A stretch of DNA of 64,000 nucleotides from Sphagnum compactum (Eukaryota). The translations under genes were made by a program, and so were the position numbers. The notes under the pieces were generated by a model, which saw only the letters and a program-made list of their open reading frames with translations, did no database searches and had not been told where the DNA came from. Where the stretch lies: assembly GCA_965153455.1 (NCBI GenBank), contig OZ234494.1:4588001-4652000 (forward strand). The letters run 5' to 3'. Every line of letters begins with the position of its first letter. The first letter of the stretch is position 1. Positions 1-64,000 of this stretch are shown here, piece by piece.

Positions 1-772
1 TTTGTGCAATCCATATTCATGTGTCAATACACTAGTGTTAATTAAATCAAAGATGTCTACAAAATGAGTCTAGTCTAAATCTTCATCTATTGTTGTTGTG
101 CAAGTTGTAAAAGTGTATTTAATTGTATGTTGTGCTTGAGCTCAAGGAAAATTGTGTTAACCCATTGTTTTTGCATTCTTTCCTACTACATAGACAACTG
201 ATTTATCTATCCAACGAGAGTAAATGAACTTGCTGAAACTTTCCTTGTAAATCTTGTCAATATATGCAATTATGCTCTCATCTTGGTGATTCTTTGTCTT
301 GGGTAGCTCTAATGTTTCTCTTTCACAATTTGCAGCACTATGTTCTCTTTCCCTTTGCTTTGTAGCTCTTTGGTTTCTTCCTTCATGTTGCTGGGCAACT
401 CTATGATTTCTTCTTTCACTTTGTTAAGCAATTCAATCTTCTCTTCTTTAATTAATATGCTAGAAATCTCTATACTTTCCTCGGGCATCTGTGATTTGAG
501 CACTATTACGCTATGACATAACAACTTTAAGAATGTTTGAAGTTCTGTGCCCAAGGCCGGCCTAATTTGAAATCTGTTACGTGGGATCTTATGATCCCAT
601 GCAAGGTTATGGCTGAGAAGCTGACAAAAAAATACAAAGAGAAACTCTCCAGTGGTTTTCTTCATTGTTTTTCATGCCCTTGAAACTTGGATGATTCCTT
701 GGTAGAGTGTTGGTCCTGTATTGCATACAAACTCTGTTGGTTAGTAGTATTAATTCAGAGTTTGTCATCCAG

Positions 773-911
773 GGAGGATTGGGAAAAGAGGTATTGTCAA
801 GCCGCGGATTATTTGAAACAAGCTACTGGTATTGGATTGGGGTGGGAACCTTGTTCGGGTACTCCATTCTCTTCAATTTGCTATTTTGCTTCTTCCTCAA
901 AGTCCTAGATC
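773..911 (+). pseudogene. Isolated exon fragment of an ABCG/PDR (pleiotropic drug resistance) transporter
   Basis: Translates GGLGKEVLSSRGLFETSYWYWIGVGTLFGYSILFNLLFCFFLKVLD, matching the plant PDR-associated segment (LG..VL.SRG.F...YWYWIGVG.L.G...LFN). Bounded by ccag| and |gtaag (912). No neighbouring PDR exons are recognisable in the window. Confidence 0.7.
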
Positions 912-1729
912 GTAAGTTAACACTTCTACTTTCACTCTTCCCTTAAATTTTGAAAACTTATACTATACCCACTTTGTATCTGTTTTGTAAAATTCCTTGG
1001 AAACATCCTCAGGATGAAAGGAGTATGGACACTATCATTGTACGTTTTGATATGTCTCGTTTCTTGCTATTGCAGTATGAGCTTTCTATTCACATAACTT
1101 GAACTAGGGGAGAGAGTTCATGAACATTAAAGGTTGTATTGAAATGGGATGGACTTAAACTCAATTGCCCAATTGCCATGACATGTTATTCTTCCATAAC
1201 CCATACATAGGTGATGGTATTTTTTGCCTTGGGTCCCCTTGGGGCAAACGCCCTTGGTTTTGACATGACAATTTTTTTAATTTTAATTTTTTGTAATGAA
1301 AAATTCCTTGTTTACCCAAAATTTTTGAAATAAAATAAGAAAATTCCTATTATAAACTAATTGAATTATAATTTTTACTCAATAACTAATATATGGGACC
1401 ATATATTTTTATTCACATAGTTTTCCAATTAAAAAATATTTTTGTTTGGATTTTTTATGTAAGTCAACACACACACATTGCTTTTTCTTTTATCTCTTGT
1501 TTTTTTTTTTATACTAAGTTTGCAATTGTTTTCCCTTGGTACCTTGGATTAAGTTGAATGTAATACAATTGCATTTAGACACTAGCACCCAACATTATGA
1601 TTGTGATGGGTTGTTTTGGTGGGAAGGAGACCTAGGAATTTTTTAAATCCTTAGGTTTAGAAACTTTGCAGTTAATGTGTTGCTAGAATCATTTAATGTG
1701 TTGTACCCCTTTCAACCTTAAAAGTTGTA

Positions 1730-2292
1730 CTCATCACCAAACATTAAAACACATAATGGAGTTCATTATTTGTAAATCCACCCTAAATCTTTCCTTTCAC
1801 CAAACACCTAAAGCCCCAAGTACATTTGGATTTTTTAGATTTGCAAGATATATGTGCATTACTTTGTGATGTATATGAGCTCATGTCCAAACATTTCCTT
1901 CAGTCATAGAACAACAAGAATTATACTTCTACCTTAAAATTCCCCCTTCACCAAACAATTTTGTCCAATAGTGTGGTTAATGGCCATATAGATGTACACA
2001 TATATGTGTGTTATACTATTTTTTGACCTTTCATCACCAAACACCTCTCACTAGATAAATGAACAAAATCTCCGTATAAAGATTCTCTAACATTCCCATG
2101 ACCAAACATAAACTGAATGTCACTAGTTTAAACTATAAAAAATGCCAAACATATTTTTTTATCACCAAGCATTCAGTGATAAGACAACATATGAACACCA
2201 ATAGGGCAATCCTTATTTGCTAACCCCCAAGTGGTGATTATTTTGGGTGTTCAATCATAGGGTGGTGTTCGGTCATAGGACAGGCTACCCTA
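1730..2292. repeat. Array of (C)ATCACCAAACA motifs ending in an inverted copy; probable non-autonomous DNA transposon remnant
   Basis: Motif variants at about 1733, 1797, 1948, 2032, 2097 and 2161; inverted tgttcggtcat followed by ggacaggctacccta at about 2266-2292. Left end not found. Confidence 0.4.
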
Positions 2293-2379
2293 TTTAGGTT
2301 TAAAATTTCCAAATCACCCCCCCCCCCCATTAAATCCTACTCATTCAGTGAGACATTTCTAACAATACCAACAGCACAC

Positions 2380-2612
2380 CCAAATTCCACCATAATTTTT
2401 AGTATAAATTCAAATAAAATTTCAGGGAAAGTTTTTTGTTCAATATTCAATAACTTCTTCACCTTAGGGAGATCCCAGAAACATTATGAAGCCAACTTGA
2501 TGCACCCCTTACTCATTGAGGGCTTTCCAACCGTACCAAGAGCAAGGCAAGAGGCCCTTTGGTTTGGGAGATCTCAACTTGACAAACAATCAAAACAAAC
2601 AAACCGCCTTCT
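2380..2612 (-). mobile_element. Partial copy of Helitron-like dispersed repeat
   Basis: Shares gagggctttccaac..accaagagc..ggccc..tggtttgggag..acaaaacaaac with the copies at 9961-10434, 16005-16416, 18450-18925 and (inverted) 46844-47292. Confidence 0.55.
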
Positions 2613-2800
2613 AGATTGACAATCCCATTGGCCCATTGCAGTGAATTTGTCTTTTCTCGGTTAATCCCGTGTCCAGGTTTTGAAAAACAATTTAAGAAAT
2701 AAAATTCGATCACGCACCAACCCCCCAACCCCCGCCAAAAGCTCTCTCTCTCTCTCGCTCGTTGACGAGAATTTTGATTGTTTGCGGAAGTTGGAGCAAC

Positions 2801-5800
2801 ATGGCGATGGCGGCGGAGCTGGTTCTCAAGGACGCTTGCTCAGGATGCGGGGCGACGCTCGACCTCTACGGCAGTGGTTGCCGCCATCTTACTCTGTGCG
2901 CTAAGTGCGGTAAGACGATGGCAGAGACTGCTGCGCCATGCTCCGATTGCGGAGTCCCTGTCACTCGTCTTATTCGAGTTCGGTTTCTATACCCTTGTCC
3001 TCGCTTTTGTTTGTTTGTTTGTTTGTTTTTTTCTTCTCCCGACTCTCGCGCAACACATGTTTTGCTTCCAGCAAGCTTAAAACTAGGCTCGGAGCTCAAG
3101 TTCTTGCTCCTGCTGTCTGTCTGTCTCACAAAGGTCTGCAATAATGAGGATCAAGAACGTTTAGGGTTTGAAGCTTCATTCTCTCTCTCTCTCTCTCTCT
3201 CTCTGTGTTCTGTTGAAATTCGCTCGCAGGTGAAGTACTAGCGTTAGTGGGTGAGTCTGTGTGCTTTATTTTTCTACCGCTTTCACCACTGGTCCGCAGC
3301 ATAAGGGTTTGGGTGAAGATCAACAAGGTTAGGATTTGGAGCTCAGATTCTAGAGCTGAGAAATTGAAATTAGGGTTTTGATGCAGGAGTACAACGTTCG
3401 TGCACAACCTGTAAACAAGCAGCATTTCGTTGGCAGATTCTTACAAGGTTTGCCAGCCTTTTCGAAGAAGAAAACAGGTGCCGCCAAATGGACTTTGCAG
3501 CGGGAGGGCTTGCAAGGTCGCCAAGTAACTGATGCACTTAGGGTACTGATCTCTGCAAAAACCCTAGCATTTTCCCTCGCATGCTGGCATGAGATCCCTT
3601 GACAGTTTGAAAACTTAGATGTTACTAAAGCCCTTCTTTCAGAACATCGAACCATCTTTGGAGTTGAACTGGAGCTACAGATAAATTGAAAGGGTCCTGG
3701 TTTGGTTGTTGCACTAAGAAATGCTTGTCCTTCATGAGGAGTCAACATGTTTGAGGCATTGGACAGTCTATCCACCAACTCATATCTCTATGTATTCATT
3801 TGCTCATTGCTCATAGATTAATTGGCTCTTGGTTAACTTTGTGAACCAGGAGAAATATAAGGGAAAGCCATGGATATTGGAGGATGATATTGGGCAGCAG
3901 CAGTTTCAAGGACATCTTGAAGGTGGCCAACAAGCTACCTATTACCTGCTTATGATGTCTGGCCAAGAGTTTCTTGCATTTCCTGCCGGTGCTTGGTATG
4001 CTCCACTTGTCACTATCTTGTCATATTCTCTCTTCTATGTCAATTTGGGGTCTCTTTTGCAATGACCATCACAGTGCTTATGGTTTGGTTGTATTTGAAT
4101 GTCTCTTCACATTGCATTCTGTACAGCTCACTGATATGTTACTATGATTCCTGGTATGGTTAATTTGTCTGCAATACATGAGTAATCTGAGAGAATGAGA
4201 TTGTGGGCCAATTGTATGAAATTGGTGCCAGGTACAACTTTAACAAAGTGGCACAGTACAAACAACTGACATTGGAGGAAGCAGAGGAGCAGATGAAGAA
4301 TCGGCGAAAGACAGCTGATGGGTATCAGCGTTGGATGATGAAGGCTGCCAACACTGGCCCTTCTGTGTTTGCAGATATGGAGAAGCTCCCAGGGTCTGGT
4401 GGTGGTGGGGGCAGAGGCAATCACAAGAAGGGTGGGGATGATGATGAAAATGATGTTGGTTCTGATGTAGGTGAGGATGACATGGATGACGAAGAGGCTC
4501 GTAAGAATAGACTAGGGATGAACAAGGGTTCAAAAGGTGGTGATGAAGATGGTGAAGAGCCTGCACGGGATGAGAATGACTTCGACGATGAAGAGCCGGA
4601 GCGGGGTGAAGATTCTTCTCTCAATGCTTGGATGCCACATATCACTCTTTTTGTGCAAAGTAGAAAAGAAAAATGAAGGTTTGGCTTATATGTAGATCTC
4701 GTGGGTTGAAAACAGGTGATGATTGGGAACATGAAGAAACTTTCACTGATGATGATGAGGCAGTGGGTAATGATCCTGAAGAGCGTGAGGAGCAAGTTCC
4801 AGAAGGGCCTGCACCTCCAGAAATCAAGCAGGTATATGCTCCTTTTTCCAATAGGGCTCTGATGGTACTATTAACTAAATAAGCAGAAGACTGACAGTCA
4901 CAAGTGTGTGGTTTTTCATATTGGATGCAACATGAGACAAAGGTTTGAATTCCATATTCTATGCACAAAACCATATGCGGTTTATTTGGGATTGCAGTGA
5001 CTGTGCCAGCGAATGATATCTTCTATCTGAACAAGTCTATCATCACCTGTTTACCTTTATGTGTATGGATTGATTGTGTTCAGACTTGACTGGGGGAATT
5101 CTTTCCTTAAGTATTCTGGGGGGAGACATACCTGAATTGAAGCCTTGAGTCACAAGCATGAAACTTTTTAATTCCTGAACTCATAGTGTATGCACATGGG
5201 TGATGCAGGAAGAGGAAGATGAGGAAAATAATCAGGAAGGACAGCAGAATGAGGAGGCAGCTGGTGGCCTGAGCAAGTCAGGACGTGATATGAAGAAACT
5301 CCTTGGCAAATCAGCAGGCATGGATGAGTCTGATGGTGAAGATGATGAAGAAGATGATGAAGATGTGAGTGACATGCCCTATTAATCTTCTTGTATTCAC
5401 TTTTTATCTCAAATTTTGCAATGAAATCTAACTGTCGATTTGGAGTTGAATCATGCAGTAATTTTTTCTATCACTGGTTTGTTCTAGGTAGATTTGGACA
5501 ACGAGGAAATTGGGTTCTCTCCTGTGTTGGCTCCAACACCGAAGGATTTACGAACTAAAGAGGAACTGGCAGAGACCACACCTGCAAAGGCATCAGGTGC
5601 CACTGGCCGCTCCACACCAGTCTCTGCTGCCTCATTGAAAGGAAAACGCAAAGCTGGCACTGCAGGGGATGAAACCAAGACCAACAGCAGCAAAAAGGCC
5701 AAAAGTGGATCTGACAAGGTTGGTTTGTTTTGGTCTGTGTAATCCTTGACAAACTTGTACAAATAATATATGGGACTTGAAGGGTGGGAATAGTGTGATA

Positions 5801-6824
5801 CTTACTCCCAATTTGATGCAAAGTATTTGTGTGGTGTAGAATCAGAATGTCAGAAAACTCAAAATGGGAATGATGCAGTCTAAGGTTCCAAGTTTTGAAA
5901 TAATAGGGGTGTCTATTCTGCATAAATCAAATCTCCACAACTGGAGTTTTGATTGGGGGCCCTATGGTATAAATCTCATGTTTGACTTAGAGGCAAGTCA
6001 GAGTTTTACCCTTGGATTGACTTGACTAGCACTAATGTGGTGATGTCTTGGAAATTATTGACTTAGTTGTAATGTTTGTAACCTTCTCCTTGCTACTACA
6101 ATGCTGCTTACTGATGTATTGGTTCACCATCATGTGGGTTTCACCTGCAAACTTTCCACTTACACATCACCACAGTTGTCAAATTGGGATTAGTCAAGCT
6201 GAGGATGTAGAAGTGGATAAATGGTCTTTTTTTGGTGGGTCAGGGTGCAAAAACAACACCAATATCAACAGGTGCAAAGAAGGAAGCTGCAGCAGCCACT
6301 AAAATTGCAACAGGAACAGTTCCTGTCAAAGGAGGCACAACAGCCAAAGTGGCAGCAACAGGTGGAGGAGTTTCAGAGGAAGAAGCAAAGGCTTTGCTTC
6401 GGCAGTCAGGACCTATCAAGAGCCAGGATCTTGTTGCCAAGTTTAAAAGCAGACTCAAAACCCAAGAGGTATGCTTATTATCTCCAAGCTCCCATTATGT
6501 TATATGTTTCATTGGTGTTCCTCAGAAGGTGTCTGTCTCTCAATATGATACAATACTTCTGAAAGAAAGGAAGAGACATATGAAAATTTGCTAAGAGACT
6601 GCTCTTAATGTTTGTCAGATGTAATACAGACCTCTGGCAGGTGTTAAGCAAGGGATTATTGCCTTGTTCTCTATGTGTAGTATACCAGGGCCCAAAATAG
6701 ATTGCATGTTGATGGAAATGCATTTGGTGTGCAGGACAAAACTGCTTTTGCACAGATTTTGAAGAAAATATCTCGGATTCAAAAGACTGATGGTGTAAAT
6801 TATATTGTGTTACGCGACAAGTGA
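2801..6824 (+). CDS. RAP74: Transcription initiation factor IIF subunit alpha (RAP74), 9 exons
   Basis: Exons 2801-2977, 3387-3542, 3850-3995, 4232-4605, 4716-4831, 5209-5364, 5488-5718, 6244-6468, 6735-6824, all GT-AG with consistent phases. N-terminal Cys-rich CSGC...CRHLTLCAKC...CSDC; conserved KPWILED, WYNFNKVAQYKQLTLEEAEE, GDDWEHEETFTDDDE; acidic linker; C-terminal winged-helix-like (GPIKSQDLVAKFKSRLK...FAQILKKISRIQK). Stop TGA at 6822-6824. Confidence 0.95.
3179..3203. repeat. (CT)n microsatellite in TFIIF intron 1
   Basis: Run of ctctct...; a shorter CT run lies in the 5' leader at about 2742-2756. Confidence 0.85.
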
Positions 6825-9084
6825 AAATTGGGTTGTCCTTGATTCACAGGTCCTTCAACTATTGTAAAGGGTTAGATAGGAAGTGTAGTTCAATTTACTG
6901 GTCTCATTTTTTCAGCTTGTACAGTGTAAATTGGTGTCCATTCCAGACAGGAATCTTAGAGAGTTTTGCCTGTGTTTGTCATCAGCCTTCTGAACTTTTC
7001 ATGATGTGAAACATAATTGAGGTAGCTTGGGATTGTTGTTTAGGGAGCCTACATTATGAGCACTGATATAGTCATAACCTTGACAAATTCATCAACAACC
7101 TGCCCAAGTATTTGTCATTCATGCCTTAGGATCTAGTTTGTTGCAGAATTACACCAGTTCAAACAAGCCAAATGAGGGGGGACATTCCATTTTCAGATTG
7201 CCCAGGTGCCATAATTACGCCCTTTTTTTTGGTGCTCTATGGCCTTGTACTGTTGAGCAGAAAGGTGCTGAGAATTATTTAAGTGAACAGACTACACCTT
7301 ATGCTGGAGCAAGATTTACCTGAAGTCCAGCCTGATGGGGAACAAGTCATCAGTTTCTGCCAAACAGGTACTGAACAAGATCACTATCTGTTGAATACCA
7401 CTATCATCTCTTCTTGCCCTGAACCTCTGGCACTGAAGTTTGTCTGATGATACTTCAAACCTATGGCAGACTTTGATGGTGGAATTTGAAAACCACTAGG
7501 AAATAGTTGAGCTCTGGGAAGATATGAGGGATCAAGAAGATGGTTCCATTGGTCCAGGTAACACTTAAACCAAGCACCACAACAGAGTGCCCACAAGTCT
7601 TTTGGCTCCATGACTAGTTTGTAATTGTTTGTGTACCAGTATGCAAGAAATGAAGCCTGAAAGAATGCATCAAAATTCAACTTACAATTTGAGATGACTG
7701 AGTCTCTGCAAAGAGGCTAAGGTAAAATATGCCCAGATGGTGGAACCAGCTACTGCAAAGTAAGGCAATCGAATAGTCTTCTTATAGTAGTCTTTTGGCA
7801 ACTTTGGCAGCCATTTATGATAGCTTTGAAAGGGAAACTACTGGTTTGTTATTTCAACAGGTTAAAGGATTCCCCATGTTCCACAAGCATTCTTTCTCCA
7901 TGCCTTGCACCAAAGAGGTGATGTGCCACAGGCAAATAGTTGAGATTTCAATAAGGGCACTTCTGTACAAGGTCATGTTGGAATACAAACCTGAAAACAA
8001 TTTTTCACTACAACTTATGCCTGAAAAGAGGTCCTCATATTGCAATATTTCCCAATCCTTTATTAGAAAATGACAAAGCTTCCCCTCAGTCCTGCCATGA
8101 ACTCAACCTAACATTATATGTGCACATAGTTATTATTACAGGCAGTGCAAAAGTAGTGCCTGCCCTTGGCCTGATCCTTTTTTTTTCAAAGAAGATGGAT
8201 GATGTCTTTTCGCATTTTGGACCCATGTAATGCATGCACATTTTGGTTTGTGCCCAAAACATGCATGATACGACTGACAGTGTGTATGGGCAGTACCAAG
8301 ATATGTCTGGGCCATTCACAACACAAAGCTTGGACAGACAAAAGTGCAGTCAGGAAAACAAGAAGTACTTCCTGCAATAACAACCATGTGCACATATATA
8401 ACATTGCTACTCCCCTGGATATTGGTACCAAACACCACTATGTGAATAATGAGAACAAATGTCAAGATGCAAATTCAGCCTATCCAATGGGGACGACATG
8501 CAAGTTGCACTTACACCATGGGGCACAGTAATGAAACACCACAAGTATGTAATAAACAGTGAGCTTTTTGGTGGCGATTTTTTCACCACGTGATGAAAAA
8601 AGAATCAGGAGAGAATATTCTGTCACCGATCCCCCTGTCTTTAAAGGAAGAAATTAGGCATTTCTTCTTTTTTTTTCTTTTTTTTTCTTTTTTTTTAAAC
8701 TCAAGATTTTCATCAAATTTGATACATAGCTTTTTAGTCTTGGTGTAGTTTGCAACAGTTGGCACAGTTTTTTCAAAAGTGTTGCTAGTTAATGCTGACA
8801 TTGTGCTGCAACATAAAAACCTGCCAGGAATTTGCCAGTGTATTGGGAGGGCATGTTACGAAGCATAATAACCCCTCTGCTCCAAGAGGAGGCACTTTCC
8901 GTTTTTTAGGGGCAGGCATTTTGTTTTCAAAATGCCCACATAAATTTTGTTTACTTTTTTTTTAATGGGATACCCGGCGGGTGCCAAAAGGATAGCCATC
9001 AAGTATGAAATTTCTACTGTGATACCCGTAGGGTACCCACCACGTATCACAATATAAAAAATAATTTAAAAACTTACAGCGGCA

Positions 9085-9203
9085 GTTTTTATGCCAGGTA
9101 ACTCCCTGGGGCATTCCCAAAATAACCAGCCCTTGAACTTTGGCATGGGGGACCACTTATTTTGGGAATGCCCTAGCCCTGGGGCTTTACCTTACACATA
9201 AAA
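9085..9203. repeat. Small foldback/MITE-like inverted repeat
   Basis: gggcattcccaaaataa (about 9108-9124) pairs with ttattttgggaatgccc (about 9157-9173); outer arms tttatg..aggtaa / ttacct..cataaa. Confidence 0.6.
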
Positions 9204-9960
9204 TGGGGGGAAAAAAAACCATGTACGAGTAAATAATGAGAACAAATGTCAAGGTGCAAATTCCGCCTATCCTATAGGAACAACATGTTTATTTCATAAG
9301 GTGCTGAGAACGTATTTCAGGCCTTGAAAGGAGTGAATGATATGCCCTTAGAACATTAGGTTAAGAAGAGTTAAGACCCAATCCCAGTTTGAACATAGGG
9401 AGAAAGCAAGCAAATGTGAGGGTTTAAGGAATAAGTTGGCTAGTAGGGGGTTAAAGTTGTGGTAAAACTAACAATAATTTCAAACCAAGCTTATGTGTTC
9501 AAAAGATTAGCCACATCTTGAACATGAAATTGTGTTATGATTGGGGCTGGTGGGAACTTAATGTGAAAGTAGATTGAAGGTCTTGCAAAAGACCTGTGCT
9601 TATAAATTGCATGAGAGCTTAGATGATGGGGCAAAAGTATGAGGAACAATGGAAGGATTGATATAGCCTGATTGAAGATTGGATTTGATTAAATAGATAA
9701 TATGACCCAAAAAGTGTCAAATAAGGGATAATACGATCATCATATGGTTTGACAAATGAGGAGAGCTTTTCAGGCAAATGGGTAGTTACTTAGGAAGTAA
9801 TGAAATGGATGCCCAAAATTAAGGGTGTGCGGTATGACATCCTTTCAAATTGTGGGATATCAACATCCTATCCTATGAAGTCACTTTCTCCAATTATTTT
9901 GAGTTTAGATATTTGTGTTTCATGCATTTAACTTGTGCTCTCTGAAATACTTTAGTTAAG

Positions 9961-10434
9961 CACTAACAGACCCTTGTGCCATTGACCCAAGTGGGATCAT
10001 CTTCAAGGCTCCAAGGGATACAATTCATTTTTTTAAAGTTCTTTTAAGCCACTAGGAAACACAGTTTTTGAAAAGAACACTCAATTGTGTAAAAATCTTA
10101 TTGATTCAGGTGTGAACTCAAGTATCATTGGCCCCAAGTGATTAAGTTTTGAATGCGACATGGTGTTAAGATTTGGGGATGTGAAAGGCCAATTTGATTA
10201 AGAGGAATTGATTGGTTGAAAAACCCAGTTTGTAATTAGTTACTAATGACAAAAAATCATTCTAAATTTAATAAATTTTGCTCTATTGATCCATAAATTG
10301 CAAAATGACCACCCTACACATCGCCTTATCAAGGGCTTTTCAACAATACCAAAAAATGCAACAAGGGCCCCATGGTTTGAGAGGGTTAAGGTGTGGTCAC
10401 AAAACAAAACAAACACCTACCTATATATATAGAT
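9961..10434 (-). mobile_element. Helitron-like dispersed repeat copy
   Basis: Starts actaacagacccttgtgccattgacccaagtgggatcatcttcaaggctc and ends acaaaacaaaac...atagata; homologous to 18450-18925 and the reverse complement of 46844-47292. Confidence 0.6.
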
Positions 10435-10478
10435 AACCCCACAAATGGGACCATCTTCAAGGCTCTAAAGGTTAGAAC

Positions 10479-13400
10479 TAGTGTTGACCAGTTATCTGGA
10501 TGGGCGTGTTAGAACCATCAGTTTTGGTTCCGGGTATTGAAACCTAAAACCTGAACATGAGCTTAGTATAAGATCCAGATGTAGAACCGAACCAAAGAAT
10601 CGCTTTATGTTAAGAACTGCCTTTAAACCGAGATTCTTCTATCTGGGCACATTTTCAAATTGTTATAAAACCGGCACTGACCTAAGTAGCTCTCTTTCGT
10701 CCAGTTTCGATTCCTTCATATGACCGTTTAGGGTTTTCATTGTGTATCGCCTCCTTACACTCACCCTTTCAGCTTTTTTCAAGTTTTTTTCACATTTCTT
10801 CTTTACCATTTTTTTTCTTTGCTCCGTGGAGCTATTGGCTCCTCTTCATCAACTTGTTTTGTTTGTTGCATGGAGCTGTCCATTTCTCTTCATCAACTTC
10901 CTTGTCACTTTTGAACTATCGACCAAGGTATTCTTTCCTATCCATGATACGATTGGCTGGTAGGTTAGTGTGTTTATTTATTTTGTGAAAGATGTTTCTA
11001 TATGGTTCAAATAAATTTTCCAATTTATTTGTCTTGCAACTTTTCAAAATATTTTCAATTCTTCTTGTCCTACAACTTTATTTCAAGTGCAAAAAATCAT
11101 TGTGTTTTTTCTTTCTTCTTCTACTCTTCCAACTTTTGCACACTACATTGATTCATTTTTCATATTCTTCACCAAAAATCTTTTGCAATTTTTCCCAAGT
11201 ACCCATTACACATCTTGAAGGATCTTGTTAATGAGGAGTTTATTATATGTTTTTTAGACCCACAAATGAAATTATTTTTTCTTTAATCTTTCAAGTTTCT
11301 TCTCTGCCATTTTCTTTGTTTACTATGAGCAACTATCCATAAATCTCTTCATCAACTTGTTTTCTTTGTTGTGTGGAGCTAAACACCTCTCTTCATCAAC
11401 AAGCTTGTCAACCTTTGAGCTTTCCAAGTGTTATTTCCTATCCATTATACTATTGGCTGAAAGGTTAGTGTGTATTTATTTTGTGAAAAGTTGTTTCTTC
11501 ATGGGTTCAAGTTTAAGTCTTTTGACCCACTTTTCTTGCACCTTTTTAGAATTCCATAGTACACATTTGTAAACTGATAGGGTTGTTTCTTTATAGTGGA
11601 GGACCTTTCCCAAATGTACCTTTTGTTCTACAAGATTTCAAAAGGATTAAAACCTATAGTTGCCATTTTCCATCAAGTAATTAGTAATCTAAATTCTATA
11701 GGATGACACCATTTCAAATTTTGCTATTTGGGAAACTAGGAACTCACTAATCATGAATGAATTTCAATTTAAAAAAAAATGTGTTCATTGAGTACAAACT
11801 CTTGAAGGATTTTTGTCACATGCTCAGCAACATCCTCTGCCTACTTAACTAAAATTGTTTCTTCATCTTTCATAACTTTTTTTTAAAACTTTTCAAATGC
11901 AAAAACTCATTGTGTCTGTCTTTCTTCTGTTCTTATAACTTTTGCACATTTATTCATTTTGGATATTCTTTAGCAAAAATCTCATCCTATAGTCATTTTT
12001 GGGAAAAATATGGGAAACTTTTGGTTGTTGTATTGAATTAGATAGATTGGTCAGCAATTGACAATGCTTCCAACATAGGGTAGATTTTTTTTGTTTATTT
12101 ATTAACTAGGATACATTTTAATCCCAAGATTTTTGCTATCATATTTGGTTGTTGTACGTTGTGTTTGGAAAACTTACATGAATTTATGGGTGATCCTTAC
12201 AACCTTGGGATGCATAGCATGATGCCCCATTATGTAATGTCTACATCGCATTGCAATTGTCTTGAAAGCAAATACATCCTATCATCCTTATGTGAGTTCC
12301 TTTGGAGACAAGTGATTTATTCATGTACATTGTCATGTAGTTAGATTTTGCTTTGGTTGTAGTTACATTCTGTTTTGAAATGTAAATTGTTTGCTAGAAA
12401 TGCTACTAGCAATGTTGGAGATGTTAGGTTTCGTATAATGAGTAAGTTACTTAGAAACTAACACAACGTATGGTTTGAAGTATTTTGCACATGTGAACAT
12501 AAAAGGAACTAAACTTGCTTTCTCCCATCATTGTTATCAAGGTGATTTCCTTGTAATGGTTGAAAACAATTATGTTATGATTACAAATTATTCTAAGTAA
12601 CGTCTTTTGTTGTGATTACTAGGAACCTTGATATTATTATCTCCATGTACTTGCACATAAATTTGTATTAAAGAATTTCGAAAAGTATAAAAACTAGGTT
12701 ACATCTTCTTGTTTTTACTTGCATGTAAATAAATGTCATATTTGTGTCTATGTGTTTGTGTGATTGGTGTTTAAAAGATCTAGGTTTTTAGTTTTGATGC
12801 TCAAATGTGATTGTATGTTGGATATGGATGTAATTAGGGATGACAATCAACAAGTGCCACTTAACCTTTAGCAAACGAGGTTGAAGATGAGGATGACATT
12901 GAATTTGTATTTGAAACTAAAGCAATCGGATCACAAGTGGCATCCAATCTTGATCTAGATGCAAGTGGGCCCTTCTCACTCCACAATTCCTAGTAAATCG
13001 ATTAATGTGGTACCCTTTCCGCTATGTGTCAAATAATTGGACCTTTTTTTATTATCAATGATAGTGCAAAGATCAATTCCATCAACCCTCAAGTTATGAG
13101 GTGTATTCTTTGTCACCCTACTCCCATGAATGTGGATTCCAACGGAAAGAATAAGGGGCTTGTAAATTACAACACACGTATGGGACAAGTGCTTTGAAAA
13201 AACATGTTACTAATAAACATGTAGAAGAGTATAGGAGGTGGGTTTGTTTGTGGTGCAAAAGTGAAAAGGTGGTGGAGCTCAAAGACAAGTTGCAAAGAAA
13301 CAAAAGACAATCCCTCCTTCTCAAATCATAGACTTTTTCAGCAGCCAACAACCTTACAACAAATCTGATTCTGCACAATAAGCATTTTTGGAAGATTTGG

Positions 13401-16004
13401 TATTATACATCACAAAAAGTTATTGACCATTATCTTCTGTTGAAAACCCATGGCTAAAACGTATAATTTTGCACCAATGTGGTCACTTTAGGTTTCCAAC
13501 TCGGCACCAACTTGTCAATGAAGTGTTACCAAGTGTTAGGGGGACAACTAGGGAAAGTATGTTTTACCTACTCTTGTTTCATGTATTACATGCACAACAT
13601 CATTTGATCTTTGGATGTCACGTGCTGGACATGATTTTTTGCTATGGTTGTGAGTTCCCTTAATGATTGTTTGGGAGCCCAATCGTGTCACTATGGGGAT
13701 ATTTGAGGTTCAAAATATTACATGTGCAGCAATGGCAAATCAAGTCAAAGTATTGTTAAATTCTTTTGGTTGCTTGACAAAGTCATTGCTTATGTGAAAG
13801 ACGAGGAGGTTAACTTAAATACCTTAACAAAATGCATTGACAAGCGTGGTTTCTTATTCTCCCCTTCAATTGGCATGCCCATTTGTTGGTTCGTGTTTTA
13901 GGCATGCCATGTCTAAAACAACTTAATATGATACTGATGATATTAAAGTGTGTGCTGGATTTTCTAAAGTGAGTTTGAAAGGTGTTCAAACATCATTACA
14001 AAAGATCATAACTTAGACAAAAAAGTCTGGGAAGGGGAGGCAAGAATGGAAAGATTCATGCATCATTGCTAGCTCACCACCTAAGATGCTGAGAACTCTT
14101 ATGAAAACCAAATTTGCATCCTAAATCATCTTGTTTTTATAGACTCTTGATTATCAAGATGCCATCTTTATTTGCTATGGATAGCAACAAGCATTGCATT
14201 TGCAATCTAAAGTCCCGGATTGCCAAACTTGGTCTATTGTTCAAGCCATCATAGACACATTAATGCCAATTGTAAAACAATGTGTTTTAAACCAAAGCCA
14301 AGGCTATTGGTTTTTGTCAAATGCTCTTGGTTCAACTTTCTCATTGCGCATTGTGATTAAGGTTGGTGTGTGCATAATTCAGGCCCTAAATCAGCCATTA
14401 ATTCGAGGGATTTTGATTCAAAGCTACAAGAATTCACGTTGAGAATGACGGGACAAATTTTCAATGCATTGGGGCCTTTCTTGGCCTTCTCTAAGTCTTA
14501 CATTGCAGCCAAGGCACATAACATGTTGGTAATCATGCTTGATCTTTGTTTCAAAAATATGAATGTTATATGGGATTTTGTGGGCGATTCACTTGCCCTT
14601 CAAATTGTGGCAAAATATGATGTTAAAATTATGTATCCATTGTTGGTATAAACATACCTCCATTTGAACCCAATGAAGGCAGTTGTGAAATCAATAGTTG
14701 TTGAAGATGATGATAATTTCTTTGGGCAAAATATTTCTAATGATGATGTAATTATGTCAACCATGAAAAATGAATTACATTTGTTTTGTCAGTTAAGTGT
14801 AGGACCCGTGGAAATTGAAAATCCTTTGCGATGGTGGGCAAACCATGTAATGTAATTTCCACATGTGTTTTTTTTTTCTCATCAAGTGGGGTCTCAAATA
14901 CAGAAAGAACGGATTTTCAATGTTATTGGCATTATTACGAATCTTCGATGGTCAAGGCTTGGAATTGATAACTTGGATTATCTTGTTTTCGTTATCAAAA
15001 TTGGCCTAACGATGCTTGTGCTGGATGTGATGGGGGGAAGGCTAAAAATTTGCATGATTACCTACAAGCTAAACAAATCATGATTGAAGAGCACAACAAG
15101 ATCATTGAAAAAAAAGGTCTTTTTGAAGAAGATAACAAATTTAATTGATTTCGAATAGGTAAGAATTTTCACAAATGTTTTTGTTCATTTTGTGTTGGTT
15201 TATATGGAATTTTGTTTTGTTTATATGTTGATATTATATGGGTGGAATTTTAGAAATTCTGATTGATTTTTGGTTGGTTTGGAATTAGGGCAAAACAACA
15301 TGGAGGTGTTCATTGTTGGTAATTGGGCAACAATTCCTTTAACTTAACATGGAGGTTATAGAGATTCTTCAACATTTGATCTGCTTTCTATCCTTCATTT
15401 TTTATATTTTTCAGAATTGATGGGCATGTTTCCATTTCCTCAAGAAGTGATTTCCAACGACTTCATTTGCCTTTTTTTTGCACCAATGGACACCAAGTAA
15501 AATTAGTTATTTTAGATGTGACATTAATATCTAATTTTTATTTTAAGAAATGATAACCCTATATGTGCCTAAGTTCTTTCTAACACCAATCAAATAGAAG
15601 TTTTTTCAACTTGATATTGATTTTTTATTGAATGAATGACCTAATCCAAAAACATTTCATGTCTCAATGTATTTCAATTTCTGAATTTTTGGTTGGAAAT
15701 GTTATTTTAGAATGAAGTCCTTACATTTGATCAACTCATCAAGGTAAAAGAAAAAATAAATCGTGTCACTTTATTCACTAACCCTAAAACCGAACCGCAA
15801 CCCAAACCGCCTCCTTTTCAAACATTAAAGAACCGATTACCCAATAACTGGTACATTTGGAAAGACATTTCATTGACCGAAATTGTAGGTTTTACTATAT
15901 TAAAAAAATGCTTAGAACCACATCCAGAGGTTCCAAATAAGTTTTAGAAATTATTAAACCCTACCTGCATGTTTGTTTGAAAATCAAAGAATCGGCCAAC
16001 ATTG
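10479..16004 (+). mobile_element. hAT-superfamily DNA transposon (decayed, full-length)
   Basis: Imperfect TIRs tagtgttgaccagtt (10479-) and aatcggccaacattg (-16004); 8-bp TSD GTTAGAAC (10471-10478) / GTTAGAAA (16005-16012); subterminal AACCG motifs; internal transposase remnant. Confidence 0.9.
13000..15147 (+). pseudogene. hAT transposase pseudogene (BED finger, DDE core, dimerisation domain)
   Basis: Across frameshifts and stops: WTFF..VMRCILC...GTSALKKHV (BED), SFDLWMSRAGHD, YVKDE, CF.HAMSK, NPLRWWANH..FPH...SQIQKERIFN.IGIITNLR.SRLGIDNLDYLV (hATC). Boundaries approximate. Confidence 0.85.
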
Positions 16005-16416
16005 GTTAGAAATTTCCAAAAAAACTCTTCAAAGCTTCAAAAGGCATGACATTTCAAAAACACGCAATTTTGAAAAAAAATAAATTTGGCCCAAATGTGA
16101 ATTCAATTGTCATTGCCCAAAGTGTTAAGGTTTGGAACATGAAAAAGTTTGCAAACATAAGGGCCAATGTGATGAAGAGGCATTGATTTGTTGGAAAAAT
16201 CAATTTTTGAATTTTAGATAATTTTGAATGATCTAAATTATTATAAATTCAATATCTTTTGTTCTATTGGTTCAAAATTTGTGAAATGACCACCAAGCAC
16301 ATCACCTTGTTGAGGGCTTTCCAACATTATTAAAAGTCTAGTGAAAGGCCCAATGGTTTGGGAGGGTTAATATGTGGTCACAAAACAAAACAAAATAAAT
16401 GCCTATCTTACAGATA
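16005..16416 (-). mobile_element. Helitron-like repeat copy split by the hAT element (other piece 10436-10478)
   Basis: 10441-10478 (aatgggaccatcttcaaggctc..) continues after the hAT TSD into gcccaaatgtgaattcaa..gagggctttccaac..tggtttgggagggttaa..acaaaacaaa. Confidence 0.65.
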
Positions 16417-18449
16417 TAGTATAATAATAAAAAGTGATGTTTATCTATATATGTTGTCCAAACCTACCCTTTTCAAACCTCTCTACTTAACCCCTTTTCC
16501 CTATGCACATCTACATGGACATGAAACAACACATGTTCAAAATCTAGCATAAATAATGATGAACTATTGGAGATCGTGTAGGGAAACATAATAAAAGTAA
16601 TAAGAGGGAAAAAAGAAGAGGGGAGAATGCGAAGGGCAAGGGTGATTTTGCTTAGTTTGAAATTAACAAGGGCACTACACTTGTATTATTAATTAATGTT
16701 TGGAAGATGGGTAGAATCACATCACAACAAAAACTTGTTTCTTATTTTACCCAAAGCATGATCATAAGATGACAATAACATGTATCCCATATGTTTAAAT
16801 TAACTAATTAACTTAATCATGATTCATACATTGTCTCACTTAACCATTCATGAAAATGTAATGTCCTATTTAGTTTGATTTTTCAACACAACCTACATAG
16901 TTTATTTTGATAAGTTGATTACCTAACATCAACTACATGGGATCATCAATGTGGTCACCACCAATTCACCTATCGCAACTAAATATTACATTAATTGATT
17001 ATAATAAACTACAATTTATTTACTTCACTTGGCTTGTGCCTTGTGTCATTTATAATTGGTGTTTGCACATGTGCATACTTTCAAAAGTATGAACAACATT
17101 GTGCAAACAATATTATTTTGTTCCAAAGCATCCATGATCACAAGTGTGATCATTATAAATCAATAACAACATGTTGCGTTCATTATTTATAATCGCAGAT
17201 TTAAGACCACCGTGTATTCCATTGCAATTTGCAATCTAGGTGCAAGGATAATAATAAGAAAACAATAATTTAATTAAAACTTGATTTATTCCTTAAAACC
17301 ACACCATTGGTATGAATTTGAGACTTAATAGGGCACTCCAAAATGAGTTTTAATTACTTTTTATAATGTATACTATACCTATCTATAACATACATATCAT
17401 TGTTCATCATATAGGAAATTATTTCCACCCATCAACCTAATATCATCTTTTGATAAGAACATGTTCAATGTGTTTTATGTTTTGCATCATGATGAATTGA
17501 ATAATGATCATTCCATTTTCATTTAGTTGTTAAAGAAAAGTGAAAGAACTTCAAAAAACACAATTTAGATGATTGGCAAAATTCTATTGTTTCACCATCT
17601 ATTTAATTATAAAAGAAAATTCATCGCTTAACTTCATATTTTTTTATCCCATAGTTTATTGCTTGTTGTTCAACCAAGTTGAGATTTAGGGAAAAAAATC
17701 AAATACCAATTCATGCATTTTGTATGATGAGTTGAAAATGAATTAGATGTTGAATCATGGCATGAAAGAAAAATATTATTATAAATATAGACTTTTGTCT
17801 CTATCATGTTAACACTAGCTTTCATTGAACTATTTGAATAAACCTTGAAGCTTCAAATTTCATGCATGAAAAGTCAATTTGAATCTATGCATTTCCCTTA
17901 TTAAACAATTCAAGGTTGGAAATAGTAAGTTTTTAAAAGGTAAAAATTCAAAATGTATGTCATATTTCATAATGTAAAACTTTAATATTTGCATCACTAA
18001 AATATAATTATGTAGTTTTTGATTTTCTTTTGAATTATTTTCTCAAATGGAGAAAAATATTAGTTTGAAATCAAAAGGGAATAAAAAATAGTTAATTAAT
18101 TGAAACATAACAACATGTGATTGACAAATCTTGGAGCAAGGGAAATATGCAAATGGTTAGTTACACAACATGGATCATTTTACACTTTAAAAAATGTGTT
18201 TACAAATTTGTAGAATATATTTCATTATAGTACATTCATTTGACATTGTAGCCCAAATATGAAAATCTTGAATCAAAATTCAAGTTTTGCAAGGACTTGC
18301 AATCTTGTAATGGAAGTCCATTGCTTTCTTTATTTTGTATGCCTATATCCTTATGGGGTAGTGAGCTAATACCTCAATTCATTATTCTTGAATTTGTTAA
18401 TTTTCATTCAAATTTCAAAAAGTTGTTAGGTCTATTATAACCAATTATT

Positions 18450-18925
18450 AATGCACCCTTGTGTTGTTGGCCCAAGTGGGATCATCTTCAAAGCTCTAAG
18501 TGATATAACTTTCTTTCAAAAAAAGCAATACTTTAAAACAATTGACTTCTAAAAAAAAAACTGAATTATGACAAAACCTTATTGGCTCAAATGTGAACTC
18601 AAGTGTCATTGGCCCCAAGTGTTTAAATTTTGAATGTGAAAAGGTGTTAAGGTTTGGGATATGAAAACAAGTAGAAGCACCAATATGATGAAGAGGCGTT
18701 GATTGGTTTAAGAAAATCAATTTTATAGTTTTAATTATTTTCAATAATAAAAATCTTTCTAAATTGAATAACTTTTGCTCCATTGGTTCAAAATTTGCAA
18801 AACAACCATTGTGCACATCACCTTGTGAAGAGCTTTCCAATGGTACCAAAATAGCAACAAAGAGCCCATGATTTGGGAGGGTTAAAGTGTAATTACATAA
18901 CAAAACGACATTTATTTCATACATA
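18450..18925 (-). mobile_element. Helitron-like dispersed repeat copy
   Basis: ggcccaagtgggatcatcttcaaagctc ... gagctttccaatggtaccaaa ... atttgggagggttaaagtgt; homologous to 9961-10434. Confidence 0.6.
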
Positions 18926-20426
18926 GGTAGTTTTAAAGTATCTCATTGCATCTGATGTTTATCTCAACAATTGTGGATGTACCATCATTAGATGTTCAAC
19001 TCCTCTTTAAAAATAGGATAAAGTTCATGGGCAAATATCATAAATTTTGTAGCAACTTATGTGACCCTAAAGTCGGATGAAGAAGAGCTTGTAATAAATT
19101 TATGATTTTCTTGTCTCTATTATCTCATGGATTAGCAATCAATTTTTTCATCAAGCTATTATTTCATTGTTTGGCAATCAATTTCCAACATAAGAAACAC
19201 AAGACCTTAAGGAAGCAAGATGTTTAATGAGGAAATGAAAATTGACAACAAGAATCAATCTAATAAGTTGAAGGTTCATGTATATTTTCATGCCCAAACA
19301 TCAACAATGCACAATGTTACCACCTTTGCCTATGATGATTTAATCCATGGGTTATGGCCTTGGATAAATTTTAATAGAATGAAAATTAAAACATATACAC
19401 TTGTAGTATTCATGTCCATTATTTGACACAACACAATGTGCTTCGATCATGATGTGAACAAGAGAATTGAACTAAAATCACCACCACACATTCATTGTGA
19501 CAACCTTAAACTTAATTATTAGATTTATTGGTTGTAGATGAATAAAAATAAAATGTTCAAAATATAAGATGATGTAAAATCTTTTTTGCTATTGTCTTAT
19601 GTTTGTGACCTTTAAGACATAATGTTGAAACTGAAATATGAGATTTCAATTTGTTAGCCCCTAGGATATTAGTAATGTTTGAACTTTTAGTTGAAAATGA
19701 TTGAATTAGTAGGTGTCAATATTTTATTCAGAACATTGTGTATCTTACAAGTTGCCTTGTTCAATAATGTTGAATATCATTGTGCATCATGTGGTGATCA
19801 TTAGATTATTTCACAATTTTCATAAACAAGAATTTGTGCAATTTGAAAATTTGAAAAAGATTATTAAAAAGAACCATTTTTAGCCTAGAAATTATTTTAT
19901 CTCATTGAAATTGATTTTTAAAAAACAATTGTCACAATACACCTTTTGAAATTATAAAATTTTCACACCTTAACATTACATTTTCATGTAATTTTTCATG
20001 TTTTATGCCACCTTGTGAATTTATATTAAATGTGTTGGTTTATTAATATAAGATGAATTAATTTTTATTAGAATGAGATGTGACAAGATTATGAGTGTGT
20101 TGTTCAAATATTACTACATCTGACCCAATATTTTTTTCAGCATATTAATTTACATAAATGGTGGGGTTGTTGATGACTTAAAATGAAAAACTCAAATACA
20201 CTTTTCTTGTTGTCGCAACCTTTTTTTAAAAAAAATCTGAAAAATATAATTAAATATTTTATTGTCATTTTATACATGATAAAACACAAAGGTAATACCA
20301 TGAAGTTTTGACTTCCAATCTTTCTTCAATAGATAAAAATAATGAAATTATATGTATTGAAAAAGTCTATTTTATAATTTATGTTTCTGAAAATGAATTT
20401 GTGAATGACATATATTACATTATTTG

Positions 20427-21355
20427 TGTCACAATCCTAACCTTGGATTCCCAACCTTGAAACTAGGGTAAGACAAAGGAATTTGGTTAGAAACAATATC
20501 AAGGCATAATATGACTCAAACACACTCCAAAATAACTCACAAGTGTGTGAAAATACAAAGGGGGAACCTTCAATAATCTTAAGTGCATTCCCACTTTGGG
20601 CATTTAGGAATCTTGAAGACGTAGTGCAAGGTTTAAGGGATCAAAGTTCATTCAAATAGAATAATCTTTATATTATTGAAAAGCTTTTGAAAAGGGCTAC
20701 AATAAAATGGGTTCACATGCTCCAAATATAATCATTTCCTAAGTGGTAGAAATGAATTTCAAAAGTTGGGACAAAAAAAAAATGTTTTCAAGTGTTTGTA
20801 AGTGTTCAACACTCATAAAGTGATTTCAAAAAACAAATTGTGTTCAAATTGGAAATGTGACGTACAATATTCGAAAAATCTTTTCAAGATCTATAAGAAA
20901 ATAGAGTTGCATTTCCCATTTTGTTGCATTTTGAAAAGGTTATGTCATTTGGAATTTTAGGACACCATTGTTTCAAAATATGGAATGAATCCCAAGAGTT
21001 TTAAAATTTTGCCACCTTGGTGTATGTCGTATGACAACCTACAAATTATACTATATGAAAAATATTGGTCTCTTCCTTGAGTTCGGGCCAAGGTGAGTCC
21101 AATGTGTATCCATTGTCCATGAACTAAAATTGGCCCCAATTGCACTAACCACCTTTGTTTGGTTTATGTAGTTAGTGTGACCAAAAGGTGAATGTGAAAC
21201 AAATGATCATAATCTTATACCAAAACTTTTGTGTCACCTTCTTATTTTTAACATAAAGAACTAGGGAACACATTCAAGGCTTTTAGATCTTGCACACATC
21301 ACCATATCAATTAAGTTACCTCAATACCTTGTGGCAAATTTTTAGGGGCACATCA
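20427..21355. mobile_element. Solo LTR
   Basis: Begins TGTCAC (20427), ends CATCA (21355); perfect 5-bp TSD ATTTG at 20422-20426 and 21356-21360; no coding capacity. Confidence 0.8.
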
Positions 21356-24300
21356 ATTTGTAACAGTTTTTAAGTTATTATCATTTGAGATTTTTATTAC
21401 ATCCCCATATATTTGGATATGTATTGATTTTTTGAAATAACAAGCATCCTTAAAATTATATTTTAGGAATAAAATGAACATAATGTGATTTTGGTATGTG
21501 ATATTTTACATGGATGGCATATTTTCCTTGACATGTAATGAGAGGAAATTGAAGTAAATATGTTTTTGGGTGAAAAAGAGTATTAATATTGATAAATATA
21601 ATACAATAACATGTTTAAATGTTAAATTAAAATAATTTAAAGATTTAATAACATAAAAGAGATGTGTTTTTAAATTAAAACTACATTTGATCTTAACAAA
21701 TCCATGTTAAATGTATTTTATGTTCAAAAAAAATCTAATAAATAACATTGGATAATGTTTAACATGTCAACACCTTTTTTTCAAGGTTTTGGATGTCATA
21801 TATGGAGTTTAAAATTGGATAAAATTTTTAGCATTAGGATTTTTTTTTAAAAGTGGCATAATACAAATTATTCAACATTCATGATTTCAAAAAAGGCTCA
21901 AGAAGACACATTTGGTGAATAGTATGAGGAATGAAAAAATTCAGTATGAGTTTTTTTTTTAAAACTAAAATTCTAAGACCTAAATGCCACTTCAAGAGAT
22001 CAAATGCTAAAATATAAGGAATTAGATCAAATATAAGATTCCTAGGTAGTTTTCTTTAAAAAACACTTCATACATAGGTTTGAATTTTGTGTTTAAAGAT
22101 TCAAAAAAATACATACCATAGCTTAAGGTTAGTTTCCACATTGACAAATTTATGAATGGTTAATTTTTATTTTCTAAAATTTAGTTTAATTTAGTTTAAA
22201 TTATTATAATTTCTTAAAGTAGTTTACCATGAATTTTTCAATATGAATAATGAAATTATTTAGATTGTAGCCTACAATAATTCTAACAATTTAAAACCTC
22301 AAGACTTAGCTATTTTATATTTCACAAAAGTTTGTTCCAATTCATTTAAAGAATTTTTAATGACAAAACTAACCCTAGGGTAAGGTATATGTAGAAAATT
22401 CAAAAAAAAAGAGAATGAAAATGAGATTGAAGCCAAAAGAAAAATAATCTCAAAGAATTTTAATGGTGGTGGTACAAGTCATGCATTTAGAGGGAATTTA
22501 ATCAAAGGGATAGATGGCAAACACATTTCAACACAATGTTTTTAAGTCGTAAGAAATTGAAACATGCAAATAATCATAATCTTAGGATTCATCCTAGGAA
22601 AGACAAACCTCTTTTCTTATGAATCTTGAACACCATGTGAACCATGAATGAATGGGACAAGTATGTTTTAAGCTATGTTTTTTGGCCAATTTGTAGACTT
22701 TTCATGTTTATGATGCCAAAATTAAAAATGGATTTTCACACGCACCTAAGCTTGTTAAAACATATTGATCTAGTAAACCCCAATCTTGAACAGCAACCCC
22801 AGTTTGCTGTTCATAGGGTTTCTGGAGCTTGAGTGGTGATGGCAATGCTGGTGGCCATTTTGCTACCAGTACAACCGTTGCTTCCTTATGCTCAACAATT
22901 AACACCATGTAAAAAGAGGAGAGAGAAAAAATCGGGTAAAGAGGGACAAAGAAGGACCAAAAGGAAAAAATTGTAATGGTGGCACTCAATAAAAAGGAAA
23001 TAGGGGTTCCAGGACCATGTTCAATTCTAGTTTTGGTAAGAAGAAGATTGGTTGTAAGTCTAATTGTAGTTCCATTAAGATTGGTTATTAGCCTAATTTT
23101 TAAATTTTGGGGGCACGGTAAGGCATATGAAAGTAACCACTTTTTGGAACAAAGGAGGATGACAATGACAACAACATCAGCATCAACAGGCAACAAAACA
23201 ATGAAGGTGAAAAGGCTAAGGGAGGGTGGGTTTTGTGTAATTTTTTTTCGATTTTGTTTTGTGGTGGGTCCTTTTTTTTCTTTACATTTCTATCAAGCCC
23301 AATTTTTTTTTAATCCCCAAGAATTTAGTTATTACCTAAAAGTTAAGCACAATAGAAGGTTTTTGCCACAAAGTGAAAGATTTTGTCACAGTCTTGGTTT
23401 TTCTTAGTTTTTGTCATAGTCCTAGATAAATAACAAAGGAAAAAGAAGAAATAGAAGTCAAAAAATGCGTTGTAGGTGTGAATGTATAAATACATAATGG
23501 CTAGTTATTAATCAATCATATTTTTTTATAATTTTCATTTGAGCAAAAGATTGAGTCGATGGTGTTTTCTATTATTGAAAATGGGTGTTACTTTCGTTGG
23601 GTAGTTCAAAAAGTAAAAGAATATAAATTTTTGGGCCCCTAATCTTTACACAATAGTTTGAAAAAATGTATAGGTTGTGTTAAACATAGTAAAGTAGGGA
23701 TGATGGTGTCCAAAGTTATGGCAAAATTATAGTTCAATCATCCTTTGAAATAGGACTTGTTTGTTTGTGATGGTTCTTCATATTTTTCCTTTTGATCTAC
23801 CTAGTTTTATGTAGTTAGTTCTACACATTTAGGATTGTCAAGTTGAAAATAGGTAATCTTTAGAAAGTGGGGCCTATTTGCAATTGCATTCCTAATAAAC
23901 TTCTTTCTTCATGGGCACAAAACATCCCATGTCCCTTAGTTCATCATGTCTCATTAAACCTCATAGTTCACATCGCCCATTTGTCATTTCACACACCACC
24001 ATAGCCCCATTCTCCACCCCCTTTCCTATGCAAACCATGCAAACCATGCACCACCCACCAACTCCATATATCATTTTAACAAACCACATGCCACCCATTA
24101 GTTTCCCCTACCAACCCCCAACCCTTTGTGTAAATGTGAAACCCCAAACCAACACTTTCCCAATCCCCCTAAATAATGCACATGTAGGACCTTTTACCTT
24201 TTCCACTCTATTAGCCCCTATAATTGCTCGTGATCAAACCCCTCAACCTACCCCCATCCTCCTAACACACCTACAACCTCCACCTAGAGCCTCTTGCCCC

Positions 24301-27229
24301 ACTTGTGGGCATCAATTTACCTTGTGAGGGTTAACTTGTCACCAATGTTCCTATCAGGCATCCAATCCATATAATCTAAACTTACATGACCATTTCGACC
24401 CAATACCTTCCCTTACTCCTAACTTGCCTACATCAGCTTGGGCTTGGGTTGCGACATTAAATGTCTTTGGGTTTTTCCATCTTGGCTTTCATTATTTTCA
24501 ACTATACAATCGCATCCCTTTCGCTTTATGACGTGATGCATAAATGGCATTTTGTTTTCCACTTAATAAATTGGCACAAGACCCTTGTGACATGGCAGTG
24601 TGCATTTGTTCATTTTATTACACCAATGATGTTTTGTTTTGCCCCTTTGAGGCGGGGTCACCAGGCATAAGAAAACGAAGATCTGGCTTAAATGTTTTTA
24701 AACACGCAATTGGTAAAACCTGCATGAAGAATTCTTTTTACGGGCCCAAGCTTTCGCAACAAGTTCAAACTCAATGCCTGTTACCCAACATGATCTTCCG
24801 ATTCATAGACGGCCTTTACGCAGTTTATTTTTAGACATGCAAAAAATACTCTTGAACAAAATGTGATTTGGCACCATTTTCTTTTACACCCACGTCTTGC
24901 AACACCACCTTAGTTTTCATCGTTTTACATCCTAAATCAAACGACTTCTTCCTGCTTTTTTTGGAAGACTACGAACCAAACCAAGACCTTGAATTTTCAT
25001 ATGATTCCTTCAAGTTAACATTTTAATGCATGCTGAATTTATCTGCAAGTGGTCCTTCTAGGATGGTATTCGAACACCTCTAAGATTATTTTCACCCATA
25101 AAATTTTACAAGTGGATTTCCATAATTGTTTCAACTTTGTTTTCATATCACACAAGGTCACATTCCACGTTGAATTGCACATATCCTTGGGGTAGTTTGC
25201 CTCTTAACCATGACCAAGCCCTCATGTGGAGTTCGTCCCATTACTTTAAGGGAAAAGTTGTATTGATTCACAAGCTGCGCTTTATGTTCTCAATTTCGTG
25301 ACGCCTTTGCAACACATTTCTCCCCACACTAATTCAGAGTAGCAAACAAGGGTGGATGTGAAACAATAATTCATGGCATTAGGTGCACCTTGGACCTTCA
25401 CCCCGAGTGGGTTGTTTTATAGCTAGACATTATTTTCATGTTTTTAATCCGATGTCAAGAAGGGTCATATTTCAAGAACTTCATGCAACAAGTGAGGACA
25501 TCATCAACTTATCCCCATTGTTTGTGCATTTTATGCATTTGAATCTCCCTTGTTTTATAATCACCATAACCATGATGGTAATGTCATAGTCATCCCATTT
25601 GCCATGAAAACTTGTCAAGCTGATCCTTTGGGAGGGGCATTATTTGCTTTAGTTCACCTTGGGGCACTACGTTTTACAACTAGTCATTTTTTTATTGTCT
25701 ATTTCCATCCATTACAGATGACACTCACATCATCAGCCCTCCTTCCATTGTATCCTCTACACATGAACATTTTCAAACTCAGATATAGAGAATTCTGTTC
25801 AACCTCAAAAATGTGTAGCATGGTCATCTTTTGGCTTACCACTTGATTTCGACACCCCATCCTAGTTTAACACACCATCATAAAGAATTAGAGTCTTGGA
25901 GGTTTCATTAAGCACCTCATCATTCAAATCATCCTTCATCAAAGATACCTTATTAAAAAATGTTTAGCATGTTCACATTCTCCTTAAACTAGGCGATGTT
26001 CAAACAACCTTTGGAATTATAATTCATTGTTAATGCAACAACCTTTGTATGTATTACATTGCACACCATCCTTTCCCACCTTCATAAATTCATTTGTTTC
26101 CTTTGACTCCCTTTTCCTTCAAATGTTTGGACACCTCTTGGGTCCATGGTCCTTTGATAGCTTTAAAGGACCTCTAGTTTGTAAACAAACCTTTTTCCCA
26201 ATAACTTTAAGTGGCATCGGCTTCATACTGACATCCACCATCGCCCCAATAGCCTATTTAGGGATTTGGGCTTTTGTAGTTTCAATCACAACAATTAGGT
26301 TCATGGTCAACCCATGTCCTTTCCTTTTTGAAACATTAATGTGAGTTGACAACAACACCTCAAAGCAACATGCGATCTTTTACCACCCTTAACATGGGCG
26401 TGTCTCCCTCCTTTTGAACAATTCATTAGACGACAAATGGTTCATTTTCAAGGTTCCATTTCAAAACATTTGCACCATCATACCTTCTTTAACATGCTCT
26501 TTGATGGGATATTTGAAGCCCATCATGCTCAAATTTTGTCATGTTTTGGCCTTCAAGTGGGCGTTTGGTTTATAGCTCGACTAATCTTCTGAACCTTTTG
26601 ATTATCTTCCCCAATTTTTTCCATAATGATTTGGATGTGATTCGAACTACCACATCTTTCAATTGTAAGCCTCCCCCAATGTGTGTGCACACATCCCATC
26701 AACCCTATGGGTATTGTGAACCATGGATTATAGCTCAACAATTAGTTAAGCTTTAGTTCCTTAAATTTCCTTAGTACTAATGATTTGAATGCTTATAAAC
26801 CTTCAAGTAGTGATTATTAAAAGTTGAATTAGTTTTGGTGATATTTCTAGGCATAGAGTAATTCTTTATTTCAGTGGATGTAACACTTAATTAGTTTAGG
26901 ACTTAGTAAACCTTTAAAAGTACATTATCCTTTTTAGTTTGTAGAGAAGGGGAAGGGGATGTAGAATTAGATGTGATTTATTGATATATAGGGAATACAA
27001 GCCCATAATTAACAATATTTCGCATGACAAGGTTGAGTTAGTCTGTAGAATGATCTTCAAGCACTAATGATGTACTTGTAGGATTTTTAGGATGTAGTCC
27101 TAATACATCTTTATTTAGTTTCACTTCTATCAGACTTTGAAATAGAATCAAAATCAAACGTAAGTAGCAACAGTTCCGCCTAAGTAGCCTCAAGTGAATT
27201 ACAACTGAATAACTGACTAAAAGGATAGA

Positions 27230-27643
27230 TCACAGTTGTAAAAATTCTAAGATGCAACGGATGGTGCGAGCGAGGTACTTGGCTCGATGCTCCAGGGGAA
27301 GTGAGTTGATCGGGCCTCGTAGCCAACGATAATGGCCGTCACCGAGAACCCACGTTCGACAATGGAGACGGACATCATCATCTTCGCACTGGCACTCTTC
27401 AAACCTTTCTGGCGCGGCTCCACGAGCAGGAACAAACTCTAGATAAATGGCTAAAGCATGTGGGTTAGGAGACAGTCGACGATCCCATACCGAACGAGCA
27501 ACTCGAGTGCGCACCACTCTCCTGGGCGATTCTTTTTCGCGCGGCCGTTGAGAAACATCCAAGTCGAGCGGTGCTTCTTCAAGCTCTTCTTCTTGTACAG
27601 GTGCGACCGGAGGATTTGAAGGCGTAGCATCATCGTCCGCCAT
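27230..27643 (-). CDS. Uncharacterised 137-aa protein encoded inside the LTR-type insertion
   Basis: ATG at 27643 (gtcATGg) to stop at 27230; GC/CpG-rich island in AT-rich flanks; upstream polypyrimidine tract plus TGCAG acceptor (AG at 27657-27656) and TATA-like TTAAATAAAA (27734-27725). Acidic/Pro N-terminus, Arg-rich middle, CxC..HC..H C-terminal half. Confidence 0.55.
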   Translation of the reverse strand: MADDDATPSNPPVAPVQEEELEEAPLDLDVSQRPREKESPRRVVRTRVARSVWDRRLSPNPHALAIYLEFVPARGAAPERFEECQCEDDDVRLHCRTWVLGDGHYRWLRGPINSLPLEHRAKYLARTIRCILEFLQL

Positions 27644-28537
27644 GACTAATTGCGCCTGCATCAACAAAAACCAAAAAGGTAGTACGAACAAGGTGGTACT
27701 TGCGTTCAAAAAGGGTCGAGGCCTTTTTATTTAACAAATTAGGGTAGGCGTAAGGTGTGGGAATGACGACGGAACTTCATCAAAACTCGAACACCCTAGA
27801 TCTAAGGGATTCATCAAACCCTAAATTCAACGGTGGATCTAGAAGTATGTGAGAGTTTTTTTTTTGTGATGCAAATTGTAATTTCAATTTACTATGTACT
27901 ACATAGTTAATTAGTGCATAGTAAAGTAAATAGGTAGGGAATATCAAGGAGTAAATGTTACACGGAAATGTTACTTCAACCATTGAATTAGTCAAGTAAG
28001 AACTCAAGGACTCTTCCTTGTTACTACCGATAATTTATCCTAGTAGTTAGTTATTTGAAGTAATTAGGATGAAGAAGTAGGATGTGAGGGTCAACGGACG
28101 GAAAAGATAAGGATCAAGCTCAAGAGACCTCATCAAGATATCCAAGATAAGGGGGAGGTTGGATCCTCCAATCCCATTCGTCATGAGGATTGTCATCCTC
28201 TTTGATTGGAGGATGGAATATCTCTTAAGTTTCATTGAGCCCATGGATTCTCATCCTAATTTCAATTGGATGGCCATTCATTCTCAAATTTTCATTGGCC
28301 CTTGAAGGATGAGGAGGCCATTGATTGGTGCAAAAGGATTTCAAAGCTTGATTGGACAAGGGAAAGAAGCTCAAGGAAGGTCATGGAGGCGAGAAAAAGG
28401 AGAAGGCATGGTGTGTATGGAAAAAAAAGAGAAGAAAGAGGATAATGAAGTGGGAGAGAGGTTGTTAGTTCTTGTGTGTGGAAGTGTTCATGAAAAGGTT
28501 ATGAAAAAATGAAGCATGGAATGGAGTTGTGTGTAGC

Positions 28538-28907
28538 AAAGAATCGTAATGAAGCCTCTGGACTTTTGGTTTAGTTAATTGTTTCTCTCAAATCCACCGT
28601 TGGATTTGTGTCAAAATTATATCAGTTTTAGTTTGGAAGGTGTAAAAGCTCCTCCCAAAAATTCAACATCATCGGTTTTGTTGTGAGGGAGTTGCAGGTG
28701 TTGGAAGTAGAGGGTGTTGAAGAGGGGTTCATGAAAGAATCGTAGTGAAGCCTCTGGACTTTTGGTTTAGTTAATTGTTTCTCTCAAATCCACCGTTGGA
28801 TTTGTGTCAAAATTATATCAATTTTAGTTTAGAAGGTGTAAAAGCTCCTCCCAAAAATTCAACATCATCGATTTTGTTGTGAGGGAGTTGCAGGTGTTGG
28901 AAGTAGA
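28538..28907. repeat. Tandem duplication, 196-bp period, 2 copies
   Basis: 28538-28711 vs 28734-28907: 174-bp core with 4 A/G differences by eye. Confidence 0.95.
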
Positions 28908-31900
28908 AGAGGTTGAGATGTTTGTTTTGTTTTCCTCAATGAAAGCAAATGGTTTTTAGTTTCGGGGCTTAACTTTGGTCAAAGACATAAAATAAAATAA
29001 AAACTCATGAGATTTGGACACAACGCATTAGATTTTTTTTAGTGAATTTCATTACTTACTTCGAACCACCTTACTTGTTAGACTACACTACATAGTAGTT
29101 CCACTTCCAACCGGGTCTTTTATTGTGAGTGCATATCTTAGTGGTGAAGGTGTGCAATAAATCTTCACAGGTATCCACCTCTTGCGTCACGCTCATGGCA
29201 ATGAGCGCACGGGGACCCATGATGTAGTTTGTGACATCTTTGCCACCATTGTGCAATATGTTGGCTTTCACATGGAACGAGAACAATTACATGCACTTCC
29301 TTCAACCAATTTCAATTCTTCCCGTTGACAAATCGACATTGTGCTCACCAACGATGGAATCTGCACCTTAGCTAACATTCTCATAGCTAACGCAACACAT
29401 GCATAATTATTTCCCCAATCTTGCACAATTCAAGGATTTGCTACCTTCGATGCAACTAAAGCCAAAGAAAAAAGCTACGCGACTCACACCTCATTGACCA
29501 ATTCTTCCCTCTAACAATTGAAATATTTGAATGTTTACACAAATAGGTTGATGTGTTCTTACACAAATGTGCCAATATTATTTGAAACCTAAAAAGACCA
29601 CAAGGCTTTCCCTTTTTTGTCTTGGTTAATTTTTTTGTCAAAGAATTTCAATTACATTGCAAAGAACACAAGCATCCTCCATCTTAAGTTAGGCAATAGC
29701 AGTAGGCCTAAGTACTTTCCGACTTCCACCCCTTCAAAACACACCCCCCATTGCCACGGTTGATTTACTACAAGCTATTAATTGTTGAGATGGAAAGTTT
29801 TTGACATCTAGTTTGTACTAACTTGACGCCTTTTAAATTATCCTTTGTTTTTAATATTTGTGTAATACGCAGAGTGTTTTATAAGTTAAGCTTTACAAGG
29901 TTTTGATGAATTGAGCAACACCAAGCAAATTGAATGAAAGAAGAATAGAATAAAAGAACAATAAAATGACACCACATAGCCAATAGGAAAGCAATAGAAT
30001 GAGCACCAAATAAGTTGAGCAAAAGCCGAAGTCCACCAAGCAAGCACAATAATAGATCACAAGCAAAACACAAACATAAAACAAACTAAGCAAAGCAACA
30101 CAATGCAAACAATGATAAATCAACACAAAATAAAAGAAAACAATGTGAGATAACATGGTGGAGTCCTTCCCTTTTTATTCTTTATATTCTCCTCCTCTCA
30201 GGTGCATGCATGTGACAAATGGGATGTTCATGTTTACCATGCTAGCAATGTCCAATGGCCATCTGCACTAACTTAACACCTCACCTAAAACCTAACTTAA
30301 CTTAACCTAACCTATAGAGCTAGCATTCCGGGGGCTGTGGCTCTCCCTAAATGGAGTTCAAGGTGTGAGGTTCTTGAGGGGAGGGGGTTTTGTGCCAGTG
30401 ACAAAACCACCAATTCCTTTGTGCTGCCCAATTCTCACTCCTTCTCACCCTCGAATTATTACCCAAAAAAACCCAGTAATGAACATGCAGGGTATTACTA
30501 TATACAAGTGTTGTGTGATTTGAATTTATAAAGAACCGCTGGTTCTGGTTTTTTAATAACCACCCAACACTAGTATATACATCTCACGCAATCTTTAGTT
30601 GAGAACCTCTGTGTTCTCGTGCTTTTATTTGCCTTGTATTTCTTGGGGATGGGTTGTGGTCCCTGCCATTTTTATATACAAGGTTTTTCTTTTTCTTTTT
30701 ATAAAAATGTTTTGTAGAAAAAAAAAAAAAAAGCGCGCCGCCGGAAAGGGTAAGGTGGCTTGAAATTACAAAAGGGTTGGTGAAATGACTTATGCACACA
30801 ATCAGAACATTCTGAAAAGGGCGGTTTCTTAAAAAGATGTGAGAAGGTAACTTAAGTCTCCTTGAAACAATGGAGCTACAAGTGTTGGTGGGCCTTTGAT
30901 CCAGAAAATTCATTCCCCATTTCAAATCAATTTAAATTCCTGGTTTGAATTGGAGTTCATCAAATTTCAACAGTTGTTTTGTTTTTCTTTTTTGGCGAAA
31001 GGTGAAACTGATTCAAAATTTTGGCAAAAAAAATAATCCACCCCTTTCTTTTTTCTCTCTCAAAAACAAGTAACCAAAAATTTCAACCCACTTATTTATT
31101 GAAAAAAAAAAAAAAAAAGAGTCCACAGGAATCACAAGTTCAATATTGGTTGAATATATTATGTGTGGTTGGAAATTTGAAATAACGGCAAAAGTCTCCC
31201 AAGAAGTCGTCATTCATTGCAAGGACAAATATGAAGTCATTGAAGAGTTCCCAAAATTCACTCCACATGTGGATACATAAGAGATCATTTTTCAACACTA
31301 GGGTTCAGGGTCCACTTGGGTATAGAAGGTCCCTCTTGGACTTCTTATACCATGAAATTATGTTCTAGAGCCCCCATCGGTCGTAAGAAGCACATCAGAA
31401 AAGGATAGAAAAACCTGAAAAAAACGATAAAGTTTTTTTCTTAAGATAATTTTAAAGTCATTTTTTTAATTAGATAATTAAGTGAGTAAGAATAATTTAG
31501 TTACAAATTTCCAAAATTTAAAAATGTGTTAAGGAAAGGCCCATGTTCTAGCCCTTGTTGTTAGTATAATCTTTTATATCTTTAGACTTGCCGTTCACAC
31601 ATGCGGTGAAAACTTTTGTAGATGTGGTGGTCATTGATGGCTTTGCAAGATATGATATTCTCTCCCCCATTCTACCATGGAACGCCTATTTTAAAGGTGC
31701 ACGCCACGGAAAGGCAACTAGCCTATATATGAAAATCTCCTCCACCAAAGAGATAAGTAGGAGCTTATGATGGTGGAAATTTAATTTTTTGATGCTTCAC
31801 CTAAATAAATATATGTTGATGATTAATTTGTTTATTAATTACCCCAACAAAAGTTTGGAATTCCAATGGCCCCAAAAGGAAGGGCCTATGTTTTAGTCAT

Positions 31901-32510
31901 TGTCGTTACTATAGTCCTTGAATGGATTGTGCAAGTGTTTGATGAATAATAATTAATATATTTAGAATCTTAAGCCTTGGCACTGAATTCTTTAATTAAA
32001 AAAAGTTAGTTCAGCATAGACAATATTATGAGCAAGACACACCAAATTATAATAATTTTACATGAGTCCCAATTTGTTTAGATTGTGTGTGTGTTTGGGT
32101 GCGTAACCCCTATAAACCCATGTTCAAATCCCAAATCTGACAAAGTTTTACTTATACCGATTTCTCAACATTCTCAAAAAATAAAAATAAAAATAATTAT
32201 TTTCCAAATTAAATTATTAATGAAAAATCTGTTTAGGGAGTAGCGCATTTTTCACTCCATGGTTTCTTATTGCATTGGGAAAAAAATGCAACCATCCATC
32301 CTACGTCGAGCCAAAATGAACTAGCCCAAGCAACCCAGATGGGGTTGGTGGAGGGTGGAAATGGAACATTTTTTCTATTGGACTCCTATCCCATATGATA
32401 AGATTTTTGGTTTACATTTTGGCTATTGTGCAATAATACTAAATAAGTTAATTTAAGATGCTACCTATGTGCTTCTACCTGCTTACCAACCACCAGCATG
32501 CCCCTACTTA

Positions 32511-32723
32511 TGGTGCATTCACACTTGATGTTAAGTTGATGTTAAATGAAAATCTAGGTGGCATACTAGGTGGCACCCAATGTTACAAGAGTTATAGCTT
32601 AATCTTAAGTGAATGTTAGCTTAACATAAAATTTTCATGGTAACTATGTTTAAGTCCTGAATGGCTAGCATGGCGTTAGGGGACTCAACACTAGAGTCCC
32701 TAACATCAAGTGTGAATGCACCG
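32511..32723. mobile_element. Tourist-like (PIF/Harbinger) MITE
   Basis: 22-bp perfect TIR ggtgcattcacacttgatgtta (32512-32533 / 32701-32722); TTA TSD at 32508-32510 and 32724-32726. Confidence 0.9.
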
Positions 32724-33188
32724 TTATATCCAAACCAACATGTGCCTCTAAGTACATAAGGGCCACCTACATGCCCCCACGTACCTATTACCAATTTATC
32801 ACAAACAAAAAAATCATTACATATCAATACATTGAAATTTGATAACAAAATTTCATTCACTCTCTATGAATAACCACAAACATGAAAAGTTTGAAACCCC
32901 ATTCACACTACACTAAGTTTCGGAAAAAATTAAATCCTAAACAAACTATAAAATATTCTCAATGAGTCCCGACAAGCTCTTTTTTGTAGTGGTGATAAAG
33001 AATAAAAAGAATAGGAAAATGAAGGGCAAATAATGGAGAAGTAAAACCAAAGGAGCCTAGAGGAGGATAAATGCTTGTCTCCCTATGGTGAAGCTGAAGA
33101 TGTTAAATAAGCAAAGGGCCCTTATTGCCTGCCTTTTTTTTCTTTTTTTTTTTCCCCCTTAACTGCCCTTTGGATGATACCCCTGAGC

Positions 33189-33328
33189 CACATTTCAGGT
33201 GCTGCCTATTACAGACTTTGTGCGCTACTATGCACATTTTGGGCCTGTAATCGACACCTAGTGTCTATTACGGGCCCAAAATGTGCATAGTAGGAGCCAA
33301 ATTCTATAATGGACAGCCCCGAACTGTG
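33189..33328. repeat. Foldback hairpin, ~68-bp arms, 3-nt loop
   Basis: ctactatgcacattttgggcc.gtaat.gacac-cta-gtgtc.attac.ggcccaaaatgtgcatagtag, with pairing extending to cacatttc / gaactgtg. Confidence 0.9.
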
Positions 33329-33494
33329 TAAATTAATAACAGATGACATTATTTTGATAGTGAAATTGATAACCAGTGAGTCTAATTTTCTTTTTTAAAA
33401 TTTGATAATTGCCCAACACTAGTTAGTATATAGCCAATCACCATGGTTACTGGTTCACTCTGCTCGGTCATTAGGGTGAGAAGAGTTCCGGGCA

Positions 33495-34230
33495 CAAAGC
33501 TGGATTAACACCATGCGTTAGCAGGGATATTTTTATTCCATTTAACCCTATCTTGATTTGGGGGTTAAAAGGACTCAAATATGAGTAAACTAACCCTTGT
33601 GATCACACAGAGGAGATAGATAAAATAGTTGAATGGGGTTAATTTTTATCCTTAGGTTGAATATTCACATTGAGGGGGTTTCAAAATTATTAAAAGAATT
33701 TGGGCAGCTTGGAAAAACTTAGGAATTTTTTTCTATGCTACCCAAAAATGGGCACTTTGGAGGATTCCTGAGAACTTTTTTCCAGGATGCTGGAAATGTT
33801 TTGGGCAGTTTTTTGGGAATATTATGGTGCCTGTTAAATTTCAGCAGATTATAAAGGTTGGAAAAATCTCAATTCCGCCCAAAATTCTGCACGCTGGAAA
33901 AGTTCTGATGCTGGAAAATGTTTCGGGCAGTTTTGAAATTGATACTGCCCGATCATTTCGGGCAGGTGATAAAGGTTGAAAACATTCATTTCCATCCAAA
34001 AGTTTTGGGCACTTCTGGAAAAATCCTGATGCTCAAACAAAATGTAAACAGTTTTGGAATTTTTTATGTTGCAAAATAATTTCAGGCAGATTATGAAGGT
34101 TGAATTTTTTTCCATTACCTGCCAAAAATATCGGGCAAAATGAAAAAAAATAAATCCAAGAGGCCTGAAAAAAATTGGGCAGATTGGGAAGGACTTTTTT
34201 CAGGTTGCCCAAAAAAATTCTGGTTATCTC
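33495..34230 (+). mobile_element. Repeat element with TTTGGGCA-motif array; inverted relative at ~40080-41021
   Basis: 33495-33680 aligns with the reverse complement of 40840-41021; internal repeats of ttgggca / tcgggca. Confidence 0.55.
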
Positions 34231-34732
34231 CCACTATTCCAGATCTATAGGGCCTGCTACTATCATTCAAATTAGCCCCCAAAAACTAGTTACATACATC
34301 TGCATGAGTATGGGAACCTCCCCTTACATAAACAACTCTCTTTTTATTTTGTCACTTCTTTCTTGTTTTTGTAGAAAAGAAATATTTTCACGGGATTGTG
34401 GGAACATATAAAATTGGGGGAGTTCCCTCGACATAACAGCCTAGGGTTTTTCAAAATACACATAAAAATAAAAAGGGAGTTGTTTACAAATACATAAAGT
34501 AGTGTCATGTTTTTATTTTATTTTGTATATTTTGATCCTTCATTAGGCTGAAAAAATCTTGTTTTTGTTGATGTTGCAATGATGTTGTAAGAACAATAAC
34601 TTATACAATTCAAAGTTACTTTCCAACTCAGTGAAAGTTACCCACCAACTTGTCCGTGTCACTACAACACTATCTTTTGCAACATCATTATGGCAATGAG
34701 GCTTTACATAAGAAAAAAGATCTATCAGCAAA

Positions 34733-34825
34733 GTCTATCAGCAGACCCTTCTGAATTTTCAAGCCCCCTTGACCTACTTACTGGCTTTGAAAGGATCTCA
34801 AATCCTAAAGGGTCTGCTGATAGAC
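34733..34825. repeat. Short element with 18-bp perfect inverted ends
   Basis: gtctatcagcagaccctt (34733-34750) / aagggtctgctgatagac (34808-34825). Confidence 0.8.
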
Positions 34826-37053
34826 CCTTCTCCTATACAACATGCTCAAATGAAATAGCCAAACAAAATAAGAAGCAACTAATGAACTCATCTGGAATTT
34901 GGAAGCTTCTTGTAATGCCTGTCAAACCATGGGACCCATTCCTTGACATCAACAAGTTGCACGCCAGTGTGGGTACGGTCAAGAGGTGCCTTGAACAGAG
35001 CTCAATTGGGGGTGGGGGTGCTGGGTGTATTTAGGACCTTTTTGTGTGTACTGCCTACTTCCTTCCTTCCTTCCTTCTTGTTCAAAATAGGTGGTGGAGA
35101 TTCGGCTGTTAACATTGTCCTCTGGAAACCTGCAGACCGCCAGAACTGAAGCATCTACCCATGTGTATGGAACAGTTTTTTTTCTTCTTAATTGGCAAAA
35201 TTTCACCCACAAAAAAGAAAGTATTAAAAAAATTTAAAAACAAGTGATTGTGGATGTTTTCAGTTGCCAGAAGTGAGAAAAGGAAAAAAGAGTAAACATT
35301 GTCAGATTCATTAACTTGGATTTCATCTTGTAGCCAAAAATATAGAAAGATGAATAAAGATTGATACTTTGTTTCTGGTTTATAGCCAGATTTGGCTAAA
35401 TCTTCCTAAATCTTCCTAGGCTGATCACCACTTTCGCTACAAACAAAAGTTCCTAAAAAAAGCCCACTGCTCCCCCAAACTAGGCCTACAGGAGATGCTG
35501 GCCAGTATGTTCTGTGTGTCCTCTCTTGGGTGTAATCTGATGAGTTCCGCGACTCTGGGCACTTACAGCCCATCATTCACTATACAAATCCACTGGACAC
35601 ACAAACACATATATCATTAGGGGAGCACCTAGATACCTTTGCCTTTTGGCTAAGATCAAGTGTAGTATTAGGGGAGCACCTATATACTCCACCACAAACT
35701 TTGGGGGAGGGGGGGGGGCGTTTCTCCACCACAAAAATGTTCTTTGTTCTATTGTAATAATGCATTGTCATGGGTGCTTCCTTATTAGGGTTCAAGCTTT
35801 TTTGGCGAGCTATTTAATTGTGAATCTCATCTCCTATGTGATCATTGCCATCAAAAAAGAGTCACAGTCACATATGTCATTTCACAAATTTCTTTTGGGC
35901 CATACCCATTTGTTGGGATCTTCAAGGCGGTTCATAATTTCCATTCAAGTTGAGTTGAGTTGTGTCTGTGGCAGCCCAAGGTTTGTATAGTAACTTACAC
36001 TAAGTGGGTAATATACATATACAAAAGCCACCAAGTTTTTGTAGTGTCTCTTTGTTGTTTTGTTGTAAAGCTGGGCTGAAGAATATTGTGAATCTGTTTT
36101 TGTGCCAAATGTTTTGAAATTGGTACTTTGTAAGTTACACTTGTGTGTGTGTGTCTCTCTCTCTCTTCTAGGGAGCTTGATCACTTTTATCATTTTGTTG
36201 CCTGCTTTTGCTTTGCTTTGCTTTGATTGATCCTCAAACCCCAGACCTCCTTTCGTTTTCACTCCCAAGTCTCTTTGTGTCATAAAGTTGTCAGGAAAAA
36301 AACAGTTTTTTATTTCCTTCTTTTTTCTTCTTTTTTGGGGTTTGTGAAAGACGCTTGTGTGTGTGGCTCAGCTTCTAGCTACAATTTTGTTGAGCTCCAA
36401 ACTTTGTCTTTTTGTTGCAATTAGTGGTGGTTTTCATCATCAAGCTAGCTAGCTAGCGCTTTGATCCGGAGTGGGGTAGTCAACACAAGGATTCATCAAT
36501 TGAATCTGTAATTATCCAAGCGCGAAGAGCTATGTGGGTTTGTTGGTTGTCTCACATCTGTCGATGTAGGTTTGTGCAGAATTGACAGAGTCGATCTCGT
36601 GCTTTCAACTTAGGTTTTTGTAGAGTCGATGTAATCATTCTTGTGCTCAAAGCCAAGCCCCAGTCTATTCATTTTTGGCTGGATCATCATCTTCTTGTGT
36701 CTGGAACATTTTTTGCAGGTGGGTAGTCCTAATTTCTGCCTTGGATCTGTCGACTCTCAAGCCTCCTCCAGCTGGTGTAGGGTTGGTTTTCCTTCCTATT
36801 TGTCTTTCTAGTTTCTCTTGCAGCTCTTACAGGTCTCCACAGAAGCATATTATCCACAACAGTTGACGATTTTCTAGTTTGAGAGGCAGTAGGTCTGTGC
36901 ACTCTAGATGCTTCAAGTATGTGAAGGTCTCGAGGTGCAGGATTCTGTACAATTAAAGCATACCCATCGCGAGCTTTTCTGTGTCGAAGAAAACCTTAGT
37001 TCCTGTCTCGGATTTTTTCCCCCTCCTTCAAGATCTTGTTGCTGAAGGGTAGT

Positions 37054-38067
37054 ATGGAAAGCAGCCCATCTTTCAGAGGTTTATATGTTTCCTCAAGAGT
37101 TAGCCCTGTCTCTACCAAGTCCCGGTTGCCTCCGGCATCGCCACCTTGTCTCTCGCCTCGCAGTCCCCATACAGCCCAGTCCCCCAGCAGCTCCGGCTCT
37201 ATCTTCTGTTACTCCCCAAGCTTGGATTACAGCTGCAGCAGCATCGCGGATCAGCAATCTCTGCAGGGATCGAGCTCATTTTACGGTAAACAGTTCTCTT
37301 GGCCGAGTTGCAGCAATACAAGTCCGAAGTTCGAGGCATTTTACAGCGCCGAGCAGCCTGTTGCTGGTTCTTCAGACTTTCCTGCATCATCATCATCTAG
37401 TCCATCTGAATCTCCTCCGACCGAACCCCCCGAGTCCTCACCATCGTCGCCACCACCTAGTCCTTCAATTTCGAGAACCAGCTTGACGTACTATGAGCTT
37501 CTTGGGGTTGCACAAAACGCAACGGCGAAGGAGATTCGAGTGGCATACCGCCAGAAGGCGCTTCGTTACCATCCGGATGTGGCTGCACCTTGGGGTGAAC
37601 AGCAGAGGTTTAATGACATCTTCGCTGAGATCAACGAAGCTTATTCAATTCTCACGGACCCTCACAGCCGATCTCTTTATGATGCCAAGCTGCTTGCTTC
37701 TGCTTCTTCGCGCAGATTCATACGAGGTCCTCGGGGGGCCCCTGTAACGATTCCAGCCGGCTTCAACAGCTACTCTTACCAGTTCACAGGGTTCATGAAG
37801 CCGGATATCTGGGCTGTAGCTGGTGGCAATTCCCAGCAGGTTGCTGCTGCTGCAGGTGGATCATCAACTAGGGCTAGTAGTTATCCAGGCTCCTCAGTTG
37901 CACCTGATCATGATCATCAGGACTCGGGTCATGGTTCCAGTACTCCTCCTCCTCCTCCTCATTGTTCCACTTCTTGTTCAGGCTCTGCCACAAGCTCAGT
38001 TGACACTAGAAACATTTCTAGTTCCTGGCATGGACGAAACTGGGAGACTGATCAGTGCTGGTGTTGA
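37054..38067 (+). CDS. J-domain (DnaJ/Hsp40) protein, plastid DnaJ11-like, 337 aa, intronless CDS
   Basis: ATG at 37054; Ser/Pro-rich transit-peptide-like N-terminus; J domain YYELLGV....T.KEIRVAYRQKALRYHPD....F.EINEAYSILTDP..R.LYD; C-terminal RNWETDQCW motif typical of the plant DnaJ11 group. Confidence 0.92.
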   Translation: MESSPSFRGLYVSSRVSPVSTKSRLPPASPPCLSPRSPHTAQSPSSSGSIFCYSPSLDYSCSSIADQQSLQGSSSFYGKQFSWPSCSNTSPKFEAFYSAEQPVAGSSDFPASSSSSPSESPPTEPPESSPSSPPPSPSISRTSLTYYELLGVAQNATAKEIRVAYRQKALRYHPDVAAPWGEQQRFNDIFAEINEAYSILTDPHSRSLYDAKLLASASSRRFIRGPRGAPVTIPAGFNSYSYQFTGFMKPDIWAVAGGNSQQVAAAAGGSSTRASSYPGSSVAPDHDHQDSGHGSSTPPPPPHCSTSCSGSATSSVDTRNISSSWHGRNWETDQCWC

Positions 38068-39041
38068 AACTCATGTCAAGCTCCTGATTTTCCAAGCTCT
38101 TTTTCTTCTTCATCAACCCATGCAGCTTGCCGAATCTTAGCTATACTTGAATTTATAGTTTCTTTCTTCCTCCTCAAGCATTATCACTATTAGGTTCTTG
38201 CCCATTCTATCATCTCAAACATCATGTGCCATAGTAACCAGGACAATAATGCTTAGACTCTAGAGAAATTCTCCTTAAACTTTCTAACTGTATTACAACT
38301 ACTCAACCTGAGACTCTGGGAAAAAAAAAAAAACCCCTCATTCAATTCAACTTCCAATCGCACTACAACTACTCATATAAGCTAATCCAATTTGATAATT
38401 AAACTTCCAGTTTAAGCACCCAAAAAAAAAGTACCAACTAGAAAAACCTGCAATCTGGTGAAACTAGCAGCTCATACATAACTGAATTCTCCATAACACA
38501 GTACTTGACTACACAAGTTCACAACAACCCCAGCTTAATTTCACTCTAATTGCCTGATCTGCAAAGATAGAATTAGTTCCCACACTAATCCATCTAGCTC
38601 ACTTCAACACTCCCTTAAACCCCTTCAACAGTCCCTTGCTACTTACTACTGCATCATTCATCATGACACATTGTAGGATTGATTTTAGTAATTGCACAAG
38701 TATACCAATCCTTGGAGTAAGTGTTTCTTGCTTTTTTTTAAAAAAAAAAATAGCTCATGATTTTTAAACCACCTCTGTTATGTATGTATATGAGCTGAAG
38801 ATATGATGGGTGGCCTCCTTTCCTTGTGAGGCAGTCATGATTTTCAGGGTTGTAAAGGGAGGACTTCAGTCCCAAGTTCAAAGCTGCTACTGCTAAGTGT
38901 GGCACTGTTGTTTAGTTCAGCAACCATCATTTAATTTTAATTTTTTTTGCCTCCTATGAAAGATTGTTTGTGAGAGGATCTCTCCATTTGTTTTGGGTGT
39001 ATATTTTTTTTACCACTTTTTCATGGATATGATACTACTAG

Positions 39042-39264
39042 CCTAGCAGGTTTGGCGATTTGATGCTGAATATTTAATAAAAATCTTTTTTTCCTAAGAT
39101 TGTGGCATAATGAAAAATTATCAAGGTGTACTTTTTAATTTAGTAAGAAACTATAAAGGTGTTTTTTTTTTTTCTTTTTGCTTATTAAGTACCCACTTGT
39201 TAATCATTTCTCAAAATTCCTGAAATTTTTTTACCCATAATTATTTAGTGCGAAACCTGCTAGG
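39042..39264. mobile_element. MITE with 15-bp TIR
   Basis: cctagcaggtttggc (39042-39056) / gcgaaacctgctagg (39250-39264), 14/15 match; flanked by ctactag / ttactag. Confidence 0.75.
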
Positions 39265-40079
39265 TTACTAGGGTAAGTGATGATGGTGGTAACTATCATG
39301 AAGGTTAATTTGTTGATGAGAAAACAAATTGATTTCACAAGTTAAATAGGGTGTTGCTTCTTTACACTGATTTGGCAGTTTAATAAGACATGGTACACTA
39401 CTTTGCATTGGCCATTGCATGAATGGCTGGGAAAGGTTTGAGCTTGAATGGCTGAGAATCCATCGAGTGTTCTAAGTTCTAACCTTTTTGTTCCATTTTT
39501 CCCTTGGTATGTATACTTCTCCAAGTTCAATGCAATGATGCATTGCCTTTTTGACTTTGTGTGCAACCATAAAGCTTCCCTTTATTCATTCATGTACAAT
39601 GGAACTGGGAAGCCCTACTTACATTGGATGTGGGACCACCCTCAAATGATGCGCCTTGAAAGTTGGGAGTAATGACTTTTGTGACATTTGCATTGGATTC
39701 TCACCCAAGTGGTAAAATGGATAAATTTAAAAGAATAAACTAATTCCTAATGCTCTCATATTCACACAAAAGAGATTATAACTGACTTGGCACATGACAT
39801 GGCATAGGGGTTAAGAGCAAGATAAATGTATTGGGATATCCTAACCCTAGGAATCAATACTTTTTTTTTCTAGATTTGGGATCAAGTAAAGGTGGATTAA
39901 GGAAGTTAGCTTGACCCCTTGATTTCAAATAATTGAAATACCCCCCTTGTGTTCACACAAGACCTCCTAATGTTTGTTCTTGCCAACATACTCTCTTTCA
40001 TGTGAGAGCACCCAAGATTAATGGTGCGTAGCAACCCAAAAAATTAATTCACCCTTTATAATCTACCTGAAATTATCAT

Positions 40080-41021
40080 GCAACAAATTCCCAAATTGCT
40101 TGAAATCTTTAGAGTGTTAACATTTTTTTGAAGTGCCCAAATTGTTTGGGAATATATGAAAAACTTTTGTCAACCTTTGTAAGGTGTGTCAAGAGTGTTA
40201 GTTTAGTTGCATAGTTAAGTTATAATTAGGTTAGTGATAAGTTGGGTTAATGTAGTTAATTGTGCTTTAGTTTGGAATTGGTTCATGTGTGAACATTGTT
40301 CAAGTTATTTTGTGTTTACAATATAACTTCAAATTGTGAGTTTTTAAATCACTTTTGATAATTTGAAATTTTAGAACATAATTTTATTTTATTTCACAAT
40401 GTTTCTTTAATATGCAAGTTTTCTTTTGCCCATTGTTTTGTGTGTTGTGATTTTTCATTCTCTGTTTTGGGTTTGGATTCCCACTTGTTGTAAGTGAATC
40501 ATATTTTGAATCGCCAAAAGTTCAGATATGATGTGTTAATTAAAAATATATATGTTATGTTGTTTGGTGTGTGGACGATGATAAGTGTAGGCACTAATAT
40601 GGTAATGCACAACATGTGCCCAAAAATTGTTGAACAACATAAAAATGCTCAAAATTTTCAAGCATAAAGATTTTTCAAAGTGCCCAAAGTCTTTTGGCAA
40701 CAATGACTTCTTTCTCAACCTCAACTTAAAATTTCCAAGATTGTCCATAATTTTGTGAGAGTCCTAGAAAAAAATTCTTCTAAATATTTTCAAGCATCAA
40801 GATTTTTCAATTTCCCAAAAAATTTAATAGAAATGAAACTACAATGAAGGGTTCGACATAGGGTTAAATTAACCGCATCATATTATTTTATCTATCTTTT
40901 TTGTGCGAACAACACATGGGTCAATTTATTCCTTGTATTTCAATCATTTTAACCCCCAAATCAAAGATATGGTTAAATGGAAGAAAAATCCCTACTAACC
41001 CTTTGGTGTGAATCTAACTTT
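40080..41021 (-). mobile_element. Inverted relative of the 33495 repeat element
   Basis: Reverse complement of 40840-41021 matches 33495-33680 (ttccatttaacc.tatct.tgatttgggggttaaaa, agatagataaaata); internal aagtgcccaaa motifs. Left boundary approximate. Confidence 0.55.
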
Positions 41022-43949
41022 AGGAATTTTTTATATTTTATGAAGTACTTAACATTTAGATAGTAGTATTCAATTTGGCAACGTGTGGCCACATCCTTGT
41101 GCACTTGATTTGATCCACAACCCCAAAAAAACATTGGAGTGACATGGGGGTTGTGTGTGGAATTGGATTTTTTGTTGGCTTAATTTAACTTTGAACTACT
41201 TTTTGGTAGCCCAAATGAACCACTTTTGTTGGTCTATTTAAACCATTTTCTAGCCATCAAGGTGCCCTTTGTGCAAGATGAACTTCCCTTAATGCCAATT
41301 GCCATCATCAACCAAGGTAGAGTAAATTTTGGAGTTTTGGTTCAAACCCAAAGCATAGGCTCCTAAAAGATTTGCTTGGGCTAGTTCTTTGGACATGTTG
41401 CAAACCTTCTTCAATGTCCTAACCACATAATACAAAATCAACCATGCTTTGTAAAACCTATAACATGTCCCAAGATTGCAAAATCTTAGATTACTAGTGA
41501 AAAAGGTTGCCAATGAAGAGGATATTTTCTTCGCAATGAAACAACTTTCATTGTGCCAAAAAAAATGTTAAATAACTTAACAAAAAAATGTTGGGTTGCA
41601 TGGGTGCGAAGTATCTAAGTTAGTTTTTATACTTGTTAGATGTTTGCTAACAAATGTAAATCTTTGTTTTCCGTCCATGTTGGATTTTCTTTGTATCCAA
41701 CCTTTCATTTCCAAGCAATGTTTTGCAACTTGGTCTTTTATAAAGTAAATAATTGAAGGTGGAACATTCGTTGATTGATATTGAGGAAGGAAAGAATTAA
41801 AAATAATCTTTTATCACACAAAAATGAAATATTTGAAAAAAGGAGACACTTTGGTTTGACTCTTTTCAATTGTGGGCTGAATGATGATATGTGTAAAATT
41901 TTGGAAAAGGGGAAAAGAAATGTTTGTGGTGCTAGATCAAAGAAGAAGGAATGCCTTTTGTTAGATCAAGAAGGAACATAAAATAATAAATTTGGATTTT
42001 TACAAATTAACAAGGACTGATGACAAACACTTATTTTTAAACAATACAGTTGCAACAAACCTATAGGATGTTGTTTTTAATTGTATTTCAAAGTCATCAA
42101 CAATTCTTCACATATTCCATGTTCTAAACATAGCAAACACCACAAAAAGAAACTATTGATTTTATTATAAACATGATTTTCCATGCATGTCATAAGCATC
42201 AGCATCCATTAACATGATTGATTTTTCAATTTACATGAAAATGCACATAACATAGCAACTACAAGAATTCAATCCAATATTAAAACCCAAGTCCAATTAC
42301 TAGTTTGAAAAAAATAAATACATTCAACTCAGTTCTATTTGTGCCACAATTCAAACAAGATATTCAAAAAAAAAGAAAGTTTATACTCATGTCTTGTTAT
42401 GCAAACAATACCAAGTGTATTTAGAACTACAAATGAAGTGGAAGGATGAATTATAACATCATGAGCAGATGGAAGGCCATCATGTATTATGTTGAAAACT
42501 GTACAAAATTTATAAAAGACTTTAGCAATTTTGTCATAAATGAGAGTTGATTCCTTTGTAGTTTCATAATTCCTATATCAAAGTCAAAACCCTCTTCTAC
42601 CCATTTCCCCTTTGTGCTTAGTTTCACACCCATGAACTAGGCAAGTTCATCCTTGGGTGGTACTACTAAGAACATCACACCTTGATTTTCTTAGACCCAT
42701 CAAACTTTAAAAAATCATAAGAAACACTTAAATAAACATTTTCATTTTAATTTTTTAATGAGCACATTATCAAGTTCCACATATTTTGAAATTTCAATAA
42801 TATCAAGACTATTGTGTATTTTGATGTTTTTAATAATTTCATTTTAAAAATGTTTCAGGAATGTAAAATTGGTTCTTTTCCTTGAACTTTTGAGGTCAAA
42901 AACACAAATTTGAAACATGATTTAAAAAAATTCATAGGAATTTTTTTCTTAAGGTAATTTGGAAATCATTCTATTTTTAAGTTTGCATTAAACAATTGAT
43001 TGAGTAAGTATAATTTAGTTATGAATTTTCAAAATTAAGGCTATCAATTTCTAAAGGGGCCATCTTAATTAGGAATAAAATTTTTAACAATTTTCAATTT
43101 TTTGTTCCAAAATAAACTTCAAGCCATATATTAATGCATGCAATTGATAAACATGAGAAAAAAAATTATAATTGTGAAAACATTTAAAGTAACGGGCCTA
43201 GGAAAATAATTTGGCCCTTTTTGGTTCCTTAAGCATTCTTTGAGGTGGTTCCTAGTGGTACCAACCAAGGATGGGTTCACCCAACTTACATTTCACATTC
43301 TTTGGGAAGAAATAATTCCAGATGTAATCCAATGGTTAATGCTAGAATCTAATGTTTGAAAAGTAAAATTGGAGGAAACTACCAAGGAATCTGGATGCTT
43401 GGAATCTTCTTATGGTGTTGTTGTTGTCAAGTTTAATGTCACAATAATGAATAAGAAGGGGCAACATTTGCAAATACCTACATTCATTCCTACATCACAT
43501 TCAATCAGTTAAAAAAAGGCTACATTCCGATTTTTGTACTATAATTCTAGCAAATAACAAGCAAATGAAAATGGTAGATGTGGATTAAATCCTTGTAGAA
43601 CTATTCTACACTTACTGTAATAACATATTTGCACTATAATATGCACACATTCACAATTCCTACCTTGATTTTAAACACACATATGTTTAAAATTCATTAA
43701 AATACCAAATTCATGGTTATTTCATATAACCAGAATTTGTACTTCAAGATACAATGTAGAAAATTTAGAAACATAACTACAATTCATTCTTTTATATTTT
43801 TTATACTTCAAAGAATTCACACAACAATTTGAATATGAAAATCACTACAAAGTCTCTATTTCTCTTGTTTCCTGAAAATTTCAATAAAAAATACAGTTAG
43901 AAAATTCCATGTTCTATTGAAATGAAATCAAATAGCAAGATTAAACTTG

Positions 43950-46720
43950 TGGTATCCAAAAATAGACTCTAGTTTCTACTACAAAATACCTACATCTTTC
44001 TCCATACTCCAAAATTGTGTGTTTATGAATGAATATCCTTTTCCCATAACTCCCATCTTTGGGCAATCCCTAAATCACTATCAACATGATTCAAAAGTAA
44101 ACAATAATTCAAAATTTAAACCTCAGATGTCCAATGATCTATCCCTATCCTTCATGCCTTGTTCATCCAAAACAATGTAATTAGCCTATCCCCTTAACAA
44201 AAAGCAATACCCTCATGTGATACATACCAAGTATGCCCAAGGTGGTGCCGAATTGTGGGGTTTTTGACATCTTTTTGTGTAGGCATGTTCTTGTGAATGT
44301 TCCATTCCATTGGGGTATGTAGGTCAATTCATTCACCCTCCAAGAAGTCTTGGACACATGCATATGGGATGTATGCCACATCAATGGATTTATTGTTTGA
44401 ACCCCCTGTGGCATTTGCCTTTAATTCGCACCAAATCCACATTGGAAAATGGCAACTTGGTTGGGTTTTGAACTTGTATGGTTTGGGCCTTAAAAGCTTG
44501 ACCCATGTTTTTAACCTTCTTTAAAATGCACCTATGATGTAAGCACCCATCACAAATGCCTTCAATATTTTAACCCGACAATAAACATGAAAAAGGTTGA
44601 TTGCATGGTATATGCATGGTCGTCATTAAATAAATGAATGGTGAAAAAAAATCCCTAATTTGAATTATTTGAAATATGACACCCATTATATCATAAATTG
44701 CAATATCTTCATTATCACAAAATTAGGGTTATCTATACACAAATCACACAATTAAAACCACCAATATCATGGTGCCTAATGTTCAACTTCTAAACCCTAT
44801 AGAAAAAACATGACATTTCTTTTGGCCACCCAATTTTGCATTCACAAAACAAAATCTATTGGAATAAACAATATGAAAAAGACATATAATAAGTTTTAAT
44901 GGTACCTATAATGTGAGGCATGGCGTTGTCTTAAGATAGCTGGTTAGGCTTATGTCTCTTCGAGTTAGACACCTAAAACCCTTGACCTTAAACCCCCAAA
45001 TATTTGATGAGCAATGGGCATTGTGGACCCATCAAACATGTGATTACATATATATATAAATTATGTTGATGTGAATCTGCATACCCTATGCCCTAAACTC
45101 ACATTATGCAATGGGGGTGGACGGTTAATGGTGAAGAGGGGGAAAGATATAAATAAGCATATAATTAATTCATTGGGCAAAAAAATTAAAAATTAAAAAA
45201 ATTATAATTAAAATTTATCAAAGGCCAAGGAGAAGATATTACGCATATTTTTTTTTAAGTTGAGAATGGGCTTGGCTCTCCTTGGAAAGAGAAAAAATGA
45301 AATGATCTTGATCCATATATGTGGAGGTGAAAGGTTTCATATAAAAAAAAATCCTACCTAAATATTTTTTGATCCATATTTTATTAAAATTGAGATGCAC
45401 CAAATATTTAGTGCAATAAAAATTTAGCAAACCCAAAAGGTCCTTATGTACACATTTGGGGCTTTAAATTAAATAAACCCTACTTCGACCCCTCATTGCA
45501 TTTAATTAGGTCGAAATGGAGGCGGACCAGTAAGGGAAATCATGTTAATGGACCTAACCTAAATTTGCACTACCCACCCTTTTGCATTCAAATGGAGCAT
45601 TGGCTAATGAAATACCCACAATTGTCCATGTCTTCAATACAATACCATAGTACCTTTTCAAGTCCATCACAAATTATATTATTTTCATTTTTTTCGAATT
45701 TTTCAAAAAAATAACACTGAATGTCAAAAATCTCAAAATTACAATGAATACGACTAGGTTCAAACCCACAACCAGTTCAACAAACATATGAAACCTTTCA
45801 TCAGACTAACCAAAACCACAATAAAAAACTAATGAAAGCTTTAATATTGTTAATAAATTTATTCCTTATATGCCGAAATTTTCAAAATCAAAAACTTAAG
45901 CATCGAATCAAAATCTTCAAATTATAGTAATTATTTGACACATTAATGCCAAACCTGAAAAGGTATTACGATACTCCCTTAACGCAATACATTTATTTGA
46001 GTAACTACAATTATTTTCATCTGAGCATTATAGGTGGCTTGTGTGAACAAATCCAAAGAAAATGAAATACTTGCATTTTTTCATTGGAGCACTGTGATGA
46101 GCAAATGGGAGGTCAGTCGTATTGATGACCAAGCAAGTATGTACGGCTAGGTGGTGTCTAGTAGGTACCTACTTGGGTGGTTAGTAGGTATGAAAGTGAA
46201 AGGACAAGGCAATCATTTACATGATGAAATGCAATACCTTCAACAAATCTCGTCATTTGGTGGTACCACGTGGATTGTAATACCTGCATTTAGTTTCATC
46301 AACATTTCCTCGTGCTTGTGTGGGGTGTAGGATGTTAATTGGTTGGTGCCTAGGGATAGATGGGTAGGTAGGTATATGAATGCCACTTGGTAGGTAGATG
46401 GGTGGGCATGTAGGTATGTGGGGATGAGACTAGTTCATTTGAAATATGTAGGTGAAAAGGTAGGTAAGAAAAAGAGTAAGCTAAGGTTGGTGGGTGGGAG
46501 GGTGGGGTGCTGATGCAGTCAAATGGGTCCGAGAAAAAATCCCAACATTTGTTTTTGGGGAAATCCAAGGGTTGACAAGGCAAAAAATAATAATCAAACT
46601 GTGCTAACCACCTTGATCCAAGCTGGTTAGCACAAGGACATAAGAAGATATAAAATCAACAACCATCCACTGGACTGTCCATCCAAATGGTGCATTCGTC
46701 GATGCTGGTTCACATTGGCC
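43950..46720 (-). mobile_element. Truncated second Mutator-like element of the same family as 47376-53932
   Basis: Minus strand 44220-44420 reads GGSNNKSIDVAYIPYACVQDFLEGE*.DLHTPMEWNIHKN, homologous to GGQNKMNIQFAYVPYAHI..LEGE*..GTTVEWNVYKN at ~49870-49990. Terminus tggtgcattcgtcgatgctggttcacattggcc (46688-46720) matches the family TIR; GTAG-rich subterminal tract. Other end not found. Confidence 0.7.
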
Positions 46721-46843
46721 ATGTCCTCTCTGCTTTCACCCATTATCCCTTATTCCAATGGTATTTGCAAAATAAGGAAATTTTATTAAATCTCGATATA
46801 AAATGTCGATACTTTGCATTTAGTGCACAAGATTTGAAAGTAA

Positions 46844-47292
46844 TCTATCTATGAAGGAAGGTAATTTGTTTTGTTTTGTTTTGTTTTGTAGTTATGAGAT
46901 CCATCGAACCGTGATGCTTCAAATTATGTTCTTGGTGTCTTTGGAAAGCTCTTGAAGAGGAGGGGTGCGTGGGCTTGGTTCCATGATGTTTGAACTTGTG
47001 GTGCAAAAGTTCTTGAATATTGAATGAGTTTTTCACTAAAATTAAAATTAAATCATAGCTAATTTTTTTGGAATAATTGAAATGTGCCTATGGTGTTGTT
47101 GGAAAGATCTTGATGAGAAGCATTTAATGGAATCTATTTGATAAGATTTGGATTTATAATGTGGGAGATATTGATTTTTAAGTTATTTTTGTCGTTGAAA
47201 AATCAAATAAATTCCAAAAAACCAAGTTTTGGAAGGAAAAGTCAGTTGAAAACGTGGTAACACTTGGGCCATTAACACAAGCCACATTAATT
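46844..47292 (+). mobile_element. Non-autonomous Helitron-like element
   Basis: Starts a|TCtatctatg; ends cacttgggcc...gccacattaa|t (possible degenerate hairpin plus CTAG); reverse complement of the repeat family at 2380, 9961, 16005 and 18450. The Helitron assignment is inferred from the termini. Confidence 0.55.
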
Positions 47293-47559
47293 ATAGTAGT
47301 TGTATAGGTAGGAACATTGAAAGTATATGTAGCAATAATGGAGGCACTCAAAAAAAAAGGGGGGGGGATGAAACTGGCCAGAGTGAACCATCAGCCACCA
47401 ATGCACTAGTTCCCTGTTCTATCCATTGGATGGGCTATGTTTCTTCATTTGGCATTAGATGGGGTTCATCATAATCCATTTCTTTTTTATGTTGACCATT
47501 GTACTAATTTATTTTTGTTTTTGTTCTTAGTTGTTTTTCCCTTAAACCTAACCTCACAC

Positions 47560-48245
47560 ATAACTACCCTACTCACCTTCTTATTTTCATAAGTATTATA
47601 TTGACCTTGACCTACTTTACTAATTACCCCTATTGACATAATTACCCTAATAACTAGTTATCCTACTAACCTAACTAACTATACTAACTACATACCCTAA
47701 TAACCTAGCTACATTATTAACTATGTACCCTACTAATTTAACTTCCCTACTAACCTAATCATTGTACTAACTAGGCTCTATTAACCTAACTACCTTGCTA
47801 ACTAGTAATCTTATACACACAACCATCCTATTGACATAACTACCCTATTAACCTAACCACCATGATAAAATAACTTATTTCCTACGTATTAACTTGCCTA
47901 TCTACTTAACTATTTTGCAAGTGTAATTTCCTACCTACCTACATGCCCACCTACCCTAATAACCTATCTACCTTGCTCCTTGAACTTCCTTTCTACCTAC
48001 TAGCTTGCCTACCTACATGCCTACCTACCCTAGTAACCTATCTACTTTGTTCCTTGAACTTCCTTTCTACTTATTAACCTGCCTACCTACCCAACTACCT
48101 ACCTATATACCTATTTACCTACCTATGCACCCACCTTCCTACCTACCACTATGTTCACCTACCTACGTTTTTTACATAGTCAAATACATAACTAACTACC
48201 TACTCATTTCTCCCACCCGCCCCCCCAATCCTACCTATCTATTTA
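47560..48245. repeat. Low-complexity CCTA/CTAAC subterminal tract of the MULE
   Basis: Dense acctacct / ctaactaccct repeats, including a local duplication at ~47930-48000 / 48005-48075. Confidence 0.75.
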
Positions 48246-49799
48246 TTAAGGTTCGCCCCTGTTCATGGATGATGAACATAGGTCCCCATATGTAGGTACT
48301 ACAAACAATTTGTACTATAAACAATGTCATAATTCCAACCATTTTAGTTAATGCATACTAAATTTTGTTTACCTAATTTATTTATGGAATGGACATTACA
48401 ATACATCTTTTCATGTAATTATTATAAATATGTATTATTGGATTATGGTTTAGGTTTAGGGTTTTCAAGACAAAAATTAGTTAGCAAAATTTTTACAAAT
48501 TTATAATAATTAAATTAAACTAGCTTAAATTTGAGGGGAAAATTTGAGGGTTTAAACATTTAAGAAACAATACAATTTCATTCTATATCTTTTTCATAAA
48601 GAGTGGAAAAATTAGCTTGGAGATCACACAAAGGTAATAGACATACCTTAAAGTTAATTTTTTTGGTTAGTAAATATTTGTAGTTTAAAAGATTTAAATT
48701 TTGGTTTATATATATATACTTTATATTCTTTTAAATTTTTATTTTGCATTACATAACTTATATAATTTGCATAGTTTTTTGGGTTTAAGGCATATATCAC
48801 TAGGATTATTTTTTGATAGGGTTTGTATAGTTAGGGTATTAATAAGGCTTATGGCAAAATATCATTTGGATTTTTAAGGTTAGGCCTTATGATTTAGGGT
48901 TTAGGAATTTGGTTCATATATTTTAGGGCTTAAGGTTTATACTCTAAACTTTGTTCATTGTATTGGTTTTTAATCTTATCAATTATTTTGTTATATAACA
49001 TAATTATGAATCTCCTTTGTTTCCATATGTTCCATAGTTGTTAGAGTTCAAAATTTTTTACCCCACTTTTGTATGAGTTTTATTTTTTAGGGATGTGTTT
49101 TCAACTGGGACTACAAACTTTGGTGGAACATTGTCATCTTTTATTCCTAAAGGTATGCATTTGTTTCTTACTACTTCTTTTGTTTTATGTGTATATTTTC
49201 ATAATTCAACCTCTTTTCATTTCCTAACTATTGGATATAAAATGGGCATCAAGTTTTATTAAGTATACAACCATAAATAAAAGTTTTATATCTTTAGTCA
49301 GGTATTTCATATTTTAATATCTTTTCGTAGTTTGATTTTTTCTTACCCAAATGTGAATAATGCATTTACTCCCCACAACCAACATGGGTTTTCTGGCCTA
49401 GGGCAAGTATTGCATTAATGATCATTATGTGGGTATTGCTACATGGGGCTTTCAAACATTGTGGGTTTAAAGTATAATGCGGGTATTGCATATGTGAACA
49501 TCTTCAATGATGGAGGGTTTAGTAACTTAGTGCAGGTATTGCCAAAACTTCTTTAGTATATGGGTTCATAATGTAAGTATTGTATGTGACGTACATTGGA
49601 ACAATAAGTATTTTATATCATGATGTCGGTATTGTAATGGGAATTCCAAGTCATAGCGTCGATTTTAAAGGAGCCATGTAGGTATTGCATTTTGGATTTT
49701 TGTTCAATGATGAATGTTTTTAGAATTATGAATTCTCTTGGTGGAAAAATTTGTTCTATTTCTTTTCGATCATGGGAAAGGTTCCAAAGTCCCATTCCA

Positions 49800-52462
49800 T
49801 TCATGTTCAAAACCCCACCAAGTCCCCTTTCTCAAACAAAGACTTGGTGTGGACATCCGAGATTCGCCATGGAGGGCAAAATAAAATGAACATTCAATTT
49901 GCTTATGTTCCATATGCTCACATCCTAAAAACTCTGGAAGGTGAATGAGGGGATATAGGCACCACCGTGGAATGGAATGTTTACAAAAACTTTCCAAACC
50001 AAACGAATGTCAAGCAACCAATTATCAAAAACCACCTTCAACATATGTGGTAAACATTTATGGCATTAACCTTTTTAATTTATTTAACTCATATGATGTA
50101 ATCATTTACGTATTGAGTGTTTTTTAGTTTACGTATTAATGTGGGTATGGACCGGAGGATTATCGGGAAGACTCAACCCACATTCGAACTATTTAATGTT
50201 TAGTGTCATTTTCAATCAAATGTTTATACACATAGCCCAATGTGGCCAAGATCACGATCTGTCATAAAGCCCATACACAAGCTAATGGGTCATTTGCACA
50301 TGGTGAACATAACCCTGAATCCATTTTTCATATGTCACGTTATGCTCCACGCATGTCACAAGCATTGAAGGACCACATATGGGCCCAACTAAGCTTAGTT
50401 ACACAACCAAACAAATATATGACAAACATAAAACAATTTGGTGCGAACATGTGAATGCGGGCCAAAACATGACACAAGATGATTTCATTTGACTTCAAGA
50501 CATTGCATATTTGGATTGGAAACATTAAAAAAGGGAGTTGGCATTTACGACCAGCCTTGCAATTTCAATTTAGTCTTAAGCTTTCCAACATTCGGAGGAT
50601 GTGTTCTTTTTCCAAAATGGTGGTGAAATCAACAGGACTTAAGTCCCATTCACTATACATATTTAAACACCAACTCAATGTGAGTCTATGCTATCATATG
50701 GCCACAATGGTGCCATTTTTATGGATGCCACGTTTGGCACAAATGATATGAAATTCCATTTATTCACCTTAATGGGGTTTGATGATCATCAAACAAGTGT
50801 CCTTTTACAGTGGATCATTACAAGTAGGCAAACAATTGAAGATTTGATCGAATGGTTGAAACCATTAAAATATAGGATGCTATGACACATGCCACATTGG
50901 AAACCATCATGTTTTTTCATTGATGATGCACCACAAGAATTGATAGCATTATAGTTAGTTCTATATCTAGTACCTACTTTGTGTGTATTTCCTTGGATGG
51001 TTTTTAATATCTTTTAAAAAAATCTTGATCATTTAAAAAAAATTCTTGATTACTTCATTTGCATTTTATGTTGTACTGACCCCATCCACTGATGGTGATT
51101 CTATTGCATATGTATCCCTATGAAGGTTGTATGAGGTATGGACAAGGTTCCAATCTTCCTTTATTGTTAGCATGTTTTCAAAGCATGGCATTTACATGGT
51201 ATCGAAAAAATCAAAGATGTGGAGGTGTGAAGGGCAATCTTCCAAGACCTTCATGATGTGATGTACATGTCCATCAATCATGGAAAAACTATTGATGATT
51301 TCAAAAAGCGTGGGAAGGTTGCTATGAGAAAAAGTCTTCACAAACATAAACCTAGTGATGTGTGGACAAATTACTTCTCGATTTATTACTATCAACTTGG
51401 TAAATGATAATGTTTATCATGGTTTAATATTCAAAACTCTTTTGTAATCATGTTGTTCACCCTTGTGCATTGTGCTTATGTTTGTAGAATTATGGATGTT
51501 GGGTGTTCGACAAGTGCCCCATTCCAACCAAGACACCCAAGTGAACATTGAATCATATCACGGTGCATTGAAACGTTGGTTTGCTCTTGACACAAAAGGC
51601 CTTAGAGGCCATAGGATTGATTGGTTGGCGTGCGATTAACAATAACCATTACATGCCACTACATGCACACATTGGAAATGAAGAAAAAAGGTTTAATAAA
51701 AAACAAGGTTATGGAGGCCAATGTTACATGAAGTGTGGAAAAGACAGCCCTTATTCCATTCACCCATGTGTACAACCAACCTTTGAGAATGATGGAACTT
51801 GGGGCATACAGAGCTAACGCCTTCCCAACATCATTTATGCGGTGAAATTCCAATTCACCAAAATATCTTGTTGCATATGTGAATGGGCATTATAAGGGAA
51901 CATGTGTAAACACCAAATTGTGATGATTCTCGGATGCATAGACATTATTCAGGAGGATATCATTCATTATTGTGGAACATAGTATGGATCACGTTGTGAA
52001 GCATTGGGTCACATGTTTGCATACCCACGACATATTCCGGATGATATGGAGTCCAACGATGATGGCAAAGATGAACATTTCGAAGGTGATGATGGGATAA
52101 TGGAGTTCGATGGGCTCACAACCATGGAACAAAGTGATCTCCCTATGGGTGGCATTGTAGGGTCTAATGAAATAATAAATTCATCAACCCCAATGGAAAA
52201 GGCTCTTGCACAATTGGTCATTATAATGCAAGAAATCACAAATGAATGTAAAGAAGGCGATGTGAGACTTTGTGAACATGCCACCTCACACATGAGAGTA
52301 TTGGGATGCAATATTTGTAACATACGCCTCACAAAAACGAATGCAATTTTACACCCTGGATTGGTGTTACACCGCATAGAAGATGGTTTGGGAAATAGTG
52401 TCAAATGGTTCAAAGATTGGCATGAAACAATGCTCAATCACACAAATCTATGTACTAAATGA
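49800..52462 (+). pseudogene. MULE transposase with SWIM zinc finger, pseudogene with introns
   Basis: GHNGAIFMDATFGTNDMKFHLFTLMGFD, WKPSCFFIDDA, VPIFL...HVFKAW, NIESYHGALK, SWIM CCICEWAL*GNMCKHQ; multiple stops and frameshifts. Confidence 0.85.
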
Positions 52463-52724
52463 TGTCATGAATAAATAATGTCAGACAAATCTATATACTA
52501 AACGATGTCAATTATTAATAAAGATTGTTGCCACTGGTATTAAAAAAATTGTGTTACTGATCAATTTTGTATGGAGGAACCCATAGCCCAAATGCATTGA
52601 ACATCATGGATTCAACACACACATCAAGTTTAATATGTCACAAAGGTTATTATTGTTTTCAAGTAATAAACAAAAAAAATTTGAAATGCAAAAACACAAG
52701 GATAATGATAATATTAGTGTTAAA

Positions 52725-52890
52725 TGCAGGTATTGCAACTAAGCCCCAAAATTCCAATTAATAGAGGTAAGTACGAGTGCGGGTATTATAATTAGGCCCC
52801 AAAATTCCAATTGGTAAACATAAGTATGAGTGTAGGTATTGCAACTAGGCCCCAAAATTCCAGTTGGTAGAAATAAACATGAGTGCAAGT
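52725..52890. repeat. 53-bp tandem repeat x3
   Basis: tgcaggtattgcaactaggccccaaaattccaattggta... at about 52725, 52778 and 52831. Confidence 0.85.
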
Positions 52891-53515
52891 ATGCACACGT
52901 TGTCATCTTCCTATTTGAAAACACCTATGAGGGCAATAACAACCAAGAAGACGATGACGTGCGCGTCATCGTATTTTTGGCTGAGAGGAATTGTGACGGT
53001 AGTAGTAAAATAATAAGACCAAGAAGATAACGATGCATGCATCGTCATCTTCCTGGTTGAAAGGAGCTATGAAGACAATAACTCAATAAGAAAAAGACTA
53101 GGAAGACAATGACACGTGCGTCATTGTGTTCCTAATTGATAAGAGCTGTGAAGACAACAACTCAGTAAGAAGAAGACCAAGAAGACAATGACGCATGCAT
53201 CATTGTGTTCCTAGTTGAGAGGAGTTGTGAAGGCAACAGCAAAGCAAGAAGACCAAGAAGACGACGAGTACACGTGTGTCGTTGTCGTCGTGACTAAACT
53301 AAAAGGAATTGTGAGGACAACAACTCAGCAAGAAGAAGACCAAGAAGGCAATAATGTGTACATTGTTGTCTTCTTGGCTGAGAAGAGCTATGAGGACAAC
53401 AACTCAACACGAAAAAAAGTAGGAAAATGACAACGCTCGAATCGTCGTCTTCTTCCTAGCTGAGAGGAGTTGTGAGAACAACAACAACAACAAGAATTAA
53501 ACTAGGAAGACGTCA
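52885..53515. repeat. Tandem array of ~8 units (about 76-87 bp), each with a ~30-bp palindrome
   Basis: Consensus-like unit aGAAGACgATGACg-tgc-GTCATcGTCTTCctggctgagaggagttgtgaggacaacaactcagcaagaagaagacc; starts at about 52944, 53021, 53100, 53179, 53255, 53342 and 53421, plus partial units at both ends. Confidence 0.85.
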
Positions 53516-54218
53516 GCTAAAAAAACACAAAGAGTAGTTCAGGGGCTCACCTCTTAATGTTGTTGTCTGTAGCTGGTCCAACACTCTCTACAACTACTTC
53601 AAAACTCCAATGCTCTCCTTAGCTCCTACACAACTGCAAAGGTCTTCTAAGTTCCAAAGGTCTCCTGAATTCCAAAGCTCCATACTAAATATAGATTTAG
53701 AAAATGAAGTTAGGGTTTATGGTGGCTGATAAGGTTTAGGTAGAGATAGTAGGTAGGTAGGAGGGAGTAGGTATGTATGAAAAAATTTGCTGGAGTGAGG
53801 AGGCTTACAGAATGCTGGGCAGGGAGGGGGAAAATAAAAATTGCCTGCTTGGATGGGTCTGGGTTCATCCCAAACGGCCAGAACGGCCTCATCCCGAACT
53901 GGTTCACAGGCGGCTGCTGGTTCACTCCAGCGGATGAAACTCAATTTATCACCAAAATTGGTGGAAAAAGTAGTTTGGGTCCCAGTTATTTTGTTTTGTA
54001 AAATTCCATTCCCAGTTACGCATTTGATGCATTATTATGCCGAAACTGGCCGTTCTCGCCCCCTAATCGCCTGATTTATGGATAACTTTTCTCCACTACC
54101 AAATTCATAATTGTTTTATCTAGATTTGATTAAAGTTTGCTGTACAAAAAGGGAACTTGATGGGAACCCCAAAAAAAATCCAAAAAATTCAACCCCCTTG
54201 AGAAAAATTCAGTGCAAC

Positions 54219-54227
54219 AAACCCTAA
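54219..54227 (+). promoter_or_regulatory. Telo-box (AAACCCTAA) in the WASHC4 proximal promoter/leader
   Basis: Exact motif ~100 bp upstream of the ATG; reverse-orientation tagggttt motifs also occur in TFIIF intron 1 (~3162, ~3371). Confidence 0.4.
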
Positions 54228-54322
54228 TCACATCAGTCCTGCAATTTGCTTGGAAAGAATTGAGGAAGCTGGAGATTCTTAGAGTTTAGTTGGCGGAGAA
54301 AAGAGACGGACTTTTAGCAACG

Positions 54323-57300
54323 ATGGTAATTGTGGAGCGGAGTGATGCTGCTGCAGCATCAGGAGCATCAGGAGGAGGAGGAGGAGGAGGCGGATTGATA
54401 GTGGAGGAGCAGCAAGAGAAGCTGCGCAGGTTTGTGGATGAATGGCGAGGCCAAGTGTCAGAGACAGTGGAGAGATTAGCAGACAATGGATTGATGGGTG
54501 TTGTTGCTTCTACCAATGTTGGAGACATCAACCATGATCCTCTTCATATCACCACTGCCTGTTCTGATGATCATCATCATGATGTCACAGTTCTCGATAT
54601 CATTCCAACCAAGAATCTGTTCAGCAAAGTGATGACTGTGTTGTCTTTTGACTGCCTCCAGATCGCTCGTCTGCGACAACTGGTCTGAAATCCAATCCAA
54701 TCCATTCCACCCTTTTGTTATTCTTGCTTCCTTTGTTCAACTCCCATGAATTCAATCTCCCTTTTATGGGAAACTTAGGTTATATATGGATCTTCCAAAT
54801 CCTAAAGGGAGCTCCATCAGATGCTCACACATCTCATCACTACAGGGTGGTAACGTTGTTCTCTTTGAGAGAGAGTGCTGCCATTTTGAGAACCTGGGTA
54901 TGAGGATTAGGGTTTTCATATCAAGGAGGACAAAAGGATTTCCAGCTCATGAGATCAGATGTAGGCAAATCCACCACCTGCAGTTTGGCAGAGTGTTTTT
55001 TTTGGTTCCCTTGGTTTCATCATGGGATGTGTGGAAGAATTTGCAGCTCCCTTTCCATGTTTCACAGGATACAAACCTAAAAGCTGGAGCTTTCCTGGGA
55101 TTCTAATCCCCCCAAAAGATTGTGAAGATTTCTTTTCAAACTGGAAACAACCCCCCTGGGAAGAAAAGCATTGTGGGAGTGATTACAGTTTGTTGAATTG
55201 ACTAACTATGGTTTTTTTTTTGGGTGTCTTGCCCCCAAGTGCAGGCGCTCAGGAAGTTTTACCCACAACTGCTTGTTTTTGGACTGCGACCCAGTGGAGA
55301 AGAAGTTCCACTAGAAGGAGAGCTACAGAAGACTTTTGCGAGGTCATTAGTGTTTTTCGATGAGCTTCTCAACTTTGTGTCTGATCTGCAAGCAGTCATT
55401 GTGAACCTGGTGCAGCAGTTGGGAGCCATCTACACAAACAATAGTCCTCCCAGCCTGTATTCCTCTTTCACCTCCGTGCATTTGCAAACAGCATTTTCAT
55501 CCCTGGCTGATGGATTTGCCGTGCTTGTCACCATCGATGAAATTGTTGCCCAAAATTTGACCATTGGCCACACCATGTCCCTTTTCACAAGGTTACCTGT
55601 CTGTCTGCCTGCCTGCTTCTCTCCTCCCTCTCTCTGCATTCTGGTACTTCAGTGATCAGTTGCAGTAACAACATTTCCTCTATCCCTCAGGAGATGATGA
55701 TGGAAGTTAATAGACATGTAATGTTGTTGCAATGCAATGCTCAAGTGTGGACTCATTGTGGGAGTGCAGAATGCTCCACTCAGTAAGAAGTGAGCCATCA
55801 AGGTTTGGGATGGCAGCAGAGCATGTGGAGGAATTGGACCGAGCTGTAAACGATATGGACAATGTGTTGATAACTGGGCTTTTCCAGGTGCCCTATTCTT
55901 CTCATCCATGCAGCTTTCAGCTTGACACTATGAACATAAAGTCAATGGTGGTTCAAGGCTGCTGCTGCTGCAAGTCCCCACAGGTTGTTGCATGTTGGAA
56001 ATGCTTGTCATGGGCAAACTGAAAAATATGGGAGTGTTTTTCTGTTGTAGAGGTGCTTGCAAGAGAATTTTGCTTTGCATCCGGAGATGGTAAATTTGAA
56101 GGCAAACCGAGTTTTTCTTGATGAGGTTGCAGTATGCCTACGTGACAGCATTGGTCAAGTCCTCTCTCGACTTGGTGAGCATGAAAGGCCCATCTCCCCA
56201 CATCTATATACGTTGCTCACATGGAGCACATCTGGTATACAAGATGTGATGATATAGGGAGAGGATAATGTCTGGTTTCAGCCAACAAAATTTGATATTT
56301 TCTCTGGAAGATATGGACAAGTTTCAGGTGATGTCATGTGCAAAACAGATACAATCCGGGAGCCAACTTATGAACGGGAGAAGCTTGCAAGTCTACTTGC
56401 TTTGTTTGTTTTCTACTCCTGGATGACTGGTATTACACTCTACCAGTTGTGTTATTATCCTGATGGATAGAGCAAATCTGCAATTGTGTTAATTGGAAGT
56501 GGCGGCTGTACACATGTTTGGGAACTGATTTTGCCCATGTCGGTCAGTTGTGGATGAGAAGCAGAAAATTCACCAATTGGGTTGGATGGCATGTCATCAC
56601 AGTGGATTCTGGGCCTGAAAAGAAGCTCACCAAACTCATCTCTGAAGTCTTGAAGCGTGCACCTGTACTACATCTCTTTGGCAATATACATCTGCTCCCT
56701 GTGGATTTTCTAGGGACCCAGCTCCCCTCATCAGCTCTTGCTTCAACCTTTATTAAGGAAGCTCAAAAGGAGGCCAGTACTGTCAAGACTGCTTACTTAG
56801 CAAGCCTTGATGAAGATCTTACCAGGTATGAATTGCTTATGGAACCTTCACTAAAAGCAGCTTTTAAGGTTCTATCCATCACATGAGGAAGTAGGTTTTG
56901 CTATTGTGTCAGAACTCTAAGGCAGTAGTACACCCACCTTTGTTAGGTTTCCAGGGGCAGGCAGGTGCCAATGGTTCATATGGGAGCTCTGTTCTTGTAA
57001 CAAGATGTTTGCAGCTGATTTGGGATTGAATGGAGATGTTACTCTTTGTTTGTGTCAGGAGTGCACCAATTCTGCAAAATGGGTTGGTGAACTGGCTTGT
57101 GTCATTTGACTCAACAGTGTCACCAATGGTAGCATTTCTTCTCTTCATGCCTTTGCAGATGGATTGTGTGTGTTTATTTGCTCACTTTATGGTTCTGTCA
57201 TTTCTCTGCCCCTTGCTTTTTGGATTGGGTTTTGTGCCGTTCCACAATTGGCTCACTCCACTGATGATAATGCAGGTACAGCAACTAGCAATTCATGCAA

Positions 57301-59300
57301 TGCTGGGACTAAGACTGAAGCAGCTCGCTCAGGTAGTAGCTTTCCAGCTAGTCCTCTCCTACCTTACAGTTCGCTTATCCATTTCCATCTGCCAAGGTTG
57401 TTGGGTCATGCTGGTTAACGCATATTCAGTTATGAAGATGCTGAACTGCATTGCTCGGTGTGTGAAAAGGGTGTGTTCTTAGGAAACAGACTTTGCCACA
57501 TTGTGCGAACCACTATTCAATGGCATTTGTCTCTGGAGGTAAGGGGGTGTTTTAAAGTAGATATTGCACTTCCATTTGTGGCAGTTCCCCTGAGATTATT
57601 CCAAAATTGTATGTTGCATTTATTTTCTTTGAGACCTCCTATGTCCTTTGAATTTTTGGCATCATTGTGATTAGGGGTGTATTGTGGAGTCACAAGTGAT
57701 TTGTTCATGAAATCTGATCGTCAAAATGCTCGGGGGATGCTTCACAGGAACCTTTAAGTAAGGAACAAGTACGGAGACTGCAGCATGCTGCTGAATTTCT
57801 GAAGGTATTATCATCCACCTTCCAATCTGGGAAAAAATTCAATGGATAGAAGAAAAGTCTACTATTGTTCTTTTATCCGCAAAATGTGGTGAAAATACTC
57901 ATTTACTTATCACTACAAGAGCTTGAATTCCCACACCCAAAGATTGCAGAATAATATATTATCAAGAGACTTTTTGCATTTTTTTGTCTCTTGGGGTGGG
58001 TCTCAAAAGGCAGTGAGGACAGCATATTACAGACGGAGTAAGGAGACTACACAAGGCATGCCCCACATGATTCAATGGGGTCAGGCTCAGATTCGAAAGC
58101 AGCTCCTTCCTCTTAAGGTAAAAAAGTCAGACACCTCTCCATCCTGCAGGCTCACTGCTCCCATGCTCAAACAAAGATAAAAACTTTCATATCCTTGAGT
58201 ATGCAAAATTCCGATCTTTTGAAGTCCAATGTGGTGGGTTGTGTGGGTGGGCACACAAGGCTGGCTTTTTGAAACTTGTATACTCGTCAACCAAAGTCTT
58301 TTGCAAAATCTAGTCCTATGATCCAGCCCACAATGTCTCTTAACACTATTACCCAATGCTTGTTTGGAGCTCTGTTGATCTGCTAAACAGCATGAATGGG
58401 CAACTTCTCTTTCTGTATGATAATAGTGGGTAACAGCAAAATGAAGGAGAATGGATGTCATTTACAATCCATGATGCATCCATCCATGCAGGCCCAACTG
58501 GAAGCTGACTTGGTTGCAAACTCCAAAGCTAGTGGTCTACAGCTTCTTGCACGCTCTCTCACTCGTGGGTTTTTCTTTCCCTCTCACTCTCGGTGTGAAT
58601 AAATGGCAATCAAAATATGACCAGCTTCAGAATGCACATTCCTGACATTTCCTTCAGACAATGGCTTGGTCATGATTTGGTTATGTGGGGGGAGAATTTC
58701 AACCTATACTCCACGCGTAGGACTACTGATGTTGATTTGGTCCTCGTTTTGGTTGCTGTAATTTCTGAAAGGTGGGAAGGATCTTGACTCAAAAATCCGG
58801 GATGCATTGTCTGCAGTAAGTGATTGTCATTCTCTTTGATACTTATTACCTATAGATTCCTTGTACCTCTGATGGGTTTTTCCCAAATGTTTATGTATGG
58901 ACCTTGATGTTTCAGGGTAGCTGAAGTGATGAAGTGTCAGTTCTCTGTGATGGATGATGAACTGTGACGTATCCTTGATGATCTTGGATCTTGATGAACC
59001 TGGGGTTTTGTAACTTCTCAAAAGCTGATGGAGCCTTGTGCTGTAAACTGATCAGGAGTGGGCAATGGATGGTTGGGTGTTTTTGCCAGGTTAGTCTGGC
59101 TCTGGAGACACTCCAAGGCCAGCCAAGCTTGCAACACCGCATTGTCTTGCGTCTTTGTCTTGAGGCGCTCTTTGGGCTTGTGGGTTCCATCATCTTTGTT
59201 GCAACTTGTTTTCAATCCACTTCTCTCATATTGCCTTTTTGTCATTGATGTCCAAGTCTGCCTTTCATACTTCCAGTAAGAATGGGATTTCTATGCACAG

Positions 59301-59338
<38 letters not shown>

Positions 59339-62300
59339 CTGTTGATAGTCTTGTGTAAATTGCAGCAGAGGAGGCTACCAGAGGAGGCAGTTGGAGGGAT
59401 ATCGGAGATGTGTATGCTGGTGGACACAGCAGCTGAAATCCAGGAGCTTGTAGAAACAGCAACAGATTGCAGCTTTTTGTATTGGTGTAGAGGGATGATG
59501 CCCACATGCTTTTCCTTGCTCTATTCTCAGACGAATGAGGCCCACAGCCTTCAGTATTTGGTAATGGCATTTCAAGATGGCATAAAGCTGCTAGAATTGG
59601 GTCATGCAGAGAATGACGTGATCAATTCATATGAAGAAGAGATGGAAAATGCCATCAGCAATGTAAGGTTCACCTTAGTGTGTACATCTCTCTTTGCATC
59701 ACAAAATTAGATTCTCTGCCAAAAGAACCTTCAAGGTGGTTGGTTGTATATCTCACAGAGTAACAAAACAGTGCAAAATGGATCTACTCCTCCATCATCA
59801 CTGTGGATCCAAGACAGATGAAAATGATTTGTGGCTTTTGTGAAGAGCAGGAAGTGGTAACACCACTGTGTCGGGATATTGAGACTGATTTACGCCTACA
59901 TGTTCACTCTGCCCATCTCAAGGGTACAGTAAACATCAATCCCACCAAGGTAAATCTAAGGGTGCACCACCATCTTTGTTTTTCTCATATGTGGGAACCT
60001 TGTTTTTTCTTTGTATTGAAAATCTCAGCTCTTGGTTCTATATGAGAATTTGTTAAATCAAGGCAATTTGAATGCAGGATCTTCATCTGAATCAAGCCTG
60101 CCCTTTTGTTAAATTTTCAATCTTTAGTAATGCTGTGTAATTCTTGGCAGACTGGTGTTCGGGATTTGTCGTGGTTTCTTCAAGTTCAGCCACTGAGGCT
60201 GGCATCCAAGTACATTCACATCAAGAACCATGTGGAAAATTATCTGAATGCTGCATTTTACAACCATGCCGCTGTCTCTCTCCATAACTGGAAGGTGAGA
60301 GGCAAGGTTGTTATGGACTGGTGGGAGCTTGCACTAGACTGATGAGAGAGGGATTGGGGAGTAGTCACACATTATCAGGATTTGTGTTTTAACCTGTGTC
60401 GGGGATACTCTGCCAAGTGCAAGCTAGTCTCTTCTTGATAATTCATTGGGTGGGCAAGAGGTGATTGATTGAATGACTGCAGACATATGGGGAGATGCGA
60501 CAACTTGCCGAACAGAAATATGGATTGGAGCTGGACAATTTACATTTACCTTGCCAGACACTGGAGCAGGGTGTCGATGTCTTGGAAATCATGCGCAACA
60601 TTCATATCTTTGTTGCCTCCTATACGTACAATCTCAACACTCAGGTCACAACTTGGGTTCATACCCACACACCACCTGAATGTTTTTCCACATTGTCAAC
60701 TGTATGTTCATTTGTGTGACCAGTACCATCTTGTGGTTATGGTTGTCACTTGGTGTTTTTCATGTGAAAACTCCCCCAGTGGCATTGTCTGTATGAAGTC
60801 TACAAAATGTTTTCATTGATATATGAATTTACTTGAGAAGCACACGGGAAATGTTTGTGTAAACAGTAGAAGAAAGAATGCAGTGACACTCTCTCACAGG
60901 TGATGATCTTGAGAATGCAGGTGTTTATAGAAAGGATGACAAATGCATCCTACCGTAAACATATCAACACCATCAGCGTGAATCATGTGGCCAACTCCAT
61001 ACGCACACATGGCACTGGCATCATCAGCACAACTGTCAATTTCACCTACCAGTACCTTTCACACAAGTTTATTGCTTTCTCTCAATTTCTGTTTGATGAT
61101 CACATCAAGTCACGCCTTGTCAAGGAGCGTCGGTTTTTCAAGGTAACCCTCACTTGACCCCTGTTTGTCTTGGTGGTTAAAACAGATGCATAACTAAGGG
61201 TTGGGTGTATTACAAATAGCTGTGTTGGGTGTAAGTTCCCAACTGTCCTGCTGATGTCCCTCTCCAATCCCTGCAGTTACAGTGTAGTTGCAGTCCGGTG
61301 ACAATGTGACTAATCAATTGTTTTTACAGGCTTGAAAGAAATATTGCTCCAGGTCTTTGCCCATGTATTTGAAAGGTCCAATTCTCATAGATGGGTACCA
61401 CTGATGGCAGGAAACCAAAGGGAACGAAAGGCAGGAGTATCCTGTTGCAAGGGCTCAAAAACTCAATTTGGAGATCAGAAAACTGGGAATCACCGAGAGT
61501 GGCCAAAGCTATTTGGACCAGTTCCGGCAGTTGATTGCTGAGATGGGAAATGCCCTTGGCTTTGTGCGGATGGTACGCTTGGGAGGTCTCAGTTACTGTA
61601 GTGCCACTTCTGGGTATGTGCTGTTCAAACAAAGTTCACTTCTGGAAATTGCAACTCTCTACAGATTTGTATACGCTCTTCAGTATAATACTGAACATAG
61701 TTTTGGGTCTGGCAGTTTTGTGCAAGAAGGCAAGAATATCAGCTTTGAGCTAGCTTCTAAGGACCTTGGCATGTCACCAGAAACCATACAAGCAGGGAAA
61801 TTACTGGACACTGCTTTGGAGACTCAAAATATGTCATTGGATGGCACAAATTACTTCAACATACTTGTCAATGTTTTTTCTCAGGTTGGTCACCAAATCC
61901 TGGATTAAGAAGTAGGTACAGAGTGAGATTTTTTGTCCTGCAAGGATGGTACATTGTGGAAGCGTTAAAGGAATTTTAATTACTGGATCTTCAATTCAGA
62001 GAGTCACTGATGTTTTTTCTGGACCTTTTTTTGTTTGAGTCTATGGAGAAAAGTGACAGGGTCAGTTGCTTTGGAAAAATCTTTAGAGCAGTGACGTGAC
62101 TTTTTTGTTACTTGGAAATACAGGAGCTGCAGAGTGATGGTAATGTGCACTTAAAGGATTTTTTCCTTGTAGTGCCAGCACTCATGATAAGTGCAATTGA
62201 AGCAATGCTGCAAGCTAAAGACAAGCTCTTCAAACGCAGCCGCACCTCTGCAGATTCCCTCTTCACAGATGATGGTTTTGTCCTTGGAATTGCCTATCTT

Positions 62301-62961
62301 CTTAAGGTGGGATATTCATTGCTGCCCATCCACCAAATTTTGGTTTTCAAATGAAGAGCTGTAATCCATCACTAGGACCAACAAGGACCACACTCTTTGA
62401 AGCTCCATCGATGTGGTATTTTTTATAGTAACAATTTGTACAACAGAGTCTGCAGGTGAAGATTGTCACAAATGTGTTTTACCCATTTGCCAATGCTTTA
62501 TCCTGCATGACAACAGGTGCTAGGACAAGACAAGCAGTTTGATTCACTGCATTGGTTTGAGAGTGCAAGGAAACACTATAGGGCTGAGAAGGCACGCTTG
62601 GAAGAAGGCCTGGACACTGACAGTAACACCAGTGGACTCCCTGGCCTTCAGATATGGAGCCAAAAGCTGGCATCCATTTCTGACGCAGATGTCCAAAACA
62701 TGCAGCTGGTCTGTCTCCATTTCCTACCTCCACATGGATTTGTAAGTGTGTATTGAGATCTTTTGGAATCACTGGAAGGTGCAAGCAAGCAAGAAAAATT
62801 GCAGCATGGGTTGTGTGTGCTTGGGAATTTCTCTGGGATGAGAAGCTGTGACATCTTGGTGGGTGGGAAATTGCCAGGCAGTGAAGCGAGTGGCAAGCTA
62901 CTTGATGGAGCTTGAGCTTACTGACTACAACCTGACCGGAGCCCGAATATTCTTTCTATGA
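54323..62961 (+). CDS. WASHC4: WASH complex subunit 4 (SWIP / KIAA1033 homologue), 24 exons
   Basis: Exons 54323-54682, 55245-55591, 55770-55887, 56051-56174, 56349-56429, 56603-56825, 57059-57128, 57276-57332, 57470-57538, 57748-57804, 58010-58117, 58492-58564, 58772-58815, 59090-59179, 59366-59662, 59851-59949, 60151-60294, 60483-60644, 60921-61142, 61411-61613, 61716-61884, 62124-62306, 62517-62708, 62878-62961 (GT-AG). Hallmark motifs [97 protein letters not shown]. Confidence 0.93.
59304..59332. repeat. (GA)n microsatellite in a WASHC4 intron
   Basis: Uninterrupted gagaga run. Confidence 0.9.
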
Positions 62962-63489
62962 GGAGGTAAACATCATCAAAGCGTTTTGTGCGCAATTTTC
63001 TCTCACTGATATTAGACACCAAGTTCAGGCGAGTACATACCCAACAAAAGACATCAGGTGAGTGTGTGCCAACCCACATGGGTATCTTGCATCTGTAAGG
63101 ATACAGTGAGTTGAGCAGACACTTCACACATTCATTATGGACTGTGTTCACTGTGACAAACTTGTAACTATAGTTCTGGTTCTTCTAAACCAGATGACTA
63201 GGACAGAATTCACCTGGCACATCCTTAACAACTCCTTACTGATGATGCCCTTTACCAGGAGATCCATCCATCAGATCTTCTTATTGTTTGAACTGGAAAA
63301 ATCCAGACTGTTGTCCTGAATCCAGATCAACCTTCTGATCTGAAATTGGATAGTCCATACATTGTCTAGAGCTAGATTTGTGAACAGAGGTAGTTGGTTC
63401 TGAGAAGGGGCATTATGTTGGAGTTCCCCACAGTGATACCGTCACCTAACTCAATGGAAACCTGATTGAATTCATTCCCTGGATCCAAC

Positions 63490-64000
63490 ATGGATGAAGT
63501 TGATGACACAAATGCAGTGGTCATACATGTGAATGAAAATTGATTTTGTTGATGAATCTCATCTCTTGGATGAATGTGTGTACAATTTGTTTGATGACTG
63601 GTACCTTGCACGAATGAAATTATGTTCTTGGATGAAATTATCACACATGAAATTGACCATATGAACCAAAATAACTACAGGAGAAAGCTAGATGGTAGAG
63701 CATATTGTATTCATGGATGAACTTTCTCCAGATGGATGCAAGTGGTCATATGGATGGAATTTTGAAATGGATGAGCGAATTATCCTTAATATGAAATTTT
63801 GATCACAAGGATGAAACATGTAGGGATGAAATTAATGACATGGAAAATCAGGCTATATGAACTGAATTGATAACAAAGACTAATAGGAACACATGGATTT
63901 GGAAAACATGATGAAATTGGGCATTAGTGAAGATGAAAATCTGTCAATGGAAATCGATGTATGGATGATAAAAAATATCACCTAGATGAAATTCAATTTA
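63490..64000. repeat. Degenerate GGATGAA(A) motif array, running off the window end
   Basis: More than 10 dispersed (t)ggatgaa / gatgaaat motifs at irregular spacing. Confidence 0.6.

Follow-up and report, generated by a model that had tools for sequence, protein, structure and literature searches.

A 2455 bp LTR-like unit in the window (the whole 64 kb stretch of Sphagnum compactum DNA analysed here) carries a short minus-strand ORF which, judged by sequence comparison, represents a real, conserved gene family and not a chance open frame. The unit is probably the solo LTR of an old, high-copy moss repeat family, in which the ORF is selected in the source lineages and the inserted copies decay neutrally. 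An earlier note on this DNA had proposed that the ORF is a gene carried by a repeat family and spread with each copy, and this is borne out by its family-wide presence and by the constraint upon it.

A discrete insertion and its repeat family

The unit lies at 26715–29169 and is provisionally placed on the minus strand after its ORF, whichever way the LTR itself may read. Its limits are given by its termini, by the ends of homology between copies and by element-free DNA contigs. In the window copy the termini are TGTGAA and TTCACA (the commonest across family copies are TGTGAGGA...GGCTCACA), the terminal inverted repeat is only 6–8 bp long, and direct reading finds the same target-site duplication (TSD), GGTAT, on the left (26710–26714) and on the right (29170–29174). 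Contigs of the DNA run X1 connect both flanks without the element, e.g., from 26708 to 29172, showing that the unit is an insertion. Gag and pol are absent from 26715–29169, which holds, besides the 137 aa ORF, short ORFs only. Direct reading thus confirms the discrete TG...CA insertion of 2455 bp, with a perfect GGTAT TSD and without gag/pol, that had been described before. A tandem repeat with a period of 196 bp (1.9 copies) occupies 28538–28907, and its repeat unit is confined to copies of the window family (86 of 86 matches in the loci described below). No second copy of the unit was found within the 64 kb window, and scanning the region for Rfam families and tRNAs gave no matches. Long open frames are few in the window. 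A GingerRoot or Ginger DNA transposon is ruled out by the 5 bp TSD and the 6–8 bp terminal inverted repeat; in the part of PMC6839031 that describes these elements, the TSD is 6 bp in GingerRoot and Ginger2 and 4 bp in Ginger1, and the terminal inverted repeats of GingerRoot are 100–150 bp long.

Further copies come from 80 metagenome loci (L001–L080), the best 80 of 589 protein matches, found via the ORF. The sample is skewed to intact, well-conserved copies, which inflates the fraction of open ORFs and may lower dN. Homology in these loci begins at element base 1 and stops at base 2455, and the flanks of different loci are unrelated, except for same-locus duplicates at 99.4% identity or above. 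A perfect 5 bp TSD flanks 11 of the 20 complete copies that are independent of one another; in two the TSD has one mismatch and in seven at least two. The summed DNA depth of X1 over the unit is in the thousands, against about 6–26 for single flank contigs, and the window unit is probably one member of an old family with hundreds of copies. The description of the element as young is not upheld: the nearest ORF copies found are 92–95% identical, the window copy has TG/CA at four sites where most copies have CG, and its 34 CpG are mid-range for the family (18–38 per ORF copy).

The unit is most likely a solo LTR, which is an inference, as none of the 81 independent ends in the metagenome loci adjoins a shared internal region; this sample is skewed to old solo copies, since assemblies of short metagenome reads are interrupted where full-length elements are young and alike. 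Neither paired LTRs nor a PBS, a PPT or a neighbouring gag-pol turned up in the window or in the metagenome loci. The solo-LTR type assigned by the earlier note stands as regards the TG...CA ends, the 5 bp TSD and the many copies with the same ends, and its paired-LTR counterpart did not turn up. A search for fused longer proteins (316–2000 aa) gave none at E ≤ 0.001, which carries little weight since a known two-copy protein of 340 aa (P0329) was also missed. At locus L035 a reading frame for zinc knuckle, protease and RT lies 15 bp beyond a 5′-truncated copy; as it lacks the capsid part of gag, this arrangement is probably due to nesting. In Pfam, ten open frames of this locus matched nothing but Stig1, below threshold.

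The ORF and its putative transcription signals

The ORF (27230–27643, minus strand) reads cleanly through 137 aa to its stop codon, as noted earlier, and a start at the in-frame ATG at 27661, further upstream, yields a 143 aa form; the two forms are equally common (54 each among 177 stored proteins). It sits 515 bp from one end of the unit and 1526 bp from the other, inside the TSD-flanked unit and not, as for a plant aORF, in an internal region beside gag-pol. The GC/CpG island previously described covers the ORF and its 5′ side (27201–27800) and is evident in both measures: GC is 0.49–0.53 at 27200–27699 and 0.30–0.34 alongside, and CpG o/e in 27201–27800 is 1.06, 1.16 and 1.22, compared with 0.31 window-wide. 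The CpG richness is family-wide (see the range given above). CpG sites in the ORF are lost only 1.4 times faster than its other sites, and the ratio elsewhere in the unit, based on few sites, is 1.7–3.0, which does not establish hypomethylation.

On the minus strand the ORF is flanked by two putative signals that are kept in most copies. The TATA-like box reported 5′ of the ORF was located at 27722–27734 (TTAAATAAAAAGG, kept without change in 43 of 68 copies), some 80 nt ahead of the ATG at 27643, and an AATAAA-containing motif at 27106–27118, a candidate poly(A) signal (exact in 42 of 66 copies), lies about 115 nt past the stop codon. The supposed splice acceptor in the 5′-UTR is a mere CAG/G-like string, with no joint there in three RNA runs, and spliced minus-strand transcripts were not seen in these runs. 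The layout of the unit may be read as a tandem-repeat half, a compact transcription unit (TATA-like box, 137/143 aa ORF, AATAAA) and a tail of 0.5 kb.

A second family of LTR-like units (L023) has the same layout and size, and it can be aligned with the window family over no more than 41 and 36 nt, both within the ORF. The units span 2.3–2.5 kb. Read in the ORF sense, each family has tandem repeats and a TATA box ahead of the ORF (with CCAAT-like 20-mers in the second family), and in L023 the sequence CTATAAAT is found about 100 nt ahead of the ATG.

RNA support for expression of the ORF is modest. In metatranscriptome X15 the depth is 195–386 over 27205–27800 and 0–53 in the bins at 26609–27204 and 27801–28247, the DNA run X1 being roughly flat, and it drops from 195 to 26 and then to 2.4 across 27353–26907. 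Both X15 and a further run, X16, consist of contigs without strand information and may contain DNA. The third run (X23) is stranded poly(A) RNA with the same species label, of which about 12% was read; in it the ORF region has a depth of about 1x in mixed direction. Over 28397–28843 its depth is 13–77 and every first mate is on the minus strand, usually meaning plus-strand RNA, antisense to the ORF, although the strand convention of the run is uncalibrated on a known gene. X16 reaches 718–1033 over 28546–28843 and 466 at 28993–29141, and the tandem repeat is the most RNA-covered part in both X23 and X16. The RNA coverage suggests two divergent transcribed parts.

Constraint on the gene and decay of its copies

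Comparison of the copies indicates that the ORF is under coding constraint at the family level. For 2278 pairs of 68 unique copies, binned by divergence, dN/dS in the ORF frame declines from 0.81 between close copies through 0.51, 0.38 and 0.28 to 0.23 between distant ones, and the other five frames have values of 0.39–1.35 in the deepest divergence bin. Gap openings per copy number 0.17 in the ORF compared with 4.18 and 5.71 in the equal-sized flanks, making indels about 25–34 times rarer in the ORF, and in six of the nine copies with gaps all indels are in frame. The ORF is alignable, open or broken, in all 83 stretches of the 80 loci (80 of them span bases 1–414), and so is found in most family copies, as plant aORFs are, though the loci were found through the ORF.

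An open ORF is present in at most 25 of the 68 unique copies, in a sample skewed to intact ones, and all three by-catch copies are broken. Random disruption and a dN/dS near 1 had been named in advance as signs against a functional gene. Single copies do show them, both in these counts and in the 0.81 of close pairs, but the lineages that produce copies do not, given the dN/dS of 0.23 at depth and the rarity of indels in the ORF. The window copy is among the open minority and shows no sign of being younger or better protected than others. Selection would keep the gene intact in the lineages giving rise to new copies, and each copy, once inserted, would decay neutrally. The accessory protein would be expressed from the LTR's own promoter, in full elements and solo LTRs alike, and would work in trans, most likely inside the nucleus, to the benefit of the element family; the LTR identity and orientation, the transcript ends and any function are putative.

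The ORF matches 1506 protein clusters at E ≤ 0.01, and 151 representatives at 50% identity match it at E ≤ 1e-3. Full-length homologues are about 30–50% identical, end at the same C-terminus and share a conserved C-terminal motif (GHYRWLxGP...ILxFLxL); among them are multi-copy 'predicted proteins' from Physcomitrium patens and from Ceratodon purpureus, and as far as these matches extend the protein family is so far known from mosses only. The window copy retains all (nearly) invariant residues. A low-copy clade of homologues, including the two-domain annotated Ceratodon gene KAG0576639.1, is separate from the multi-copy clade with 100/99 support, at about 30% identity. This separate clade, the presence of the ORF in every copy and the constraint argue against a transduplicated host gene fragment; an ancient host origin of the ORF is possible.

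The claim that the gene is of unknown family and no gag or env fragment agrees with the Pfam searches, in which the window protein has no match at E up to 10, and 22 family members (E up to 1) gave a single match, to DUF1289 (E 0.17), read as noise. The best match of a sequence-profile search against PDB had an E of 1.1, ESM Atlas gave no usable match for the window protein or for P0356, and of 12 pattern matches in viral contigs none was confirmed. Zinc binding is rejected, and the metal binding that the earlier note had considered finds no support, as distant homologues have not kept the Cys and His residues of the window family. The N-terminus is predicted to be disordered, with acidic and basic residues, and the C-terminus to form a domain of about 80 residues with two or three beta strands and a helix. 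AlphaFold2 models are poor, with a pLDDT of 47.8 at full length and of 55.2 when limited to the C-terminal 84 aa, and the homodimer prediction, which scores 0.02 against a mark of 0.32, speaks neither for nor against a dimer. Structure comparison gave no fold match, the best Z of a VIA-align comparison between the C-terminal 84 aa model and about 48,000 chains being 2.8, a value that is meaningless at such model quality.

Alternative readings and comparable systems

If the sense strand of the solo LTR were plus, the ORF would be a gene read antisense to the LTR from a separate promoter inside U3, and the abundant RNA at 28.5–29.1 kb would be the normal R-U5 transcript. Such an arrangement is possible, though unlikely. 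It yields a canonical long U3 and a short R-U5, the plus strand has an AATAAA-type run near 28990, and the arrangement agrees with the X23 reads over 28397–28843 (all first mates minus, the ORF at about 1x) and with the high X16 depth at 28546–28843 and 28993–29141. However, the strand call of X23 is uncalibrated, and the would-be R-U5 (28270–29169) is the most variable and gap-rich part, with the would-be U3 the best conserved, the reverse of the usual LTR pattern; in both families, moreover, the tandem repeats and TATA box are upstream of the ORF in its own sense. It is improbable that the 2.4 kb units are themselves mobile, as non-autonomous, LTR-only elements with one gene and an integrase supplied in trans, since no replication route is known by which the transcript of a single LTR could give rise to that LTR again. 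No shared internal region borders any of the 81 independent ends, but these come from the sample skewed to old solo copies by assembly breaks; complete copies carry their own 5 bp TSD, but seven of the 20 are without one, as expected if some arose via inter-LTR recombination. The equal size and layout of two families with the ORF alone in common, and the recurrence of independent insertions lying close together in inverted orientation (L022, L036, L067), also speak for mobile units. Homologous recombination is efficient in mosses and would promote the formation of solo LTRs.

The ORF is found in every copy examined and is the sole part common to two otherwise unalignable families, its length and C-terminus are kept across mosses at about 30–50% identity, and dN/dS is 0.23 at depth against at least 0.39 in control frames, with indels 25–34 times fewer than in the flanks. 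These properties make it very improbable that the ORF was captured as a fragment of a host gene or is open by chance, passive and functionless for the element, even though the low-copy clade (KAG0576639.1) makes a host-gene origin possible, most single copies are broken and expression in poly(A) RNA is low. A doubtful conjecture is that the moss units of 2.3–2.5 kb, whose only conserved content would be a new-fold gene of about 140 aa, occur and perhaps spread largely free of internal regions; the gene would be either the payload of a novel non-autonomous element that depends on an integrase, or a trans factor (e.g., for counter-silencing) that solo LTRs go on making once recombination has removed the remainder of the retrotransposon.

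In plants, LTRs are regarded as promoter/terminator modules that encode no protein. If the preferred reading of a solo LTR with a selected ORF is true, the inside of a terminal repeat would be a novel location for an accessory gene of plant retrotransposons, and solo LTRs, usually deemed dead remnants, may stay gene-bearing and possibly protein-producing. This bears on the persistence of TE families in genomes that efficiently remove internal regions. P. patens has homologues of the ORF and allows gene targeting, making its function directly testable.

A literature phrase search on LTR-borne ORFs returned MMTV sag and no plant case among the matches listed, and no paper was found on this protein or on an LTR-borne ORF in mosses. 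MMTV sag, located in U3 and read from spliced or LTR-internal promoters, is likewise a coding ORF inside an LTR and so carried by every LTR copy, but it belongs to an animal retrovirus, and no sequence relation is seen in Pfam. Membership of the moss protein in the MMTV superantigen family is rejected, as it has no Pfam match. The VANC anti-silencing proteins of VANDAL (Mutator) elements resemble the moss ORF as TE-borne accessory proteins that are dispensable for transposition chemistry, and differ in being another protein, of a DNA transposon, with a tested function. HTLV-1 HBZ and HIV-1 ASP, antisense genes in retroviral LTR regions, and L1 ORF0 would be comparable if the sense strand of the moss LTR is plus; they are lineage-specific and partly inside the LTR, whereas the moss ORF is wholly inside the unit and conserved across moss genera.

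The aORFs and eORFs of plants (Grande, RIRE2, Retand antisense aORFs, Ogre ORF1) are, like the moss ORF, family-wide extra ORFs with no assigned function, unlike host genes and gag/pol, and are conserved across related families and species, according to the sections of PMC7264820 that treat them. These sections describe aORFs in the internal region, and the text of that review (PMC7264820) nowhere uses the phrases 'in the LTR' or 'within the LTR'; a survey of eORFs scored those of at least 250 codons, as stated in part of PMC6317226. The moss ORF differs from the plant aORFs in having 137–143 codons, in lying inside a terminal-repeat-like unit and in its occurrence so far in mosses only.

The unit and its repeat family

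The LTR-like unit (26715-29169, 2455 bp) is bounded by TG...CA termini with an inverted repeat of 6 bp, and a perfect duplication of 5 bp flanks it. Direct reading of the sequence gives its edges, from left to right, as ...ccctatgGGTAT/TGTGAAcc...cttCACA/GGTATccacc. DNA contigs of run X1 join both flanks without the unit (e.g., 26708 to 29172), which shows that it was inserted into another repeat, confirming the TG...CA insertion with a perfect target site duplication (TSD) described in the earlier note. The unit-less contigs represent paralogues of the host repeat that are uninterrupted, or possibly an empty allele. At these joins (26708-26715 / 29172-29282) the flanks are separated by between a few and about 40 additional letters. 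No second copy of the unit was found in the 64-kb window by self-BLAST; the sole match within the unit was a 183-bp repeat pair, which corresponds to the tandem repeat located at 28538-28907 by Tandem Repeats Finder (196-bp unit, 1.9 copies). A 355-aa open frame at 37000-38067 (plus strand) carries the DnaJ-type motif YYELLGV...YRQKALRYHPD, placing the TE island within a gene-bearing region.

The only sizeable frame in the unit lies on the minus strand, from ATG 27643 to a stop at 27230 (137 aa, or 143 aa when counted from the in-frame ATG at 27661). By sequence reading, a TATA-like TTAAATAAAAAGG is found about 80 nt before ATG 27643, and AATAAA about 115 nt after the stop. GC content is 0.49-0.53 across 27200-27699, compared with 0.30-0.34 alongside, and the CpG observed/expected ratio is 1.06-1.22 across 27201-27800, compared with 0.31 for the window. 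The clean ORF, the GC/CpG island and the TATA-like box reported previously are all real.

Related copies were collected from JGI metagenome contigs by a protein-pattern scan, which matched at least 600 stretches, 589 of them confirmed among the matches listed. Loci L001-L080 are the best 80 of these 589 confirmed protein matches and so form a biased sample. Homology to the unit (BLASTN, 74-94% identity) starts at base 1 and stops at base 2455 across the loci. Complete copies make up 22 rows, representing 20 independent loci among the best 80 of 589; 11 of the 20 have perfect 5-bp TSDs, two have one mismatch and seven have two or more. When the flanks of L001-L080 were compared, none of 81 independent ends (51 + 30) adjoined a shared internal region, and no recurrent PBS-like or PPT-like sequence adjoined the unit ends. 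In an all-against-all comparison, boundary-adjacent likeness between loci reflected same-locus duplicates (≥99.4% identity), with the exception of L018 and L039. In these two loci a shared segment of roughly 500 bp (L018:1138-1640 and L039:6212-6710, 81% identical) abuts the 26715-type unit end, in opposite orientations.

One locus, L035, places a copy beside retroelement coding sequence: a 5′-truncated copy (80% identical) is followed, 15 bp on, by a CCHC zinc knuckle and protease-like and RT-like frames in the same direction. The gag-pol-like stretch lacks the capsid part of gag and the copy is cut by another repeat, so the arrangement is probably nesting and not a 5′ LTR. The second unit copy in this locus was cut by a repeat at L035:4703-5718; this repeat is palindromic inside (matching in both orientations around one point) and occurs in at least 13 other loci (L007, L080, L063, L003 and others). 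An assignment to GingerRoot/Ginger-type DNA transposons was rejected because of the 5-bp TSD and 6-bp terminal inverted repeat of the unit; passages of PMC6839031 give TSDs of 4 or 6 bp for such elements, and terminal inverted repeats of 100-150 bp for GingerRoot. The solo-LTR-type label proposed earlier appears the best fitting on termini, TSD and copy behaviour, although no internal region is shared at the 81 ends and no repeat pair around gag-pol was found in the loci. Three loci carry inverted copy pairs 293-1071 bp apart, arranged tail-to-tail (L022:1-5750) or head-to-head (L036:68-3178 and L067:2254-6444), with at least two of the copies having their own perfect TSD, which suggests an insertion preference near existing copies.

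A conserved gene within the unit

The ORF represents a real, conserved gene family. Of 1548 candidates in a word-indexed search, 1506 protein clusters match it at E ≤ 0.01; the 120 closest show 72-92% identity and are mostly 137 or 143 aa long. When representatives clustered at 50% identity were searched exhaustively, 151 proteins matched at E ≤ 1e-3, including full-length relatives with about 30-50% identity. A profile of distant members adds 1392 proteins, among them another large family, 140 aa long, whose sources are of the same kinds. The named homologues are moss proteins: in Physcomitrium patens they are 'Predicted protein' entries (A9U498, A9U3L7, A9U4D8, A9RUF6 and others) and in Ceratodon purpureus 'hypothetical protein' entries, among them KC19_8G082100, with 138 sequences in its 90% cluster. 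Several sequencing runs that contain parts of the window also bear the label moss metagenome, in keeping with a moss source. No Pfam family matches the ORF protein family.

Alignments of the family (A1 and A5) show a variable N-terminus, acidic or Pro-rich, then a basic cluster, followed by a conserved block, xLVIxLEV...FEGxFE...GxGHYRWLxGP...Y(L/V)xxTIRRILxFLx(L/I/M), and a C-terminal stop position common to nearly all full-length members. The window protein keeps all nine of the (nearly) invariant residues of A5. The window family's Cys and His residues show no conservation among the distant homologues, and the metal-binding role suggested in the earlier note was dropped on this ground. The longer gene models P0329 and P0338 are two adjacent copies fused; searches for longer fused proteins and in viral contigs gave no confirmed match. 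The structural comparison suggested previously gave no usable model (pLDDT 47.8 and 55.2), these poor models predicting only two to three strands plus a helix at the C-terminus; fold search, PDB profile and Atlas gave no match, and homodimer prediction gave no result. The ORF may encode a trans-acting accessory protein made from the repeat itself, which would probably act in the nucleus.

Many individual copies are broken. In the best-80 loci, 31 of all 83 ORF-homologous stretches are open in a simple frame. Ungapped full-length copies number 73, including that of the window, and 68 are unique; 25 of these are open and 43 carry one to three stops. The 65 nonsense changes include 29 CGA>TGA and three CGA>TAA or CGG>TAG, so that about half are at CpG-containing Arg codons. 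All three by-catch copies, those not found via their own protein (L022_4035, L035_5760 and L067_3188), are broken, indicating that single copies decay.

The differences between copies carry the mark of selection. By the Nei-Gojobori method, dN/dS over 2278 pairs binned by divergence falls from 0.81 (<5%) to 0.51 (5-10%), 0.38 (10-15%), 0.28 (15-20%) and 0.23 (>20%), as would be expected if purifying selection acted on the lineages in which the old differences arose and if the young differences postdate insertion. The other five frames give 0.39-1.35 in the deepest bin, and the only falling series among them is that of the antisense frame with shared third positions. Base identity to the window copy is 0.884 in the ORF, 0.903 in the 414 bp before it and 0.871 in the 414 bp after it, whereas gap openings per copy are 0.17 in the ORF and 4.18 and 5.71 in the flanks; six of nine gapped copies have in-frame indels only. 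Ascertainment does not explain the rarity of indels in the ORF, since by our own arithmetic less than 1% of copies would be indel-free at the flank rate, while at least 73 of 589 candidates were. Stops and dN/dS across copies, by which the earlier note had proposed to judge the ORF, point two ways: for single copies, the broken frames and the ratio for the closest pairs speak against it; for the lineages that produced the copies, the ratio for the most divergent pairs speaks for it.

High CpG content is a property of the whole family (18-38 per ORF copy, 34 in the window copy), and open (30.6) and broken (29.7) copies do not differ. Relative to the window copy, differences in the ORF are 1.4 times as frequent at CpG sites as at non-CpG sites, and 1.7-3.0 times elsewhere in the unit, where sites are few; these ratios are compatible with a weaker methylation-driven loss in the ORF. 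The window copy is open and possibly functional, judging by its sequence, but the youth ascribed to it was not borne out: it has TG or CA at four sites that are CG in most copies, and its protein differs by 8% from the nearest known protein. It is best seen as one ordinary member among many in an old family, with no sign of youth or privilege.

What this old family carries within its LTR-like unit is a gene that is conserved and under selection. Retrotransposon accessory genes are a known class, alongside which the moss ORF belongs. A review of plant aORFs (PMC7264820) places them in the internal region, and its text contains none of 'in the LTR', 'within the LTR' or 'moss'; a large survey of extra ORFs scored those of at least 250 codons (PMC6317226). 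A literature search for LTR-borne ORFs returned MMTV sag, to which the moss ORF would be comparable as an LTR-borne gene, and no plant case among the matches listed; nothing on the ORF protein was found in the literature on Physcomitrella and Sphagnum TEs. Within these searches, no earlier description of the protein family was found.

Low-copy homologues and a second family

A tree of 36 rows chosen from 447 stored proteins, with two-domain proteins split into halves, separates a low-copy clade (P0280, P0290, P0355, P0445 and both halves of KAG0576639.1 (P0273, Ceratodon) and of P0267) from all multi-copy families (split support 100/99). Some proteins of the low-copy clade have the domain duplicated in tandem. 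The low-copy homologues may be host genes; if so, the element may have captured its gene from them, or they may derive from the element's gene by domestication, and the tree, being unrooted, is compatible with both.

The window family and the 140-aa family group together (support 96/91), and a sample copy of the latter has the same plan. This second unit (L023:2083-4430, about 2.3 kb) starts with TGTGAGGC near 2083; it has inserted into a gypsy RT frame, which its tail end adjoins. The one copy of the ORF in this locus (L023:3573-3992) is 83% identical to P0356, with stops. Read in the ORF sense, the unit consists of tandem repeats of about 190 bp, about nine CCAAT-containing 20-mers, CTATAAAT about 100 nt upstream of the ATG, the ORF and a tail of about 0.45 kb. 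Only 41 nt and 36 nt align between the DNA of this unit and that of the window, both within the conserved C-terminal part of the ORF, and the gene is therefore the sole thing kept by both families.

Transcription of the unit

Four RNA and DNA runs were placed on the window at 85% likeness. Depth in X15 (moss metatranscriptome contigs) is 195, 386, 277 and 204 in four bins of 27205-27800, falling to 26, 2.4 and 0 toward the 26715 end and to 53, 22 and 32 toward 28247, while X1 DNA depth varies within about fourfold across the unit; by our own division of X15 by X1, the ORF shows about tenfold the RNA/DNA ratio of most remaining parts. This profile fits a transcript of about 0.6 kb between the TATA-like and AATAAA motifs, predicted to be a poly(A) RNA in ORF sense that would run from about 27.70-27.80 kb to about 27.09 kb, with the proviso that X15 contigs are strandless and DNA carry-over is possible. 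Coverage of the ORF is only about 1x in about 12% of the raw reads of X23, a stranded poly(A) run that shares its species label with the best-matching DNA runs; first mates are slightly more often on the plus strand, and three of 177 placed reads are at least 99% alike. Transcripts over the ORF, which the earlier note proposed to look for, are supported by the X15 peak but not by X23 depth or by splicing: no joint at CAG/G before the ATG was seen in the three RNA runs placed on the window, and the proposed 5′-UTR splice acceptor was not upheld.

The tandem-repeat part (28397-29141) is by far the most RNA-covered part of the unit in X23 and X16. Coverage reaches 13-77x in X23, with first mates all on the minus strand, and 718-1033x in the tandem-repeat region in X16. 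Most of these reads are less than 95% alike and so come from other family members. In the best-80 loci the 196-bp repeat unit was found inside the window family only (86 of 86 matches), and the RNA accordingly derives from members of this family. Under the usual library convention it would be plus-strand RNA, antisense to the ORF.

Which of the two strands is the retrotransposon sense depends on the evidence taken: the position of repeats and TATA upstream of the ORF in both families, together with the variability of that half, favours the sense of the ORF, while RNA abundance favours the opposite one. Transcription thus appears to run both ways out from the middle of the unit (about 27870-28170), which is also its best-conserved non-coding part.
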